Shown here piece after piece: positions 1 through 38,757 of a stretch of DNA of 38,757 nt. The DNA comes from a virus. A program made the translations under genes and the position numbers. The notes below the pieces were generated by a model, which was given only the letters and a program-made list of their open reading frames with translations, had not been told where the DNA came from and searched no databases. The number at the start of each line of letters is the position of its first letter. The first letter of the stretch is position 1. The stretch lies in IMG/VR virus record IMGVR_UViG_3300027037_000001. The stretch is one strand, 5' to 3'.

Positions 1-99
1 GTCGAAACCGAAATACGGGCTCAGCCTGTTAGCCCTTCCGTTCCTAATCCTAGCGCTGATAAGTTGCACGATTCCTGGTCAAGGGACTAAGCCACCTGC
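1..99. repeat. Terminal direct overlap, copy 1 (identical to 38659..38757)
   Basis: Base-by-base comparison shows that 1..99 and 38659..38757 are identical. This indicates a circularly closed or terminally redundant assembly. The unique genome is about 38,658 bp. Confidence 0.95.
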
Positions 100-265
100 C
101 CCGGTCGTCGTATCCACCGGATGCGAGTGGACGTCACCCATTTACGTCTCCAAGGTCGATGTGCTGACCAAGGAGACCGCAGACGCCATCCTTTCCCATA
201 ACCTCACGGGTGCAAAGATCTGCGGATGGAAGCCGAACCCGAAGAAGCCGGAGAGCTCCAAATGA
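2..265 (+). CDS. o-spanin (Rz1-like outer-membrane lipoprotein), 3' part; the gene starts at 38654 and wraps the contig junction
   Basis: The frame reads SKPKYGLSLLALPFLILALISC|TIPGQGTKPPAPVVVSTGCEW...KKPESSK*. It has an LISC lipobox, a Pro-rich mature part with extra Cys residues, and sits directly after the i-spanin. The stop is TGA at 263..265. Confidence 0.75.
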   Translation, partial: SKPKYGLSLLALPFLILALISCTIPGQGTKPPAPVVVSTGCEWTSPIYVSKVDVLTKETADAILSHNLTGAKICGWKPNPKKPESSK

Positions 266-405
266 GTATCGTCATGATCCTGCTTATCATCGCTTTCGTG
301 CTGGCTTTGCTCGCCGCCTTCGGTGTCGCGACGCCAGTCGGGCTATTCCCGCTGGCGTTCGCTTTGTTTGTGCTGGCTGAGATTGTGGGTCGTTGGCACG
401 TTTAA
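262..405 (+). CDS. Small membrane protein, 47 aa, two predicted TMDs
   Basis: ATG 262 overlaps the o-spanin stop (ATGA). The product is MSIVMILLIIAFVLALLAAFGVATPVGLFPLAFALFVLAEIVGRWHV. It is too short for the ORF track and is the last gene of the rightward late/lysis operon. Confidence 0.55.
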   Translation: MSIVMILLIIAFVLALLAAFGVATPVGLFPLAFALFVLAEIVGRWHV

Positions 406-563
406 TATCGGCGGAATGGGTTACCCCAAAAAACATAGACCTTACCCCGACGCCTTACAACATGGCGCTGAGGAAGCACGAAGATCAAATCTGGCCTTGT
501 ATCCTGAGTCATAATTTGATTCCACACATCAGCCATGGCCTTAACTATTTCATCGTGATTCAT
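402..563 (-). CDS. Hypothetical protein, 53 aa
   Basis: ATG 563..561 overlaps the annealase stop (TGATG). The product is MNHDEIVKAMADVWNQIMTQDTRPDLIFVLPQRHVVRRRGKVYVFWGNPFRRY. Its stop overlaps the stop of the convergent 262..405 gene. Confidence 0.45.
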   Translation of the reverse strand: MNHDEIVKAMADVWNQIMTQDTRPDLIFVLPQRHVVRRRGKVYVFWGNPFRRY

Positions 564-1213
564 CAGAAAGGATCCCCATCCTCGTTGACGAGGACGTCGG
601 CATAAGCGGGCTCAGCGACCTCCGCCACTTCCTCTACGGCCAACGCTTCCAAAGCACCCGATAGCGAATCGTCCGACACCTGATGCACGCGGATAGGCGC
701 AATGTCTTCCGCTTCGTCGGCAGTGCGCATACCCATCAGGATATCCGGCGCGTAGAACCGTCCGAAGAACGTCGCCGCCCGATAGCGAAGCATAAGCTGG
801 GGCATGGTCTTCCACTTGGACCCGTTCTTGTCCAGCCATCCTTCGGCCTTCGCCATGGCGATGGTGACGGTCACGCCTTCGACGATATCACCCGTATCCT
901 TGTCGGTGGCATAGGCCACGCATTCGGTGGCCGTCTCACGGAACCGAAGCGGCGTAAACCTTCCACACGAATTGATCGCCGAAATGATGAACGTGGACGA
1001 CCACGACGGGCGGCCGTGGATGATGTTAAGCGACTGCGCCACCATCAAAGGGTCCGCGCCGATGCGCTTCGCCATATTGAAGATGATCAGGCAGTTCGCG
1101 ATATCCCCCTGGTGCTCCTTCGGCATCAGCGATGAGAGCGAAAGCGCCTTGGCCTCACGCTGCGCCAGTTCGAAGGCTTCGGTGGGGGTTTCGTAGGTGG
1201 TTAGTTGGTTCAT
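563..1213 (-). CDS. Single-strand annealing protein, Red-beta/RecT superfamily
   Basis: 216 aa. The segment GSKWKTMPQLMLRYRAATFFGRFYAPDILMGMRTADEAEDI resembles the lambda Bet C-terminal core (PWQSHPKRMLRHKAMIQCARLAFGF..DKDEAE). There is a strong RBS (GGAGGTGA), and the gene shares an operon with an exonuclease. Confidence 0.8.
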   Translation of the reverse strand: MNQLTTYETPTEAFELAQREAKALSLSSLMPKEHQGDIANCLIIFNMAKRIGADPLMVAQSLNIIHGRPSWSSTFIISAINSCGRFTPLRFRETATECVAYATDKDTGDIVEGVTVTIAMAKAEGWLDKNGSKWKTMPQLMLRYRAATFFGRFYAPDILMGMRTADEAEDIAPIRVHQVSDDSLSGALEALAVEEVAEVAEPAYADVLVNEDGDPF

Positions 1214-1389
1214 TTCTCACCTCCAAACATCCAGCCATCATCCACACCGTCATCTAGACCCTGAGTCCAGGCATCAAAAGCCATGCGAGTGATGAATTTT
1301 TCGTATGTACCATCGCTTCTAAGTTCAAACTTGGTAAGACCGTATGATGATGCCCATCTCTCAAATCTTCGTTGCCATTTGTCTTTCAT
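1210..1389 (-). CDS. Hypothetical protein, 59 aa (RF-E-x-W / DG-x-Y family, copy 1)
   Basis: Hand-translated as MKDKWQRRFERWASSYGLTKFELRSDGTYEKFITRMAFDAWTQGLDDGVDDGWMFGGEK. It has ATGA overlaps at both ends and is a paralogue of the next gene. Confidence 0.6.
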   Translation of the reverse strand: MKDKWQRRFERWASSYGLTKFELRSDGTYEKFITRMAFDAWTQGLDDGVDDGWMFGGEK

Positions 1390-1592
1390 TTTTCAGAAAC
1401 TCCAAGTGAAAAACCTTTGTGCCAACCGAAGTCAACGCCAACTAGAAATGCATGCCAGAGATCACTAACCCTGTAATCCTTATAGTCGCCATTCGATGTG
1501 AGTTCTAAACGCATCTTTGCCTTGGCAAACCAATCCCTATCTTTGATCCAAGACTCGAACCTTTGGCGCCGGATGTCATTTTTATCGATCAT
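1386..1592 (-). CDS. Hypothetical protein, 68 aa (RF-E-x-W / DG-x-Y family, copy 2)
   Basis: This uses the internal ATG of ORF 1386..1643. The product is MIDKNDIRRQRFESWIKDRDWFAKAKMRLELTSNGDYKDYRVSDLWHAFLVGVDFGW... It shares motif order with 1210..1389. Confidence 0.6.
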   Translation of the reverse strand: MIDKNDIRRQRFESWIKDRDWFAKAKMRLELTSNGDYKDYRVSDLWHAFLVGVDFGWHKGFSLGVSEK

Positions 1593-1770
1593 TCTGCACC
1601 GACATAGCCCTGCGCACAGCTTTCCTCTCAAGATCGTTTTCACATAGCTCCATGGGGTCTATGCGTGTTCGATTGATCAGGTTTATGAGAGTAAGGCGCT
1701 GGTCTTCAAGATCGTTGATCCAGTTCTGAAGCATAGCGCCTTCACCGAAATCGTCTTCGTAGTCGATCAT
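1582..1770 (-). CDS. Hypothetical protein, 62 aa
   Basis: ORF-track entry. It has an ATGA overlap with the upstream gene at 1767..1770 and an acidic N-terminus. It lies in the low-GC stretch. Confidence 0.5.
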   Translation of the reverse strand: MIDYEDDFGEGAMLQNWINDLEDQRLTLINLINRTRIDPMELCENDLERKAVRRAMSVQNDR

Positions 1771-2147
1771 TCGATCACCTCAACAAGTTTTATCCGGAGG
1801 GCGCCTTGACGCGCTGCGTTGATGGCGGCTTCTTCCGATTCGTGACACACCAAGTAGTCGCCATCTTCTTCAGGATATACATTTATCCATAATTCGCGAG
1901 GAACTGGTTTTACTCGATAATTGTTTTCTTCAAAATTCCAAACTGGCTCACTATGGTTATGCCAGTCTGTCCAATCGGCGTCCCTCCGATGCCTAAACTG
2001 GATCTTCTCCCCATTGAGGTATGCATTGATGACCAGACCGGCATCCCATGTTTTCTGCTTATTTACGTACTTAGCGCGATCCGCTGGATTACTAAACATG
2101 GATTTTTCCTCTGGCTCTCGATAGAAACGGTTGTCTTTCTTATCCAC
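1767..2147 (-). CDS. Hypothetical protein, 126 aa
   Basis: ORF-track entry in the low-GC island. The sequence looks like a real protein (W/Y-rich, ...YRVKPVPRELWINVY...). I recognise no family with confidence. Confidence 0.65.
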   Translation of the reverse strand: MDKKDNRFYREPEEKSMFSNPADRAKYVNKQKTWDAGLVINAYLNGEKIQFRHRRDADWTDWHNHSEPVWNFEENNYRVKPVPRELWINVYPEEDGDYLVCHESEEAAINAARQGALRIKLVEVIE

Positions 2148-2325
2148 GGCTCAATTCCTCGGCTGTCTTACGAGAACCAGTGAAATATCCGCCTTTCCAA
2201 AATGCGTAACAAACCTCCCGTTCAGGCCAAAAACCGTAGCTACGTAGATCATCAAGAACCTCATCCCAAAACTTTAAAAAATCCGCATCGTTCTCATCGT
2301 TCAAGCATTTCGATGATTCGTTCAA
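2140..2325 (-). CDS. Hypothetical protein, 61 aa
   Basis: ORF-track entry on the same strand as its neighbours. It overlaps the upstream gene by 32 nt. Confidence 0.5.
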   Translation of the reverse strand: MNESSKCLNDENDADFLKFWDEVLDDLRSYGFWPEREVCYAFWKGGYFTGSRKTAEELSRG

Positions 2326-2521
2326 GGGTGTACCTCGCTGTATGGTATGAGTCGATTCCGCCGTCGTTGACGATCTTTTGAAGGCCTTCAGTGGCAGTAA
2401 CTTGAATCGCCTTCAGGCTGTCTCTGGCTTCGATCAAAACATCTTCGATTTCCCAATGGCCGTCGTCATATGCGCGAATAGCTGATAGCTCAAGGCGATA
2501 AGCTAGGTCTTTATCAATCAT
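2294..2521 (-). CDS. Hypothetical protein, 75 aa
   Basis: ORF-track entry. Its start overlaps the exonuclease stop by 8 nt. Confidence 0.55.
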   Translation of the reverse strand: MIDKDLAYRLELSAIRAYDDGHWEIEDVLIEARDSLKAIQVTATEGLQKIVNDGGIDSYHTARYTLERIIEMLER

Positions 2522-3308
2522 CCCATTTCACCCACTTAGGCAACCCATAAGGTGTGACCTTGGCACGTGGCTTAGGCCACTCGTTTTTGCGCAGGCATTC
2601 GGCATAGACCTCATAGGCCCGCCTTGCATCTTCCTCGCCTTTCTGCAACACGCGATCATCCGGGTAGAAGATATTGCATAGGAACGGCGCTTTGTCTTCG
2701 AACGCGATAAATGCCATCTTCTTCACCGGCTCGCCAGTCGCCAGTGACTTTACGAACGGATAGTGGAACACCGCCGTGTTGTATCCGTAGTCATTGGCAT
2801 GCGCCTCCCAACGATCCATGTTGACGATCTTTTTCAGGTCGAAATCGAATCCCGGAACTTCCGAGTCGTCGATATCGAAACGCGCCTTGACGCGAAATCC
2901 CATGCCCGTGTCGGCGAAGTAGGAGACTTCTGCCGTGAATTTCTTCAGGATGGCCTTGATCTGCGGGTCTTGATGGATCGAATCACGGATACGCATGGCG
3001 CGTTCGTACTGCTCAAGCTTGATCGCATGCCTCCCCTCACCGAATTCCTCTACCGACTGCCATTCCTTGGTTCCACGTCGCACGCCATATTTCGTGGTCC
3101 AAATGAACCGCTCAGCGAACGTGCTGGGTTCCAGAATGGCCGCGTGGTAGATCGTGCCATCTTCCGTCGCCTGTGTCTCCACGGGTTCGCCGTACATGAA
3201 GTGCGCAGGGGACTTCAGAAGGCGCCGGAGTGAGGAATTACCCAGCGCCTGATCGGCGTGGTAGGCCTTTTCAGGAAGGCCGGAGTGGCGTCCGATAAAG
3301 TCAGTCAT
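2514..3308 (-). CDS. PD-(D/E)XK exonuclease, RecE/exodeoxyribonuclease VIII C-terminal-domain-like (DUF3799-like)
   Basis: Motifs seen: AYHADQALGNSSLRRLLKSPAHF, GTIYHAAILEP and FDFDLKKI, in the order expected for the family. I prefer ATG 3308 (RBS GGAG, 6 nt spacing) over the TTG at 3371 used by the ORF track. The gene pairs with the annealase. Confidence 0.75.
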   Translation of the reverse strand: MTDFIGRHSGLPEKAYHADQALGNSSLRRLLKSPAHFMYGEPVETQATEDGTIYHAAILEPSTFAERFIWTTKYGVRRGTKEWQSVEEFGEGRHAIKLEQYERAMRIRDSIHQDPQIKAILKKFTAEVSYFADTGMGFRVKARFDIDDSEVPGFDFDLKKIVNMDRWEAHANDYGYNTAVFHYPFVKSLATGEPVKKMAFIAFEDKAPFLCNIFYPDDRVLQKGEEDARRAYEVYAECLRKNEWPKPRAKVTPYGLPKWVKWDD

Positions 3309-3384
3309 CCGACGCTCCACCAACGACGATCCACGCGGCAAGTGCGGCGCAGAATGCAAGGTACAAGACAATAAATACAGCCAT
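3301..3384 (-). CDS. Candidate 27-aa hydrophobic micropeptide
   Basis: An AGGAGA RBS lies 5 nt before ATG 3384. The product is MAVFIVLYLAFCAALAAWIVVGGASDD, and its stop overlaps the exonuclease ATG (ATGACTGA). This is an alternative to the TTG-extended exonuclease model. Confidence 0.35.
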   Translation of the reverse strand: MAVFIVLYLAFCAALAAWIVVGGASDD

Positions 3385-3397
3385 GATATTCTCCTAG

Positions 3398-3883
3398 TTA
3401 GTAGCCGTCGCCGTCGCCGTAGCCGTCGCCATCGCCGTAGCCGTAGCCGTAGCCGTAGCCGTCGCCGTCGCCGTTGCCGTAGCCGTAGCCGTCGCCGTAG
3501 CCGTAGCCGTCGCCGTTGCCGTCGCCGTTGCCGTTGCCGTAGCCGTAGCCGTAGCCGTCGCCGTTGCCGTCGCCGTAGCCGTCGCCGTCGCCGTAGCCGT
3601 AGCCGTAGCCGTCGCCGTTGCCGTCGCCGTCGCCGTCGCCGTAGCCGTCGCCGTCGCCGTAGCCGTAGCCGTAGCCGTAGCCGTTGCCGTAGCCGTAGCC
3701 GTCGCCGTTGCCGTAGCCGTTATTGGCCGCTTTTTTTATCCACGACTCATCAGGGAACTCCGATGATTTGGCTTTGATCCTACCTTTCTGCCTAACCACA
3801 AAAGCCCTGACGCCGTCCATGCACGCCCCGGCCTCCAGGACGTCTACGACAGTAACAACCTCCTTGTACAGAATCGCATTCAT
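3398..3883 (-). CDS. Protein with a 55-aa N-terminal domain plus a (Gly-Tyr/Asp/Asn)x53 dipeptide-repeat tail
   Basis: ATG 3883 follows a GGGAGGA RBS and overlaps the upstream stop (ATGA). The open frame runs through 318 bp of hexamer repeats and ends in a TAA right after the last repeat. Confidence 0.7.
   Translation of the reverse strand: MNAILYKEVVTVVDVLEAGACMDGVRAFVVRQKGRIKAKSSEFPDESWIKKAANNGYGNGDGYGYGNGYGYGYGYGDGDGYGDGDGDGNGDGYGYGYGDGDGYGDGNGDGYGYGYGNGNGDGNGDGYGYGDGYGYGNGDGDGYGYGYGYGDGDGYGDGDGY
3401..3718. repeat. 53 tandem hexanucleotide units (plus strand GTN-GCC; coding strand NAC-GGC)
   Basis: Read directly from the sequence. Every unit ends in GCC. The other triplet is GTA, GTC or GTT, with one ATC at 3431..3433. 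The array has no spacers and lies entirely inside the CDS. Confidence 0.97.
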
Positions 3884-4170
3884 GCATCCTCCCACTTCTT
3901 CGCGGCCGCCTCGGTGACCTCAAATACGGCCGTCACCTTGCGAACTTCCATGTCAGCCCTGGCGCTGATCTTACTGCGCGCCGTCGGGCCGGTTTCGGCA
4001 AGCTCCATAATGCCACGGGTCGTGCCGAATGAAATTGCCATGCGCGCACCCTTGAGATCGATCACGACCCCTTTCGTGTCGCCAGCCAGGCCATAAAACA
4101 CGCCGCGATGCTCGGTGGTGACGATGACGGGACGAAGGGAGGCAGTCTTCTTGGCGGTCATATTTCTCAT
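3880..4170 (-). CDS. Hypothetical protein, 96 aa; first gene of the leftward operon
   Basis: ORF-track entry. An alternative in-frame ATG lies at 4161. The product is ...VIVTTEHRGVFYGLAGDTKG...GIMELAETGP... It is ATGA-coupled to the repeat-protein gene. Confidence 0.65.
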   Translation of the reverse strand: MRNMTAKKTASLRPVIVTTEHRGVFYGLAGDTKGVVIDLKGARMAISFGTTRGIMELAETGPTARSKISARADMEVRKVTAVFEVTEAAAKKWEDA

Positions 4171-4301
4171 CCTATGTTGGTTTATCCGAGGCGGTTATCC
4201 GCTATCGGGAGTGCATCCTCGCACCATCGAATTTGAAAGTCAACACTTGATTTCGATAGCGCATGGGTGCATCATCGGCGCGTCATTAACCGGAGCCGTG
4301 C
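4171..4301. promoter_or_regulatory. Divergent early control region
   Basis: This 131-bp gap separates the opposed first genes. It contains TTATCCG twice (4182, 4195), GTGCATC twice (4211, 4267) and GCACC at 4221. TTGAAAGTCAA (4233..4243) gives back-to-back -35-like hexamers (TTGAAA on plus, TTGACT on minus). ATCGAA/TTCGAT arms lie at 4226 and 4252. Confidence 0.45.
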
Positions 4302-4541
4302 ATGAAAAACCCTGTCGAATTCGTTATTTCCGTGATGGACCCTGGCCCGTCGGGAGGCAATCCGACACGCGACCCCACGGGCGTGGCCGTGCTAGCCGAG
4401 GTGACGGGGGTCAACCGGTCCACTGTGGGCCGTTGGCGTCGATCGGGGCGCATCCCTGTCGAATACTTCCCCCAGATCATCGACTGGTCCAAGCGGAGTG
4501 GGGTGGAGATTCCTCTAAAGAGGCTGGTTGGAGTTCGATAA
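4302..4541 (+). CDS. Cro/YdaS-like HTH DNA-binding protein
   Basis: 79 aa. The segment GVAVLAEVTGVNRSTVGRWRRSGRIPVEYFPQII matches the YdaS/Cro-type HTH pattern (xxVsqWxxxgxiP). It is the first gene of the rightward operon. Confidence 0.65.
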   Translation: MKNPVEFVISVMDPGPSGGNPTRDPTGVAVLAEVTGVNRSTVGRWRRSGRIPVEYFPQIIDWSKRSGVEIPLKRLVGVR

Positions 4542-6041
4542 ATGCAGCTACGACCCTACCAAATAGACATCGTCAATGATGTCCGTGAGGCATTTCGTTC
4601 TCATCGTCGCGTGGTCATGCGCCTAGCCACAGGTGGCGGAAAGACGCCGACAGGCGCGCATATCGTCCAGCAGATGGTCAACAAGGGCAAGAAAATCTTA
4701 TGGCTGGCTCATAAGGAGTTCTTGATATCGCAAGCCAGTGAGAAGCTACGCAACTTCGGGGTTAGGCACGGAATTCTTGCCTCTGGCAGGTTCCCCGATC
4801 CTCGTCATAACGTGCTGGTGTGCTCACTAGGTGTTCTCAGAAATCGTCGCGATTCGACGTTCGAACCTGATGCCATCGTGGTTGATGAGGCTCACCATGC
4901 CGTATCTCCGACGTGGGAGAAATTGCTTAGCTCCTATGGTTGTTACCAGTTGCTTCTAACGGCCACGCCTGAGCGGCCTGATGGGCTAGGAATGGACACC
5001 ATGGCGGACACCATTGTTGAAGGCATCAACGAGTCTGAATTGATGGCATGGAATCGAACTCACCCGGGCGAAGGTCTTTGCCCCTACCGGATCGTCACCG
5101 CCGAATCATTCGTTCACGTTGATGGCGTGAAAAAGAACGGCCTTGATTTCAGTCCTGGCGAACTAGGTAAGTTCATGGAGTCGAACGCCGTCCTAGGAAA
5201 CATCGTTGAGGAAGTTAAGCAAAAAGGAGTAGGACGAAAGTTCCTGTCTTTCTGCCCAACTGTGAAGTTTTCCGAGCAGGTGGCGCAGGAATACCGGGGT
5301 CATGGAATGCGTGTAGTTCACCTAGACGGAACTTCCAAAGAAATACGAAAAACGCTTGCCGATTACGACCGTGGCGAGCTAGACGGAATAACATCGGTAA
5401 ACCTGTTTCTTGAAGGTCTTGACATCAAGCGCGTCGGGCTCATCCAGTGGCTACGCAAGTCCGAGTCCGATATTGTGATCCGCCAAGGTAATGGTCGCGG
5501 ATGGCGTCCTGACACGGACGATGTGATCTTCATGGACCACGTAGGTAATTTTGGTCATTGGGAAGGTTCGCAGTGGATAGATAAGCACGGCCTACCCGAT
5601 GCGACACGAGAGTGGTCACTGGATGGGCGAAAGAAGGCTTACCGAGAAAAGCCCATGTCCATCTGGTCATGCCGCCGATGCTATTCGGCAAATTCGGCCG
5701 CTTACACCATTTGCAAGAATTGCGGCGAAGCTAAGGAAGTGAAAAAGCGTAAGGATATCGAGGTAGACACGTCGGTATCCATGGCAGAACTCGACCTAGA
5801 GGCCATCAAAATGCAAACCAAGCAGGATCAGGCGGCGGCTCGTGGTGTGGATGCGTTGCGGGCGTTGGGGTACTCGGAAGGTAGGGCATCGCACATCGAA
5901 GCAGCACGACGGGAGAAGGCGTTTAAGCGTGCGTCGGTTCGTGAGGTAGCCACGGCACGAGGGGACTTCCAGGCGTTGCGAGAATACATGCAATGGAAGC
6001 CTAAGCAGCTGGATTCGTATTTGGCAGGATCGTCGGAATGA
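4542..6041 (+). CDS. SF2 DEAH-box DNA helicase with C-terminal zinc ribbon
   Basis: Motif I is ATGGGKT, motif II is VVDEAHH and motif III is LLTATPER. A CRRC...CKNC zinc ribbon lies near the C-terminus. Confidence 0.85.
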   Translation: MQLRPYQIDIVNDVREAFRSHRRVVMRLATGGGKTPTGAHIVQQMVNKGKKILWLAHKEFLISQASEKLRNFGVRHGILASGRFPDPRHNVLVCSLGVLRNRRDSTFEPDAIVVDEAHHAVSPTWEKLLSSYGCYQLLLTATPERPDGLGMDTMADTIVEGINESELMAWNRTHPGEGLCPYRIVTAESFVHVDGVKKNGLDFSPGELGKFMESNAVLGNIVEEVKQKGVGRKFLSFCPTVKFSEQVAQEYRGHGMRVVHLDGTSKEIRKTLADYDRGELDGITSVNLFLEGLDIKRVGLIQWLRKSESDIVIRQGNGRGWRPDTDDVIFMDHVGNFGHWEGSQWIDKHGLPDATREWSLDGRKKAYREKPMSIWSCRRCYSANSAAYTICKNCGEAKEVKKRKDIEVDTSVSMAELDLEAIKMQTKQDQAAARGVDALRALGYSEGRASHIEAARREKAFKRASVREVATARGDFQALREYMQWKPKQLDSYLAGSSE

Positions 6042-6250
6042 TCTGGCATCGGGTCAGCGATTACGCTGTTCGTTCCGAAGACGGTCGATTTTCCATATGC
6101 CGGTGCAATGTCGCCGGAAGGATCGATTACACACTGTACCGCATATCGGGACAGCAATTCCTATCGGCAAGGCGAGGCGTCAAGGACAATGCGCCGTCGC
6201 ACCTGGTGGCAATCAATGAGTTGAAACAAGAGGCTGACGCATATGAGTGA
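6038..6250 (+). CDS. Hypothetical protein, 70 aa
   Basis: ORF-track entry with an ATGA overlap on the helicase stop. Confidence 0.55.
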   Translation: MIWHRVSDYAVRSEDGRFSICRCNVAGRIDYTLYRISGQQFLSARRGVKDNAPSHLVAINELKQEADAYE

Positions 6251-6431
6251 GCACATGCCTGGCGTCGATATCTCCAAAATGACCGTTGCCGACCTCTTAC
6301 AGCAATTGAGCTCGTGCCGGACGGAACTGAAGCCATTGGATCGTGAGCGCACCGCACTGATCCTTCAAAAGAGGGCGATTCGTGAAGAACTCCGCAAGCG
6401 ACGCGCCCACGGAGGCGCAAATTCAGGCTGA
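6243..6431 (+). CDS. Hypothetical protein, 62 aa
   Basis: ORF-track entry with an 8-nt overlap on the previous gene. The C-terminal half looks like a basic coiled coil. Confidence 0.5.
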   Translation: MSEHMPGVDISKMTVADLLQQLSSCRTELKPLDRERTALILQKRAIREELRKRRAHGGANSG

Positions 6432-6762
6432 TATCCTGGATCATCTATCTAACGGACCGACGAGGCTATGGCGGACCAATGCAGGCATGGGGTGGGCCGG
6501 GCGACTGATATCCAACGTCAGGGGCACCGTGACGCTCGCCACGGCTCGTCCACTGCATGGCATGCCCGAGGGGTGGCCCGACCTCACTGGGTTCACCCAG
6601 GTGGCGGCAGGGACAGTCCCTGTCTTCATCGAGGTTAAGGATGCCACAGGCAGAGTTAGCCCAGAGCAGACTAGATTCATCGAATTCCTGCGATCGAAAG
6701 GATGTCGTGCGGGGGTTGCCCGGTCCGTCGAGGATGCCCGTAAAATTATCGCTGGAGAGTGA
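6382..6762 (+). CDS. VRR-NUC domain nuclease
   Basis: A GTG start follows a GAGGG RBS at 6 nt. Motifs seen: GWPDL..., FIEVKDATGRVSPEQTRFIEFLRSKG and ARSVEDA, which is the typical VRR-NUC PD-(D/E)XK pattern. Confidence 0.7.
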   Translation: MKNSASDAPTEAQIQADILDHLSNGPTRLWRTNAGMGWAGRLISNVRGTVTLATARPLHGMPEGWPDLTGFTQVAAGTVPVFIEVKDATGRVSPEQTRFIEFLRSKGCRAGVARSVEDARKIIAGE

Positions 6763-6779
6763 AAATAGTTGTTGACAAT

Positions 6780-6822
6780 CCCATCTCGATGGTGCAACCT
6801 AGCTTCACCGAGACGAGATGGG
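6780..6822 (+). promoter_or_regulatory. 9-bp-stem hairpin just upstream of the next RBS, preceded by a consensus TTGACA
   Basis: CCCATCTCG (6780..6788) is the reverse complement of CGAGATGGG (6814..6822), giving a 25-nt loop that contains ATGGTGCAA. The right arm abuts the GGGGAAGGA RBS. TTGACA lies at 6772..6777, but I see no clear -10. Confidence 0.3.
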
Positions 6823-6829
6823 GAAGGAC

Positions 6830-6961
6830 ATGAACTACGAAATCGAATCCTACCGCGAGGGCGAGCAGTGGGGCATGGTGAAGGGTATTTTCTACTGCCT
6901 GGCAGCCGAGGCTTTTTCGGCACTGGCTTATCTTCTCGTTCTTCATGGGCTAGGCGCATGA
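6830..6961 (+). CDS. Small membrane protein, 43 aa
   Basis: Has a GGAAGGA RBS. The product is MNYEIESYREGEQWGMVKGIFYCLAAEAFSALAYLLVLHGLGA. An ATGA overlap leads into the next gene. I prefer this to the TTG-started 6769..7149 fusion ORF. Confidence 0.45.
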   Translation: MNYEIESYREGEQWGMVKGIFYCLAAEAFSALAYLLVLHGLGA

Positions 6962-7149
6962 AAGGCCAACGCGAATACGACGACCGTCACCCCGAGGAAG
7001 ACCCGTTCCATAACGGCATCCCCGAGGACATCTACGACAAGGCCATGGAATACTGGTTTGCCCGGGACGTGAATAACCCATCCGACACAGACATACTCGA
7101 TATGGCTTATGCCATTTACGAACAGGAGATCAGGAAATGTCAACGCTGA
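6958..7149 (+). CDS. Hypothetical protein, 63 aa
   Basis: Uses the in-frame ATG of ORF 6769..7149. The product is MKGQREYDDRHPEEDPFHNGIPEDIYDKAMEYWF... Confidence 0.55.
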   Translation: MKGQREYDDRHPEEDPFHNGIPEDIYDKAMEYWFARDVNNPSDTDILDMAYAIYEQEIRKCQR

Positions 7150-7337
7150 TCCGTGATGAGGCTGAAAGGCTGGAGTGGCGTAAGCTCTCCGAAGATTCCC
7201 GCAAGCTGGCTCGTTCGTGCTTCCGCGCGGCGCGTGTGCTCCGTGAGGCTGGCGAGGTGACTATGGCGGTCAGCCAGTTCCGGAATGGTCTCAGGGCGCT
7301 ACTGTGGGCTCGTGACTGGCTGAGGGATGCCCAATGA
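7137..7337 (+). CDS. Hypothetical protein, 66 aa
   Basis: ORF-track entry that overlaps both neighbouring genes. Confidence 0.55.
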   Translation: MSTLIRDEAERLEWRKLSEDSRKLARSCFRAARVLREAGEVTMAVSQFRNGLRALLWARDWLRDAQ

Positions 7338-7543
7338 CGCCGTTCCAGCGGGTGGTTCCGCACACCGAGCCCATCCCAAGGTGTCCGCGCCCTGATTGCG
7401 GATACCCTGGGCAACACGTCAAGACGCTCGAAAGGCATCGCTTGGAGTGCCGCGATATCGTAGGGTGCGGGCTTCGAACTGGTGAGCATGACAACTTCGA
7501 CCATGCGCTGGACGAATGGGTATTGATGGGAGCGATCTCATGA
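7334..7543 (+). CDS. Hypothetical protein, 69 aa, Cys/His-containing
   Basis: ORF-track entry with an ATGA overlap. Contains CPRPDCGYPGQH...HRLEC, a possible zinc knuckle. Confidence 0.55.
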   Translation: MTPFQRVVPHTEPIPRCPRPDCGYPGQHVKTLERHRLECRDIVGCGLRTGEHDNFDHALDEWVLMGAIS

Positions 7544-8034
7544 CTACTACTAAGGCCGATGGTATGAGTGATGAGAGGAAGGTTGATGAATTCCGTCCCG
7601 CGTTCGACGCGCCTCGGACAGCGGAAGAAGCTATCCAAGTTCTTGAGAAATGGGGCAAGGATTCCGTCATGACGTTCAGCGCCAGTCGCGCGAAGGTGTG
7701 CGCCGAACTTCTTCGCGCGGCTTCATTGCCATCGCCGTCAGTCGTCGGAGATATCATGGCTGAGATTAACCGCGCAGTGACCAAGTTTCCGACATGGCCT
7801 ACCGATCCTCTGCACGCTCTTGGTGTCGTCGGCGAGGAGTTCGGGGAGCTTGGCAAGGCTGTTCTCCAACAGGTCTACGAGCCGCACAAGAATCATCCAG
7901 GGGATGTTCGCAAGGAGGCGGTTCAGACCGCAGCCATGGCGATCCGATTCCTACTAAGCATCGACGCATACGACTTTGCGAGTGGTGCCCAGCACGAGCA
8001 ATCCGACCTCGCCGCCCTAGGAGCAACGCCATGA
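7540..8034 (+). CDS. MazG-like nucleotide pyrophosphohydrolase
   Basis: ATG 7540 has an ATGA overlap and a GGGAG RBS. Contains LGVVGEEFGELGKAV (the EExGE motif) and a downstream KEAVQTAAMAIRFL helix. Confidence 0.7.
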   Translation: MTTTKADGMSDERKVDEFRPAFDAPRTAEEAIQVLEKWGKDSVMTFSASRAKVCAELLRAASLPSPSVVGDIMAEINRAVTKFPTWPTDPLHALGVVGEEFGELGKAVLQQVYEPHKNHPGDVRKEAVQTAAMAIRFLLSIDAYDFASGAQHEQSDLAALGATP

Positions 8035-8294
8035 GTGGGGAGAAGGTTGCGCGGTATACGGCTGCGCAGATGGAGGCGATGGCTAGGACGCTGCACTACA
8101 GCGGAACCGATGAGTTCAGCGACGAAGCCACCTCGATGCTCGCTCAAGCCGCGCAGACAGAAGCCGACGTCGCGGGGCTGCTTGAGGCGATCAAGGCGCT
8201 TCTTCCGTGGGCTGAGTCCGCTAGCTACGGTGGCCCTGACATCGAGGCCGACATTGAACAGGCCCGCACTGCCCTCGCGAGGTTCCAGCCATGA
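8031..8294 (+). CDS. Hypothetical protein, 87 aa
   Basis: Uses the internal ATG of ORF 7794..8294, which overlaps the MazG stop (ATGA). Confidence 0.55.
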   Translation: MSGEKVARYTAAQMEAMARTLHYSGTDEFSDEATSMLAQAAQTEADVAGLLEAIKALLPWAESASYGGPDIEADIEQARTALARFQP

Positions 8295-8485
8295 GCGACA
8301 CAATCGACTACGTACACCTCTGCTTCTACGAGCGTCGCATGGGAACGGCGGTAACCCTCGGCAGTCAGCGGATCGCTGGCCCCGACCTTTCGCCCTACGG
8401 CAAGCCCGACTGGACGCGCAAGGTATCGCTGCGTCAGTTGAAAGACATCATCGCATTTGCTGAGCGCACGGGAGATCCGGAATGA
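8291..8485 (+). CDS. Hypothetical protein, 64 aa
   Basis: ORF-track entry with ATGA overlaps at both ends. Confidence 0.55.
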   Translation: MSDTIDYVHLCFYERRMGTAVTLGSQRIAGPDLSPYGKPDWTRKVSLRQLKDIIAFAERTGDPE

Positions 8486-8793
8486 GCACCAATAACGGCA
8501 AGATGATTTTCGCCTGGAGTGGCGGAAAGTGCCGTGTCCCCATATGGATGATGGGTAGCCCTGCGGGTCACTGCAATGCGGCGTCATTCGGGCCGCAGTA
8601 CCCGCGCCCGTATCTGCTTGGGTTTGGATATCTCAAGGAGCAGATCCCTTACTGCCATGGCCCATGTTGTCCCGACCACCTCGGCCCCAAGGAAGGCGAT
8701 CCGATCATCTTCCAAGACGGCTGGACGAATGAAGGTCGCCAGATGTGGTGCGCGGTCATGCCTGATTTCGAGAACCTACAAGAGAGTGCTTGA
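8482..8793 (+). CDS. Cys-rich hypothetical protein, 103 aa
   Basis: ORF-track entry. Several Cys and His residues are present (CRVP, HCN, CHGPCCPDH, WC). Confidence 0.6.
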   Translation: MSTNNGKMIFAWSGGKCRVPIWMMGSPAGHCNAASFGPQYPRPYLLGFGYLKEQIPYCHGPCCPDHLGPKEGDPIIFQDGWTNEGRQMWCAVMPDFENLQESA

Positions 8794-8867
8794 GGGTTCT
8801 CCGGCAATCCGGTCGAAGCCGTTCGACTACTCCGCACCGCCCTAAAACTCGCCATGGGGGATGAGGG

Positions 8868-9098
8868 ATGAAGCGCTATGACATTGTTGGGCAGTGGGAA
8901 GAACAAGAGAACGAGTTTGGCGATTGGGTCGAGCATATTGAAGCAACCACCCGCATTGCCGAACTCACCGCTGAGGTGGCTAGGTACAGGCAGGCTATGC
9001 AATCCATCGTCGATGATTACAAGCAGGCGTTTCATACGGACTGGACTACTGCCACTAACTACGCCGACATCGCCCGCAACGCGCTGAGGGAGGGGTAA
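8868..9098 (+). CDS. Hypothetical protein, 76 aa
   Basis: ORF-track entry with a GGGGGA RBS 6 nt upstream. Confidence 0.6.
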   Translation: MKRYDIVGQWEEQENEFGDWVEHIEATTRIAELTAEVARYRQAMQSIVDDYKQAFHTDWTTATNYADIARNALREG

Positions 9099-9101
9099 TC
9101 C

Positions 9102-9371
9102 ATGTACTCATGCACTGATACCACGCCGGTATGCCGGGGTTGCGGAAAGGTTCTACGGGGAAACCCGTATTGGAAAGGTGGCCTCGCATACCATCCCATC
9201 GGGGACAAGGGCGAAGTGAAGGTATGCCACTTCGGAGGGTGGGTTTGTTCTGAATCGTGTGACGTCCGAGCGTGTCGTGAGCAGGAGGAATCGATGCCTG
9301 GGCATGGCGCTGGCACGGGTCTGTCGCGTGATCTGCGTGCTCAGATTGAGCGTCGGTGGAGTGGGTCATGA
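9102..9371 (+). CDS. Cys-rich (zinc-binding?) hypothetical protein, 89 aa
   Basis: ORF-track entry containing CRGC...CHFGGWVCSESCDVRAC. Confidence 0.6.
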   Translation: MYSCTDTTPVCRGCGKVLRGNPYWKGGLAYHPIGDKGEVKVCHFGGWVCSESCDVRACREQEESMPGHGAGTGLSRDLRAQIERRWSGS

Positions 9372-9586
9372 GCGAATCGAAGGTGGTTAGGTACGGCCTT
9401 GGGTATGATGGTATGTCCGCTACCGAATGGGGCTACTGGGTCACCCACGCCGACTACAAGGCGCTGGAGGATCGGGTGAGGGAGTTGGTGGGGGCGGATC
9501 AGGCGTATGACGATTGCCTGGAGCATGCGGTCGTTCCGCTTGAGGCTGTCTTGCGTCGCAAGGTTGCTTTGAGCGCCTTCGCATGA
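9368..9586 (+). CDS. Hypothetical protein, 72 aa
   Basis: ATG 9368 overlaps the previous stop (ATGA) and is in frame with ORF 9356..9586. Confidence 0.55.
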   Translation: MSESKVVRYGLGYDGMSATEWGYWVTHADYKALEDRVRELVGADQAYDDCLEHAVVPLEAVLRRKVALSAFA

Positions 9587-10440
9587 CGGCTTATTACAAC
9601 GAATTCGAACCCTATGCTGCGGCTTGGCTTAGGAACCTCATTGACGCTGGCTATATTGCCGATGGCGTCGTCGATACCAGGAGCATCGTGGATGTACAAC
9701 CCGAAGATCTCGATGGATTCACCCAGTGTCACTTCTTCGCTGGCATTGGCGGATGGTCCTTTGCAGCTCGACTTGCCGGTTGGCCCGACGATCGAGCCCT
9801 GTGGACAGGGTCATGCCCCTGTCAGCCATTCAGTGTGGCCGGAAACCAACTCGCCCAAGCGGACTCGCGCCACCTCTGGCCCCACTTCCACCGACTCATC
9901 CGTGCCAGACGGCCCGCTGTCGTCATGGGAGAGCAGGTTGCGGCAGCGGTTGGAAAGAATTGGCTCGACGGAGTGTTCTCTAACCTGGAGTCGGATGACT
10001 ACGCCTGCGGGGCGGTCATTGTCCCGGCTTGTGCCGTCGATGCTGCGCACCAACGTGATCGCCTGTGGTTTGTGGCCCACGATGACCAGCAACGCGCCCG
10101 CGAAGAACGGCTACAGCGAGGCAGGGAACTCAGCCGGTCAAGTGGCGATACGGAAGATCATGCTCGCCCTGTGGTCGACGCTCCGGGCTTCGGATGGGGC
10201 GAAGGGTGGACCGAATCAGAGCTTCGGAGCAGGGGGCTGTCCGCTTCCGTCGCAGACGTATCAGGTCGGCAGTTCATCGAATGCCCCGACGGAAAATGGC
10301 GTCGGCTCCCTCCACCCGGAGTTCGGTGGCTGGGAACTGGGCTTCCCGCCCGAGTGGCTCGCCTGCGCGCCTTCGGTAACGCAATCCAGCCGCAAGTCGC
10401 CGCGGAAGTGATCGGCGCCTACATGGAGCAAGCCGCATGA
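9583..10440 (+). CDS. DNA (cytosine-5)-methyltransferase, orphan
   Basis: Motif I is FFAGIGG. Motif IV is SCPCQPFS, with the catalytic Cys. Motif VI is GEQV where ENV is usual. Motif VIII is QRDRLWF. Motif X is FGNAIQPQVA. No endonuclease partner gene is visible. Confidence 0.85.
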   Translation: MTAYYNEFEPYAAAWLRNLIDAGYIADGVVDTRSIVDVQPEDLDGFTQCHFFAGIGGWSFAARLAGWPDDRALWTGSCPCQPFSVAGNQLAQADSRHLWPHFHRLIRARRPAVVMGEQVAAAVGKNWLDGVFSNLESDDYACGAVIVPACAVDAAHQRDRLWFVAHDDQQRAREERLQRGRELSRSSGDTEDHARPVVDAPGFGWGEGWTESELRSRGLSASVADVSGRQFIECPDGKWRRLPPPGVRWLGTGLPARVARLRAFGNAIQPQVAAEVIGAYMEQAA

Positions 10441-10631
10441 GCGAGAAAGATCGTGCCGAATGCAAGGCCTCTACTGGATTCGAGACCTGGGAAGAGATGC
10501 AGACTTACGCCTCGTGGATCGTTATTCAGGGGATCACTCGCGGTGAACGCCTGGAATCGACAATGGCGAGCGTGTTTCACCTGCATCGGCGGTGGTTCGA
10601 TGGTCTAGCCAAGAAGGAGAAATCGAAATGA
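10437..10631 (+). CDS. Hypothetical protein, 64 aa
   Basis: ORF-track entry with an ATGA overlap on the methyltransferase stop. Confidence 0.55.
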   Translation: MSEKDRAECKASTGFETWEEMQTYASWIVIQGITRGERLESTMASVFHLHRRWFDGLAKKEKSK

Positions 10632-10664
10632 CACCACCAAACACACACGCACAGGAGAGCCGCC

Positions 10665-10979
10665 ATGGGTGAGATGACGTTGGAGAAACGAAAGCTAGCG
10701 CTGGACATCATCGAGCGGGCCGTTGCGAAGTGCGTGGAGACTGGCACGGACGACGTCGCAATACCGCTCATGGATGCCATCGTTGTCATGGAGGCAGCGA
10801 GTACCGCCGCCCTCGTCCATCCCCGCCCTGCGGTGCCGGAGGGGTGGAAGCTCGTGCCTCTTGAGCCCACTAGCCCGATGACCTTCATTGGTCAGACGCT
10901 TCGATACGACTCTGTAAACAGTATCGGAGAAATCTACCGCCGCATGCTCGCCGCCGCGCCAGAATCGGGAGGTGGGTGA
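10665..10979 (+). CDS. Hypothetical protein, 104 aa
   Basis: ORF-track entry with an AGGAGAG RBS. Contains a PEGWKLVPLEPT motif. Confidence 0.6.
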   Translation: MGEMTLEKRKLALDIIERAVAKCVETGTDDVAIPLMDAIVVMEAASTAALVHPRPAVPEGWKLVPLEPTSPMTFIGQTLRYDSVNSIGEIYRRMLAAAPESGGG

Positions 10980-11101
10980 TGAAGTACTTCTACAGATTCA
11001 AGGAAATGGACGGAGACTGGTCCGAATGGCGTGAGTGTTCGGCGGCAACATACACCCTCTACCAAGGACGTTGGGACGTAGACACATGGTGCCAGCCATG
11101 A
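10979..11101 (+). CDS. Candidate 40-aa protein
   Basis: Has a TGATG overlap upstream and an ATGA overlap downstream. The product is MKYFYRFKEMDGDWSEWRECSAATYTLYQGRWDVDTWCQP. It is absent from the ORF track because of its length. Confidence 0.4.
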   Translation: MKYFYRFKEMDGDWSEWRECSAATYTLYQGRWDVDTWCQP

Positions 11102-11427
11102 TCCCCACTAGCCGCGTGAGTGAAGATCGGATGCGCGAGACGTTCGAGAAGTGGGCCGTCGCCAACGATTACTACATGGACATCCGACGCGACGGCAACT
11201 ACGCGTCAACCGCTACATCTGGCGCCTGGGCAGGATTTCAAGCCGCCCTATCGACCATGGGTGACGTGGTGGCGGTGAGCGAGCTTCGTGATCTGGCTGA
11301 TTCATGGGAGTCCGTCACCAGAGCATTCGACAGGCCCGACTCCAGCTACACACATGAGAAAATCGTTGGTCACCGCCGAGCACTGACTGCCGACCTATCC
11401 GCCATCCTGAACCGAGGTGGGAAATGA
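11098..11427 (+). CDS. Hypothetical protein, 109 aa (third RF-E-x-W / DG-x-Y family member)
   Basis: Uses the internal ATG of ORF 11035..11427. The segment RMRETFEKWAVANDYYMDIRRDGNYASTATSGAWAGFQAA echoes the 1210..1592 paralogues. Confidence 0.6.
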   Translation: MIPTSRVSEDRMRETFEKWAVANDYYMDIRRDGNYASTATSGAWAGFQAALSTMGDVVAVSELRDLADSWESVTRAFDRPDSSYTHEKIVGHRRALTADLSAILNRGGK

Positions 11428-11780
11428 GTGAGAAAATGGCAGCGTTCGTCTGCTACAGGAATTCGGACCTCAATGAGGGACGTGGGTACACATACCCCTA
11501 CGCGGTGTGTCGAAACGAATCAACGGCAAGGAGGTTGTGTGTAAAGGCCGACGTGCAAGGGACGGACGCCAGTTATCGCGAGGTAGAACTCGTGAAGGTG
11601 GGGCCGACGTGGTTCGGTCCGGTGAACGTCATCCAACCAAACAAGGCTGACGATATTGCGGAAGATGCCATACGGCGCGAGAAGACAGCAAAGCTGCGCA
11701 AGGATAGGGCCCTGGATGCCGCAAGAAAGGCAGGATTGTCAGAAGACGACATCGCCGCCCTTGTCGGAGTCGCCCCATGA
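11424..11780 (+). CDS. Hypothetical protein, 118 aa
   Basis: ORF-track entry with ATGA overlaps at both ends. Confidence 0.6.
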   Translation: MSEKMAAFVCYRNSDLNEGRGYTYPYAVCRNESTARRLCVKADVQGTDASYREVELVKVGPTWFGPVNVIQPNKADDIAEDAIRREKTAKLRKDRALDAARKAGLSEDDIAALVGVAP

Positions 11781-12025
11781 CCGTGCGTGACCTTCGTGAA
11801 CTGGGCGAGAGTCTGCGCGACGAGCGGCAGGGATCAGAAAGCATTCAGCGGCAGGTAGAAGCCGCGAAACAATTGTTCCAGAGGGAACGAACCATTACCG
11901 CGCCTGAGGAGCGGTGCGAAACGTGCGATGGCTCGGGCATCCTCTGGCCCCTCGATCCACGCGAGCCGGATGAGGTATGCGAATACTGCGACGGAACAGG
12001 CACCAAGAGCCGAGGTGGGGGATGA
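11777..12025 (+). CDS. Small protein with two DnaJ-type CxxCxGxG zinc-finger repeats
   Basis: The C-terminal part contains CETCDGSG and CEYCDGTG. Confidence 0.6.
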   Translation: MTVRDLRELGESLRDERQGSESIQRQVEAAKQLFQRERTITAPEERCETCDGSGILWPLDPREPDEVCEYCDGTGTKSRGGG

Positions 12026-12153
12026 GCGAGCGTGAATGCTTCTACTGCGATGGCACCGGCTTCATGTTGGACGACGAGGATCTAGATGCCTCGTGGGACA
12101 AAAAGCGTTGCGAAGAATGCGACGGAACTGGTTTTGAGCCGGAGGAAGAATGA
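12022..12153 (+). CDS. 43-aa protein with two DnaJ-type CxxCxGxG repeats
   Basis: Hand-translated as MSERECFYCDGTGFMLDDEDLDASWDKKRCEECDGTGFEPEEE, with ATGA overlaps at both ends. Confidence 0.5.
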   Translation: MSERECFYCDGTGFMLDDEDLDASWDKKRCEECDGTGFEPEEE

Positions 12154-12401
12154 AACCTAAAACCACCATGAGCGACGGCCGACTGTGGTGCCTCGGAAAC
12201 GTGTTCTACGAGATCGGTAGCGACCAGGGCATCGACAGCATTGCACACGATGCTGCTATGGCCCATGCCCTAGACGCAGCCATCGCCGAATTGGAGAACG
12301 ACCAGTCGCCGGAATACTCCCCGGCCTATGTGCTGGCTGAGGTTAGGCGGAGGGCTGTGGAGAAGATGAAAGACTGGGGATATACAGATGAAACTACCTG
12401 A
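12150..12401 (+). CDS. Hypothetical protein, 83 aa
   Basis: ORF-track entry with an ATGA overlap. Confidence 0.6.
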   Translation: MKPKTTMSDGRLWCLGNVFYEIGSDQGIDSIAHDAAMAHALDAAIAELENDQSPEYSPAYVLAEVRRRAVEKMKDWGYTDETT

Positions 12402-12510
12402 TCGAGCTATCCAGTGGCTATGCAAACACGGCATCCACGAATGGCGCTGGATACCTGATAACCAAGTCCGTTGTGTTCACTGCGGACTGATCAAAAAGGA
12501 TCTCCCATGA
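12388..12510 (+). CDS. Candidate 40-aa Cys/His protein
   Basis: The product is MKLPDRAIQWLCKHGIHEWRWIPDNQVRCVHCGLIKKDLP. An ATGA overlap leads into the next ORF. Confidence 0.4.
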   Translation: MKLPDRAIQWLCKHGIHEWRWIPDNQVRCVHCGLIKKDLP

Positions 12511-12650
12511 AACACGAAGCCACCGCAAAACCCAAGCTCCGTCGCATGCATCCATGGCGGGGCTTCGTGGAGAAGCCATCCAAGGGTCAGCAACGCCGTG
12601 AGTTCGATCACCCGGCACTCCCTTCGGCACTCTCCAGGCCTATACGATGA
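12507..12650 (+). CDS. Candidate 47-aa basic protein
   Basis: The product is MKHEATAKPKLRRMHPWRGFVEKPSKGQQRREFDHPALPSALSRPIR, with ATGA overlaps at both ends. Confidence 0.4.
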   Translation: MKHEATAKPKLRRMHPWRGFVEKPSKGQQRREFDHPALPSALSRPIR

Positions 12651-12817
12651 ACTCACACGAGATCCTCATGCAGGTCAGGCACGACCTTGTCGAACGGTTC
12701 CACGAACGAAACGCCGGTCGCCTGATTCGGTCCAATGATTCTCTGCAACGCGCCTACGACGAATCGCTTGATCTCATCCTTACCCTGAAGCAATCGCTTC
12801 TGGAGCGCGAACCATGA
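12647..12817 (+). CDS. Candidate 56-aa helical protein
   Basis: The product is MNSHEILMQVRHDLVERFHERNAGRLIRSNDSLQRAYDESLDLILTLKQSLLEREP, with ATGA overlaps at both ends. Confidence 0.45.
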   Translation: MNSHEILMQVRHDLVERFHERNAGRLIRSNDSLQRAYDESLDLILTLKQSLLEREP

Positions 12818-13089
12818 TCGCTGGCAATACATCCAACCCGTTCCGTGCCGCAGCGCATATCTCCCAGCGTATCGATCACGCCATGTGCAGCAAGCGATGG
12901 TTCGTGTGGCTCGATGGTGATCGGGTATGCTACTGCAACGAGGACTCCAAGAAGATCTTCAACGAACGTGACCTCGTCGGCACGTATGTGAAGCGAAGGC
13001 ATGACGACATGCAATTTACCCTGACGCAGATCATGGAAGATATCCAGGCGTCGGAATCTGAAAAATACCGTGGAGGCACCATCGGATGA
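12814..13089 (+). CDS. Hypothetical protein, 91 aa
   Basis: ORF-track entry with ATGA overlaps. Confidence 0.6.
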   Translation: MIAGNTSNPFRAAAHISQRIDHAMCSKRWFVWLDGDRVCYCNEDSKKIFNERDLVGTYVKRRHDDMQFTLTQIMEDIQASESEKYRGGTIG

Positions 13090-13358
13090 GTCAGTACGAC
13101 AACAACCTGTCCGGCGCTCTGTTCAAGAACGATCGTAAGGAAAAAGAAACCCATCCCGACTACACGGGGTCATGCGAGATCGAGGGGCAGGATTACTGGA
13201 TATCGGCGTGGATCAAGGTGGGGAAGGAAGGATCGAAGAGGCCGGGAGAGAAGTTCATGAGCCTGGCGTTCAAGCTGAAGGACCAGCAGCAGGCGCCATC
13301 ACAACCCAAGCCGACACCCACGCCTGCGCCGATGGATGACGACGATATTCCGTTATGA
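13086..13358 (+). CDS. Miniature SSB-like protein with canonical acidic tip
   Basis: 90 aa. The N-terminal part is GALFKNDRKEKETHPDYTGSCEIEGQDYWISAWIK...FMSLAFK, a DUF736-like OB-type pattern. A P/Q-rich linker follows, and the protein ends in MDDDDIPL (bacterial SSB ends in DDDIPF). Confidence 0.65.
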   Translation: MSQYDNNLSGALFKNDRKEKETHPDYTGSCEIEGQDYWISAWIKVGKEGSKRPGEKFMSLAFKLKDQQQAPSQPKPTPTPAPMDDDDIPL

Positions 13359-13479
13359 TCTTTGACGGCCTACCCACCGAAGCGTAGGCTATACTTCCAC
13401 CGCGGGGAAATCGTCCGGCCAGACGCGCTCCTGCCTACCCAGGGCTCACCCGCACCTTTTATTGCCGGTAGGAGGCATC

Positions 13480-15906
13480 TTGAAATACCAAGGGTTCATC
13501 GACGCTATTCGTAGCGCGAATTTGACGCCTCCGGCGGAAATTGTCGCCGATGGCACGCTTAAGCGGTTCGCCAGCAACGGGAACCCAAGGGACACTGCCG
13601 GATGGTATGTTCTCCACGACGATGGGTTTGTCGCTGGAGTGTACGGATGCCACCGCCAGAGCATCCAGGAAAACTGGCACGAGAAGTCATACGATCTTGT
13701 CGATGACGTCACCAGGCGCGCCTTTCAGGCAAGAATAGAGCGCGCTCGAGACGAATCGCGCGCAGCCTATGAGAAAGATCAAAAAGAAGCCGCCGTGACG
13801 GCCCGTAGGCTGATCAGCCAGTCCACGAAAGACGCCCCGCACCCCTATCTCGATAGAAAGGGCATCCTGCCCCATGGCACGTATGTCCACCCGGTGCAGG
13901 GCCTGCTTGTGCCCATGCATGACGGCGAAGGCCAGATCGTCAATGTAGAGCGCATCCCGATCGATGCCAAAGAGGTAAAAAAAGGCCTCCCTTCAGGCCG
14001 CCGGAAGGGGTGTTTCTTTCCTATAGGCGATGAAATAACAGACACGATCCTCATCGCCGAGGGCTTCTCAACGGGTGCATCGGTTCACGAGGCCACCGGG
14101 TACATGACGTTCGTTGCCTTCTCGGCAGGCAACCTGAAGGCTGTCTACGCCTATGTGTCCGAACATTTCCCCGACAAACGCATCATCATCGCCGCGGACA
14201 ATGACCAGTTCACCGATGGCAACCCGGGCCTCAAGGCAGCTCAGGAAACGGGCTGCACTTACGTTTACCCCGAATTCCCTTCGATCTCTGGAAACCCCAC
14301 GGATTTCAACGATCTCCATGCCATCGAAGGCATTGACGCGGTTCGCGAATCTATCGAAAAACAGCTATCCGAACCCATCATCGATATCAATGCGGGTGAG
14401 CCATTCGATCTCTTTTCGCAGATGGATCCGCCTGAATTCTGCCGCGGCATGCTCCCCACGGCCCTGGAGAATTATGTCTTCGACCAGGCGGAAGTGATGG
14501 GCACCGACCCGTCCATTTTCGCTATGGGGTGCATCGTCGCCTGCGCCTCTGCGATCGATGCAGGCATAAAGATCCAGGTGAAAATATCCGACCCGTCCTG
14601 GACGGAATCCGCGCGGCTGTGGGGCGCTGTCGTCGGCGACCCGTCCATCAAGAAAACCCCGGCGCTATCCAGGGCGATCGCCCCGCTCAAGAAGATCAAT
14701 TTCGAGCTCACCCAAGGCAATGAAAAAGAGGACCGGTCATACAAGGCGATGATGGCCCAGTTCAAAAAGGCCATGAAGACCTATGACCCGGATCTTGGCG
14801 CACCCGAAGAGCCCGAGGCACCTAAGAAGAAACGAACGATCGTCGAAGACGCCACGATCGAAGCCCTAGGGGAAATTCTCAAGGACAATGAGCGCGGGGT
14901 TCTCATCTTCATGGATGAGCTCGCCCGCTGGTTCGGCGCGATGGACGCGTATCGCCAGGGCGGGTCCGGGTCCAAAGACCGAGGCAATTATCTGGAACTC
15001 TACAACGGCCACTCCAAACCCATCGACCGCATCGGGCGAGGGTCCATCAGCGTGCCCATGTGGGGCGCCTGCATGCTGGGGGCCATCCAGCCGTCGTCGA
15101 TCAAACAGGAACTCAAGCAAGCCCCCATGGACGGCCTGATCCAACGTTTCATGATTGCCATCGGCCAGAAACGTCCCTACTCGGAATCCAACCGCGCCCC
15201 GGTTAAGGATTATTCGGATGCCTACCACGACCTGATCCGGTCGCTTCACGCCGCGGGCTACACCGAATCAACTGTTAAAATGTCTCCGGAGGCTGATGTG
15301 GTCCGGTCGCGGCTGTTCGCCTTCGCGCACCGGATGACTTCCCATGACATCTTCCCCGATTCCTTCAAATCCCACCTGTCCAAATGGGAGGGACTGTTCC
15401 CGCGCCTCTGTCTTACCTTCCACGCCGTTGAGAGCCTCTCGGACACCCCCAAGCATCACCCGGTCAACCAGGCCGTCTCGCGGGCCACAGCGGAGCGCGT
15501 AGAGGCCTTCATGAAGGATTTCCTGTTCCACCACGAGTACGCCTTTTACACGGACGTCCTAGGTGTCACGGAGCAAGGGGATCACGCCCGCTGGATCGCG
15601 GGGCACATCCTGGCCCACGGCCTGAAGATTATCAGCCGGTCGGACATCAAGCGCGTCTATAAGCGCTGGGACAGTCTTCACGAATGGATCCAGGAGGCGA
15701 CGATGCGATGTCTTGAGGATGCCAACTGGATCTCATCGGCGGATCTGAAGGGCAATCAGAAGAGACTTCAGAAGTGGATAGTGAACCAGAGAGTACATGA
15801 TATGTACGTCGATCAGGCCGAAAAAGAGTTAAGAATACGTAAGGAGAGGATGGAGGGTATATCTGAACTGACATCAATGCGCAGTAGATTAAATAACCGA
15901 AAATGA
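13480..15906 (+). CDS. Bifunctional DNA primase / DUF3987-type helicase
   Basis: Toprim motifs are present (ILIAEGFSTG, IIIAADNDQ..GNPGLKAA). The N-terminal part is GTLKRF...GWYVLHDDGFVAGVYGCHR. The C-terminal part looks DUF3987-like (TIEALGEILKDNERGVLIFMDELARWF). The start is uncertain: TTG 13480 after AGGAGG, or TTG 13462. Confidence 0.85.
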   Translation: MKYQGFIDAIRSANLTPPAEIVADGTLKRFASNGNPRDTAGWYVLHDDGFVAGVYGCHRQSIQENWHEKSYDLVDDVTRRAFQARIERARDESRAAYEKDQKEAAVTARRLISQSTKDAPHPYLDRKGILPHGTYVHPVQGLLVPMHDGEGQIVNVERIPIDAKEVKKGLPSGRRKGCFFPIGDEITDTILIAEGFSTGASVHEATGYMTFVAFSAGNLKAVYAYVSEHFPDKRIIIAADNDQFTDGNPGLKAAQETGCTYVYPEFPSISGNPTDFNDLHAIEGIDAVRESIEKQLSEPIIDINAGEPFDLFSQMDPPEFCRGMLPTALENYVFDQAEVMGTDPSIFAMGCIVACASAIDAGIKIQVKISDPSWTESARLWGAVVGDPSIKKTPALSRAIAPLKKINFELTQGNEKEDRSYKAMMAQFKKAMKTYDPDLGAPEEPEAPKKKRTIVEDATIEALGEILKDNERGVLIFMDELARWFGAMDAYRQGGSGSKDRGNYLELYNGHSKPIDRIGRGSISVPMWGACMLGAIQPSSIKQELKQAPMDGLIQRFMIAIGQKRPYSESNRAPVKDYSDAYHDLIRSLHAAGYTESTVKMSPEADVVRSRLFAFAHRMTSHDIFPDSFKSHLSKWEGLFPRLCLTFHAVESLSDTPKHHPVNQAVSRATAERVEAFMKDFLFHHEYAFYTDVLGVTEQGDHARWIAGHILAHGLKIISRSDIKRVYKRWDSLHEWIQEATMRCLEDANWISSADLKGNQKRLQKWIVNQRVHDMYVDQAEKELRIRKERMEGISELTSMRSRLNNRK

Positions 15907-16060
15907 TCCATTTGTGCAGCGACTGCACTTGGGCGTGATAGACATATTTTGCCTTTCTCTCTCTCTCGTTATATAAAAGTTAAATAAAGTCATTTTTTAT
16001 ATCTCACACGCCTAAGTGCACTTGGTGCACTTCCTTAAAAATCTCATTTTGGACTGAGAC
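15907..16060. promoter_or_regulatory. AT-rich, repeat-dense intergenic region; candidate replication origin and/or promoter
   Basis: A palindrome GTGCAG-CGA-CTGCAC lies at 15914..15928 and a (TC)6 tract at about 15955..15967. ATATAAAA (15971) and TTTTATAT (15995) form inverted arms in a roughly 35-bp almost pure A/T block. A tandem GTGCACTTG-GTGCACTTC lies at 16016..16033. The region is directly downstream of the primase gene. Confidence 0.4.
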
Positions 16061-16264
16061 ATGAAGAGAGTGACCGTTGTGGCCCTGAACAAGCTCGCAT
16101 GGAGAATGAGCCACGGTGTCGGCAGCCGCCCGGGCGTCGGGAACCTTGACGCATGGGAGGACATCCGCAAGGAGCTACGCAGGATGAGGGATTCGGGAGT
16201 GCTCACCATGGACAGGTTTCAGGTATTGGCGAGGCGGTATGGGTTATGGGTGAGGCGACCCTGA
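16061..16264 (+). CDS. Hypothetical protein, 67 aa (possible regulator)
   Basis: ORF-track entry. It is basic and flanked on both sides by GTGCA-type repeats. Confidence 0.5.
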   Translation: MKRVTVVALNKLAWRMSHGVGSRPGVGNLDAWEDIRKELRRMRDSGVLTMDRFQVLARRYGLWVRRP

Positions 16265-16281
16265 CCTCCCACCTCTCGCGC

Positions 16282-16316
16282 GCACCAATCAGGTGCATTT
16301 GCACCAAGATGGTGCA
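16282..16316. promoter_or_regulatory. Two tandem 15-bp palindromic operator-like sites, GCACC-N5-GGTGC
   Basis: The sites are GCACCAATCAGGTGC (16282..16296) and GCACCAAGATGGTGC (16301..16315). Both have perfect 5-bp arms, and their centres are 19 bp apart. Confidence 0.45.
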
Positions 16317-16388
16317 ATCAATCCCGCCGCCGATTCCTAGGAATCTTCACCCAGGTCAACAGTTGACATTCGCCGCCATGCGCGTACC

Positions 16389-16595
16389 ATGGACCCCATG
16401 CCGACCGAAGCCTCCAAGCGCACGATGAACAGCCGCCAGTCGGCCATTGACCGAGGCGCCCTCCCGCTACACGGCCTCCTGCCTCCTGAGAGCGCCGTGG
16501 TGGCCCGCGCGATGGTCGAGCAAGGGTACGCCCGCAGTGCGGCCCACGCGTGCCACCTAGCGCTTCTGAGGATGGTTGACGAGGATTCGAAATGA
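16389..16595 (+). CDS. Hypothetical protein, 68 aa
   Basis: ORF-track entry with an ATGA overlap into the next micro-ORF. Confidence 0.5.
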   Translation: MDPMPTEASKRTMNSRQSAIDRGALPLHGLLPPESAVVARAMVEQGYARSAAHACHLALLRMVDEDSK

Positions 16596-16699
16596 TTGAC
16601 TACGACAACGATGGGACCGGGCTGCTGCTCTGTCTGGCGCTGGTGGCCATGAGTCTGCTAGCGCTCGGTATCGCGGTGTTGTGGGGGTGGCTCATATGA
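16592..16699 (+). CDS. Candidate 35-aa single-TMD peptide
   Basis: The product is MIDYDNDGTGLLLCLALVAMSLLALGIAVLWGWLI, with an ATGA overlap upstream. Confidence 0.4.
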   Translation: MIDYDNDGTGLLLCLALVAMSLLALGIAVLWGWLI

Positions 16700-16760
16700 C
16701 TTCCCTGGCTGCGTGCATGGGCTCCTCCACGCCCCGCTTCATTCCGAAGGAATCCAAGAC

Positions 16761-16946
16761 ATGACCCGACGATCCGAGTTCCGTGCCAACTGTGCCCAGG
16801 AGCGCCAGCTCACCAAGGCCGAGTTCGCCCGTCAGTACACGCGGTCCCGCGAGGAGCAATCCGGTGGCCGGTCGCTGCTTTGGGGTGTACTGGGCTACAT
16901 CGCCTTCGTGGCGATATGCTTGGCCCTGGTTCGTCATGGAGGTTAG
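16761..16946 (+). CDS. Tail-anchored small membrane protein, 61 aa
   Basis: Uses the internal ATG of ORF 16713..16946, after GAAGGA. The product ends with the TMD LLWGVLGYIAFVAICLALV. Confidence 0.5.
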   Translation: MTRRSEFRANCAQERQLTKAEFARQYTRSREEQSGGRSLLWGVLGYIAFVAICLALVRHGG

Positions 16947-16949
16947 CTC

Positions 16950-17183
16950 ATGGAATGGATCAATCAGCGGCCAACGCAAGCAGGGTGGTATTGGGTTGTC
17001 AACGACTCCATCCAGCCGACCATCACTGAGGTTCAGTGGGTCTATCAGGGGGCGCAGACACTTATCCCGGAGCTCCATGTCATGAGCTTTACGCCGACCA
17101 ACAATGACCGATGGATGGGGCCTCTTGACGTGCCGCAGCGGCCGGTACTTGATGTCGTAGTCGACACGCCGCAGGACAGTTAA
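16950..17183 (+). CDS. Hypothetical protein, 77 aa
   Basis: ORF-track entry. Confidence 0.55.
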   Translation: MEWINQRPTQAGWYWVVNDSIQPTITEVQWVYQGAQTLIPELHVMSFTPTNNDRWMGPLDVPQRPVLDVVVDTPQDS

Positions 17184-17268
17184 GTTTTACGCTGGCCAGG
17201 CCGTTGGGTGCCCCCTCATCCCATCCTTCGGTCGCGGCTGGCTCCTATCCCAGACGATGAGGTGACCC

Positions 17269-17613
17269 GTGGAACGTGATATGCAGGAACAGATGAACAC
17301 ACAGGCAGGCGTGTACTTCTTTCGCGACCATGCCAATTCCCAAGGCTATGTGACGGGTGCCGTGAAGATCCAGTCGCCCGTGGAGGGTGCAATGACTCGG
17401 ATCACCGATTCGATCGGCGTGCTTGAAGATCGGGTCAAGGATCTGAATGTCCGGCTGGCTTCGGTTCTACGCGATACGCCAACCAAGGCGGTTCCCCAGA
17501 TCGTGGCAGCCATCCCCGAGAGCGAGCACGTTGCCCGACTTCAGGAGATCGTCTCACGCATCCAGAACCTTTCGACCTCCGTCGCTGACCTGTCCGAACG
17601 CTGCACGCTCTGA
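17269..17613 (+). CDS. Hypothetical coiled-coil protein, 114 aa
   Basis: ORF-track entry with a GTG start after GAGGTGA. An ATG at 17281 is an alternative start. Confidence 0.55.
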   Translation: MERDMQEQMNTQAGVYFFRDHANSQGYVTGAVKIQSPVEGAMTRITDSIGVLEDRVKDLNVRLASVLRDTPTKAVPQIVAAIPESEHVARLQEIVSRIQNLSTSVADLSERCTL

Positions 17614-17617
17614 CGCC

Positions 17618-18064
17618 ATGCCAGTCCCCACCAAGAAAACCCCCGACGTCCTCGACGAGATCCTTCAGCAGGTGGCTTCCGAAGGCAATCTGGATCGCAT
17701 CCTGGCGTCCTCGGAACGGTATCCGCGCCGCGAGACATGGGATGGCTGGGTGAAGGCGGACGATGATCTGGCGAGACGGTACCTGTCGGCAAAGCAGAGT
17801 TACGCTGCCAAGCTGGTGTTCGAAGCCAAGGAAATCGCCGATGGTGTTGGTGTCTCCGAGGCGGGGTATAACGACAAGAAAGTGGGCCATCAGGTCAAGA
17901 CACGCCTGTGGATGGCCGAGAAGTTGGATAGGTCGAACTTCGGTTTGCAGCAACGTCTAGAGCACGTTGGCGAGGACGGCGGTCCGATCAAGACCATCCA
18001 CACCCTCACCGACGATGAGTTGATGAGGATCGCCACGGCGAAGAAGGGGAAGGGTGATGAGTGA
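17618..18064 (+). CDS. terS: Terminase small subunit
   Basis: Uses the internal ATG of ORF 17447..18064. The segment YLSAKQSYAAKLVFEAKEIADG...VKTRLWMAEKLDRSNFG matches the common small-terminase pattern (ARAKE..ADEI.., RLR/KW.aeKl.P..YG). It lies just upstream of TerL. Confidence 0.65.
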   Translation: MPVPTKKTPDVLDEILQQVASEGNLDRILASSERYPRRETWDGWVKADDDLARRYLSAKQSYAAKLVFEAKEIADGVGVSEAGYNDKKVGHQVKTRLWMAEKLDRSNFGLQQRLEHVGEDGGPIKTIHTLTDDELMRIATAKKGKGDE

Positions 18065-18242
18065 TCGCATGGGCCTGACCGAGATCCAGATGCAGCGTTG
18101 GATCGAACTCCAGATCGCACTGGAGAACTTCCGCTCCCATGTGAACGAGGCGAGGCAGCGTTCGGCTTTCGAACGCCAGACGCAGGTGAAGTATGCCGCG
18201 GTGGCCCTGTGTGATGACCCGCCGGGGTTGTTCTCCGAGTGA
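18054..18242 (+). CDS. Hypothetical protein, 62 aa, between TerS and TerL
   Basis: ORF-track entry that overlaps both neighbours (11 nt upstream, GTGA downstream). Confidence 0.45.
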   Translation: MMSDRMGLTEIQMQRWIELQIALENFRSHVNEARQRSAFERQTQVKYAAVALCDDPPGLFSE

Positions 18243-19858
18243 CCCCCGAGCAAGCTGCCACGGAACTCCTCCGACGGCGTGAGGCACGCGGCACGCTCAA
18301 GGGATTCGCCAAGGCAATCGACGTGCCTGGCCGCCCCGTGGGTGAAGACGAGAATGCGTGGATCTTCGATCCCGTAGAGTCTCCCATTGCGTTCCACCAT
18401 GAGGTGATCATGGACGCGGCCGAGCGATGGGCCACGACAAAATATGGTCGGTTGATGGTCTTCGCCGCGCCAGGGTCAGCGAAATCATCGTACATCTCAG
18501 TCGTGACGCCTTCGTACGTCATGGGGAAATACCCTGGTAGCCGTTTTATCTTCTCCACGTACAACCAGCGGCTGGCCGACAAGCAGTCCAAGCGCGCCCG
18601 CCAGATCTGCCGATCGACGAAGTTCCAGGCCATCTTCGATACGGTCATCCCCAAGGGGTTCGAAGGTGCTGAGGCGTGGAGTCTGGACAACGGTTCCGAG
18701 TTCATGGCGGTCGGCCTGATGTCGGGCTCAACCGGCAACCGAGCTACCCATCTGATCATCGACGACCCCGTGTCAGGCCGCGAGGATGCTGACTCCGAGA
18801 CGGTTCGGGATAAGACATGGGACGCCTATTCGGATGACCTGAAGACGCGACTGATCCCCGGTGGGTGCATATGCATCATCATGACCCGGTGGCACGAAGA
18901 TGACCTCTGTGGCCGCATCCTCCCCGCCGACTACGATGGCGCGTCCGGTGACATCCTGTGCCGCGACGGACAGGTCTGGCACGTACTGAACATCCAGGCC
19001 AAGGCCGAGCGCACCGATGACCCACTGGGTCGCCCACTGGGCGGTTACATGTGGCCAGAGTGGTTCGGAGCGAGGCACTGGGAGCAGTTCGAAGCCAACC
19101 CATCGCCTGCCGCCCAGCGCACGTGGTCCGCACTGTTCCAGCAGCGCCCGGCCGCGGACACCGGTGGCCAGTTCGAACGCGCCTGGTTCGATGGCGGCGA
19201 GGATTCCTCGGGCCGCGTCTGTCCGAACCGTCGTTATGGGCGCATGGAGCTCCCGCCGCTGGACCGTCTGAGGATCTTCGGCGCATCGGACTGGGCGGTG
19301 ACCGAGAAAACCACGGCGGATTTCACCGAGCATGGTGTGTGGGGCATGGATTCTAACGGCGAGCTATGGGCGCTTGACTGGCAATGGGGTCAGGTCAACT
19401 CTGAGAAAGGCGTGGAGATGAACATCCAGGCCATCAAGACCTGGCATCCCGTGGCGTGGGCAGGCGAGACAGGGAAGGACGAGAACGCCATCCAGCCGAT
19501 CCGCGACAGGCGGATGGTCGAGGAACGGGCGATCACGACCATCGAATTACTCCCCTCCGGACAGGACAAGGTCGCCAAGGCCGCATCCTTCCGCGCGATG
19601 GCCTCCATGGGTCGCGTGCACTTCCCGGCCGACTCGGTATTCGCCGAGCGGGTTATCTCGCAGCTGGTGAAATTCCCCGCTGGCGCGCATGATGATGCTG
19701 TCGATGTCTGCGGACATGCAGGGCGCATGGTGGATCGGATGTGGAAAGCGCCAGCGAATGAGAAGCCACCGGAGCGACCCCGATTCCTCCACGAAATCCA
19801 GTCACGGGAGATATTCGCGCTGGATGGGCCGTCGCGGTCCGGGAGTGCCCGGATATGA
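18239..19858 (+). CDS. terL: Terminase large subunit
   Basis: Walker A-like FAAPGSAKSS, Walker B HLIIDDP and coupling motif IMTRWHEDDL are present, followed by a C-terminal nuclease-like half. The start is GTG. Confidence 0.9.
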   Translation: MTPEQAATELLRRREARGTLKGFAKAIDVPGRPVGEDENAWIFDPVESPIAFHHEVIMDAAERWATTKYGRLMVFAAPGSAKSSYISVVTPSYVMGKYPGSRFIFSTYNQRLADKQSKRARQICRSTKFQAIFDTVIPKGFEGAEAWSLDNGSEFMAVGLMSGSTGNRATHLIIDDPVSGREDADSETVRDKTWDAYSDDLKTRLIPGGCICIIMTRWHEDDLCGRILPADYDGASGDILCRDGQVWHVLNIQAKAERTDDPLGRPLGGYMWPEWFGARHWEQFEANPSPAAQRTWSALFQQRPAADTGGQFERAWFDGGEDSSGRVCPNRRYGRMELPPLDRLRIFGASDWAVTEKTTADFTEHGVWGMDSNGELWALDWQWGQVNSEKGVEMNIQAIKTWHPVAWAGETGKDENAIQPIRDRRMVEERAITTIELLPSGQDKVAKAASFRAMASMGRVHFPADSVFAERVISQLVKFPAGAHDDAVDVCGHAGRMVDRMWKAPANEKPPERPRFLHEIQSREIFALDGPSRSGSARI

Positions 19859-19860
19859 TA

Positions 19861-19891
19861 TTGACCGCGCTGCAATGGCTAGTGGTACTAT
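19861..19891 (+). promoter_or_regulatory. Candidate sigma70-type promoter for the head operon
   Basis: TTGACC lies at 19861..19866, followed by a 19-nt spacer and TGgTACTAT (an extended -10, with TACTAT at 19886..19891). The site lies in the 76-bp gap after TerL. The spacer is longer than optimal. Confidence 0.3.
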
Positions 19892-19934
19892 ATTCACTGG
19901 TCGTGTTGATCGTTAACTGTAGGGGTGAATACGA

Positions 19935-20234
19935 ATGAACGTACAGGGATTTACCCCCGTCATCGGCGGCACGGTCGTGGCTGCGGCCACGGCGGCATCA
20001 GCGAATTTCGTGATGACAATCGGTTCCAATCTCCAGGAAGTCATTGTTCAGAACGCCGGGCCCAATGTGGCCTTTTTGCGTTATGGGACGACCCCACAGA
20101 CGGCGGTTGCTACGGACTTCCCGCTGCTGGTCAACGCGGTCTACCTACTCACGGTGGGCCCGTCGAACAATTTCGCTGTCATTTCCCCGGCCGGTACGGC
20201 GACGGTGTATATCACGGCGGGCGAGGGCGCATAA
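19935..20234 (+). CDS. Small beta-rich protein, 99 aa
   Basis: ORF-track entry with an AGGGGTGA RBS. The composition is G/A/T/V-rich. Confidence 0.6.
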   Translation: MNVQGFTPVIGGTVVAAATAASANFVMTIGSNLQEVIVQNAGPNVAFLRYGTTPQTAVATDFPLLVNAVYLLTVGPSNNFAVISPAGTATVYITAGEGA

Positions 20235-20256
20235 CCACCTGAGGCAAAGGATTGTC

Positions 20257-20628
20257 ATGGGACTCAAATCGACATCAAGTACCAGTGATTCAGCACCAGG
20301 CCCTATCGGATCGTCCACGCCCAATACGGGCCGGTTCACAGGGGTGCAGTTCGGGATCGTATCCAAGACGGCCGCGTACACCGCGACATCAGGAGATTTC
20401 ACGATACTGTGCGATGCGACAACGGCGGCGTTCAGCGTGACATTGCCGGCAGCCGCAGCAAACCAGGGGCGGGTGTACAACATCAAGAAGGCCGATGGAT
20501 CGGCGAATGCGGTAACGATCCAGTGTAACGGGGCCGAAACGCTCGATGGATCGAACACGAAGGCGATTTCCGCGCCATTCCAGTCCGCGCAGATCCAATC
20601 CAACGGGGTGGCGTGGTTCATGATTTAA
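20257..20628 (+). CDS. Small beta-rich protein, 123 aa (related to 26922..27278)
   Basis: Uses the internal ATG of ORF 20044..20628, after AAAGGA. Contains ...VTLPAAAANQGRVYNIKKADGSANAVTIQ..GAETLDG...SNGVAW. Confidence 0.6.
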   Translation: MGLKSTSSTSDSAPGPIGSSTPNTGRFTGVQFGIVSKTAAYTATSGDFTILCDATTAAFSVTLPAAAANQGRVYNIKKADGSANAVTIQCNGAETLDGSNTKAISAPFQSAQIQSNGVAWFMI

Positions 20629-20648
20629 GTAGGGGCACGGAGGCCGCT

Positions 20649-20906
20649 ATGTCATACCTTATGGATGGTGAGAGCGCTCCACCGGAAGCCAAGACGGTAT
20701 CGGGGTCGCCGTACACGCTGAGCAACACGTACGGCCAAGCCGTCATGGTCGCGGTGTCGGGTGGTACGGTGCTAACGATTCAGTACTCGGTGGACGGGAC
20801 GAATTTCATTCTGGTGGGGCTGCTCGCTGGACTGTTCTTTCTTCGCCCTGGCGACTATCTCAGGGTGACTTACCTCTTGACGCCCACGATCACGGTTATC
20901 CCCTAA
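20649..20906 (+). CDS. Small beta-rich protein, 85 aa
   Basis: ATG 20649 follows a GGAGG RBS at 5 nt and is in frame with ORF 20613..20906. Confidence 0.55.
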   Translation: MSYLMDGESAPPEAKTVSGSPYTLSNTYGQAVMVAVSGGTVLTIQYSVDGTNFILVGLLAGLFFLRPGDYLRVTYLLTPTITVIP

Positions 20907-23240
20907 ATGGCTGACACCCCATCGCCGGTTGCCGACAAGGACTATTCGCGATACCTCGCGGAGATCGACCTTTACGCACAGAAGTCGCAGAAGTTCCGCG
21001 AGCGTGGCGACAAGATCATCCGTCGATACCTCGATGAGCGTTCCGATGCGTCCAAGCACTCGTCGAAGTTCAATGTCCTGTGGTCCAACACGGAGACGTT
21101 GCTGCCATCGTGTTACGCCAAGACGCCGGTGCCGATTGTCGAGCGTCGATTCAAGGACAAGGATCCCGTGGCGCGCTGGGCCTCCGAGGTGGTCGAGCGG
21201 GAACTCGCGTATTTCATGGACTGCGGACAGTTCTCGGCGACCATGGAGCAATGCGTGCTGGACAAGCTCCTGCCGGGCCGCGGGACGGCGTGGATACGGT
21301 ACGTGCCGAAACTCCGGCCGATGCAGGTCGATGGCAATGATCCCCAAGGGTCGGATGCCGGTCCCGACGGCGAGAAACCCGTTGATCGCCCGCCACCGGA
21401 AGAAGTGTATGACGAGGAAGTCGTCGTCGATTACGTGCACTGGAACGATTTCGGACACAACGTCTGCCGTACGTGGGATGAGGTGTGGATGGTCTGGCGC
21501 GAGGTGTTCCTTGACCGCGCCGAGTTAGCCCGCCGATTCGGCCGTACCGAGGGGAAGACAATCCCTCTGGACTGGTCGCCGAGCGGTTCGGGTGACCGTA
21601 AAGACGAGCCCGTACCGGATTCGACCAAGAAAGCCCGTATCTACGAAATCTGGGATAAGCGTCGCGGCCAGGCTGTCTGGCTGTCGCGTGGCGTGGATCA
21701 TTGCCTGGATATCATCGATGACCCGTTGTCGCTGCCTGGGTTCTTCCCCACGCCGCGCCCCATGTTCGCCACGCTGGCGAATAAGTCGATGCTGCCGGTG
21801 GCGTATTACACCGAGTACCAGGATCAGGCCATCGAGCTGGATAACCTGACGGGGCGTATCGCCGCGATCACCAAGGCGCTGAAGGTGGCCGGTGTATACG
21901 ATGTGTCGGCCGAGGGCATCCAGCGGCTGTTGAACGAAGGCACCGAGAATATGCTCGTGCCGGTGGAGCGGTTCCAGGCACTCAAGGACAAGGGCGGCAT
22001 CGCCGGCACGTTCGAACTGTGGCCGCTTGGCGAAATCGCCGATTCACTGATGACGCTCTATCAGGCCCGTGATCAGGTCAAAAACGACCTCTATGAAATT
22101 TCCGGCATGCCGGACATCATCCGCGGCGCGTCCGATCCACAGGAGACCGCGACGGCCCAGCGCATCAAGGGGTCGTTCGGATCCATGCGGCTACGAAAGA
22201 TGCAGGACGACGTCCAGCGATTCTGCCGCGACGTGCTGGTGCTCATGGGGAACGTGATCTCCAACCAGTTCTCATGGGAGACGCACCGGGCGATTTCCGG
22301 TGTGCAGCTGCTGTCCGAAAAGGAGAAGGCGGGATATCTGGCCGCGCTCCAGCAGTGGCAGGCCCAACAGCAACCGCCGCCGCCTCAGCCCGGTCAGCCA
22401 CCCGCACCGCCGCAGCCACATGGCAAGCCCCCCATCCCGGCCGACAAGATCGAGCTCCTGAACGAGCCCACATGGGAGCAGGTCGAAGCCCTTCTGAAGA
22501 ACGAATCCGCACGGGGCTTCCGGGTGGAGATCGAGACCGATTCGACCATCGGCGCCGACGACGAGATCGAGAAGAAACAGCGGATGGAGTTCCTCCAGAC
22601 GGCGCAGGGGCTTATCACCCAGGCGATGACCGCAGGCGAAAATACACCCGAGCTGGTCCCGATGACTATCGAAATGGTGATGTTCGGCTTGCGGTCGTTC
22701 AAGTCGGCGCGGACGCTGGAGGGTGCAATTGAGCAGACGCTTGACGCCCTGAAGGAGAAGGCTAAGAGCGGCGATCAGAAGCCCGACCCTGAGCAGCAGA
22801 AGCTTCAGGCGCAGACCCAGGCCGACCAGGCGAAGTTGCAGGGGCAGATGCAGCTTGAGCAGATGAAACAGCAGGGTGAGCAGCAGTCCACACAGATGAA
22901 GATCCAGGCTGATGCGGCGCTGGCCCAGCGCAATGCCGAGCTACAGAATCAGTTGGAAGCGTCCAAGCAACGCTTCCAGGCCGAGCAGGCCCAGCAGGAA
23001 ACCCAGCTTGAGGCCCAGCGTAACGAGGCGGAGAGGAACAACCTGATGATGATCGAACAGTTCAAGGTTCAGAAGCAGATGGAGCTTGAGCAGTTCAAGG
23101 CCCAGGTGGAACGGGACAAGGCCATCGCCATCGCCGAAATCAATGCTGCGGCGAAGGTAGAGGCAGCACGTGTCCAGGGAGTCAAGCAGGATCAGGGCGC
23201 CGCCGAGTTCGTCCAGGGGGCCAATGATGCCGCTGTATGA
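20907..23240 (+). CDS. Portal protein with long C-terminal Q/E/A-rich coiled-coil extension
   Basis: 777 aa. The N-terminal part is FNVLWSNTETLLPSCYAKTPVPIVERRFKDKD, which is portal-like. The call is also supported by its position after the terminase and before scaffold and capsid. Confidence 0.85.
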   Translation: MADTPSPVADKDYSRYLAEIDLYAQKSQKFRERGDKIIRRYLDERSDASKHSSKFNVLWSNTETLLPSCYAKTPVPIVERRFKDKDPVARWASEVVERELAYFMDCGQFSATMEQCVLDKLLPGRGTAWIRYVPKLRPMQVDGNDPQGSDAGPDGEKPVDRPPPEEVYDEEVVVDYVHWNDFGHNVCRTWDEVWMVWREVFLDRAELARRFGRTEGKTIPLDWSPSGSGDRKDEPVPDSTKKARIYEIWDKRRGQAVWLSRGVDHCLDIIDDPLSLPGFFPTPRPMFATLANKSMLPVAYYTEYQDQAIELDNLTGRIAAITKALKVAGVYDVSAEGIQRLLNEGTENMLVPVERFQALKDKGGIAGTFELWPLGEIADSLMTLYQARDQVKNDLYEISGMPDIIRGASDPQETATAQRIKGSFGSMRLRKMQDDVQRFCRDVLVLMGNVISNQFSWETHRAISGVQLLSEKEKAGYLAALQQWQAQQQPPPPQPGQPPAPPQPHGKPPIPADKIELLNEPTWEQVEALLKNESARGFRVEIETDSTIGADDEIEKKQRMEFLQTAQGLITQAMTAGENTPELVPMTIEMVMFGLRSFKSARTLEGAIEQTLDALKEKAKSGDQKPDPEQQKLQAQTQADQAKLQGQMQLEQMKQQGEQQSTQMKIQADAALAQRNAELQNQLEASKQRFQAEQAQQETQLEAQRNEAERNNLMMIEQFKVQKQMELEQFKAQVERDKAIAIAEINAAAKVEAARVQGVKQDQGAAEFVQGANDAAV

Positions 23241-23568
23241 CGCCAGGTGCCCGTCTTGCGGTACGGTGAAGGAATTCTTCGCCCGCATGGCGGAATCGCA
23301 CGTGACGCCCGAGTGCTGCGCCCAGCCGATGGTCCGGGTTTTCTCGGCACCGATGATCATGGGCGACTACGAGCCCTATCAGGCCGTGGCGATGGACAAG
23401 AAGACGGGCACCGCGCCCGTGATCACCTCCCGCCGACAGCACGTCGAGTTCCTTAAGCGGAACCACTACCGCATGCACGAAACAGACAGTCGCCCACGGG
23501 AGATTCAGGGCGATTTCAACGTACGCAAGGAGCTTACCGAAGCCACCAAAAAGGTTCTGGGGAACTAA
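23224..23568 (+). CDS. FmdB-like zinc-ribbon protein, 114 aa
   Basis: The product starts MMPLYDARCPSCGTVKEFFARMAE...PECC, matching the CxxC...CC FmdB/CxxC_CxxC_SSSS pattern. It overlaps the portal 3' end by 17 nt. Confidence 0.6.
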   Translation: MMPLYDARCPSCGTVKEFFARMAESHVTPECCAQPMVRVFSAPMIMGDYEPYQAVAMDKKTGTAPVITSRRQHVEFLKRNHYRMHETDSRPREIQGDFNVRKELTEATKKVLGN

Positions 23569-24621
23569 ATGAATACCGAAAATACCTCCGTGCAGGGCCT
23601 TGAAGACGAAGTCACCCCGCCCGTTGTCGAAGAAAAGTCGCTCCGTGACGAGCTGAGCGCAGCGGTCGAGCAGGCCGAAGCTCGTGCTCGCGATGAGCAG
23701 GGCCGGTTCACCCAGGCCGAGAAGGACGCCGCTTCGGCGAAGGTAGGCCAGCAGGTCGCCGCGGAGCAGGGCACACCGGTCCAATCCGACCAGAATGCCC
23801 AGGCAGCGGCGACCGGCCCGGCCTACCCCAATTCATGGAAGGCCGAGCACAAGGCCAAGTGGGACGCGCTACCTGTCGATGTCCGGCAGTACATCACCGA
23901 GCGCGAGCAGCAGATCCACCAGGGGATGACCCGGGCCGACGACGACCGCACCTTTGGGAAGTCGATGAAAGATGTGGTCTCGCCTTACATGGCGGTGATC
24001 CAGGCCGAGGGGTCGAATCCGCATGAAGCGGTGAAATCACTGCTCAACACAGCTTACGTGCTGCGGACCGCGCAACCCGCCCAAAAGGTGGAGTTGTTTG
24101 CTAACCTCATGCAGCAGTATAGTATTCACCCACAGGACTTGTTTAACCGTTTGCAGGGCGGAGCGCCCCGAATCGACCCCCAGGTATCAGCCTTGCAGCA
24201 ACGCCTGGACCAGATCGAGCAGGAGCGCCAGGCGGAGATTCAGAGCCGCCAGCAGACGGAGATTCAAGAAGCACACGGCACGATTGACGCATTTGCATCC
24301 CAGCCGGGACACGAGCATTTCGACAAGGTCCGATTCGTCATGGGCGTTTTCTTGCGAGATGGAGTGGCGAAGGACATGGAAGATGCTTACCAGCGTGCGG
24401 TTTATGCCGATCCCGATTTACGTTCCACGATGCTGGCTGCGAATTCGCAGTCCGAGCAGGCGAAACGGGTAGCCGATGCCCAGGCGAAAGCCGAGGCAGC
24501 GCGTAGGGCAGGTTCGTCGGTGTCTGGTTCACCGGGGACAGCATCCCCGGCAGCGGCCAAGAACGAGCGATCCCTACGAGAAGAACTGGAAGCGGCTTTT
24601 CAGAGCGCATCCAATGGCTGA
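23569..24621 (+). CDS. Scaffolding protein (putative)
   Basis: 350 aa, Q/A/E-rich and helical. It lies between the portal and major capsid genes. Confidence 0.6.
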   Translation: MNTENTSVQGLEDEVTPPVVEEKSLRDELSAAVEQAEARARDEQGRFTQAEKDAASAKVGQQVAAEQGTPVQSDQNAQAAATGPAYPNSWKAEHKAKWDALPVDVRQYITEREQQIHQGMTRADDDRTFGKSMKDVVSPYMAVIQAEGSNPHEAVKSLLNTAYVLRTAQPAQKVELFANLMQQYSIHPQDLFNRLQGGAPRIDPQVSALQQRLDQIEQERQAEIQSRQQTEIQEAHGTIDAFASQPGHEHFDKVRFVMGVFLRDGVAKDMEDAYQRAVYADPDLRSTMLAANSQSEQAKRVADAQAKAEAARRAGSSVSGSPGTASPAAAKNERSLREELEAAFQSASNG

Positions 24622-24650
24622 TCTAACCCCTCTTTCGTAAGGAGCCTACC

Positions 24651-25643
24651 ATGGCACTGCTCAACCCCTCTTCGGCGATGACCGAAATTGTCACCACGAC
24701 CCTGCGTAACCGCACGGGTAAGCTGGCCGACAACGTGACCAAGAACAACGCCCTTCTGCTCCGGCTGAAGAAGAAAGGTAACGTCAAGACTGTCTCCGGC
24801 GGACGCACCATCGTGCAGGAACTGGAATACGCCGAGAACGGTACGTTCAAGCGTTACTCCGGTTACGAGGCGCTGAACATCAGCCCGTCCGACGTCTTTA
24901 CGGCGGCTGAGTACAACTACGCCCAGGCGGCAGTGGCCGTGTCGATTTCGGGTCTGGAGATGCTCCAGAACTCCGGGCCGGCAGCGATCATCGATCTTCT
25001 CGAAAGCCGCATCAAGAATGCCGAGAAAACCCTCGTCAACAACATCGCGCTGGATTGCTACAGCGATGGTTCGGCGGATGGTGGTCGTCAGATCGGTGGC
25101 CTCGCCCTGCTAGTGGACTCCACCCCGGCGACAGGTGTGGTGGGCGGCATCGACGCCTCCACGACCATCGGCACGTTCTGGCGCAACAAGGCGTTCAGCG
25201 CATCGGCCAACGGCGGCGCCCCGGCAACGGCGGCGAACATCCAGTCGTATATGAACCAAATGTGGGTTCAGTTGGTGCGCGGCACCGACAAACCGGATCT
25301 CATCGTGGCGGACAACAACTACTGGCGACTGTACCTGGAATCGCTCCAGGCGATCCAGCGCGTCAAGGCCGACGATGACATGGCGGATGCTGGGTTCTCT
25401 GCGCTGAAGTATATGGACGCCGATGTAGTTATGGACGGCGGCTACGGCGGCGGCGCTCCGACGAACACCATGTATTTCCTCAACACCGACTATCTGTACC
25501 TGCGCCCGCACGTGGATCGTTTCTTCGTGCCGCTGGGTGACGATCGTTTCGCGGTGAACCAGGACGCGATGGTCAAGCTGGTGGGTTTCGCTGGCAACAT
25601 GACCGTCTCGAACCGCTTCCTCCAGGGCGTTCTTTTCGCCTAA
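24651..25643 (+). CDS. Major capsid protein
   Basis: 330 aa with a strong AAGGAG RBS. The N-terminal pattern is TTTLRNRTGKLADNVTKNNALLLRLKKKGNVKTVSGGRTI.QELEYAEN..FKRYSGYE, typical of HK97-fold coat proteins of podo- and siphoviruses. Its position supports the call. Confidence 0.85.
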   Translation: MALLNPSSAMTEIVTTTLRNRTGKLADNVTKNNALLLRLKKKGNVKTVSGGRTIVQELEYAENGTFKRYSGYEALNISPSDVFTAAEYNYAQAAVAVSISGLEMLQNSGPAAIIDLLESRIKNAEKTLVNNIALDCYSDGSADGGRQIGGLALLVDSTPATGVVGGIDASTTIGTFWRNKAFSASANGGAPATAANIQSYMNQMWVQLVRGTDKPDLIVADNNYWRLYLESLQAIQRVKADDDMADAGFSALKYMDADVVMDGGYGGGAPTNTMYFLNTDYLYLRPHVDRFFVPLGDDRFAVNQDAMVKLVGFAGNMTVSNRFLQGVLFA

Positions 25644-25665
25644 TCAACGTCAAGGAGTTACGATC

Positions 25666-26241
25666 ATGGCATACACGTCCTATGACCCGATTCTGGGTAC
25701 TGTCAATTTCACTGACGTCGATCCCGTTGGACCGGGTCCCTACGGTCTGGTGACCGGTGGGCCGCTCGGTGCGGGTCGTCAGTCGTTCTATCTTGAAGAG
25801 GTTCGCGGCAACGACGGCAACCTCGGCGGCGGCACGTTCCAGTACGTGAAGTTTGGCGCCACACTCACTCCGGGCCAGTGGGTCCAGTTCGTGGACACCG
25901 TTACGGCTGGTCAGATCGTGACGACCGTCATCGCGTGGACCGGCACGGCCATTACCGGCCAGCCGCTCGGCGTCGTCGTCACCGGCGGCACGAACGCCCA
26001 GTGGGGCTGGGTGCAGGTCCAGGGCAACGCGATTGCCGCGGTATCCGGCTCCCCCACGGCCAACGGTCCGGTGTACTGGCAGGCGGCGGGTGTCGTCTCG
26101 TCCACCCCGGTAGCGTCCAAGCAGGTCGTCAACGCCCAGTTCGCCTCGACGAACAACGTGGTGATCGGCGGCGCTGCGATCGGTGCTGGATTCGCGATCG
26201 TGCAGCTGAACCGCCCGTATGCCCAGGGCGCCATCACCTGA
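25666..26241 (+). CDS. Head decoration/cement protein (DUF2190-like, putative)
   Basis: 191 aa with an AAGGAG RBS, immediately after the capsid gene. It is G/V/T-rich and contains ...GQPLGVVVTGG...GWVQVQG... Confidence 0.55.
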   Translation: MAYTSYDPILGTVNFTDVDPVGPGPYGLVTGGPLGAGRQSFYLEEVRGNDGNLGGGTFQYVKFGATLTPGQWVQFVDTVTAGQIVTTVIAWTGTAITGQPLGVVVTGGTNAQWGWVQVQGNAIAAVSGSPTANGPVYWQAAGVVSSTPVASKQVVNAQFASTNNVVIGGAAIGAGFAIVQLNRPYAQGAIT

Positions 26242-26254
26242 TGTACCGCAACAA

Positions 26255-26284
26255 AGGGGCTGGCATGTGCTGGCCCCTTCTTTC
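26255..26284 (+). terminator. Rho-independent terminator after the capsid/decoration genes
   Basis: The sequence is AGGGGCTGGC-ATGT-GCTGGCCCCT. This gives a 10-bp stem (including two G:U pairs) and a 4-nt loop, followed by TCTTTC. Confidence 0.5.
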
Positions 26285-26301
26285 AACCATGAGGAACCAC
26301 C

Positions 26302-26910
26302 ATGAGCCTCGCATCACCCCGTAACATCGACGCCAATACCAAGAACGGTACCATGGCGCAACACGGTGACGACAGCGGATTGTACGTCGAGTTTTCCATG
26401 GAAGCGTTCCATCATCCGTTCAAGAGCGAGCAGGAAGGCCGTCCCGTTTTCGAGGACCGCCCTTACATCAAGATCTTCTACCCCGGCGACAGCACCAAGC
26501 GCACGGAGCGTTGGGTCGATGAATCCGACAAGGACCGCTTCCCGCGCCAGTGGGCCGCGTTCCAGTCGCAGGAATCCCAGCAGAACGTTGGCCTTGCGGT
26601 CACCGAGTGGCCCCCGCTGACGAAGTCCCAGGCGCAGGAATTGAAGGCGCTGAACATCCATACCGTGGAGCAGCTTGCCGCGGTGCCGGATGGACAGCTT
26701 GCCGTGCTGGGCGCGCGCGAACTGATCAACAAAGCCAAGATGTGGCTGTCGCAAGCGGACTCGCATGTGACGGAGTCACGCCTGGCATCAGAAAACGAAT
26801 CGCTCCGTGCCGAAATCGAAGCGCTTCGCAAGCAGATGCAGGACATCGCCGCCCGGACCACGACGAACGAGCAGCAGATCAAGCTCAAAGACGTTTCTCA
26901 TCTCAAGTAG
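26302..26910 (+). CDS. Conserved-looking phage protein with helix-hairpin-helix-like segment and C-terminal coiled coil
   Basis: 202 aa with a GAGGAA RBS. Contains ...RPVFEDRPYIKIFYPGD...RFPRQWAAF...WPPLTKSQAQELKALNIHTVEQLAAVPDGQLAVLG... Confidence 0.6.
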   Translation: MSLASPRNIDANTKNGTMAQHGDDSGLYVEFSMEAFHHPFKSEQEGRPVFEDRPYIKIFYPGDSTKRTERWVDESDKDRFPRQWAAFQSQESQQNVGLAVTEWPPLTKSQAQELKALNIHTVEQLAAVPDGQLAVLGARELINKAKMWLSQADSHVTESRLASENESLRAEIEALRKQMQDIAARTTTNEQQIKLKDVSHLK

Positions 26911-26921
26911 GAGTAACACCG

Positions 26922-27278
26922 ATGGCCTTCGGAAAAGCACTTACCGGCTCCGGCTTCGCGCCGTTGCAGGCGACCAACGTCATCGGGAACCTCGACCCGG
27001 CGATCACGGCGCTCGGCAACTCCAACGTGACGGCCTACCAGATGGGCTTGGGTAATTCCAAGTTCACTACCACCGCCGCCTCCACGGGCGGCATTCTTCC
27101 TTCGGGCTGCTCCCCTGGAGATACCGCTCTGGTGTCGAATGATGGGGCTAATGCGCTGACGGTGTACCCGCCGGTTGGCGGCACGATCAATGCGGGCGCT
27201 TCGATTTCCGTGGCCGCTGCTGGCTGGGCCATTCTCACATGCTGGTCGGCCGATGGTCTGGTGTGGAAGTCGAAGTAA
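26922..27278 (+). CDS. Small beta-rich protein, 118 aa (related to 20257..20628)
   Basis: Uses the internal ATG of ORF 26550..27278, after an AGGAG RBS. Contains ...GILPSGCSPGDTALVSNDGANALTVYPPVGGTINAG...SADGLVW. Confidence 0.6.
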   Translation: MAFGKALTGSGFAPLQATNVIGNLDPAITALGNSNVTAYQMGLGNSKFTTTAASTGGILPSGCSPGDTALVSNDGANALTVYPPVGGTINAGASISVAAAGWAILTCWSADGLVWKSK

Positions 27279-27304
27279 CCCAACGATAGAGCGGAGATAA
27301 CAAC

Positions 27305-28297
27305 ATGGCGGTGATGGGTCAGATCGTCGGCAACGCACCAAACGCCGCCAAGTTGAATCTCTTGCAGATGGTGCAGCAGGCTTGCAATGAATTGGGCCTG
27401 CTTGCGCCATCGTCCGTGATCGGAAACACCGATCAGCAGGTGATTCAGCTTCTTGCCTTGGCGAATCGAGAGGCGCGCGACACCTTTCAGGAAGGAACCG
27501 GTATCGGTGGCTGGCAGGCACTTCGGGCCCGCTACCGATTCAACGTGCAGTCCACGGGCGTGCAAAGCGTTTCCGTGACGACCGGATCCAACATCGTTGA
27601 CTTCCTCACGATACCTGCAACTGCTCCGCAAATTGGCTGGGAAGTATCCGTGTCGAACGGATCCAATGCGGGGATTTTTACCAATGGCACGACGATCACG
27701 GCCATCAATTCGCCGACCGAAGTTGTCGTCTCCACGAATGCGATGATCACCTCATCCAATACCACGCTGGCGTTCGGCCAGGCGTCGTACCCATTCCCCG
27801 CAGACGTCGATCATCTGATGCCGTCCACGTTCTGGGATCGGTCGATGCGCTGGCAGATAGAGGGTCCGCTGAGCCCGCAGGATTGGCAATCGCTGAAGTC
27901 AGGAATCATCGTGTCAGGTCCGCGTCGGCGATACCGCGTGATGGACGGATCGTTCTGGCTTGATCCTGTCCCTGCCGACAATAACCAGCTTGAGTATGAG
28001 TATTACTCGTACAACTACGCTATGTCGGCCTCTGGAGCCGCCCAGTCACGGTTTCTCGTAGACACGGATATCTATCTACTGGATGACGACACCATGATTA
28101 TGGGTCTTATTTGGCGATTCCGTAGGGCGAAGGGTCTAGACTATGCGCAGGAGCAGGACGCCTGGATGAATTCCGTTGACCGCTACAAGTCCCGGCAGGC
28201 ATCAGCAAAGAACCTGCCCATCAATGCGACGGTTCTGGATTACCCCCAGTTTATTGGTGTGGCTAATATCCCTGACACAGGATTTGGCATATCGTGA
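27305..28297 (+). CDS. Putative head-tail adaptor / tail tubular protein A-like structural protein
   Basis: 330 aa. The N-terminal part, LNLLQMVQQACNELGLLAPSSVIGNTDQQVIQLLALANREARD, is a pattern I associate with podovirus adaptor proteins. The function is inferred mostly from position. Confidence 0.6.
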   Translation: MAVMGQIVGNAPNAAKLNLLQMVQQACNELGLLAPSSVIGNTDQQVIQLLALANREARDTFQEGTGIGGWQALRARYRFNVQSTGVQSVSVTTGSNIVDFLTIPATAPQIGWEVSVSNGSNAGIFTNGTTITAINSPTEVVVSTNAMITSSNTTLAFGQASYPFPADVDHLMPSTFWDRSMRWQIEGPLSPQDWQSLKSGIIVSGPRRRYRVMDGSFWLDPVPADNNQLEYEYYSYNYAMSASGAAQSRFLVDTDIYLLDDDTMIMGLIWRFRRAKGLDYAQEQDAWMNSVDRYKSRQASAKNLPINATVLDYPQFIGVANIPDTGFGIS

Positions 28298-30063
28298 TGA
28301 AGACGCGCCCTTCCCGCCAGTCGGTTATCACGACCAAATCTGTCCCTGCTCCAGTGGGCGGGCTGAACGCACTTAACTCCATCGCGGACATGCCTCCCAC
28401 CGACGCGCTGGTGATGGATAATTGGTTTCCGACCCCTTCAGGGATATCCGTTCGAGGAGGATCACTCGACTGGTCTACCGGCATGTCGGGGCCTGTAGAG
28501 ACCATCATGACCTACAACGGATCGACGGGGGCGAAGATGTTCGCTGCGGCCGGGGGGATTATTTACGATATCACCACTGCTGGTTCGGCTGCTGCGTCCA
28601 TTGTCCAGGGGCAAGCAAGTAACCGATGGTCTTACGCCAACTTTGGCACGGCTGGAGCGCAGTATCTTTTAGCCGTCAACGGAGTTGACCTTGGACGTAT
28701 CTGGAATGGGTTCCAGTGGCAGCTTTACAACTCTGGCCTTGGGCTAAATATCGCGTCAATCACCGCATCTGGCTCAACGGCAACATTGACGACGACTGGC
28801 CTGCATGGCTTGGCTACAGGTGTTACGGTGACGATTAGCGGGGCTGTCCCAGCGGCCTATAATGGGGTCTACCAGATTACCGTGACCGGACCCACGACGT
28901 TCCAATACGCGCTTCAGTCATTACCTGGCGGAAACGCGACGACGGTTGGCTCTTTGGCGGTGACGCCAGGCATACAAGGCATCGCATCCAATTTGTTGAC
29001 TTACGTCACGTCGTTCAAGAGCAGACTGTATTTTGTTGAAAAGAATTCGTTCCGTGTCTGGTACTTGCCTGTAGGTCAGGCAGGAGGAAATGCTGTCGTT
29101 TTCGACATGTCTTCCGTGTTCAAGCTTGGAGGGAATCTCGTATGCATGCAGTCGTGGAACATTGATACGGTCGCAGGTCCTAACGACTATTTTGCCTTCT
29201 TCTCCAACAAAGGTGAAGTTGTCGTTTACAACGGATTCGATCCATCCCAAACGGCGACATGGGGTCTGGTTGGCGCATTCCGTATTGGCAGGCTTGCTGC
29301 GGGGAATAGATCGGTAACGAAGGTGGGGTCAGATTTATACTGCATCACTGTGGATGGAGTTGTTCCTCTTTCAAAGGCGATGCTTGTCGATAGATCGCAA
29401 GGAAACTTTGCAGTTTCTGCGAAGATAGACAACCTTCTTAACACGGATGTGGCAACGTATAACGGGTTCGGTTGGCAGATCGTCCTTTACCCGGTGGGTA
29501 ACAAGATCCTCATCAATGTCCCATTTGTCGAGAACACGAGTCAGTACCAATACGTGTGCAACACGATCACCGGGTCATGGTGCATTTTTAGAAACTGGAA
29601 CGCGAACTGCTGGGAAATCATGAATGACATGTTGTTCTACGGAACAACAGGGAAAGTTGTTCGCGCTGATGTTGGGTTTACCGACAACGGTGTTGGAATC
29701 ATCACTGACCTGAAGCCTGCCTTCTCGGCATTTGATGCCCCAGGCGCAAACAAGCAATTCACTATGGCGCGACCGATCTTCCAAGGTTCTGGTGTCGTAG
29801 GAATAAGCGCGGTATTGAACGTAGATTTCAGGGATGCTCAGCCATCGTCAGCGCTTAATCTCCCTCCCCAGGCCAACGTGTCTTTCTGGAATGTCGCCAT
29901 GTGGAACGTATCCTACTGGTCCATCGATGGGCAGATAAACATTAATTGGCAGTCCGTGGCTGGAATCGGATATCAGGCGTCCTACCGGATGAAGACGATA
30001 TCCAAGACGGAATGCTCCTTGCTTGCGCTTGATTACGGGTATCAGATAGGGGGTATTTACTGA
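28294..30063 (+). CDS. Putative tail tubular protein B / nozzle-like structural protein
   Basis: 589 aa with an ATGA overlap. The N-terminal part is PAPVGGLNALNSIADMPPTDALVMDNWFP. The function is inferred from size and position. Confidence 0.65.
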   Translation: MMKTRPSRQSVITTKSVPAPVGGLNALNSIADMPPTDALVMDNWFPTPSGISVRGGSLDWSTGMSGPVETIMTYNGSTGAKMFAAAGGIIYDITTAGSAAASIVQGQASNRWSYANFGTAGAQYLLAVNGVDLGRIWNGFQWQLYNSGLGLNIASITASGSTATLTTTGLHGLATGVTVTISGAVPAAYNGVYQITVTGPTTFQYALQSLPGGNATTVGSLAVTPGIQGIASNLLTYVTSFKSRLYFVEKNSFRVWYLPVGQAGGNAVVFDMSSVFKLGGNLVCMQSWNIDTVAGPNDYFAFFSNKGEVVVYNGFDPSQTATWGLVGAFRIGRLAAGNRSVTKVGSDLYCITVDGVVPLSKAMLVDRSQGNFAVSAKIDNLLNTDVATYNGFGWQIVLYPVGNKILINVPFVENTSQYQYVCNTITGSWCIFRNWNANCWEIMNDMLFYGTTGKVVRADVGFTDNGVGIITDLKPAFSAFDAPGANKQFTMARPIFQGSGVVGISAVLNVDFRDAQPSSALNLPPQANVSFWNVAMWNVSYWSIDGQININWQSVAGIGYQASYRMKTISKTECSLLALDYGYQIGGIY

Positions 30064-30497
30064 TGCCTTACTGCGTCTTTGGGCAGAAGGAATTCGTCGC
30101 CAAGTGGATGGCCGGCCGGATCCCCGGCATGGAAATCGATGACGGCCTGAGCTACGAGGCCATCGGGGTATGTTCGGATAAGGGTGAACTGATCGCTGGC
30201 GTACTGTTCAACCACTATACCGGGCATGACATATCTATGCATATTGCGGCTTTGCGTGGTAGGCTATGGGCAACGCCGGGAGTCATTTCGACGATCTTCG
30301 GCTACCCGTTCAACCAGCTTCAGTGTCGTCGCGTAACGGGGTTCGTCTCAGCCAGAAACGTCGCAACCATCGCTTTCGACAAGAAAGCCGGTTTCGTCGA
30401 AGAGGGCAGGTTAAGGGATGCGACTCCGGAAGGCGACATGATCATTCTCGGCATGACTCGCAACGAGTGCCGATGGCTGGGGAATCAAGATGGGTAA
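30063..30497 (+). CDS. GNAT-family N-acetyltransferase
   Basis: 144 aa. The segment CRRVTGFVSARNVATIAFDKKAGFVEEGRLRDATPEGDMIILGMTRNE matches the RimJ/RimL-type GNAT C-terminal core. It is coupled by a TGATG overlap upstream and an 8-nt overlap downstream. Confidence 0.75.
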   Translation: MPYCVFGQKEFVAKWMAGRIPGMEIDDGLSYEAIGVCSDKGELIAGVLFNHYTGHDISMHIAALRGRLWATPGVISTIFGYPFNQLQCRRVTGFVSARNVATIAFDKKAGFVEEGRLRDATPEGDMIILGMTRNECRWLGNQDG

Positions 30498-31395
30498 GTC
30501 TGCCAAAACGACACCGCCGACCGATCCGGTAGCTGCCGCTAACGCGCAGACAGCTTCGGCTATCGCAACGGCTAACTATGATGCCAAGCTCAACCGATAC
30601 GACCAGAACACGCCGACTGGATCGGTAACTTGGCAGAATGTAGGCACGGATACGAATCCAAAGTGGGTTCAGAACACATCGCTTGCTCCGGGCCAGCAGC
30701 AGATCCAGAACAACAATACGAACGCGCAGATAGGCACATCGAATCTGGCGAATCAGCTGGTTGGAAATTCCTTCCAGTATCTCAACAGACCAGTGGATCC
30801 ATCAGGGCTACCCGCCATCCAAAACACCGTCAATGGCGGAAATCTGGATCAGGCTAGACAGCAAGCTCAGGACGCGGTTTACAAGCAGCAGACATCGATG
30901 CTGGATCCGCAATACCAACAGCAAGAGGAGCAGCTTCGCGCTCAATTAGCCAACCAGGGCATCACCCAAGGCTCCGAGGCGTACAACAACGCCATGGATA
31001 ATTTTAGCCGTCAGAAGGATTTTGCCTACTCACAGGCGAGAAATTCGGCTGTGACGGCGGGTAATGACCTAGCCAACCAGCAGTTCGGACAGGGCGTGCA
31101 GTCGGCGCAATTGAATAATTCAGCAGCATTGCAGGGCCTTAACAGCCTGTTTTCGTTGCGCGGGAATGCTCTCAATGAGATCCAGTCTCTGCTTGGTGGA
31201 TCCCAGGTCAACACCCCGCAGGTTTCTCAACCGGGTCAGATCAATACGGCAAACACCGATGTAGCTTCGAACTTTTACGCGTCGCAGCAGCAGGCTCAAT
31301 CCAACGCGAACGCCAAGAATGCGGCGGACAATGCAAACACTCAGGCCGGGGCGTCGATTCTTTCGGCAGTGCTCATGGCTGCAATGATGGCGTAA
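30490..31395 (+). CDS. Putative internal virion/ejection protein, Q/N-rich, hydrophobic C-terminus
   Basis: 301 aa. The product ends in GASILSAVLMAAMMA. Its position in the ejection-protein block supports the call. Confidence 0.6.
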   Translation: MGKSAKTTPPTDPVAAANAQTASAIATANYDAKLNRYDQNTPTGSVTWQNVGTDTNPKWVQNTSLAPGQQQIQNNNTNAQIGTSNLANQLVGNSFQYLNRPVDPSGLPAIQNTVNGGNLDQARQQAQDAVYKQQTSMLDPQYQQQEEQLRAQLANQGITQGSEAYNNAMDNFSRQKDFAYSQARNSAVTAGNDLANQQFGQGVQSAQLNNSAALQGLNSLFSLRGNALNEIQSLLGGSQVNTPQVSQPGQINTANTDVASNFYASQQQAQSNANAKNAADNANTQAGASILSAVLMAAMMA

Positions 31396-31404
31396 GGAAT
31401 AACC

Positions 31405-31755
31405 ATGGCCGACTATCCGATGATGACATCGCAGCCTTATGGGCCTTTTGGCTTGGGCGGCGTCAACCCCCAGCAGCAGAATATGGCAGGCGGCAACCCG
31501 TATATGCGGGCACCAACCGCGGCCGATCAGGTCGGACCGAATGGTGGGGGCCAAGGAGGGCCCATTCCTTTGGGCCAGCCCGACGCCAATGGCGTGACGT
31601 TGGCGCAACTCCAGTCGCCAAATGGTGGCGCCACGCTGGCGCAGAAACAGGCTCTCGCCATGGCGCTGATGAATGCCACGCAGGGGCATGACCCGAATGT
31701 GGGCGCGGTCAAGCCGCTCGGTTCGCTGCCGCCCGGCATCCTCCAGGGGGTCTGA
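31405..31755 (+). CDS. G/P/Q-rich low-complexity protein, 116 aa
   Basis: ORF-track entry located between internal virion protein genes. Confidence 0.55.
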   Translation: MADYPMMTSQPYGPFGLGGVNPQQQNMAGGNPYMRAPTAADQVGPNGGGQGGPIPLGQPDANGVTLAQLQSPNGGATLAQKQALAMALMNATQGHDPNVGAVKPLGSLPPGILQGV

Positions 31756-31757
31756 TC

Positions 31758-33602
31758 ATGGCAAATGCGCCCGGCATGATCGCCTTGGGAGCTAGCCCCA
31801 AAGGGGTCATCTCCCCTGATCTGGCCTTTCAGCAGGCGCAATTGCAGCGCCGGCTGGCGCTTGCCCAGCTTCTTCAGGAGAATGCCAAGGAAGCCAGCGG
31901 GGCGTATTCGTCACTCAACGGGGCGCGTGTCGTACCACGTATGGGATTCGGCCCAGGTCTCGCGCAAATCGCCCAGACGTTGCTTGGTGGCTATGAGCAA
32001 AAGAAGGCGATCGGAAGTCAAGCCGAGCTCGCTCAAAAGCAGGCCGATGCCCAGAAAGCCGCTGCCGCCGAGGCGTATGGTGGTGGATCGTCGGGAGTCA
32101 ACCCGAATATCGGATTGTCTCCGGCCGCGTTCGCTGCATGGGTGCAGCAGGACCCGGCGGGCGCGTACAAATTCGCCGCCGAACACCAGGCGCTCACCGA
32201 CACGAACCGCGAGTACACCCAGCAGGGCCTATCGCTCCCGGATGTGGGTGGACTGCACCGTGCTGAAATGGTCAACAAGGGAACCCAGACGTTCCAGCCT
32301 GGCACGACGAACATCATTCCTGGCGTACAGGCTCCTTTTGTCGCCGCGGACTTCGGCAAGGGCACCACGGGTGGATACGACCAATCCGGGCAGCCGGTGC
32401 TCCAGCCCATCCAGGGAGCTCAAGGAACGCTGGCTGGCCTCGCTGGCGCCCAGCAGGCCGCGCAGTCGGCTAACACTATCCTGCCTAATGTGACGCTATC
32501 CAATGGCGCCACGACCCCCATGTGGGCGGGTCAAGCCGCAGGCGGTTCGGCACCTACGGGATTCGGTGCGCAGATCCAGGCCGAGTCGGGCGGCAATCAG
32601 GGTGCGGTATCTCCGGCAGGTGCGCGTGGCGTAGCCCAGCTGATGCCAGCGACGGCGAGAGAGTACGAGAAAAAGATGGGATTCCCGCCGGGCTCATCGG
32701 ATACCGACCCGCAGATCAATGCCAAGATCGGCGCTCAGTACATGAGCGAGATGACCGACAAATACACCAAGCTTGCTGGCGGCAATCAGGCGGCGGGCGA
32801 AGCGCTAGCGCGCATGGCGTATAACGCTGGCCCGGGCCGCATCGATGACTGGATGAAGAAGGGCATGGACCCGGCTGCGCTGCCGCAGGAAACCCAGGAT
32901 TACAACGGCCGCGTCAACGATGCGGCGAGTCGGCTTCCTGAGCCTGTGCCCCAGGCGCCGGGTGCCGTGGGCATCGGCCAGTCCACGCAGGACAAGGCGT
33001 TGTCGGAGAAGCGCGCCGGTACGGTGGCCGAGATGGAGCAGGACATCAACGACAAAGCGGCGTCGGCACAGGCCAAGTTGGCGAACAACAAGAAGCTGTT
33101 GGAATTGCTGCCCACCGTCAACACGGGCCCGATGTCCGAGCAATTGGCGAAGGCGAAGAATTTCTTGCATCAGGTGGGCTGGACGGGTGCCGACCCGTCG
33201 AATTTCCAGGAACTGCAAAAAATCATGCAGCAGTCGGCGCTTGAGTCGGCCAAGCAAGTCTACGGCAACCGCATCACGAATGCCGACCTTATGACGTTGC
33301 CGATGTGGACTCCTAGCGCGACCATGACGGAGAACGCGCTAAAGGTGATCGTCGGCATGGACAACCTCCAGCAGGAACGCAACCTCCAGCGCCAGACCGT
33401 GTACAACGAATACCGCAACCAGGGCGGTGACCTGAACCAGTTTCCGTCGTATTTCAACCGGAACTACGGCAACCAGGGCGTGGCCGCTACGTCGTCTGTC
33501 GAGCCTGGCGCCAAGCCGGTCATCACGCCGTCGCCCAGCGCATCGTCGGCCAAGGTGTTCCGGTATAACCCATCCACCGGCAAGCTGGAGCCCCAGACGT
33601 GA
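31758..33602 (+). CDS. Internal virion protein with soluble lytic transglycosylase (SLT) domain
   Basis: Contains QIQAESGGNQGAVSPAGARGVAQLMPATA...AYNAGPGRI, which covers the E-S, GxxQ and AYNAG SLT motifs. Confidence 0.8.
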   Translation: MANAPGMIALGASPKGVISPDLAFQQAQLQRRLALAQLLQENAKEASGAYSSLNGARVVPRMGFGPGLAQIAQTLLGGYEQKKAIGSQAELAQKQADAQKAAAAEAYGGGSSGVNPNIGLSPAAFAAWVQQDPAGAYKFAAEHQALTDTNREYTQQGLSLPDVGGLHRAEMVNKGTQTFQPGTTNIIPGVQAPFVAADFGKGTTGGYDQSGQPVLQPIQGAQGTLAGLAGAQQAAQSANTILPNVTLSNGATTPMWAGQAAGGSAPTGFGAQIQAESGGNQGAVSPAGARGVAQLMPATAREYEKKMGFPPGSSDTDPQINAKIGAQYMSEMTDKYTKLAGGNQAAGEALARMAYNAGPGRIDDWMKKGMDPAALPQETQDYNGRVNDAASRLPEPVPQAPGAVGIGQSTQDKALSEKRAGTVAEMEQDINDKAASAQAKLANNKKLLELLPTVNTGPMSEQLAKAKNFLHQVGWTGADPSNFQELQKIMQQSALESAKQVYGNRITNADLMTLPMWTPSATMTENALKVIVGMDNLQQERNLQRQTVYNEYRNQGGDLNQFPSYFNRNYGNQGVAATSSVEPGAKPVITPSPSASSAKVFRYNPSTGKLEPQT

Positions 33603-35737
33603 CGGACATCATCGTCAAATTGCCGGATGGATCGGAGGCGCATTTCCCGGATGGGACGGCACCGGATACGATCCAGTCTGCCTTGGCGGCGCAGTTTGGC
33701 GCGCCTAAGCCCGAGGCGCAGCCCATGTCTTTCATGGATCGCATCAACCAGGGCGCCCAGGGCGTCAACAAGGGCGTCGCAGGACTCGCCGATTCGTTCC
33801 TCGATCTCCCGCAGAACCTATGGAATCTATCTAAGGCTGGCGCGGGTCTGGCGAATGAGGGGCTGTCCAAGCTGACGGATGGAGCGATACCGTTTGATGC
33901 CTCCAATTACGACATGGAACGCGGCTTCGGTGCGGTGGATGCGAATGGGCAGGCCCAGCACCCCGCAGCGCAACTGTTTCGCCAACTGGGTGGCATTCAG
34001 GACCGTTACGATCCGACCGACTTACAGGGCCGGCTTCTCGATACGGCGGGGCAAGTCATTGGTGGTGGCGGGGTCAACCCCCAGGCGATCGCGCGCGCGG
34101 CGGAAACGGGCCTCCCGGCACTGGCTGGCGAGCTCGGCCGACAGGCGATGCCTGCGGTTGGCGCCACGGTAGGTAAGGAGACCATGCATCAGGCCGCTCC
34201 TGATTCTCAGGGCGCTGCATTGGTGGGCGCACTGCTTGGTGGTGGCATCGGCTCTGGGGCGCAATTGCTTCGCCCCACGGTCGGCACGACCGCCGCAGAT
34301 GCGATGCGTACGGTCACCCCTGCTCAGGCACAGGAGGCGGATGCGCTGGTTCGCCAGAGCCATGCCATGGGCGCCCCTGTCACCGGTGCCGAGGCACTGG
34401 CATCCGTCCAAGGCGCGAACCCCTTGCAGCGCGTTCAGCGCGTAGTGGAGTCGTCACCCGGCGGATCGTCGGTCATGGACGCGTTCATGTCGAAGCGCCC
34501 TGTCGGTGCAGCCAGCGCGGTAGCGGGCGCTGCCGAAGGCATCAGCCCTGGCATGGGCATGGTTGACCCTCTTGCCGTTCCTGGGCGCGTACAGGGCGCC
34601 GCGACGAAAGCCATTGGTGCTGCCCAGCAGCAACGTAGCGCACTGGCGAGCCCATTCTACAAGGCAGCGGAGTCCGACAAGATCCCCTTCCCCGTCGCCA
34701 ACGCCAATCTGAAGTCGGTCATCCAGCTGTTGCAGGCCAAGGGGCCGCAAACGGATGTCGGCGGGTTCATCAATCAGTACGCACGCCAGTTGGCCCCGGG
34801 TGGGTTCCCGGAGACGAATGTCGGCGTGCTGGACAATATCTACAAGGCGACCCGAGAAAAGCTGGATGTGCCGATCAGCCCGGACGGATCGCCGATCAAG
34901 AACATATCCGGCGCGGTCAGCCCGGCGAATCGCGCGCTGGGAGACCTCCTTGCCCAGCACAGCCCCAATTTGGCTCAGGGTCGGCAGACTTACATGGACG
35001 CCACCCGAGATATCGTCAACCCGGTGCAGAATTCCCCCGTGGGCCAGATCGCCGCGCTTAGCGAGGATTCGACGCCACAGGCATTGTCTTCTGGTATCAA
35101 GTCCGCGTTGCAGATCGATGCCAAGCCGGTAGGCATCGACCCGAATCAGATCCGCTACACGGCGGGGAAGATGGCCGAACAAGATCCCACGGCGCTGGCC
35201 GATTTCGCCAAGCAGCACATTCAAAATGCATGGGACGATGCGAACAAGTTCATCCGCGGCACCACTCCACAGTTCTCCGGCGCCCGATTCGCGCAGGCGG
35301 TGGCAGGCAACAGGGCTCAGCGAGCCAACCTGACGGCGCTCGTCGATGGCGCCGCTGGACCTCAAGCTGCGCAGGGCCTGGAGAACGTGCTAGACGTCTT
35401 CAATGCGCAGGCCAAGCGGCTTGAGCCGGGATCAGCGACGGCATTCAACCAGCAGGTAGCCGATGAATTGGCCGGTGGTGGCATTGCGAACAAGGTTGCT
35501 GGCGCCGCATCGCCCAAGGCGTGGGTCGAGTGGGTCGAGCGGTTCCGTTACGCTAAGAACGCCAAGGAATTCGCCGAAGTCCTCACCTCGCCGGATTCGA
35601 TCAGCCGTTTGCAGAAGGTCGCGGAGTCGTTCGGCTCTCGGTCGAAGCGCGTCGCGAAGCAAGGTGCGCTGTCTGGTATTTCTGCCACGCGCGATCAATA
35701 CGACGCTGATCCGAACGCTTCTGCCAGCCCCCCGTGA
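33599..35737 (+). CDS. Large internal virion/DNA-ejection protein (putative)
   Basis: 712 aa with a GTG start overlapping the previous stop (GTGA). It is A/G/Q-rich. The function is inferred from position. Confidence 0.65.
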   Translation: MTDIIVKLPDGSEAHFPDGTAPDTIQSALAAQFGAPKPEAQPMSFMDRINQGAQGVNKGVAGLADSFLDLPQNLWNLSKAGAGLANEGLSKLTDGAIPFDASNYDMERGFGAVDANGQAQHPAAQLFRQLGGIQDRYDPTDLQGRLLDTAGQVIGGGGVNPQAIARAAETGLPALAGELGRQAMPAVGATVGKETMHQAAPDSQGAALVGALLGGGIGSGAQLLRPTVGTTAADAMRTVTPAQAQEADALVRQSHAMGAPVTGAEALASVQGANPLQRVQRVVESSPGGSSVMDAFMSKRPVGAASAVAGAAEGISPGMGMVDPLAVPGRVQGAATKAIGAAQQQRSALASPFYKAAESDKIPFPVANANLKSVIQLLQAKGPQTDVGGFINQYARQLAPGGFPETNVGVLDNIYKATREKLDVPISPDGSPIKNISGAVSPANRALGDLLAQHSPNLAQGRQTYMDATRDIVNPVQNSPVGQIAALSEDSTPQALSSGIKSALQIDAKPVGIDPNQIRYTAGKMAEQDPTALADFAKQHIQNAWDDANKFIRGTTPQFSGARFAQAVAGNRAQRANLTALVDGAAGPQAAQGLENVLDVFNAQAKRLEPGSATAFNQQVADELAGGGIANKVAGAASPKAWVEWVERFRYAKNAKEFAEVLTSPDSISRLQKVAESFGSRSKRVAKQGALSGISATRDQYDADPNASASPP

Positions 35738-35825
35738 ACGAGGATAGTGACATGCCTATCACCTCAAGAATGCTCAGGGTGGCGACGATGACGAGAAAGA
35801 TCAGGAATAGCCATACTATGAACAT
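35601..35825 (-). CDS. Candidate antisense small membrane protein (74-aa ORF; only the first ~25 aa lie outside the opposite-strand gene)
   Basis: A GAGG RBS lies 6 nt before ATG 35825. The N-terminal part is MFIVWLFLIFLVIVATLSILEVI, encoded in the 108-bp lower-GC gap. The remainder is antisense to the 33599..35737 gene and looks non-protein-like. Confidence 0.25.
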   Translation of the reverse strand: MFIVWLFLIFLVIVATLSILEVIGMSLSSFTGGWQKRSDQRRIDRAWQKYQTAHLASRRASTESRTTPRPSANG

Positions 35826-35845
35826 AGGTTACCTCGGAGTAGATC

Positions 35846-36889
35846 ATGCCTTTTAACGGTAATGGCGTATTCAATCGGCTCTATTCCTGGGTCCAGGATG
35901 CCGTCAACGCGATTCCTATTACGGCATCGCGCATGGACCCCGACTCGAACGACATTGCGGCCGGGTTGACCAATTGTGTCACGCGAGACGGGCAGTCGCC
36001 AGCCATGGCGAATCTACCCATGGGCGGTTTTCGACACATCAATGTCGCTAACGCCGTGAACCCGAACGAGTACATCGCTTTCGGTCAGGCCGAGGCGCGC
36101 TATTTCCCCATTGCTGGAGGCACGTTTACCAACCCTGTCATCTTCAACGGAGGCATAACGACCAACGTACTGGTGTCCACGGGGGCGATTACGGGGACGG
36201 GCATTACGGGGACATCCCTGATTTCATCGGGAGGCCTTGGATCAGCTACGTCAGTCACGGTTGCCAACACTTCGGCAGGGGGGCGAAGCTGGTCTGTCTT
36301 CACGGCAGGGAGCAGCGGTGTATTACCTGCGGGAAATTTCGGCGTTTTCGACAACACGGCTGGCTTCACCCGTATGTCTATCGACAACTCGGGTACCTGT
36401 ACGCATTTCGGCCCCCTTACGGTATCGATGAACAGCGCCAACTCAACACCGATGACGCTCACCAACACGGCCTCGGGTGCTCACAGCTATACGCTGGCCT
36501 CCTCTGGCGGAGGCCCAGCTCCCACCGGGTCGTTCGTGCTGTTCGATAACTCGGTCGGTACAAACCGCATGGTTATGGATGGATCAGGAAATACGACCTT
36601 CAACGTCTCTCTTTCCTCGCCACTGATCATTCAGACCTCGGACGCCCGGCTTAAGGATGTCATCGGCGAGTTCGCTCCACGGGACCTGACCGGAATAAGG
36701 ATTGCCGAATATACATGGAAGGATGGCGGAAAGTACGCCGTTAGCCCTATTGCACAGGAGGTGGCAGAGCTTGCGCCTGAGTACGTCCACGAGGGCACTG
36801 ATGGCGTTCTCGGGGTAGATAAGGCTGGACTGGCCTTGGAGCGCGTCGCCTTCCTTGAAGGCGTGCTCAGGAAGGCGGGTATGCTATGA
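35846..36889 (+). CDS. Tail fibre with C-terminal intramolecular chaperone (Peptidase S74) domain
   Basis: The N-terminal part is FNRLYSWVQDAVNAIPITASRMDPDSNDIAAGLTNCVTRDGQSPAMANLPMGGFRHINVANAV, a classic fibre N-terminus. The C-terminal part is SDARLKDVIGEF...SPIAQEVAELAPEYV...LGVDKAGL, the S74 autoproteolytic domain. Confidence 0.85.
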   Translation: MPFNGNGVFNRLYSWVQDAVNAIPITASRMDPDSNDIAAGLTNCVTRDGQSPAMANLPMGGFRHINVANAVNPNEYIAFGQAEARYFPIAGGTFTNPVIFNGGITTNVLVSTGAITGTGITGTSLISSGGLGSATSVTVANTSAGGRSWSVFTAGSSGVLPAGNFGVFDNTAGFTRMSIDNSGTCTHFGPLTVSMNSANSTPMTLTNTASGAHSYTLASSGGGPAPTGSFVLFDNSVGTNRMVMDGSGNTTFNVSLSSPLIIQTSDARLKDVIGEFAPRDLTGIRIAEYTWKDGGKYAVSPIAQEVAELAPEYVHEGTDGVLGVDKAGLALERVAFLEGVLRKAGML

Positions 36890-37371
36890 CACTACCAGCT
36901 ACCCCTCCTATCAGTATGTCGCAGATTTTCGCCGAGTTTGGGGCGCCTGCCGGGACTTCACTAGGATCGTTTTTGCGTGGCGGTACCTATGTCCCCAATA
37001 CGTCGCCAAATGCAGGCGTGCCCGCCTCACTACCCATTTCCATGGGCCAATTGTGTGGTGCATCGGCCTATACACCCATGGTGGTTTCGGCTCCAAATGT
37101 TAATGGGGATTCGTGGCCGGGATCCAACGCAGTATTCGGCAATAGTTCATCGTCGGTGACGGGCGGGATAGGTCCGTTCAGTTTCGCGTGGACACAAATA
37201 TCCGGCGCAACCTTTACCATCGACACGCCGACGGCGGCATCGACCAACTTCCGGCGCCCCGGCAATCCGCCACAAGGCACGTTGGCTACCGGGACGTATC
37301 GCATCACCTACACCGACTCAACCGCGGCCACGGCATTCAAGGACATCACCGTCACTGATACACGAGCGTAA
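36886..37371 (+). CDS. Tail-fibre-associated/receptor-binding candidate, 161 aa
   Basis: Has an ATGA overlap. The N-terminal motif ISMSQIFAEFGAPAGTSLGSFLRGGTYVP...LPISMGQLCG is common in phage tail proteins. The C-terminal part looks Ig-like. Confidence 0.6.
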   Translation: MTLPATPPISMSQIFAEFGAPAGTSLGSFLRGGTYVPNTSPNAGVPASLPISMGQLCGASAYTPMVVSAPNVNGDSWPGSNAVFGNSSSSVTGGIGPFSFAWTQISGATFTIDTPTAASTNFRRPGNPPQGTLATGTYRITYTDSTAATAFKDITVTDTRA

Positions 37372-37419
37372 TTTGTAGAGCCAGGCCATGGAGGCACCGG
37401 CAACATGCAGGGGTAGCCC

Positions 37420-37740
37420 ATGACTGTCATCAAAGGAGACATGGAAGGCGCCAAGAATTGGCAGTCATTCCGAACCATTATTGAGACCATCATTTGCGCA
37501 GGCATCTTATGGATCTTACGCAGCGTATCCAATGGGCACGATGAGTCCATTGCGATACGCGCACAGCTTGACCAAATCAAAACGGACAACGTGGCGATCA
37601 AATCCGCCCTGGACAAAATACCCGGACTCGACACACGAGCAACGCGAATGGAAGTCACCATTGATGACCTCAAGCGGCGCATGGATGCCGTTGAAAGCAG
37701 GCCAAAACCTAGCGAACCATTGAAAGGGTGGCAACGATGA
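37420..37740 (+). CDS. Membrane-anchored coiled-coil protein, 106 aa (lysis-cassette associated)
   Basis: Has one TMD (FRTIIETIICAGILWILRSV) followed by a helical region. An ATGA overlap leads into the holin gene. Confidence 0.55.
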   Translation: MTVIKGDMEGAKNWQSFRTIIETIICAGILWILRSVSNGHDESIAIRAQLDQIKTDNVAIKSALDKIPGLDTRATRMEVTIDDLKRRMDAVESRPKPSEPLKGWQR

Positions 37741-38000
37741 ATATCCGTGAATTGTTCGTAGCCGACGTCTCCAAGTGGTGGAAGATGTGGAGCGTCTGGA
37801 TCTTCGGCGCCGTTGGCGTGCTTCCTGATGCCTACAACAGCATCGCAGCCATGGGCTGGCTGGATGAGTTGCCGACTCCGGCGAAATGGATCCTGCGTGG
37901 ACTGGCGGCGACTGGCATCGTGTTCAGGCTGATGCGTCAGAAGCCACGGGGCCGCATGGAAGGCGAGACCACTCCATCGTCCGATGAGGTATCCAAGTGA
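37737..38000 (+). CDS. Holin (two TMDs, putative class II)
   Basis: ATG 37737 overlaps the upstream stop. The TMDs are MWSVWIFGAVGVL and WILRGLAATGIVFRLM, followed by a charged C-terminus. It lies immediately upstream of the endolysin. Confidence 0.65.
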   Translation: MNIRELFVADVSKWWKMWSVWIFGAVGVLPDAYNSIAAMGWLDELPTPAKWILRGLAATGIVFRLMRQKPRGRMEGETTPSSDEVSK

Positions 38001-38452
38001 TGGATGGCAATGCAAAGGCGTTCATGGACGTGCTGGGTTTCACCGAAGGTACCGATCGCGTGCCGGACAGCGATGGTGGGTATAAGGTCGTGGTGGGTGG
38101 ATCATTGTTTTCATCGTATGCGGACCATCCTCGGCGTAAAGTGTGGATTCCTCGGTACAAGGTGTGGTCGTCGGCAGCAGGCCGCTATCAGATGATTATT
38201 CCCACGTGGGACGCGCTGCGCCGCCGGTTATCGCTGCCGGATTTTAGTCCCGAATCACAAGACCGCGCCTGCGCTGAACTGCTTAGAGAGTGTGGCGCCA
38301 TGGACAGGATGGACGACGGCGATCTGGATGGCGCTGTGTCCGACGCATCGAAGCTGTGGGCGTCGCTCCCTGGGTCCAGGGCAGGGCAGAGGGTTGAACG
38401 GATGGACGCTATCAGGGCCGTATACACGAAGTCTGGCGGGGTGGTGAAATGA
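37997..38452 (+). CDS. Endolysin, lambda R-like lytic transglycosylase (GH104)
   Basis: Contains NAKAFMDVLGFTEGTD...YKVVVGGSLFSSYADHP...SSAAGRYQ...LPDFSPESQDRA...KLWASLPG..AGQ, which matches the lambda R pattern. The start is GTG 37997 or ATG 38000. Confidence 0.85.
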   Translation: MMDGNAKAFMDVLGFTEGTDRVPDSDGGYKVVVGGSLFSSYADHPRRKVWIPRYKVWSSAAGRYQMIIPTWDALRRRLSLPDFSPESQDRACAELLRECGAMDRMDDGDLDGAVSDASKLWASLPGSRAGQRVERMDAIRAVYTKSGGVVK

Positions 38453-38748
38453 TTGCTCTGTGGTGGTCCAAGATATCCAAGTACGTGATCTTCATTGGCG
38501 GGGCGCTCCTGGCCGTGCTGGCGGCGCTGGCCTATGGCCGAAAGAAGGGATCGGATGCCGCCACTTCTGCGGCCGCTGACAAGGCCGATGCCGTGCAGGC
38601 AAGGCAGGAGGCCGCTACCGCTACCGTGAAAGCCGATAACGCCGAGGTGCGTCATGACGTCGAAACCGAAATACGGGCTCAGCCTGTTAGCCCTTCCGTT
38701 CCTAATCCTAGCGCTGATAAGTTGCACGATTCCTGGTCAAGGGACTAA
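38449..38748 (+). CDS. i-spanin (Rz-like)
   Basis: Has an ATGA overlap with the endolysin. The N-terminal TMD is ISKYVIFIGGALLAVLAALAY, followed by an A/D/Q-rich helical periplasmic part. The o-spanin start lies inside this gene. Confidence 0.7.
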   Translation: MIALWWSKISKYVIFIGGALLAVLAALAYGRKKGSDAATSAAADKADAVQARQEAATATVKADNAEVRHDVETEIRAQPVSPSVPNPSADKLHDSWSRD

Positions 38749-38757
38749 GCCACCTGC
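38654..38757 (+). CDS. o-spanin, 5' part (continues at position 100 of the window after removing the 99-bp overlap; full length 89 aa)
   Basis: A GAGG RBS lies 6 nt before ATG 38654. The product starts MTSKPKYGLSLLALPFLILALISC, with a lipobox Cys at residue 24. It is in the +1 frame inside the i-spanin 3' end, which is the overlapped spanin architecture. Confidence 0.75.
   Translation, partial: MTSKPKYGLSLLALPFLILALISCTIPGQGTKPP
38659..38757. repeat. Terminal direct overlap, copy 2 (identical to 1..99)
   Basis: See the entry for 1..99. Confidence 0.95.

Follow-up and report, generated by a model that had tools for sequence, protein, structure and literature searches.

A translationally coupled partner of the predicted Sm-like protein DUF6948 in phages carries a hypervariable Gly-X dipeptide array

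Acidic tails that mimic nucleic acid are known from the C-terminal tips of SSB and T7 gp2.5, and the DNA-mimic inhibitors lambda Gam, T7 gp5.9, Ocr and ArdA are encoded early or beside recombination genes. These known DNA mimics are not Gly-rich chains: each is folded and presents its carboxylates in a fixed pattern. In eukaryotes, SmD1 and SmD3 carry C-terminal (Gly-Arg)n tails in cis, which are basic and are methylated for Tudor binding. The C-terminal domains of Hfq, a bacterial Sm protein, are acidic and disordered and compete with RNA on that protein (PMC5606850, PMC6561178). Here we describe a phage locus in which a predicted Sm-like protein is encoded together with a separate acidic dipeptide-repeat protein.

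The DNA analyzed (IMG/VR virus record IMGVR_UViG_3300027037_000001; 38,757 nucleotides, hereafter the window) represents the entire circular genome of a soil phage, and its ends overlap by 99 bp. On its minus strand, the gene at 3398..3883 encodes a 161-aa protein, the GX protein, which was defined by its translation and by homologues of like architecture. Behind a 55-aa N-terminal domain (3719..3883, minus), Gly-X alternates strictly for 106 residues, with Gly at 53 of 53 alternate positions and X represented by 25 Tyr, 20 Asp and 8 Asn. The start codon ATG (3883..3881) lies 3 nt downstream of a Shine-Dalgarno-like GGGAGGA (3887..3893, minus) located inside the end of the upstream gene, DUF6948, whose TGA (3880..3882) overlaps the start in an ATGA arrangement; the gene ends with a TAA at 3398..3400 (minus). 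The array (3401..3718, minus) comprises 53 tandem hexamers, GGC-[T/G/A]AC, encoding (Gly-Tyr/Asp/Asn)53, as established by TRF, codon count and an independent contig. TRF reported a single period-6 array at 3401..3720 with 53.3 copies. Every Gly codon is GGC (53/53), and the X codons are TAC (25), GAC (19), AAC (8) and a single GAT (3431..3433), with no CAC. A preliminary description of this DNA had reported the start, the GGGAGGA ribosome-binding site, the ATGA coupling, the domain and residue composition, the 53 all-GGC hexamers with their one GAT and the absence of CAC; each was reproduced from the sequence, and the hand count of X residues was exact.

Codon usage was ruled out as the source of the uniform GGC, since GGC accounts for 43% of Gly codons in the other genes of the phage (0.43^53 ~4e-20) and other arrays use GGG or GGT throughout. 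In the same genes TAC, GAC and AAC make up 66%, 51% and 63% of the codons for their residues. The order of X residues in the window array is statistically random, with a run count equal to the random expectation, and a higher-order block structure was rejected (longest repeated X-string 9 units, p ~0.08). The tail, with 20 Asp, 25 Tyr and no Lys, Arg or His (pI 4.05), is probably intrinsically disordered, judging from its composition.

Assembly support for the array was obtained from an independent ENA soil contig (L039), which is 100% identical to 3486..7161 of the window and terminates within the array, so that 232 of its 318 bp (3486..3718) are independently backed, and the last 85 bp (3401..3485) are supported by the window assembly alone. 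The longest exact repeat inside the array is 47 bp. Arrays of this type often break short-read assemblies, with contigs frequently ending inside them, and the GX gene is at times left unannotated, as in PhiPLPE.

We then compared the protein with its relatives. A profile of the N-terminal domain matched 250 clusters among 1.84e9 representatives, and almost all of these ~250 clusters have a (Gly-X)n tail with 4 to >50 units in which X is Tyr, Asp, Asn or Ser. The domain is small and basic and, according to the family alignment, profile search and an AF2 model (pLDDT 70), has a predicted beta-alpha-alpha-beta-alpha arrangement; alignment identified the invariant residues D14, G19, C21 and G24 and the motif VTVVDVLxxGACxDGV. 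A fold search of this model against the PDB returned only noise, PDB sequence searches with the N-terminal domain and with DUF6948 gave no match, and neither the domain nor the tail had a real match in Pfam, PHROG, NCBIfam or PADLOC. Matches to TrAA12, Keratin head and 'serine-rich' entries were discarded as Gly-rich low-complexity artefacts. A word-index search with the domain alone was empty, homologues surfacing only with the full-length query. Against cultured phages, tblastn of the domain gave a single chance match (E=0.7), and megablast of the left 8 kb of the window gave nothing. A scan of genome contigs yielded only 2 MAG loci. The C-terminal ends of GX proteins are unconserved.

Across 174 proteins, X is Tyr in 38%, Asp in 30%, Asn in 11%, Ser in 9% and Ala in 0.6% of positions, and His, Lys and Arg each account for at most 1.4%, so that the family tail carries roughly -0.15 net charge per residue. 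The family alphabet adds Ser to the Y/D/N of the window array. A single base change turns TAC, GAC or AAC into CAC, yet only 5 of ~1470 X codons are CAC, which weakens an earlier metal-binding proposal. The expectation that homologues keep the Gly-X frame was borne out. Their arrays encode the same peptide pattern with different synonymous codons, Gly being GGG or GGT and the X codons in the array of a low-GC phage TAT/GAT/TCT, and reading frame, start and stop are preserved in essentially all loci. Because homologues hold the residue pattern despite differing synonymous codons, the array is truly coding in the Gly-X frame. Across the family, selection holds Gly at alternate residues, restricts X to Tyr, Asp, Asn or Ser and keeps basic residues out. 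The ORF at 3398..3883 is a real early gene of the phage and belongs to a family that had not been described before.

At the DNA level, each array uses one Gly codon throughout and consists of 2-3 hexamer unit types that are one base apart. N-type and S-type arrays exclude one another, both units occurring together in 5 arrays against 22.9 expected (p=1.5e-9). Three pairs of near-identical phages, whose flanks match exactly over at least 1150 bp, differed in the array only, by 72, 102 or 162 bp; each of these indels is a multiple of 6 bp and keeps the frame. The window array is a coding minisatellite, and its turnover by slippage or unequal recombination probably outpaces point mutation. The earlier suggestion of a contingency locus thus stands as regards changes in 6-bp steps, but not in the ON/OFF sense, as the frame never shifts. 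Likewise, the single variable base is real but needs no special mutational mechanism, because the 2-3 founder units differ by one base. An origin by a diversity-generating retroelement (DGR) was rejected: a scan of 49 ORFs found no reverse transcriptase domain, and the genome has no template repeat and, by TRF, no second copy of the array.

The gene upstream of the array gene (3880..4170, minus) encodes a 96-aa DUF6948 protein (PF22253) with a pI of 9.9, identified by Pfam match (75.6 bits vs a cut-off of 27, E=3.4e-21), synteny and AF2 modeling. DUF6948 was directly upstream in 37 of 38 loci found via the GX protein. In the reciprocal search, a GX-array ORF was directly downstream in 78 of 80 loci found via DUF6948, the contigs of the remaining 2 stopping too soon to judge. 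The ATGA overlap was frequent across loci. Adjacency to DUF6948 also occurs in three other partner architectures, and some DUF7666+array proteins do not adjoin DUF6948. The pair is present in the cultured phages NK-7 of Ralstonia, Ymer of Pectobacterium and PhiPLPE of Iodobacter, in which the partner consists of a leader of 8-12 residues followed by almost pure array; tblastn with the window's own DUF6948 found no match among cultured phages, and a divergent DUF6948 query was needed. The pair was also seen in cultured phages of Dickeya and Vibrio, and phage Koroua is a further cultured carrier. Collectively, gene order indicates that the GX gene is an obligate downstream partner of DUF6948, often with apparent translational coupling. 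Neither this pairing nor the sizeable family had featured in the preliminary description.

The AF2 monomer model of DUF6948 (pLDDT 90) is a five-stranded Sm-like barrel, and the top 50 PDB matches in Foldseek were all Sm/LSm proteins (probability ~1, E ~5e-3, target-normalised TM up to 0.73). At the sequence level there was no Pfam LSM or Hfq match, and hhalign against E. coli Hfq gave 0.1% probability. DUF6948 is therefore predicted to be Sm-like by fold only, and it is assumed to form a ring and to bind nucleic acid. No natural fusion of DUF6948 to an array was found in protein lists; phrog_18306 gives an indirect hint of one.

The pair opens a leftward operon, with DUF6948 as the first gene, and the ORF map and the Pfam and PHROG assignments of the neighbours agree with the earlier placement of the GX gene as its second gene. 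An intergenic gap at 4171..4301, defined by the ORF map and the L039 gene calls, separates this operon from a rightward 79-aa gene and a helicase gene. We only presume a divergent early promoter region there, because a sigma-70 consensus scan found no promoter. The next gene downstream of the array (2514..3371, minus) encodes a PDDEXK exonuclease (DUF3799/phrog_412, E=2.6e-52), and a RecT-like single-strand annealing protein (phrog_561, E=4e-71) is encoded in the same operon (563..1213, minus); both the exonuclease and the annealase proposed earlier were in this way confirmed by profile matches. Among 60 ORFs downstream of the pair in about 24 loci, we counted YqaJ 9, ERF 4, RecT 3, SSB 2, AAA_23 2 and DUF3799 1. 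Rfam and tRNA scans were empty.

We tentatively favor the explanation that the array is a disordered, polyanionic and aromatic nucleic-acid-mimic ligand of the Sm-like DUF6948. The (Gly-Tyr/Asp)n chain would be the working part, flexible and mimicking single-stranded nucleic acid. When it is extended, carboxylates borne by every other residue would be spaced ~7 A apart, near the phosphate spacing of DNA, and Tyr may stand in place of stacked bases. The chain would bind the basic, presumably ring-forming DUF6948, the two having opposite charges (pI 9.9 vs 4.05). Such binding could gate the nucleic-acid binding of DUF6948 in the style of the acidic Hfq C-terminal domain but in trans, or the pair could serve as a decoy that draws off host proteins processing DNA ends or ssDNA. 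This model fits the early position beside the phage exonuclease and annealase genes, where gam sits in lambda. We further propose that tail length may be of little importance above a threshold, and copy number could drift for that reason. Composition, charge complementarity, synteny and analogy are the basis of this mechanism, which is possible but far from assured. The tail shares the strong negative charge of the DNA mimics (20 Asp, no Lys or Arg); searches of Pfam, PHROG, NCBIfam and PADLOC found no homology of the GX protein to the Ocr, Gam, ArdA or gp5.9 families.

The main rival, which we consider doubtful yet worth weighing, is that the pair is a two-component multivalent scaffold that assembles into a condensate, gel or amyloid-like structure. 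Oligomeric SH3/Sm-like DUF6948 would bind GYG/GDG motifs, or Gly-Tyr tracts would self-associate, and the assembly would gather early replication and recombination factors or sequester those of the host, with copy number setting valency. Prion-like, FUS-like low-complexity domains are composed of Tyr stickers with Gly, Ser or Asn spacers, and the GX tail resembles them. The heptapeptides GYGYGYG, NYNYNYN and SYSYSYS form amyloid fibrils experimentally (PMC8163036, PMC10510724), in keeping with such assembly. Asp-free (Gly-Tyr) runs of 9 and 11 units in L004 and of 17 in L091 fit self-assembly better than mimicry. A scaffold would also agree with the finding that the array gene strictly accompanies, and is translationally coupled to, a DUF6948 that is probably oligomeric, and with the conservation of the array alone in the DUF6948 partner. 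By contrast, ~30% Asp and the resulting negative charge should oppose self-association at neutral pH unless the basic partner or cations neutralise it, and the X order is unpatterned.

It is unlikely that runaway slippage has left the protein with a tolerated, rapidly evolving low-complexity tail that serves as an entropic spacer or filler, the function residing in the N-terminal domain, DUF6948 or both. The wide range of copy number (4 to >50 units), the random X order and the unconserved C-terminal ends would be expected of filler. However, it is the array, not the N-terminal domain, that is conserved beside DUF6948, the cultured phages having only a leader of 8-12 residues. Moreover, the composition is tightly constrained, with basic residues excluded and the frame kept in essentially all loci.

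Very unlikely is a divalent-metal-binding or metal-dependent structure, either beta-roll-like or built on Tyr/Asp coordination. Asp and Tyr are abundant, and binding of Cu, Zn, Ni and Co is known for the Tyr-ladder fibrils that GY7 forms (PMC10510724). Against this, His is almost never used despite being one mutation away, and the GX protein is cytoplasmic and early. The array also lacks the GGxGxDxUx nonapeptide of RTX proteins, its period being 2 residues or 6 nt, and has no HemolysinCabind match, in agreement with the initial statement that it does not resemble RTX.

The two remaining readings are highly improbable. If the protein were a RiPP precursor, a GrrA/OscA-like Tyr-Gly-Asp/Asn cyclophane 'triceptide' with the N-terminal domain as leader, its Y-G-D and Y-G-N would comply with the triceptide motif, aromatic-X-X; homologue P0001 weakly matches TIGR04260 (E=0.056, 14 bits vs a cut-off of 31), and one DUF7666+array gene, in L125, adjoins a Radical_SAM gene. 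This reading was rejected for want of a maturase: no radical SAM gene was found in the phage genome, in the 60 downstream ORFs (~24 loci) or in L001-L003, the window protein has no TIGR04260 match, the conserved partner is a predicted Sm-like barrel, and L125, the lone case with an adjacent maturase gene, has another architecture. That the repeat acts as DNA or RNA (a binding platform, a G-rich structure or a DGR-type or phase-variable element), or is an assembly artefact, with an incidental open frame, would accord with the retention of GGC even in phages of 40-47% GC and with contigs terminating in the array, but is countered by the same peptide pattern in GGG, GGT or T-ending X codons, by the conserved start, frame and stop, by the lack of a reverse transcriptase, template repeat or Rfam match, and by the agreement of an independent assembly over 232 bp with internal repeats of at most 47 bp.

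In summary, a strictly conserved, coupled gene pair occurs in hundreds of uncultured phages and several cultured ones. We found no literature on the pair, and searches for DUF6948, DUF7666, the repeat strings and phage 'fibroin heavy chain' returned nothing relevant. Few natural dipeptide repeats are as extreme as that of the GX protein, for which no role is described in phage biology. As a cautious proposal, the pair may be an unrecognised, widespread two-component system in which a basic Sm-like ring and a hypervariable, genetically unstable polymer, acting as mimic and/or as scaffold of a condensate early in infection, control the access of host nucleases and phage recombination proteins to DNA ends. 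If a mimic or condensate scaffold does work with an Sm-like ring, this would be a new principle in phage takeover and recombination control, and would provide a natural tunable (Gly-Tyr/Asp)n polymer for materials and phase-separation research. In practical terms, GX arrays are a recurrent break point in short-read phage assemblies.

Like silk fibroin heavy chain, the GX protein alternates Gly with a few residues including Tyr and Ser. Gly occupies every second position (53/53) of the window array, but X is not a small neutral Ala or Ser: the family uses Tyr/Asp/Asn/Ser with ~30% Asp and almost no Ala, in a cytoplasmic viral protein of 70-160 aa. Of the silk likeness noted at the outset only the Gly-X periodicity survives, and the likeness is compositional, not homology. 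The NK-7 homologue is labelled 'fibroin heavy chain-like protein' in GenBank. Dense GYG motifs are shared with FUS-type [G/S]Y[G/S] domains and (X-Tyr)n heptapeptides (PMC8163036, PMC10510724), from which the GX protein differs in its high Asp content, perfect dipeptide register, phage origin and obligate predicted Sm-like partner. As in coding minisatellites/VNTRs and contingency loci, copy number changes by whole units between near-identical genomes, whereas the 6-bp unit preserves the frame and gives no ON/OFF switching. With Gam, gp5.9, Ocr and ArdA it shares strong acidity, early position and the 'gam position' promoter-proximal to the exonuclease and annealase genes; these four are folded, their charges set in fixed arrays, and the GX protein has no sequence or profile similarity to them and has a conserved partner. 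The Hfq C-terminal domain (PMC5606850, PMC6561178) offers the same combination of an acidic, flexible, partly aromatic peptide with a basic Sm-like protein, and the GX gene resembles the Hfq, SSB and gp2.5 tails in sitting among replication and recombination genes. In place of a short tip in cis, however, it provides 40-110 residues of strict Gly-X of hypervariable length, encoded in trans in a separate, translationally coupled gene, with putative binding. Finally, the union of an Sm fold with a Gly-X dipeptide repeat recalls SmD1 and SmD3, the phage repeat being acidic and aromatic and carried on a separate protein.

Direct recounting reproduced the preliminary description of the gene exactly. 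The GX gene (3398..3883, minus strand) starts at ATG 3883..3881 downstream of a GGGAGGA motif at 3887..3893, its start codon sharing an ATGA overlap with the TGA that ends the upstream gene, and encodes 161 amino acids: a 55-residue N-terminal domain followed by 106 residues of unbroken Gly-X, X being the residue that alternates with Gly. All 53 Gly codons are GGC, and the X residues comprise 25 Tyr (TAC), 20 Asp (19 GAC and a single GAT at 3431..3433) and 8 Asn (AAC), with the His codon CAC absent, in agreement with the earlier hand counts. TRF reported one array of period 6 at 3401..3720. Because GGC, TAC, GAC and AAC make up only 43%, 66%, 51% and 63% of the codons for their residues in 13 other genes of this phage, the fixed third positions of the array far exceed chance. 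Along the X codons, the first bases (T, G or A) succeed one another in statistically random order (32 runs, against 33.4 ± 3.3 expected), and the longest X-string occurring twice, 9 Gly-X units, was equalled or surpassed in about 8% of shuffles.

An assembly artefact had been raised as a concern, and we judged the array to be real on three grounds. Nucleotides 1..99 of the window are identical to its last 99 (38659..38757), so the window's assembly is circular and closed, representing the complete 38,658-bp genome of a podovirus-like soil phage. Exact repeats within the array reach 47 bp at most, which leaves it resolvable with ordinary assembly k-mers. Finally, an independent 38,785-bp soil-metagenome contig from ENA is 100% identical over window 3486..7161 and ends within the array, thereby confirming 232 of its 318 bp; the same phage is present in ENA sample ERZ923190 (PRJEB8420). 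The podovirus-like gene set comprises a large terminase, a 777-aa portal (38% identity to that of Bradyrhizobium phage ppBjS10J-1), a major head protein, an SU10-type adaptor and an SLT-domain internal protein. Plus-strand genes encode a C5 cytosine DNA methyltransferase (9583..10440; PF00145/phrog_363), a VRR_NUC nuclease (6382..6762) and a DUF3987/Toprim primase-helicase (13462..15906), and searches of the phage revealed no integrase, tRNA or Rfam element. Across the family, contigs often end in the arrays (as happens at 12 of the 80 loci from IMG/VR, in one contig of 657 bp and in a scaffold of 563 kb), so copy numbers from short reads are provisional. The scaffold (L041; ENA ERZ28615622, 563,460 bp) terminates 278 bp inside a GX gene lying in a prophage-like region with a Cro/CI-type regulator; the module is therefore found in temperate elements too, and its array breaks large assemblies.

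A word-indexed search with the N-terminal domain alone found nothing. The full-length query returned 1731 matches, and domain and (Gly-X)n tail were both present in 80 of the best 120. The domain carries the signature VTVVDVLxxGACxDGV, with D14, G19, C21 and G24 invariant in the domain alignment. Searched against 1.84 billion representatives at E ≤ 1e-3, a domain-only profile retrieved just 250 clusters, all 41-218 aa in length; at least four Gly-X units lay beyond the domain in 109 of 124 new matches, and the remainder mostly had truncated, frameshifted or degenerate tails rich in Gly/Tyr/Asp. Sequence comparison with Pfam, PHROG, NCBIfam and PDB yielded no match for the domain. AF2 modelled it as a small beta-alpha-alpha-beta-alpha unit (pLDDT 70), for which a fold search gave no match. 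Among 174 family proteins, X is Tyr in 38%, Asp in 30%, Asn in 11% and Ser in 9%, with His, Lys and Arg each at or below 1.4%; the median array has 19 units, and the window's 53 are close to the maximum in viral contigs (about 56). The Gly-X frame and the Tyr/Asp/Asn alphabet seen in the window are common among homologues, with Ser used as well and copy number varying. In some members (P0011, P0036, L017, L097, L122) the array closes with an Asp/Glu run, such as …DADDDDEDEEDDDF or …DEDEDEDEE, resembling the acidic-aromatic C-terminal tips of SSB and T7 gp2.5.

Comparison of 39 arrays revealed essentially a single Gly codon within each, mostly GGC, with GGG in L001, L008, L009 and L012 and GGT in L033 and L034, and X codons of TAC, GAC, AAC or TCC. 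Since the peptide pattern is constant while the nucleotides vary between arrays, these sequences provide direct evidence that the Gly-X reading frame is the selected product. Among five lower-GC phages, four (L125, L127, L131 and L132; 40-47% GC) keep GGC and mostly C-ending X codons, and the X-codon switch, to TAT/GAT/TCT beside GGC, occurs only in L126 (38% GC). Retention of GGC could reflect recent array transfer, or a nucleotide- or tRNA-level constraint. Arrays combine Tyr and Asp with Asn or Ser, seldom both: Asn and Ser co-occur in 5 of 179 proteins versus 22.9 expected (Fisher p=1.5e-9). Each array thus comprises two or three founder hexamers one base apart, and we infer that gain and loss of whole units outpaces point mutation in reshuffling them. 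Selection maintains Gly and keeps basic residues out; the His codon CAC, despite being one step away, accounts for 5 of about 1470 X codons. Targeted mutagenesis of the variable base need not be invoked; the window genome has no reverse transcriptase, radical SAM gene or second array copy.

Three contig pairs with 100% identical flanks (≥1150 bp) differed solely within the array, by 72, 162 and 102 bp (12, 27 and 17 units), and an identical 41-unit allele was recovered from six samples. Near-identical phages thus differ in multiples of 6 bp and, with a unit of that size, what varies is array length in frame; the contingency locus suggested earlier does not hold in its usual meaning of ON/OFF phase variation. 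A sole out-of-frame array was seen (L020/L093; IMGVR_UViG_3300020037_001234), its 3′ part lying in an Arg-rich frame (…GHGHGHGDRHGYRHRHRGGRGERRRP…), which is a frameshift or sequencing error within the repeat.

The gene upstream of the window GX gene encodes DUF6948 (3880..4170, minus strand). This highly conserved gene lies immediately upstream in 37 of 38 loci retrieved via the GX protein, frequently with an ATGA overlap; reciprocally, an ORF with at least five Gly-X units lies directly downstream in 78 of 80 IMG/VR loci retrieved via DUF6948, the contig running out within 165 bp in the other two. The non-repeat part of the partner differs by locus: the GAC-motif domain of the window type; a leader of merely 15-20 residues before the array; an array with a DUF7666-like domain at the C-terminus; DUF7666 followed by the array (P0019); or, in Firmicutes-type phages (P0072, P0112), a 'KAFL' leader, array and unrelated C-terminal domain. 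DUF6948 lies directly in front of the genes for P0019, P0072 and P0112. Cultured phages carry the pair too. In Ralstonia phage NK-7 (XCO36016.1 and XCO36015.1), the latter protein (2153..2566 of L130; PP919442.1), which carries the annotation 'fibroin heavy chain-like protein', begins with a leader of 8 residues and continues with 64 Gly-Ser/Tyr/Asp units that use GGC throughout. Pectobacterium phage Ymer encodes WCD42788.1 and WCD42787.1 (73 aa), and Iodobacter phage PhiPLPE encodes gp84 (DUF6948) and an unannotated 81-aa GX ORF (L131 1164..1409; NC_011142.1 ~46045..46290, minus strand) between gp84 and the gp83 HNH endonuclease, upstream of recE. Because the rest of the partner varies and cultured phages share the arrangement, the array is the invariant element beside DUF6948. 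As exceptions, two DUF7666-array genes have a radical SAM gene or YopX in front instead of DUF6948; in one (L125 3177..4489), a 229-aa Radical_SAM gene and a 34-aa ORF precede it, the only RiPP-like context hint. In phrog_18306 (L126, L130, L131, L132), DUF6948 homologues align at ~153-231 and a GX array at ~57-134 of the profile, and in some members the two may be naturally fused.

Downstream of the pair there is often a recombination module of variable type (in 60 ORFs spread over about 24 loci, YqaJ 9, ERF 4, RecT 3, SSB 2, AAA_23 2 and DUF3799 1). Where the context is of temperate type, the pair follows the repressor and small early genes, right before annealase and exonuclease, a slot that in lambda is the position of gam.

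An AF2 model of DUF6948 (46 homologues; pLDDT 90, pTM 0.79) comprised a five-stranded barrel with one inserted and one C-terminal helix. Its best 50 PDB matches in Foldseek were all Sm/LSm (probability ~1, E ~5e-3, target-normalised TM up to 0.73), and the prediction of an Sm/LSm-like barrel is of high confidence; BFVD matches were limited to uncharacterised DUF6948 and Sm-like phage proteins, and no sequence-level relation to Hfq or LSM was found. The pI is 9.9 for DUF6948, a basic protein, 8.9 for the mildly basic N-terminal domain of GX and 4.05 for the GX tail. Collectively, GX is a coding, selected, length-unstable acidic/aromatic Gly-X polymer; it is co-encoded, and probably co-translated, with a basic protein whose predicted fold is Sm-like, and the pair heads an early operon that also carries phage recombination genes.

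The best explanation, which we hold tentatively, is that the GX polymer mimics single-stranded nucleic acid and binds DUF6948. In such a flexible mimic, an extended chain would place alternate-residue carboxylates ~7 Å apart, near phosphate spacing, and Tyr would stand in for bases; the bound polymer could gate the putative nucleic-acid binding of DUF6948, or the pair could divert host end-processing proteins by serving as their decoy. The main rival, itself rather doubtful, is a two-component multivalent scaffold, condensate or amyloid-like, consistent with the Tyr/Gly/Ser/Asn composition, with long uninterrupted Gly-Tyr runs in some arrays and with experiments in which the peptides GYGYGYG, NYNYNYN and SYSYSYS formed fibrils (PMC8163036, PMC10510724), whereas an Asp content of 30% speaks against it. 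A neutral spacer tail is improbable given that the array itself is the conserved element, and metal binding by the tail is very unlikely, as His is avoided. Hardly credible are a RiPP precursor, for which there is no maturase, and a DNA- or RNA-level element or assembly artefact.

Pfam lists DUF6948 as a domain of unknown function and nothing more, and we found no published function for it, nor any family model or literature for the GX partner, whose annotations, where present, read hypothetical or 'fibroin-like'. The GX family is thus undescribed and the pair matches no described system; as cultured carriers exist, the functional hypotheses are directly testable. For the proposed mimicry, a known counterpart is Hfq, whose acidic C-terminal domain gates nucleic-acid binding in cis (PMC5606850, PMC6561178), whereas the GX polymer is a separately encoded partner of DUF6948.
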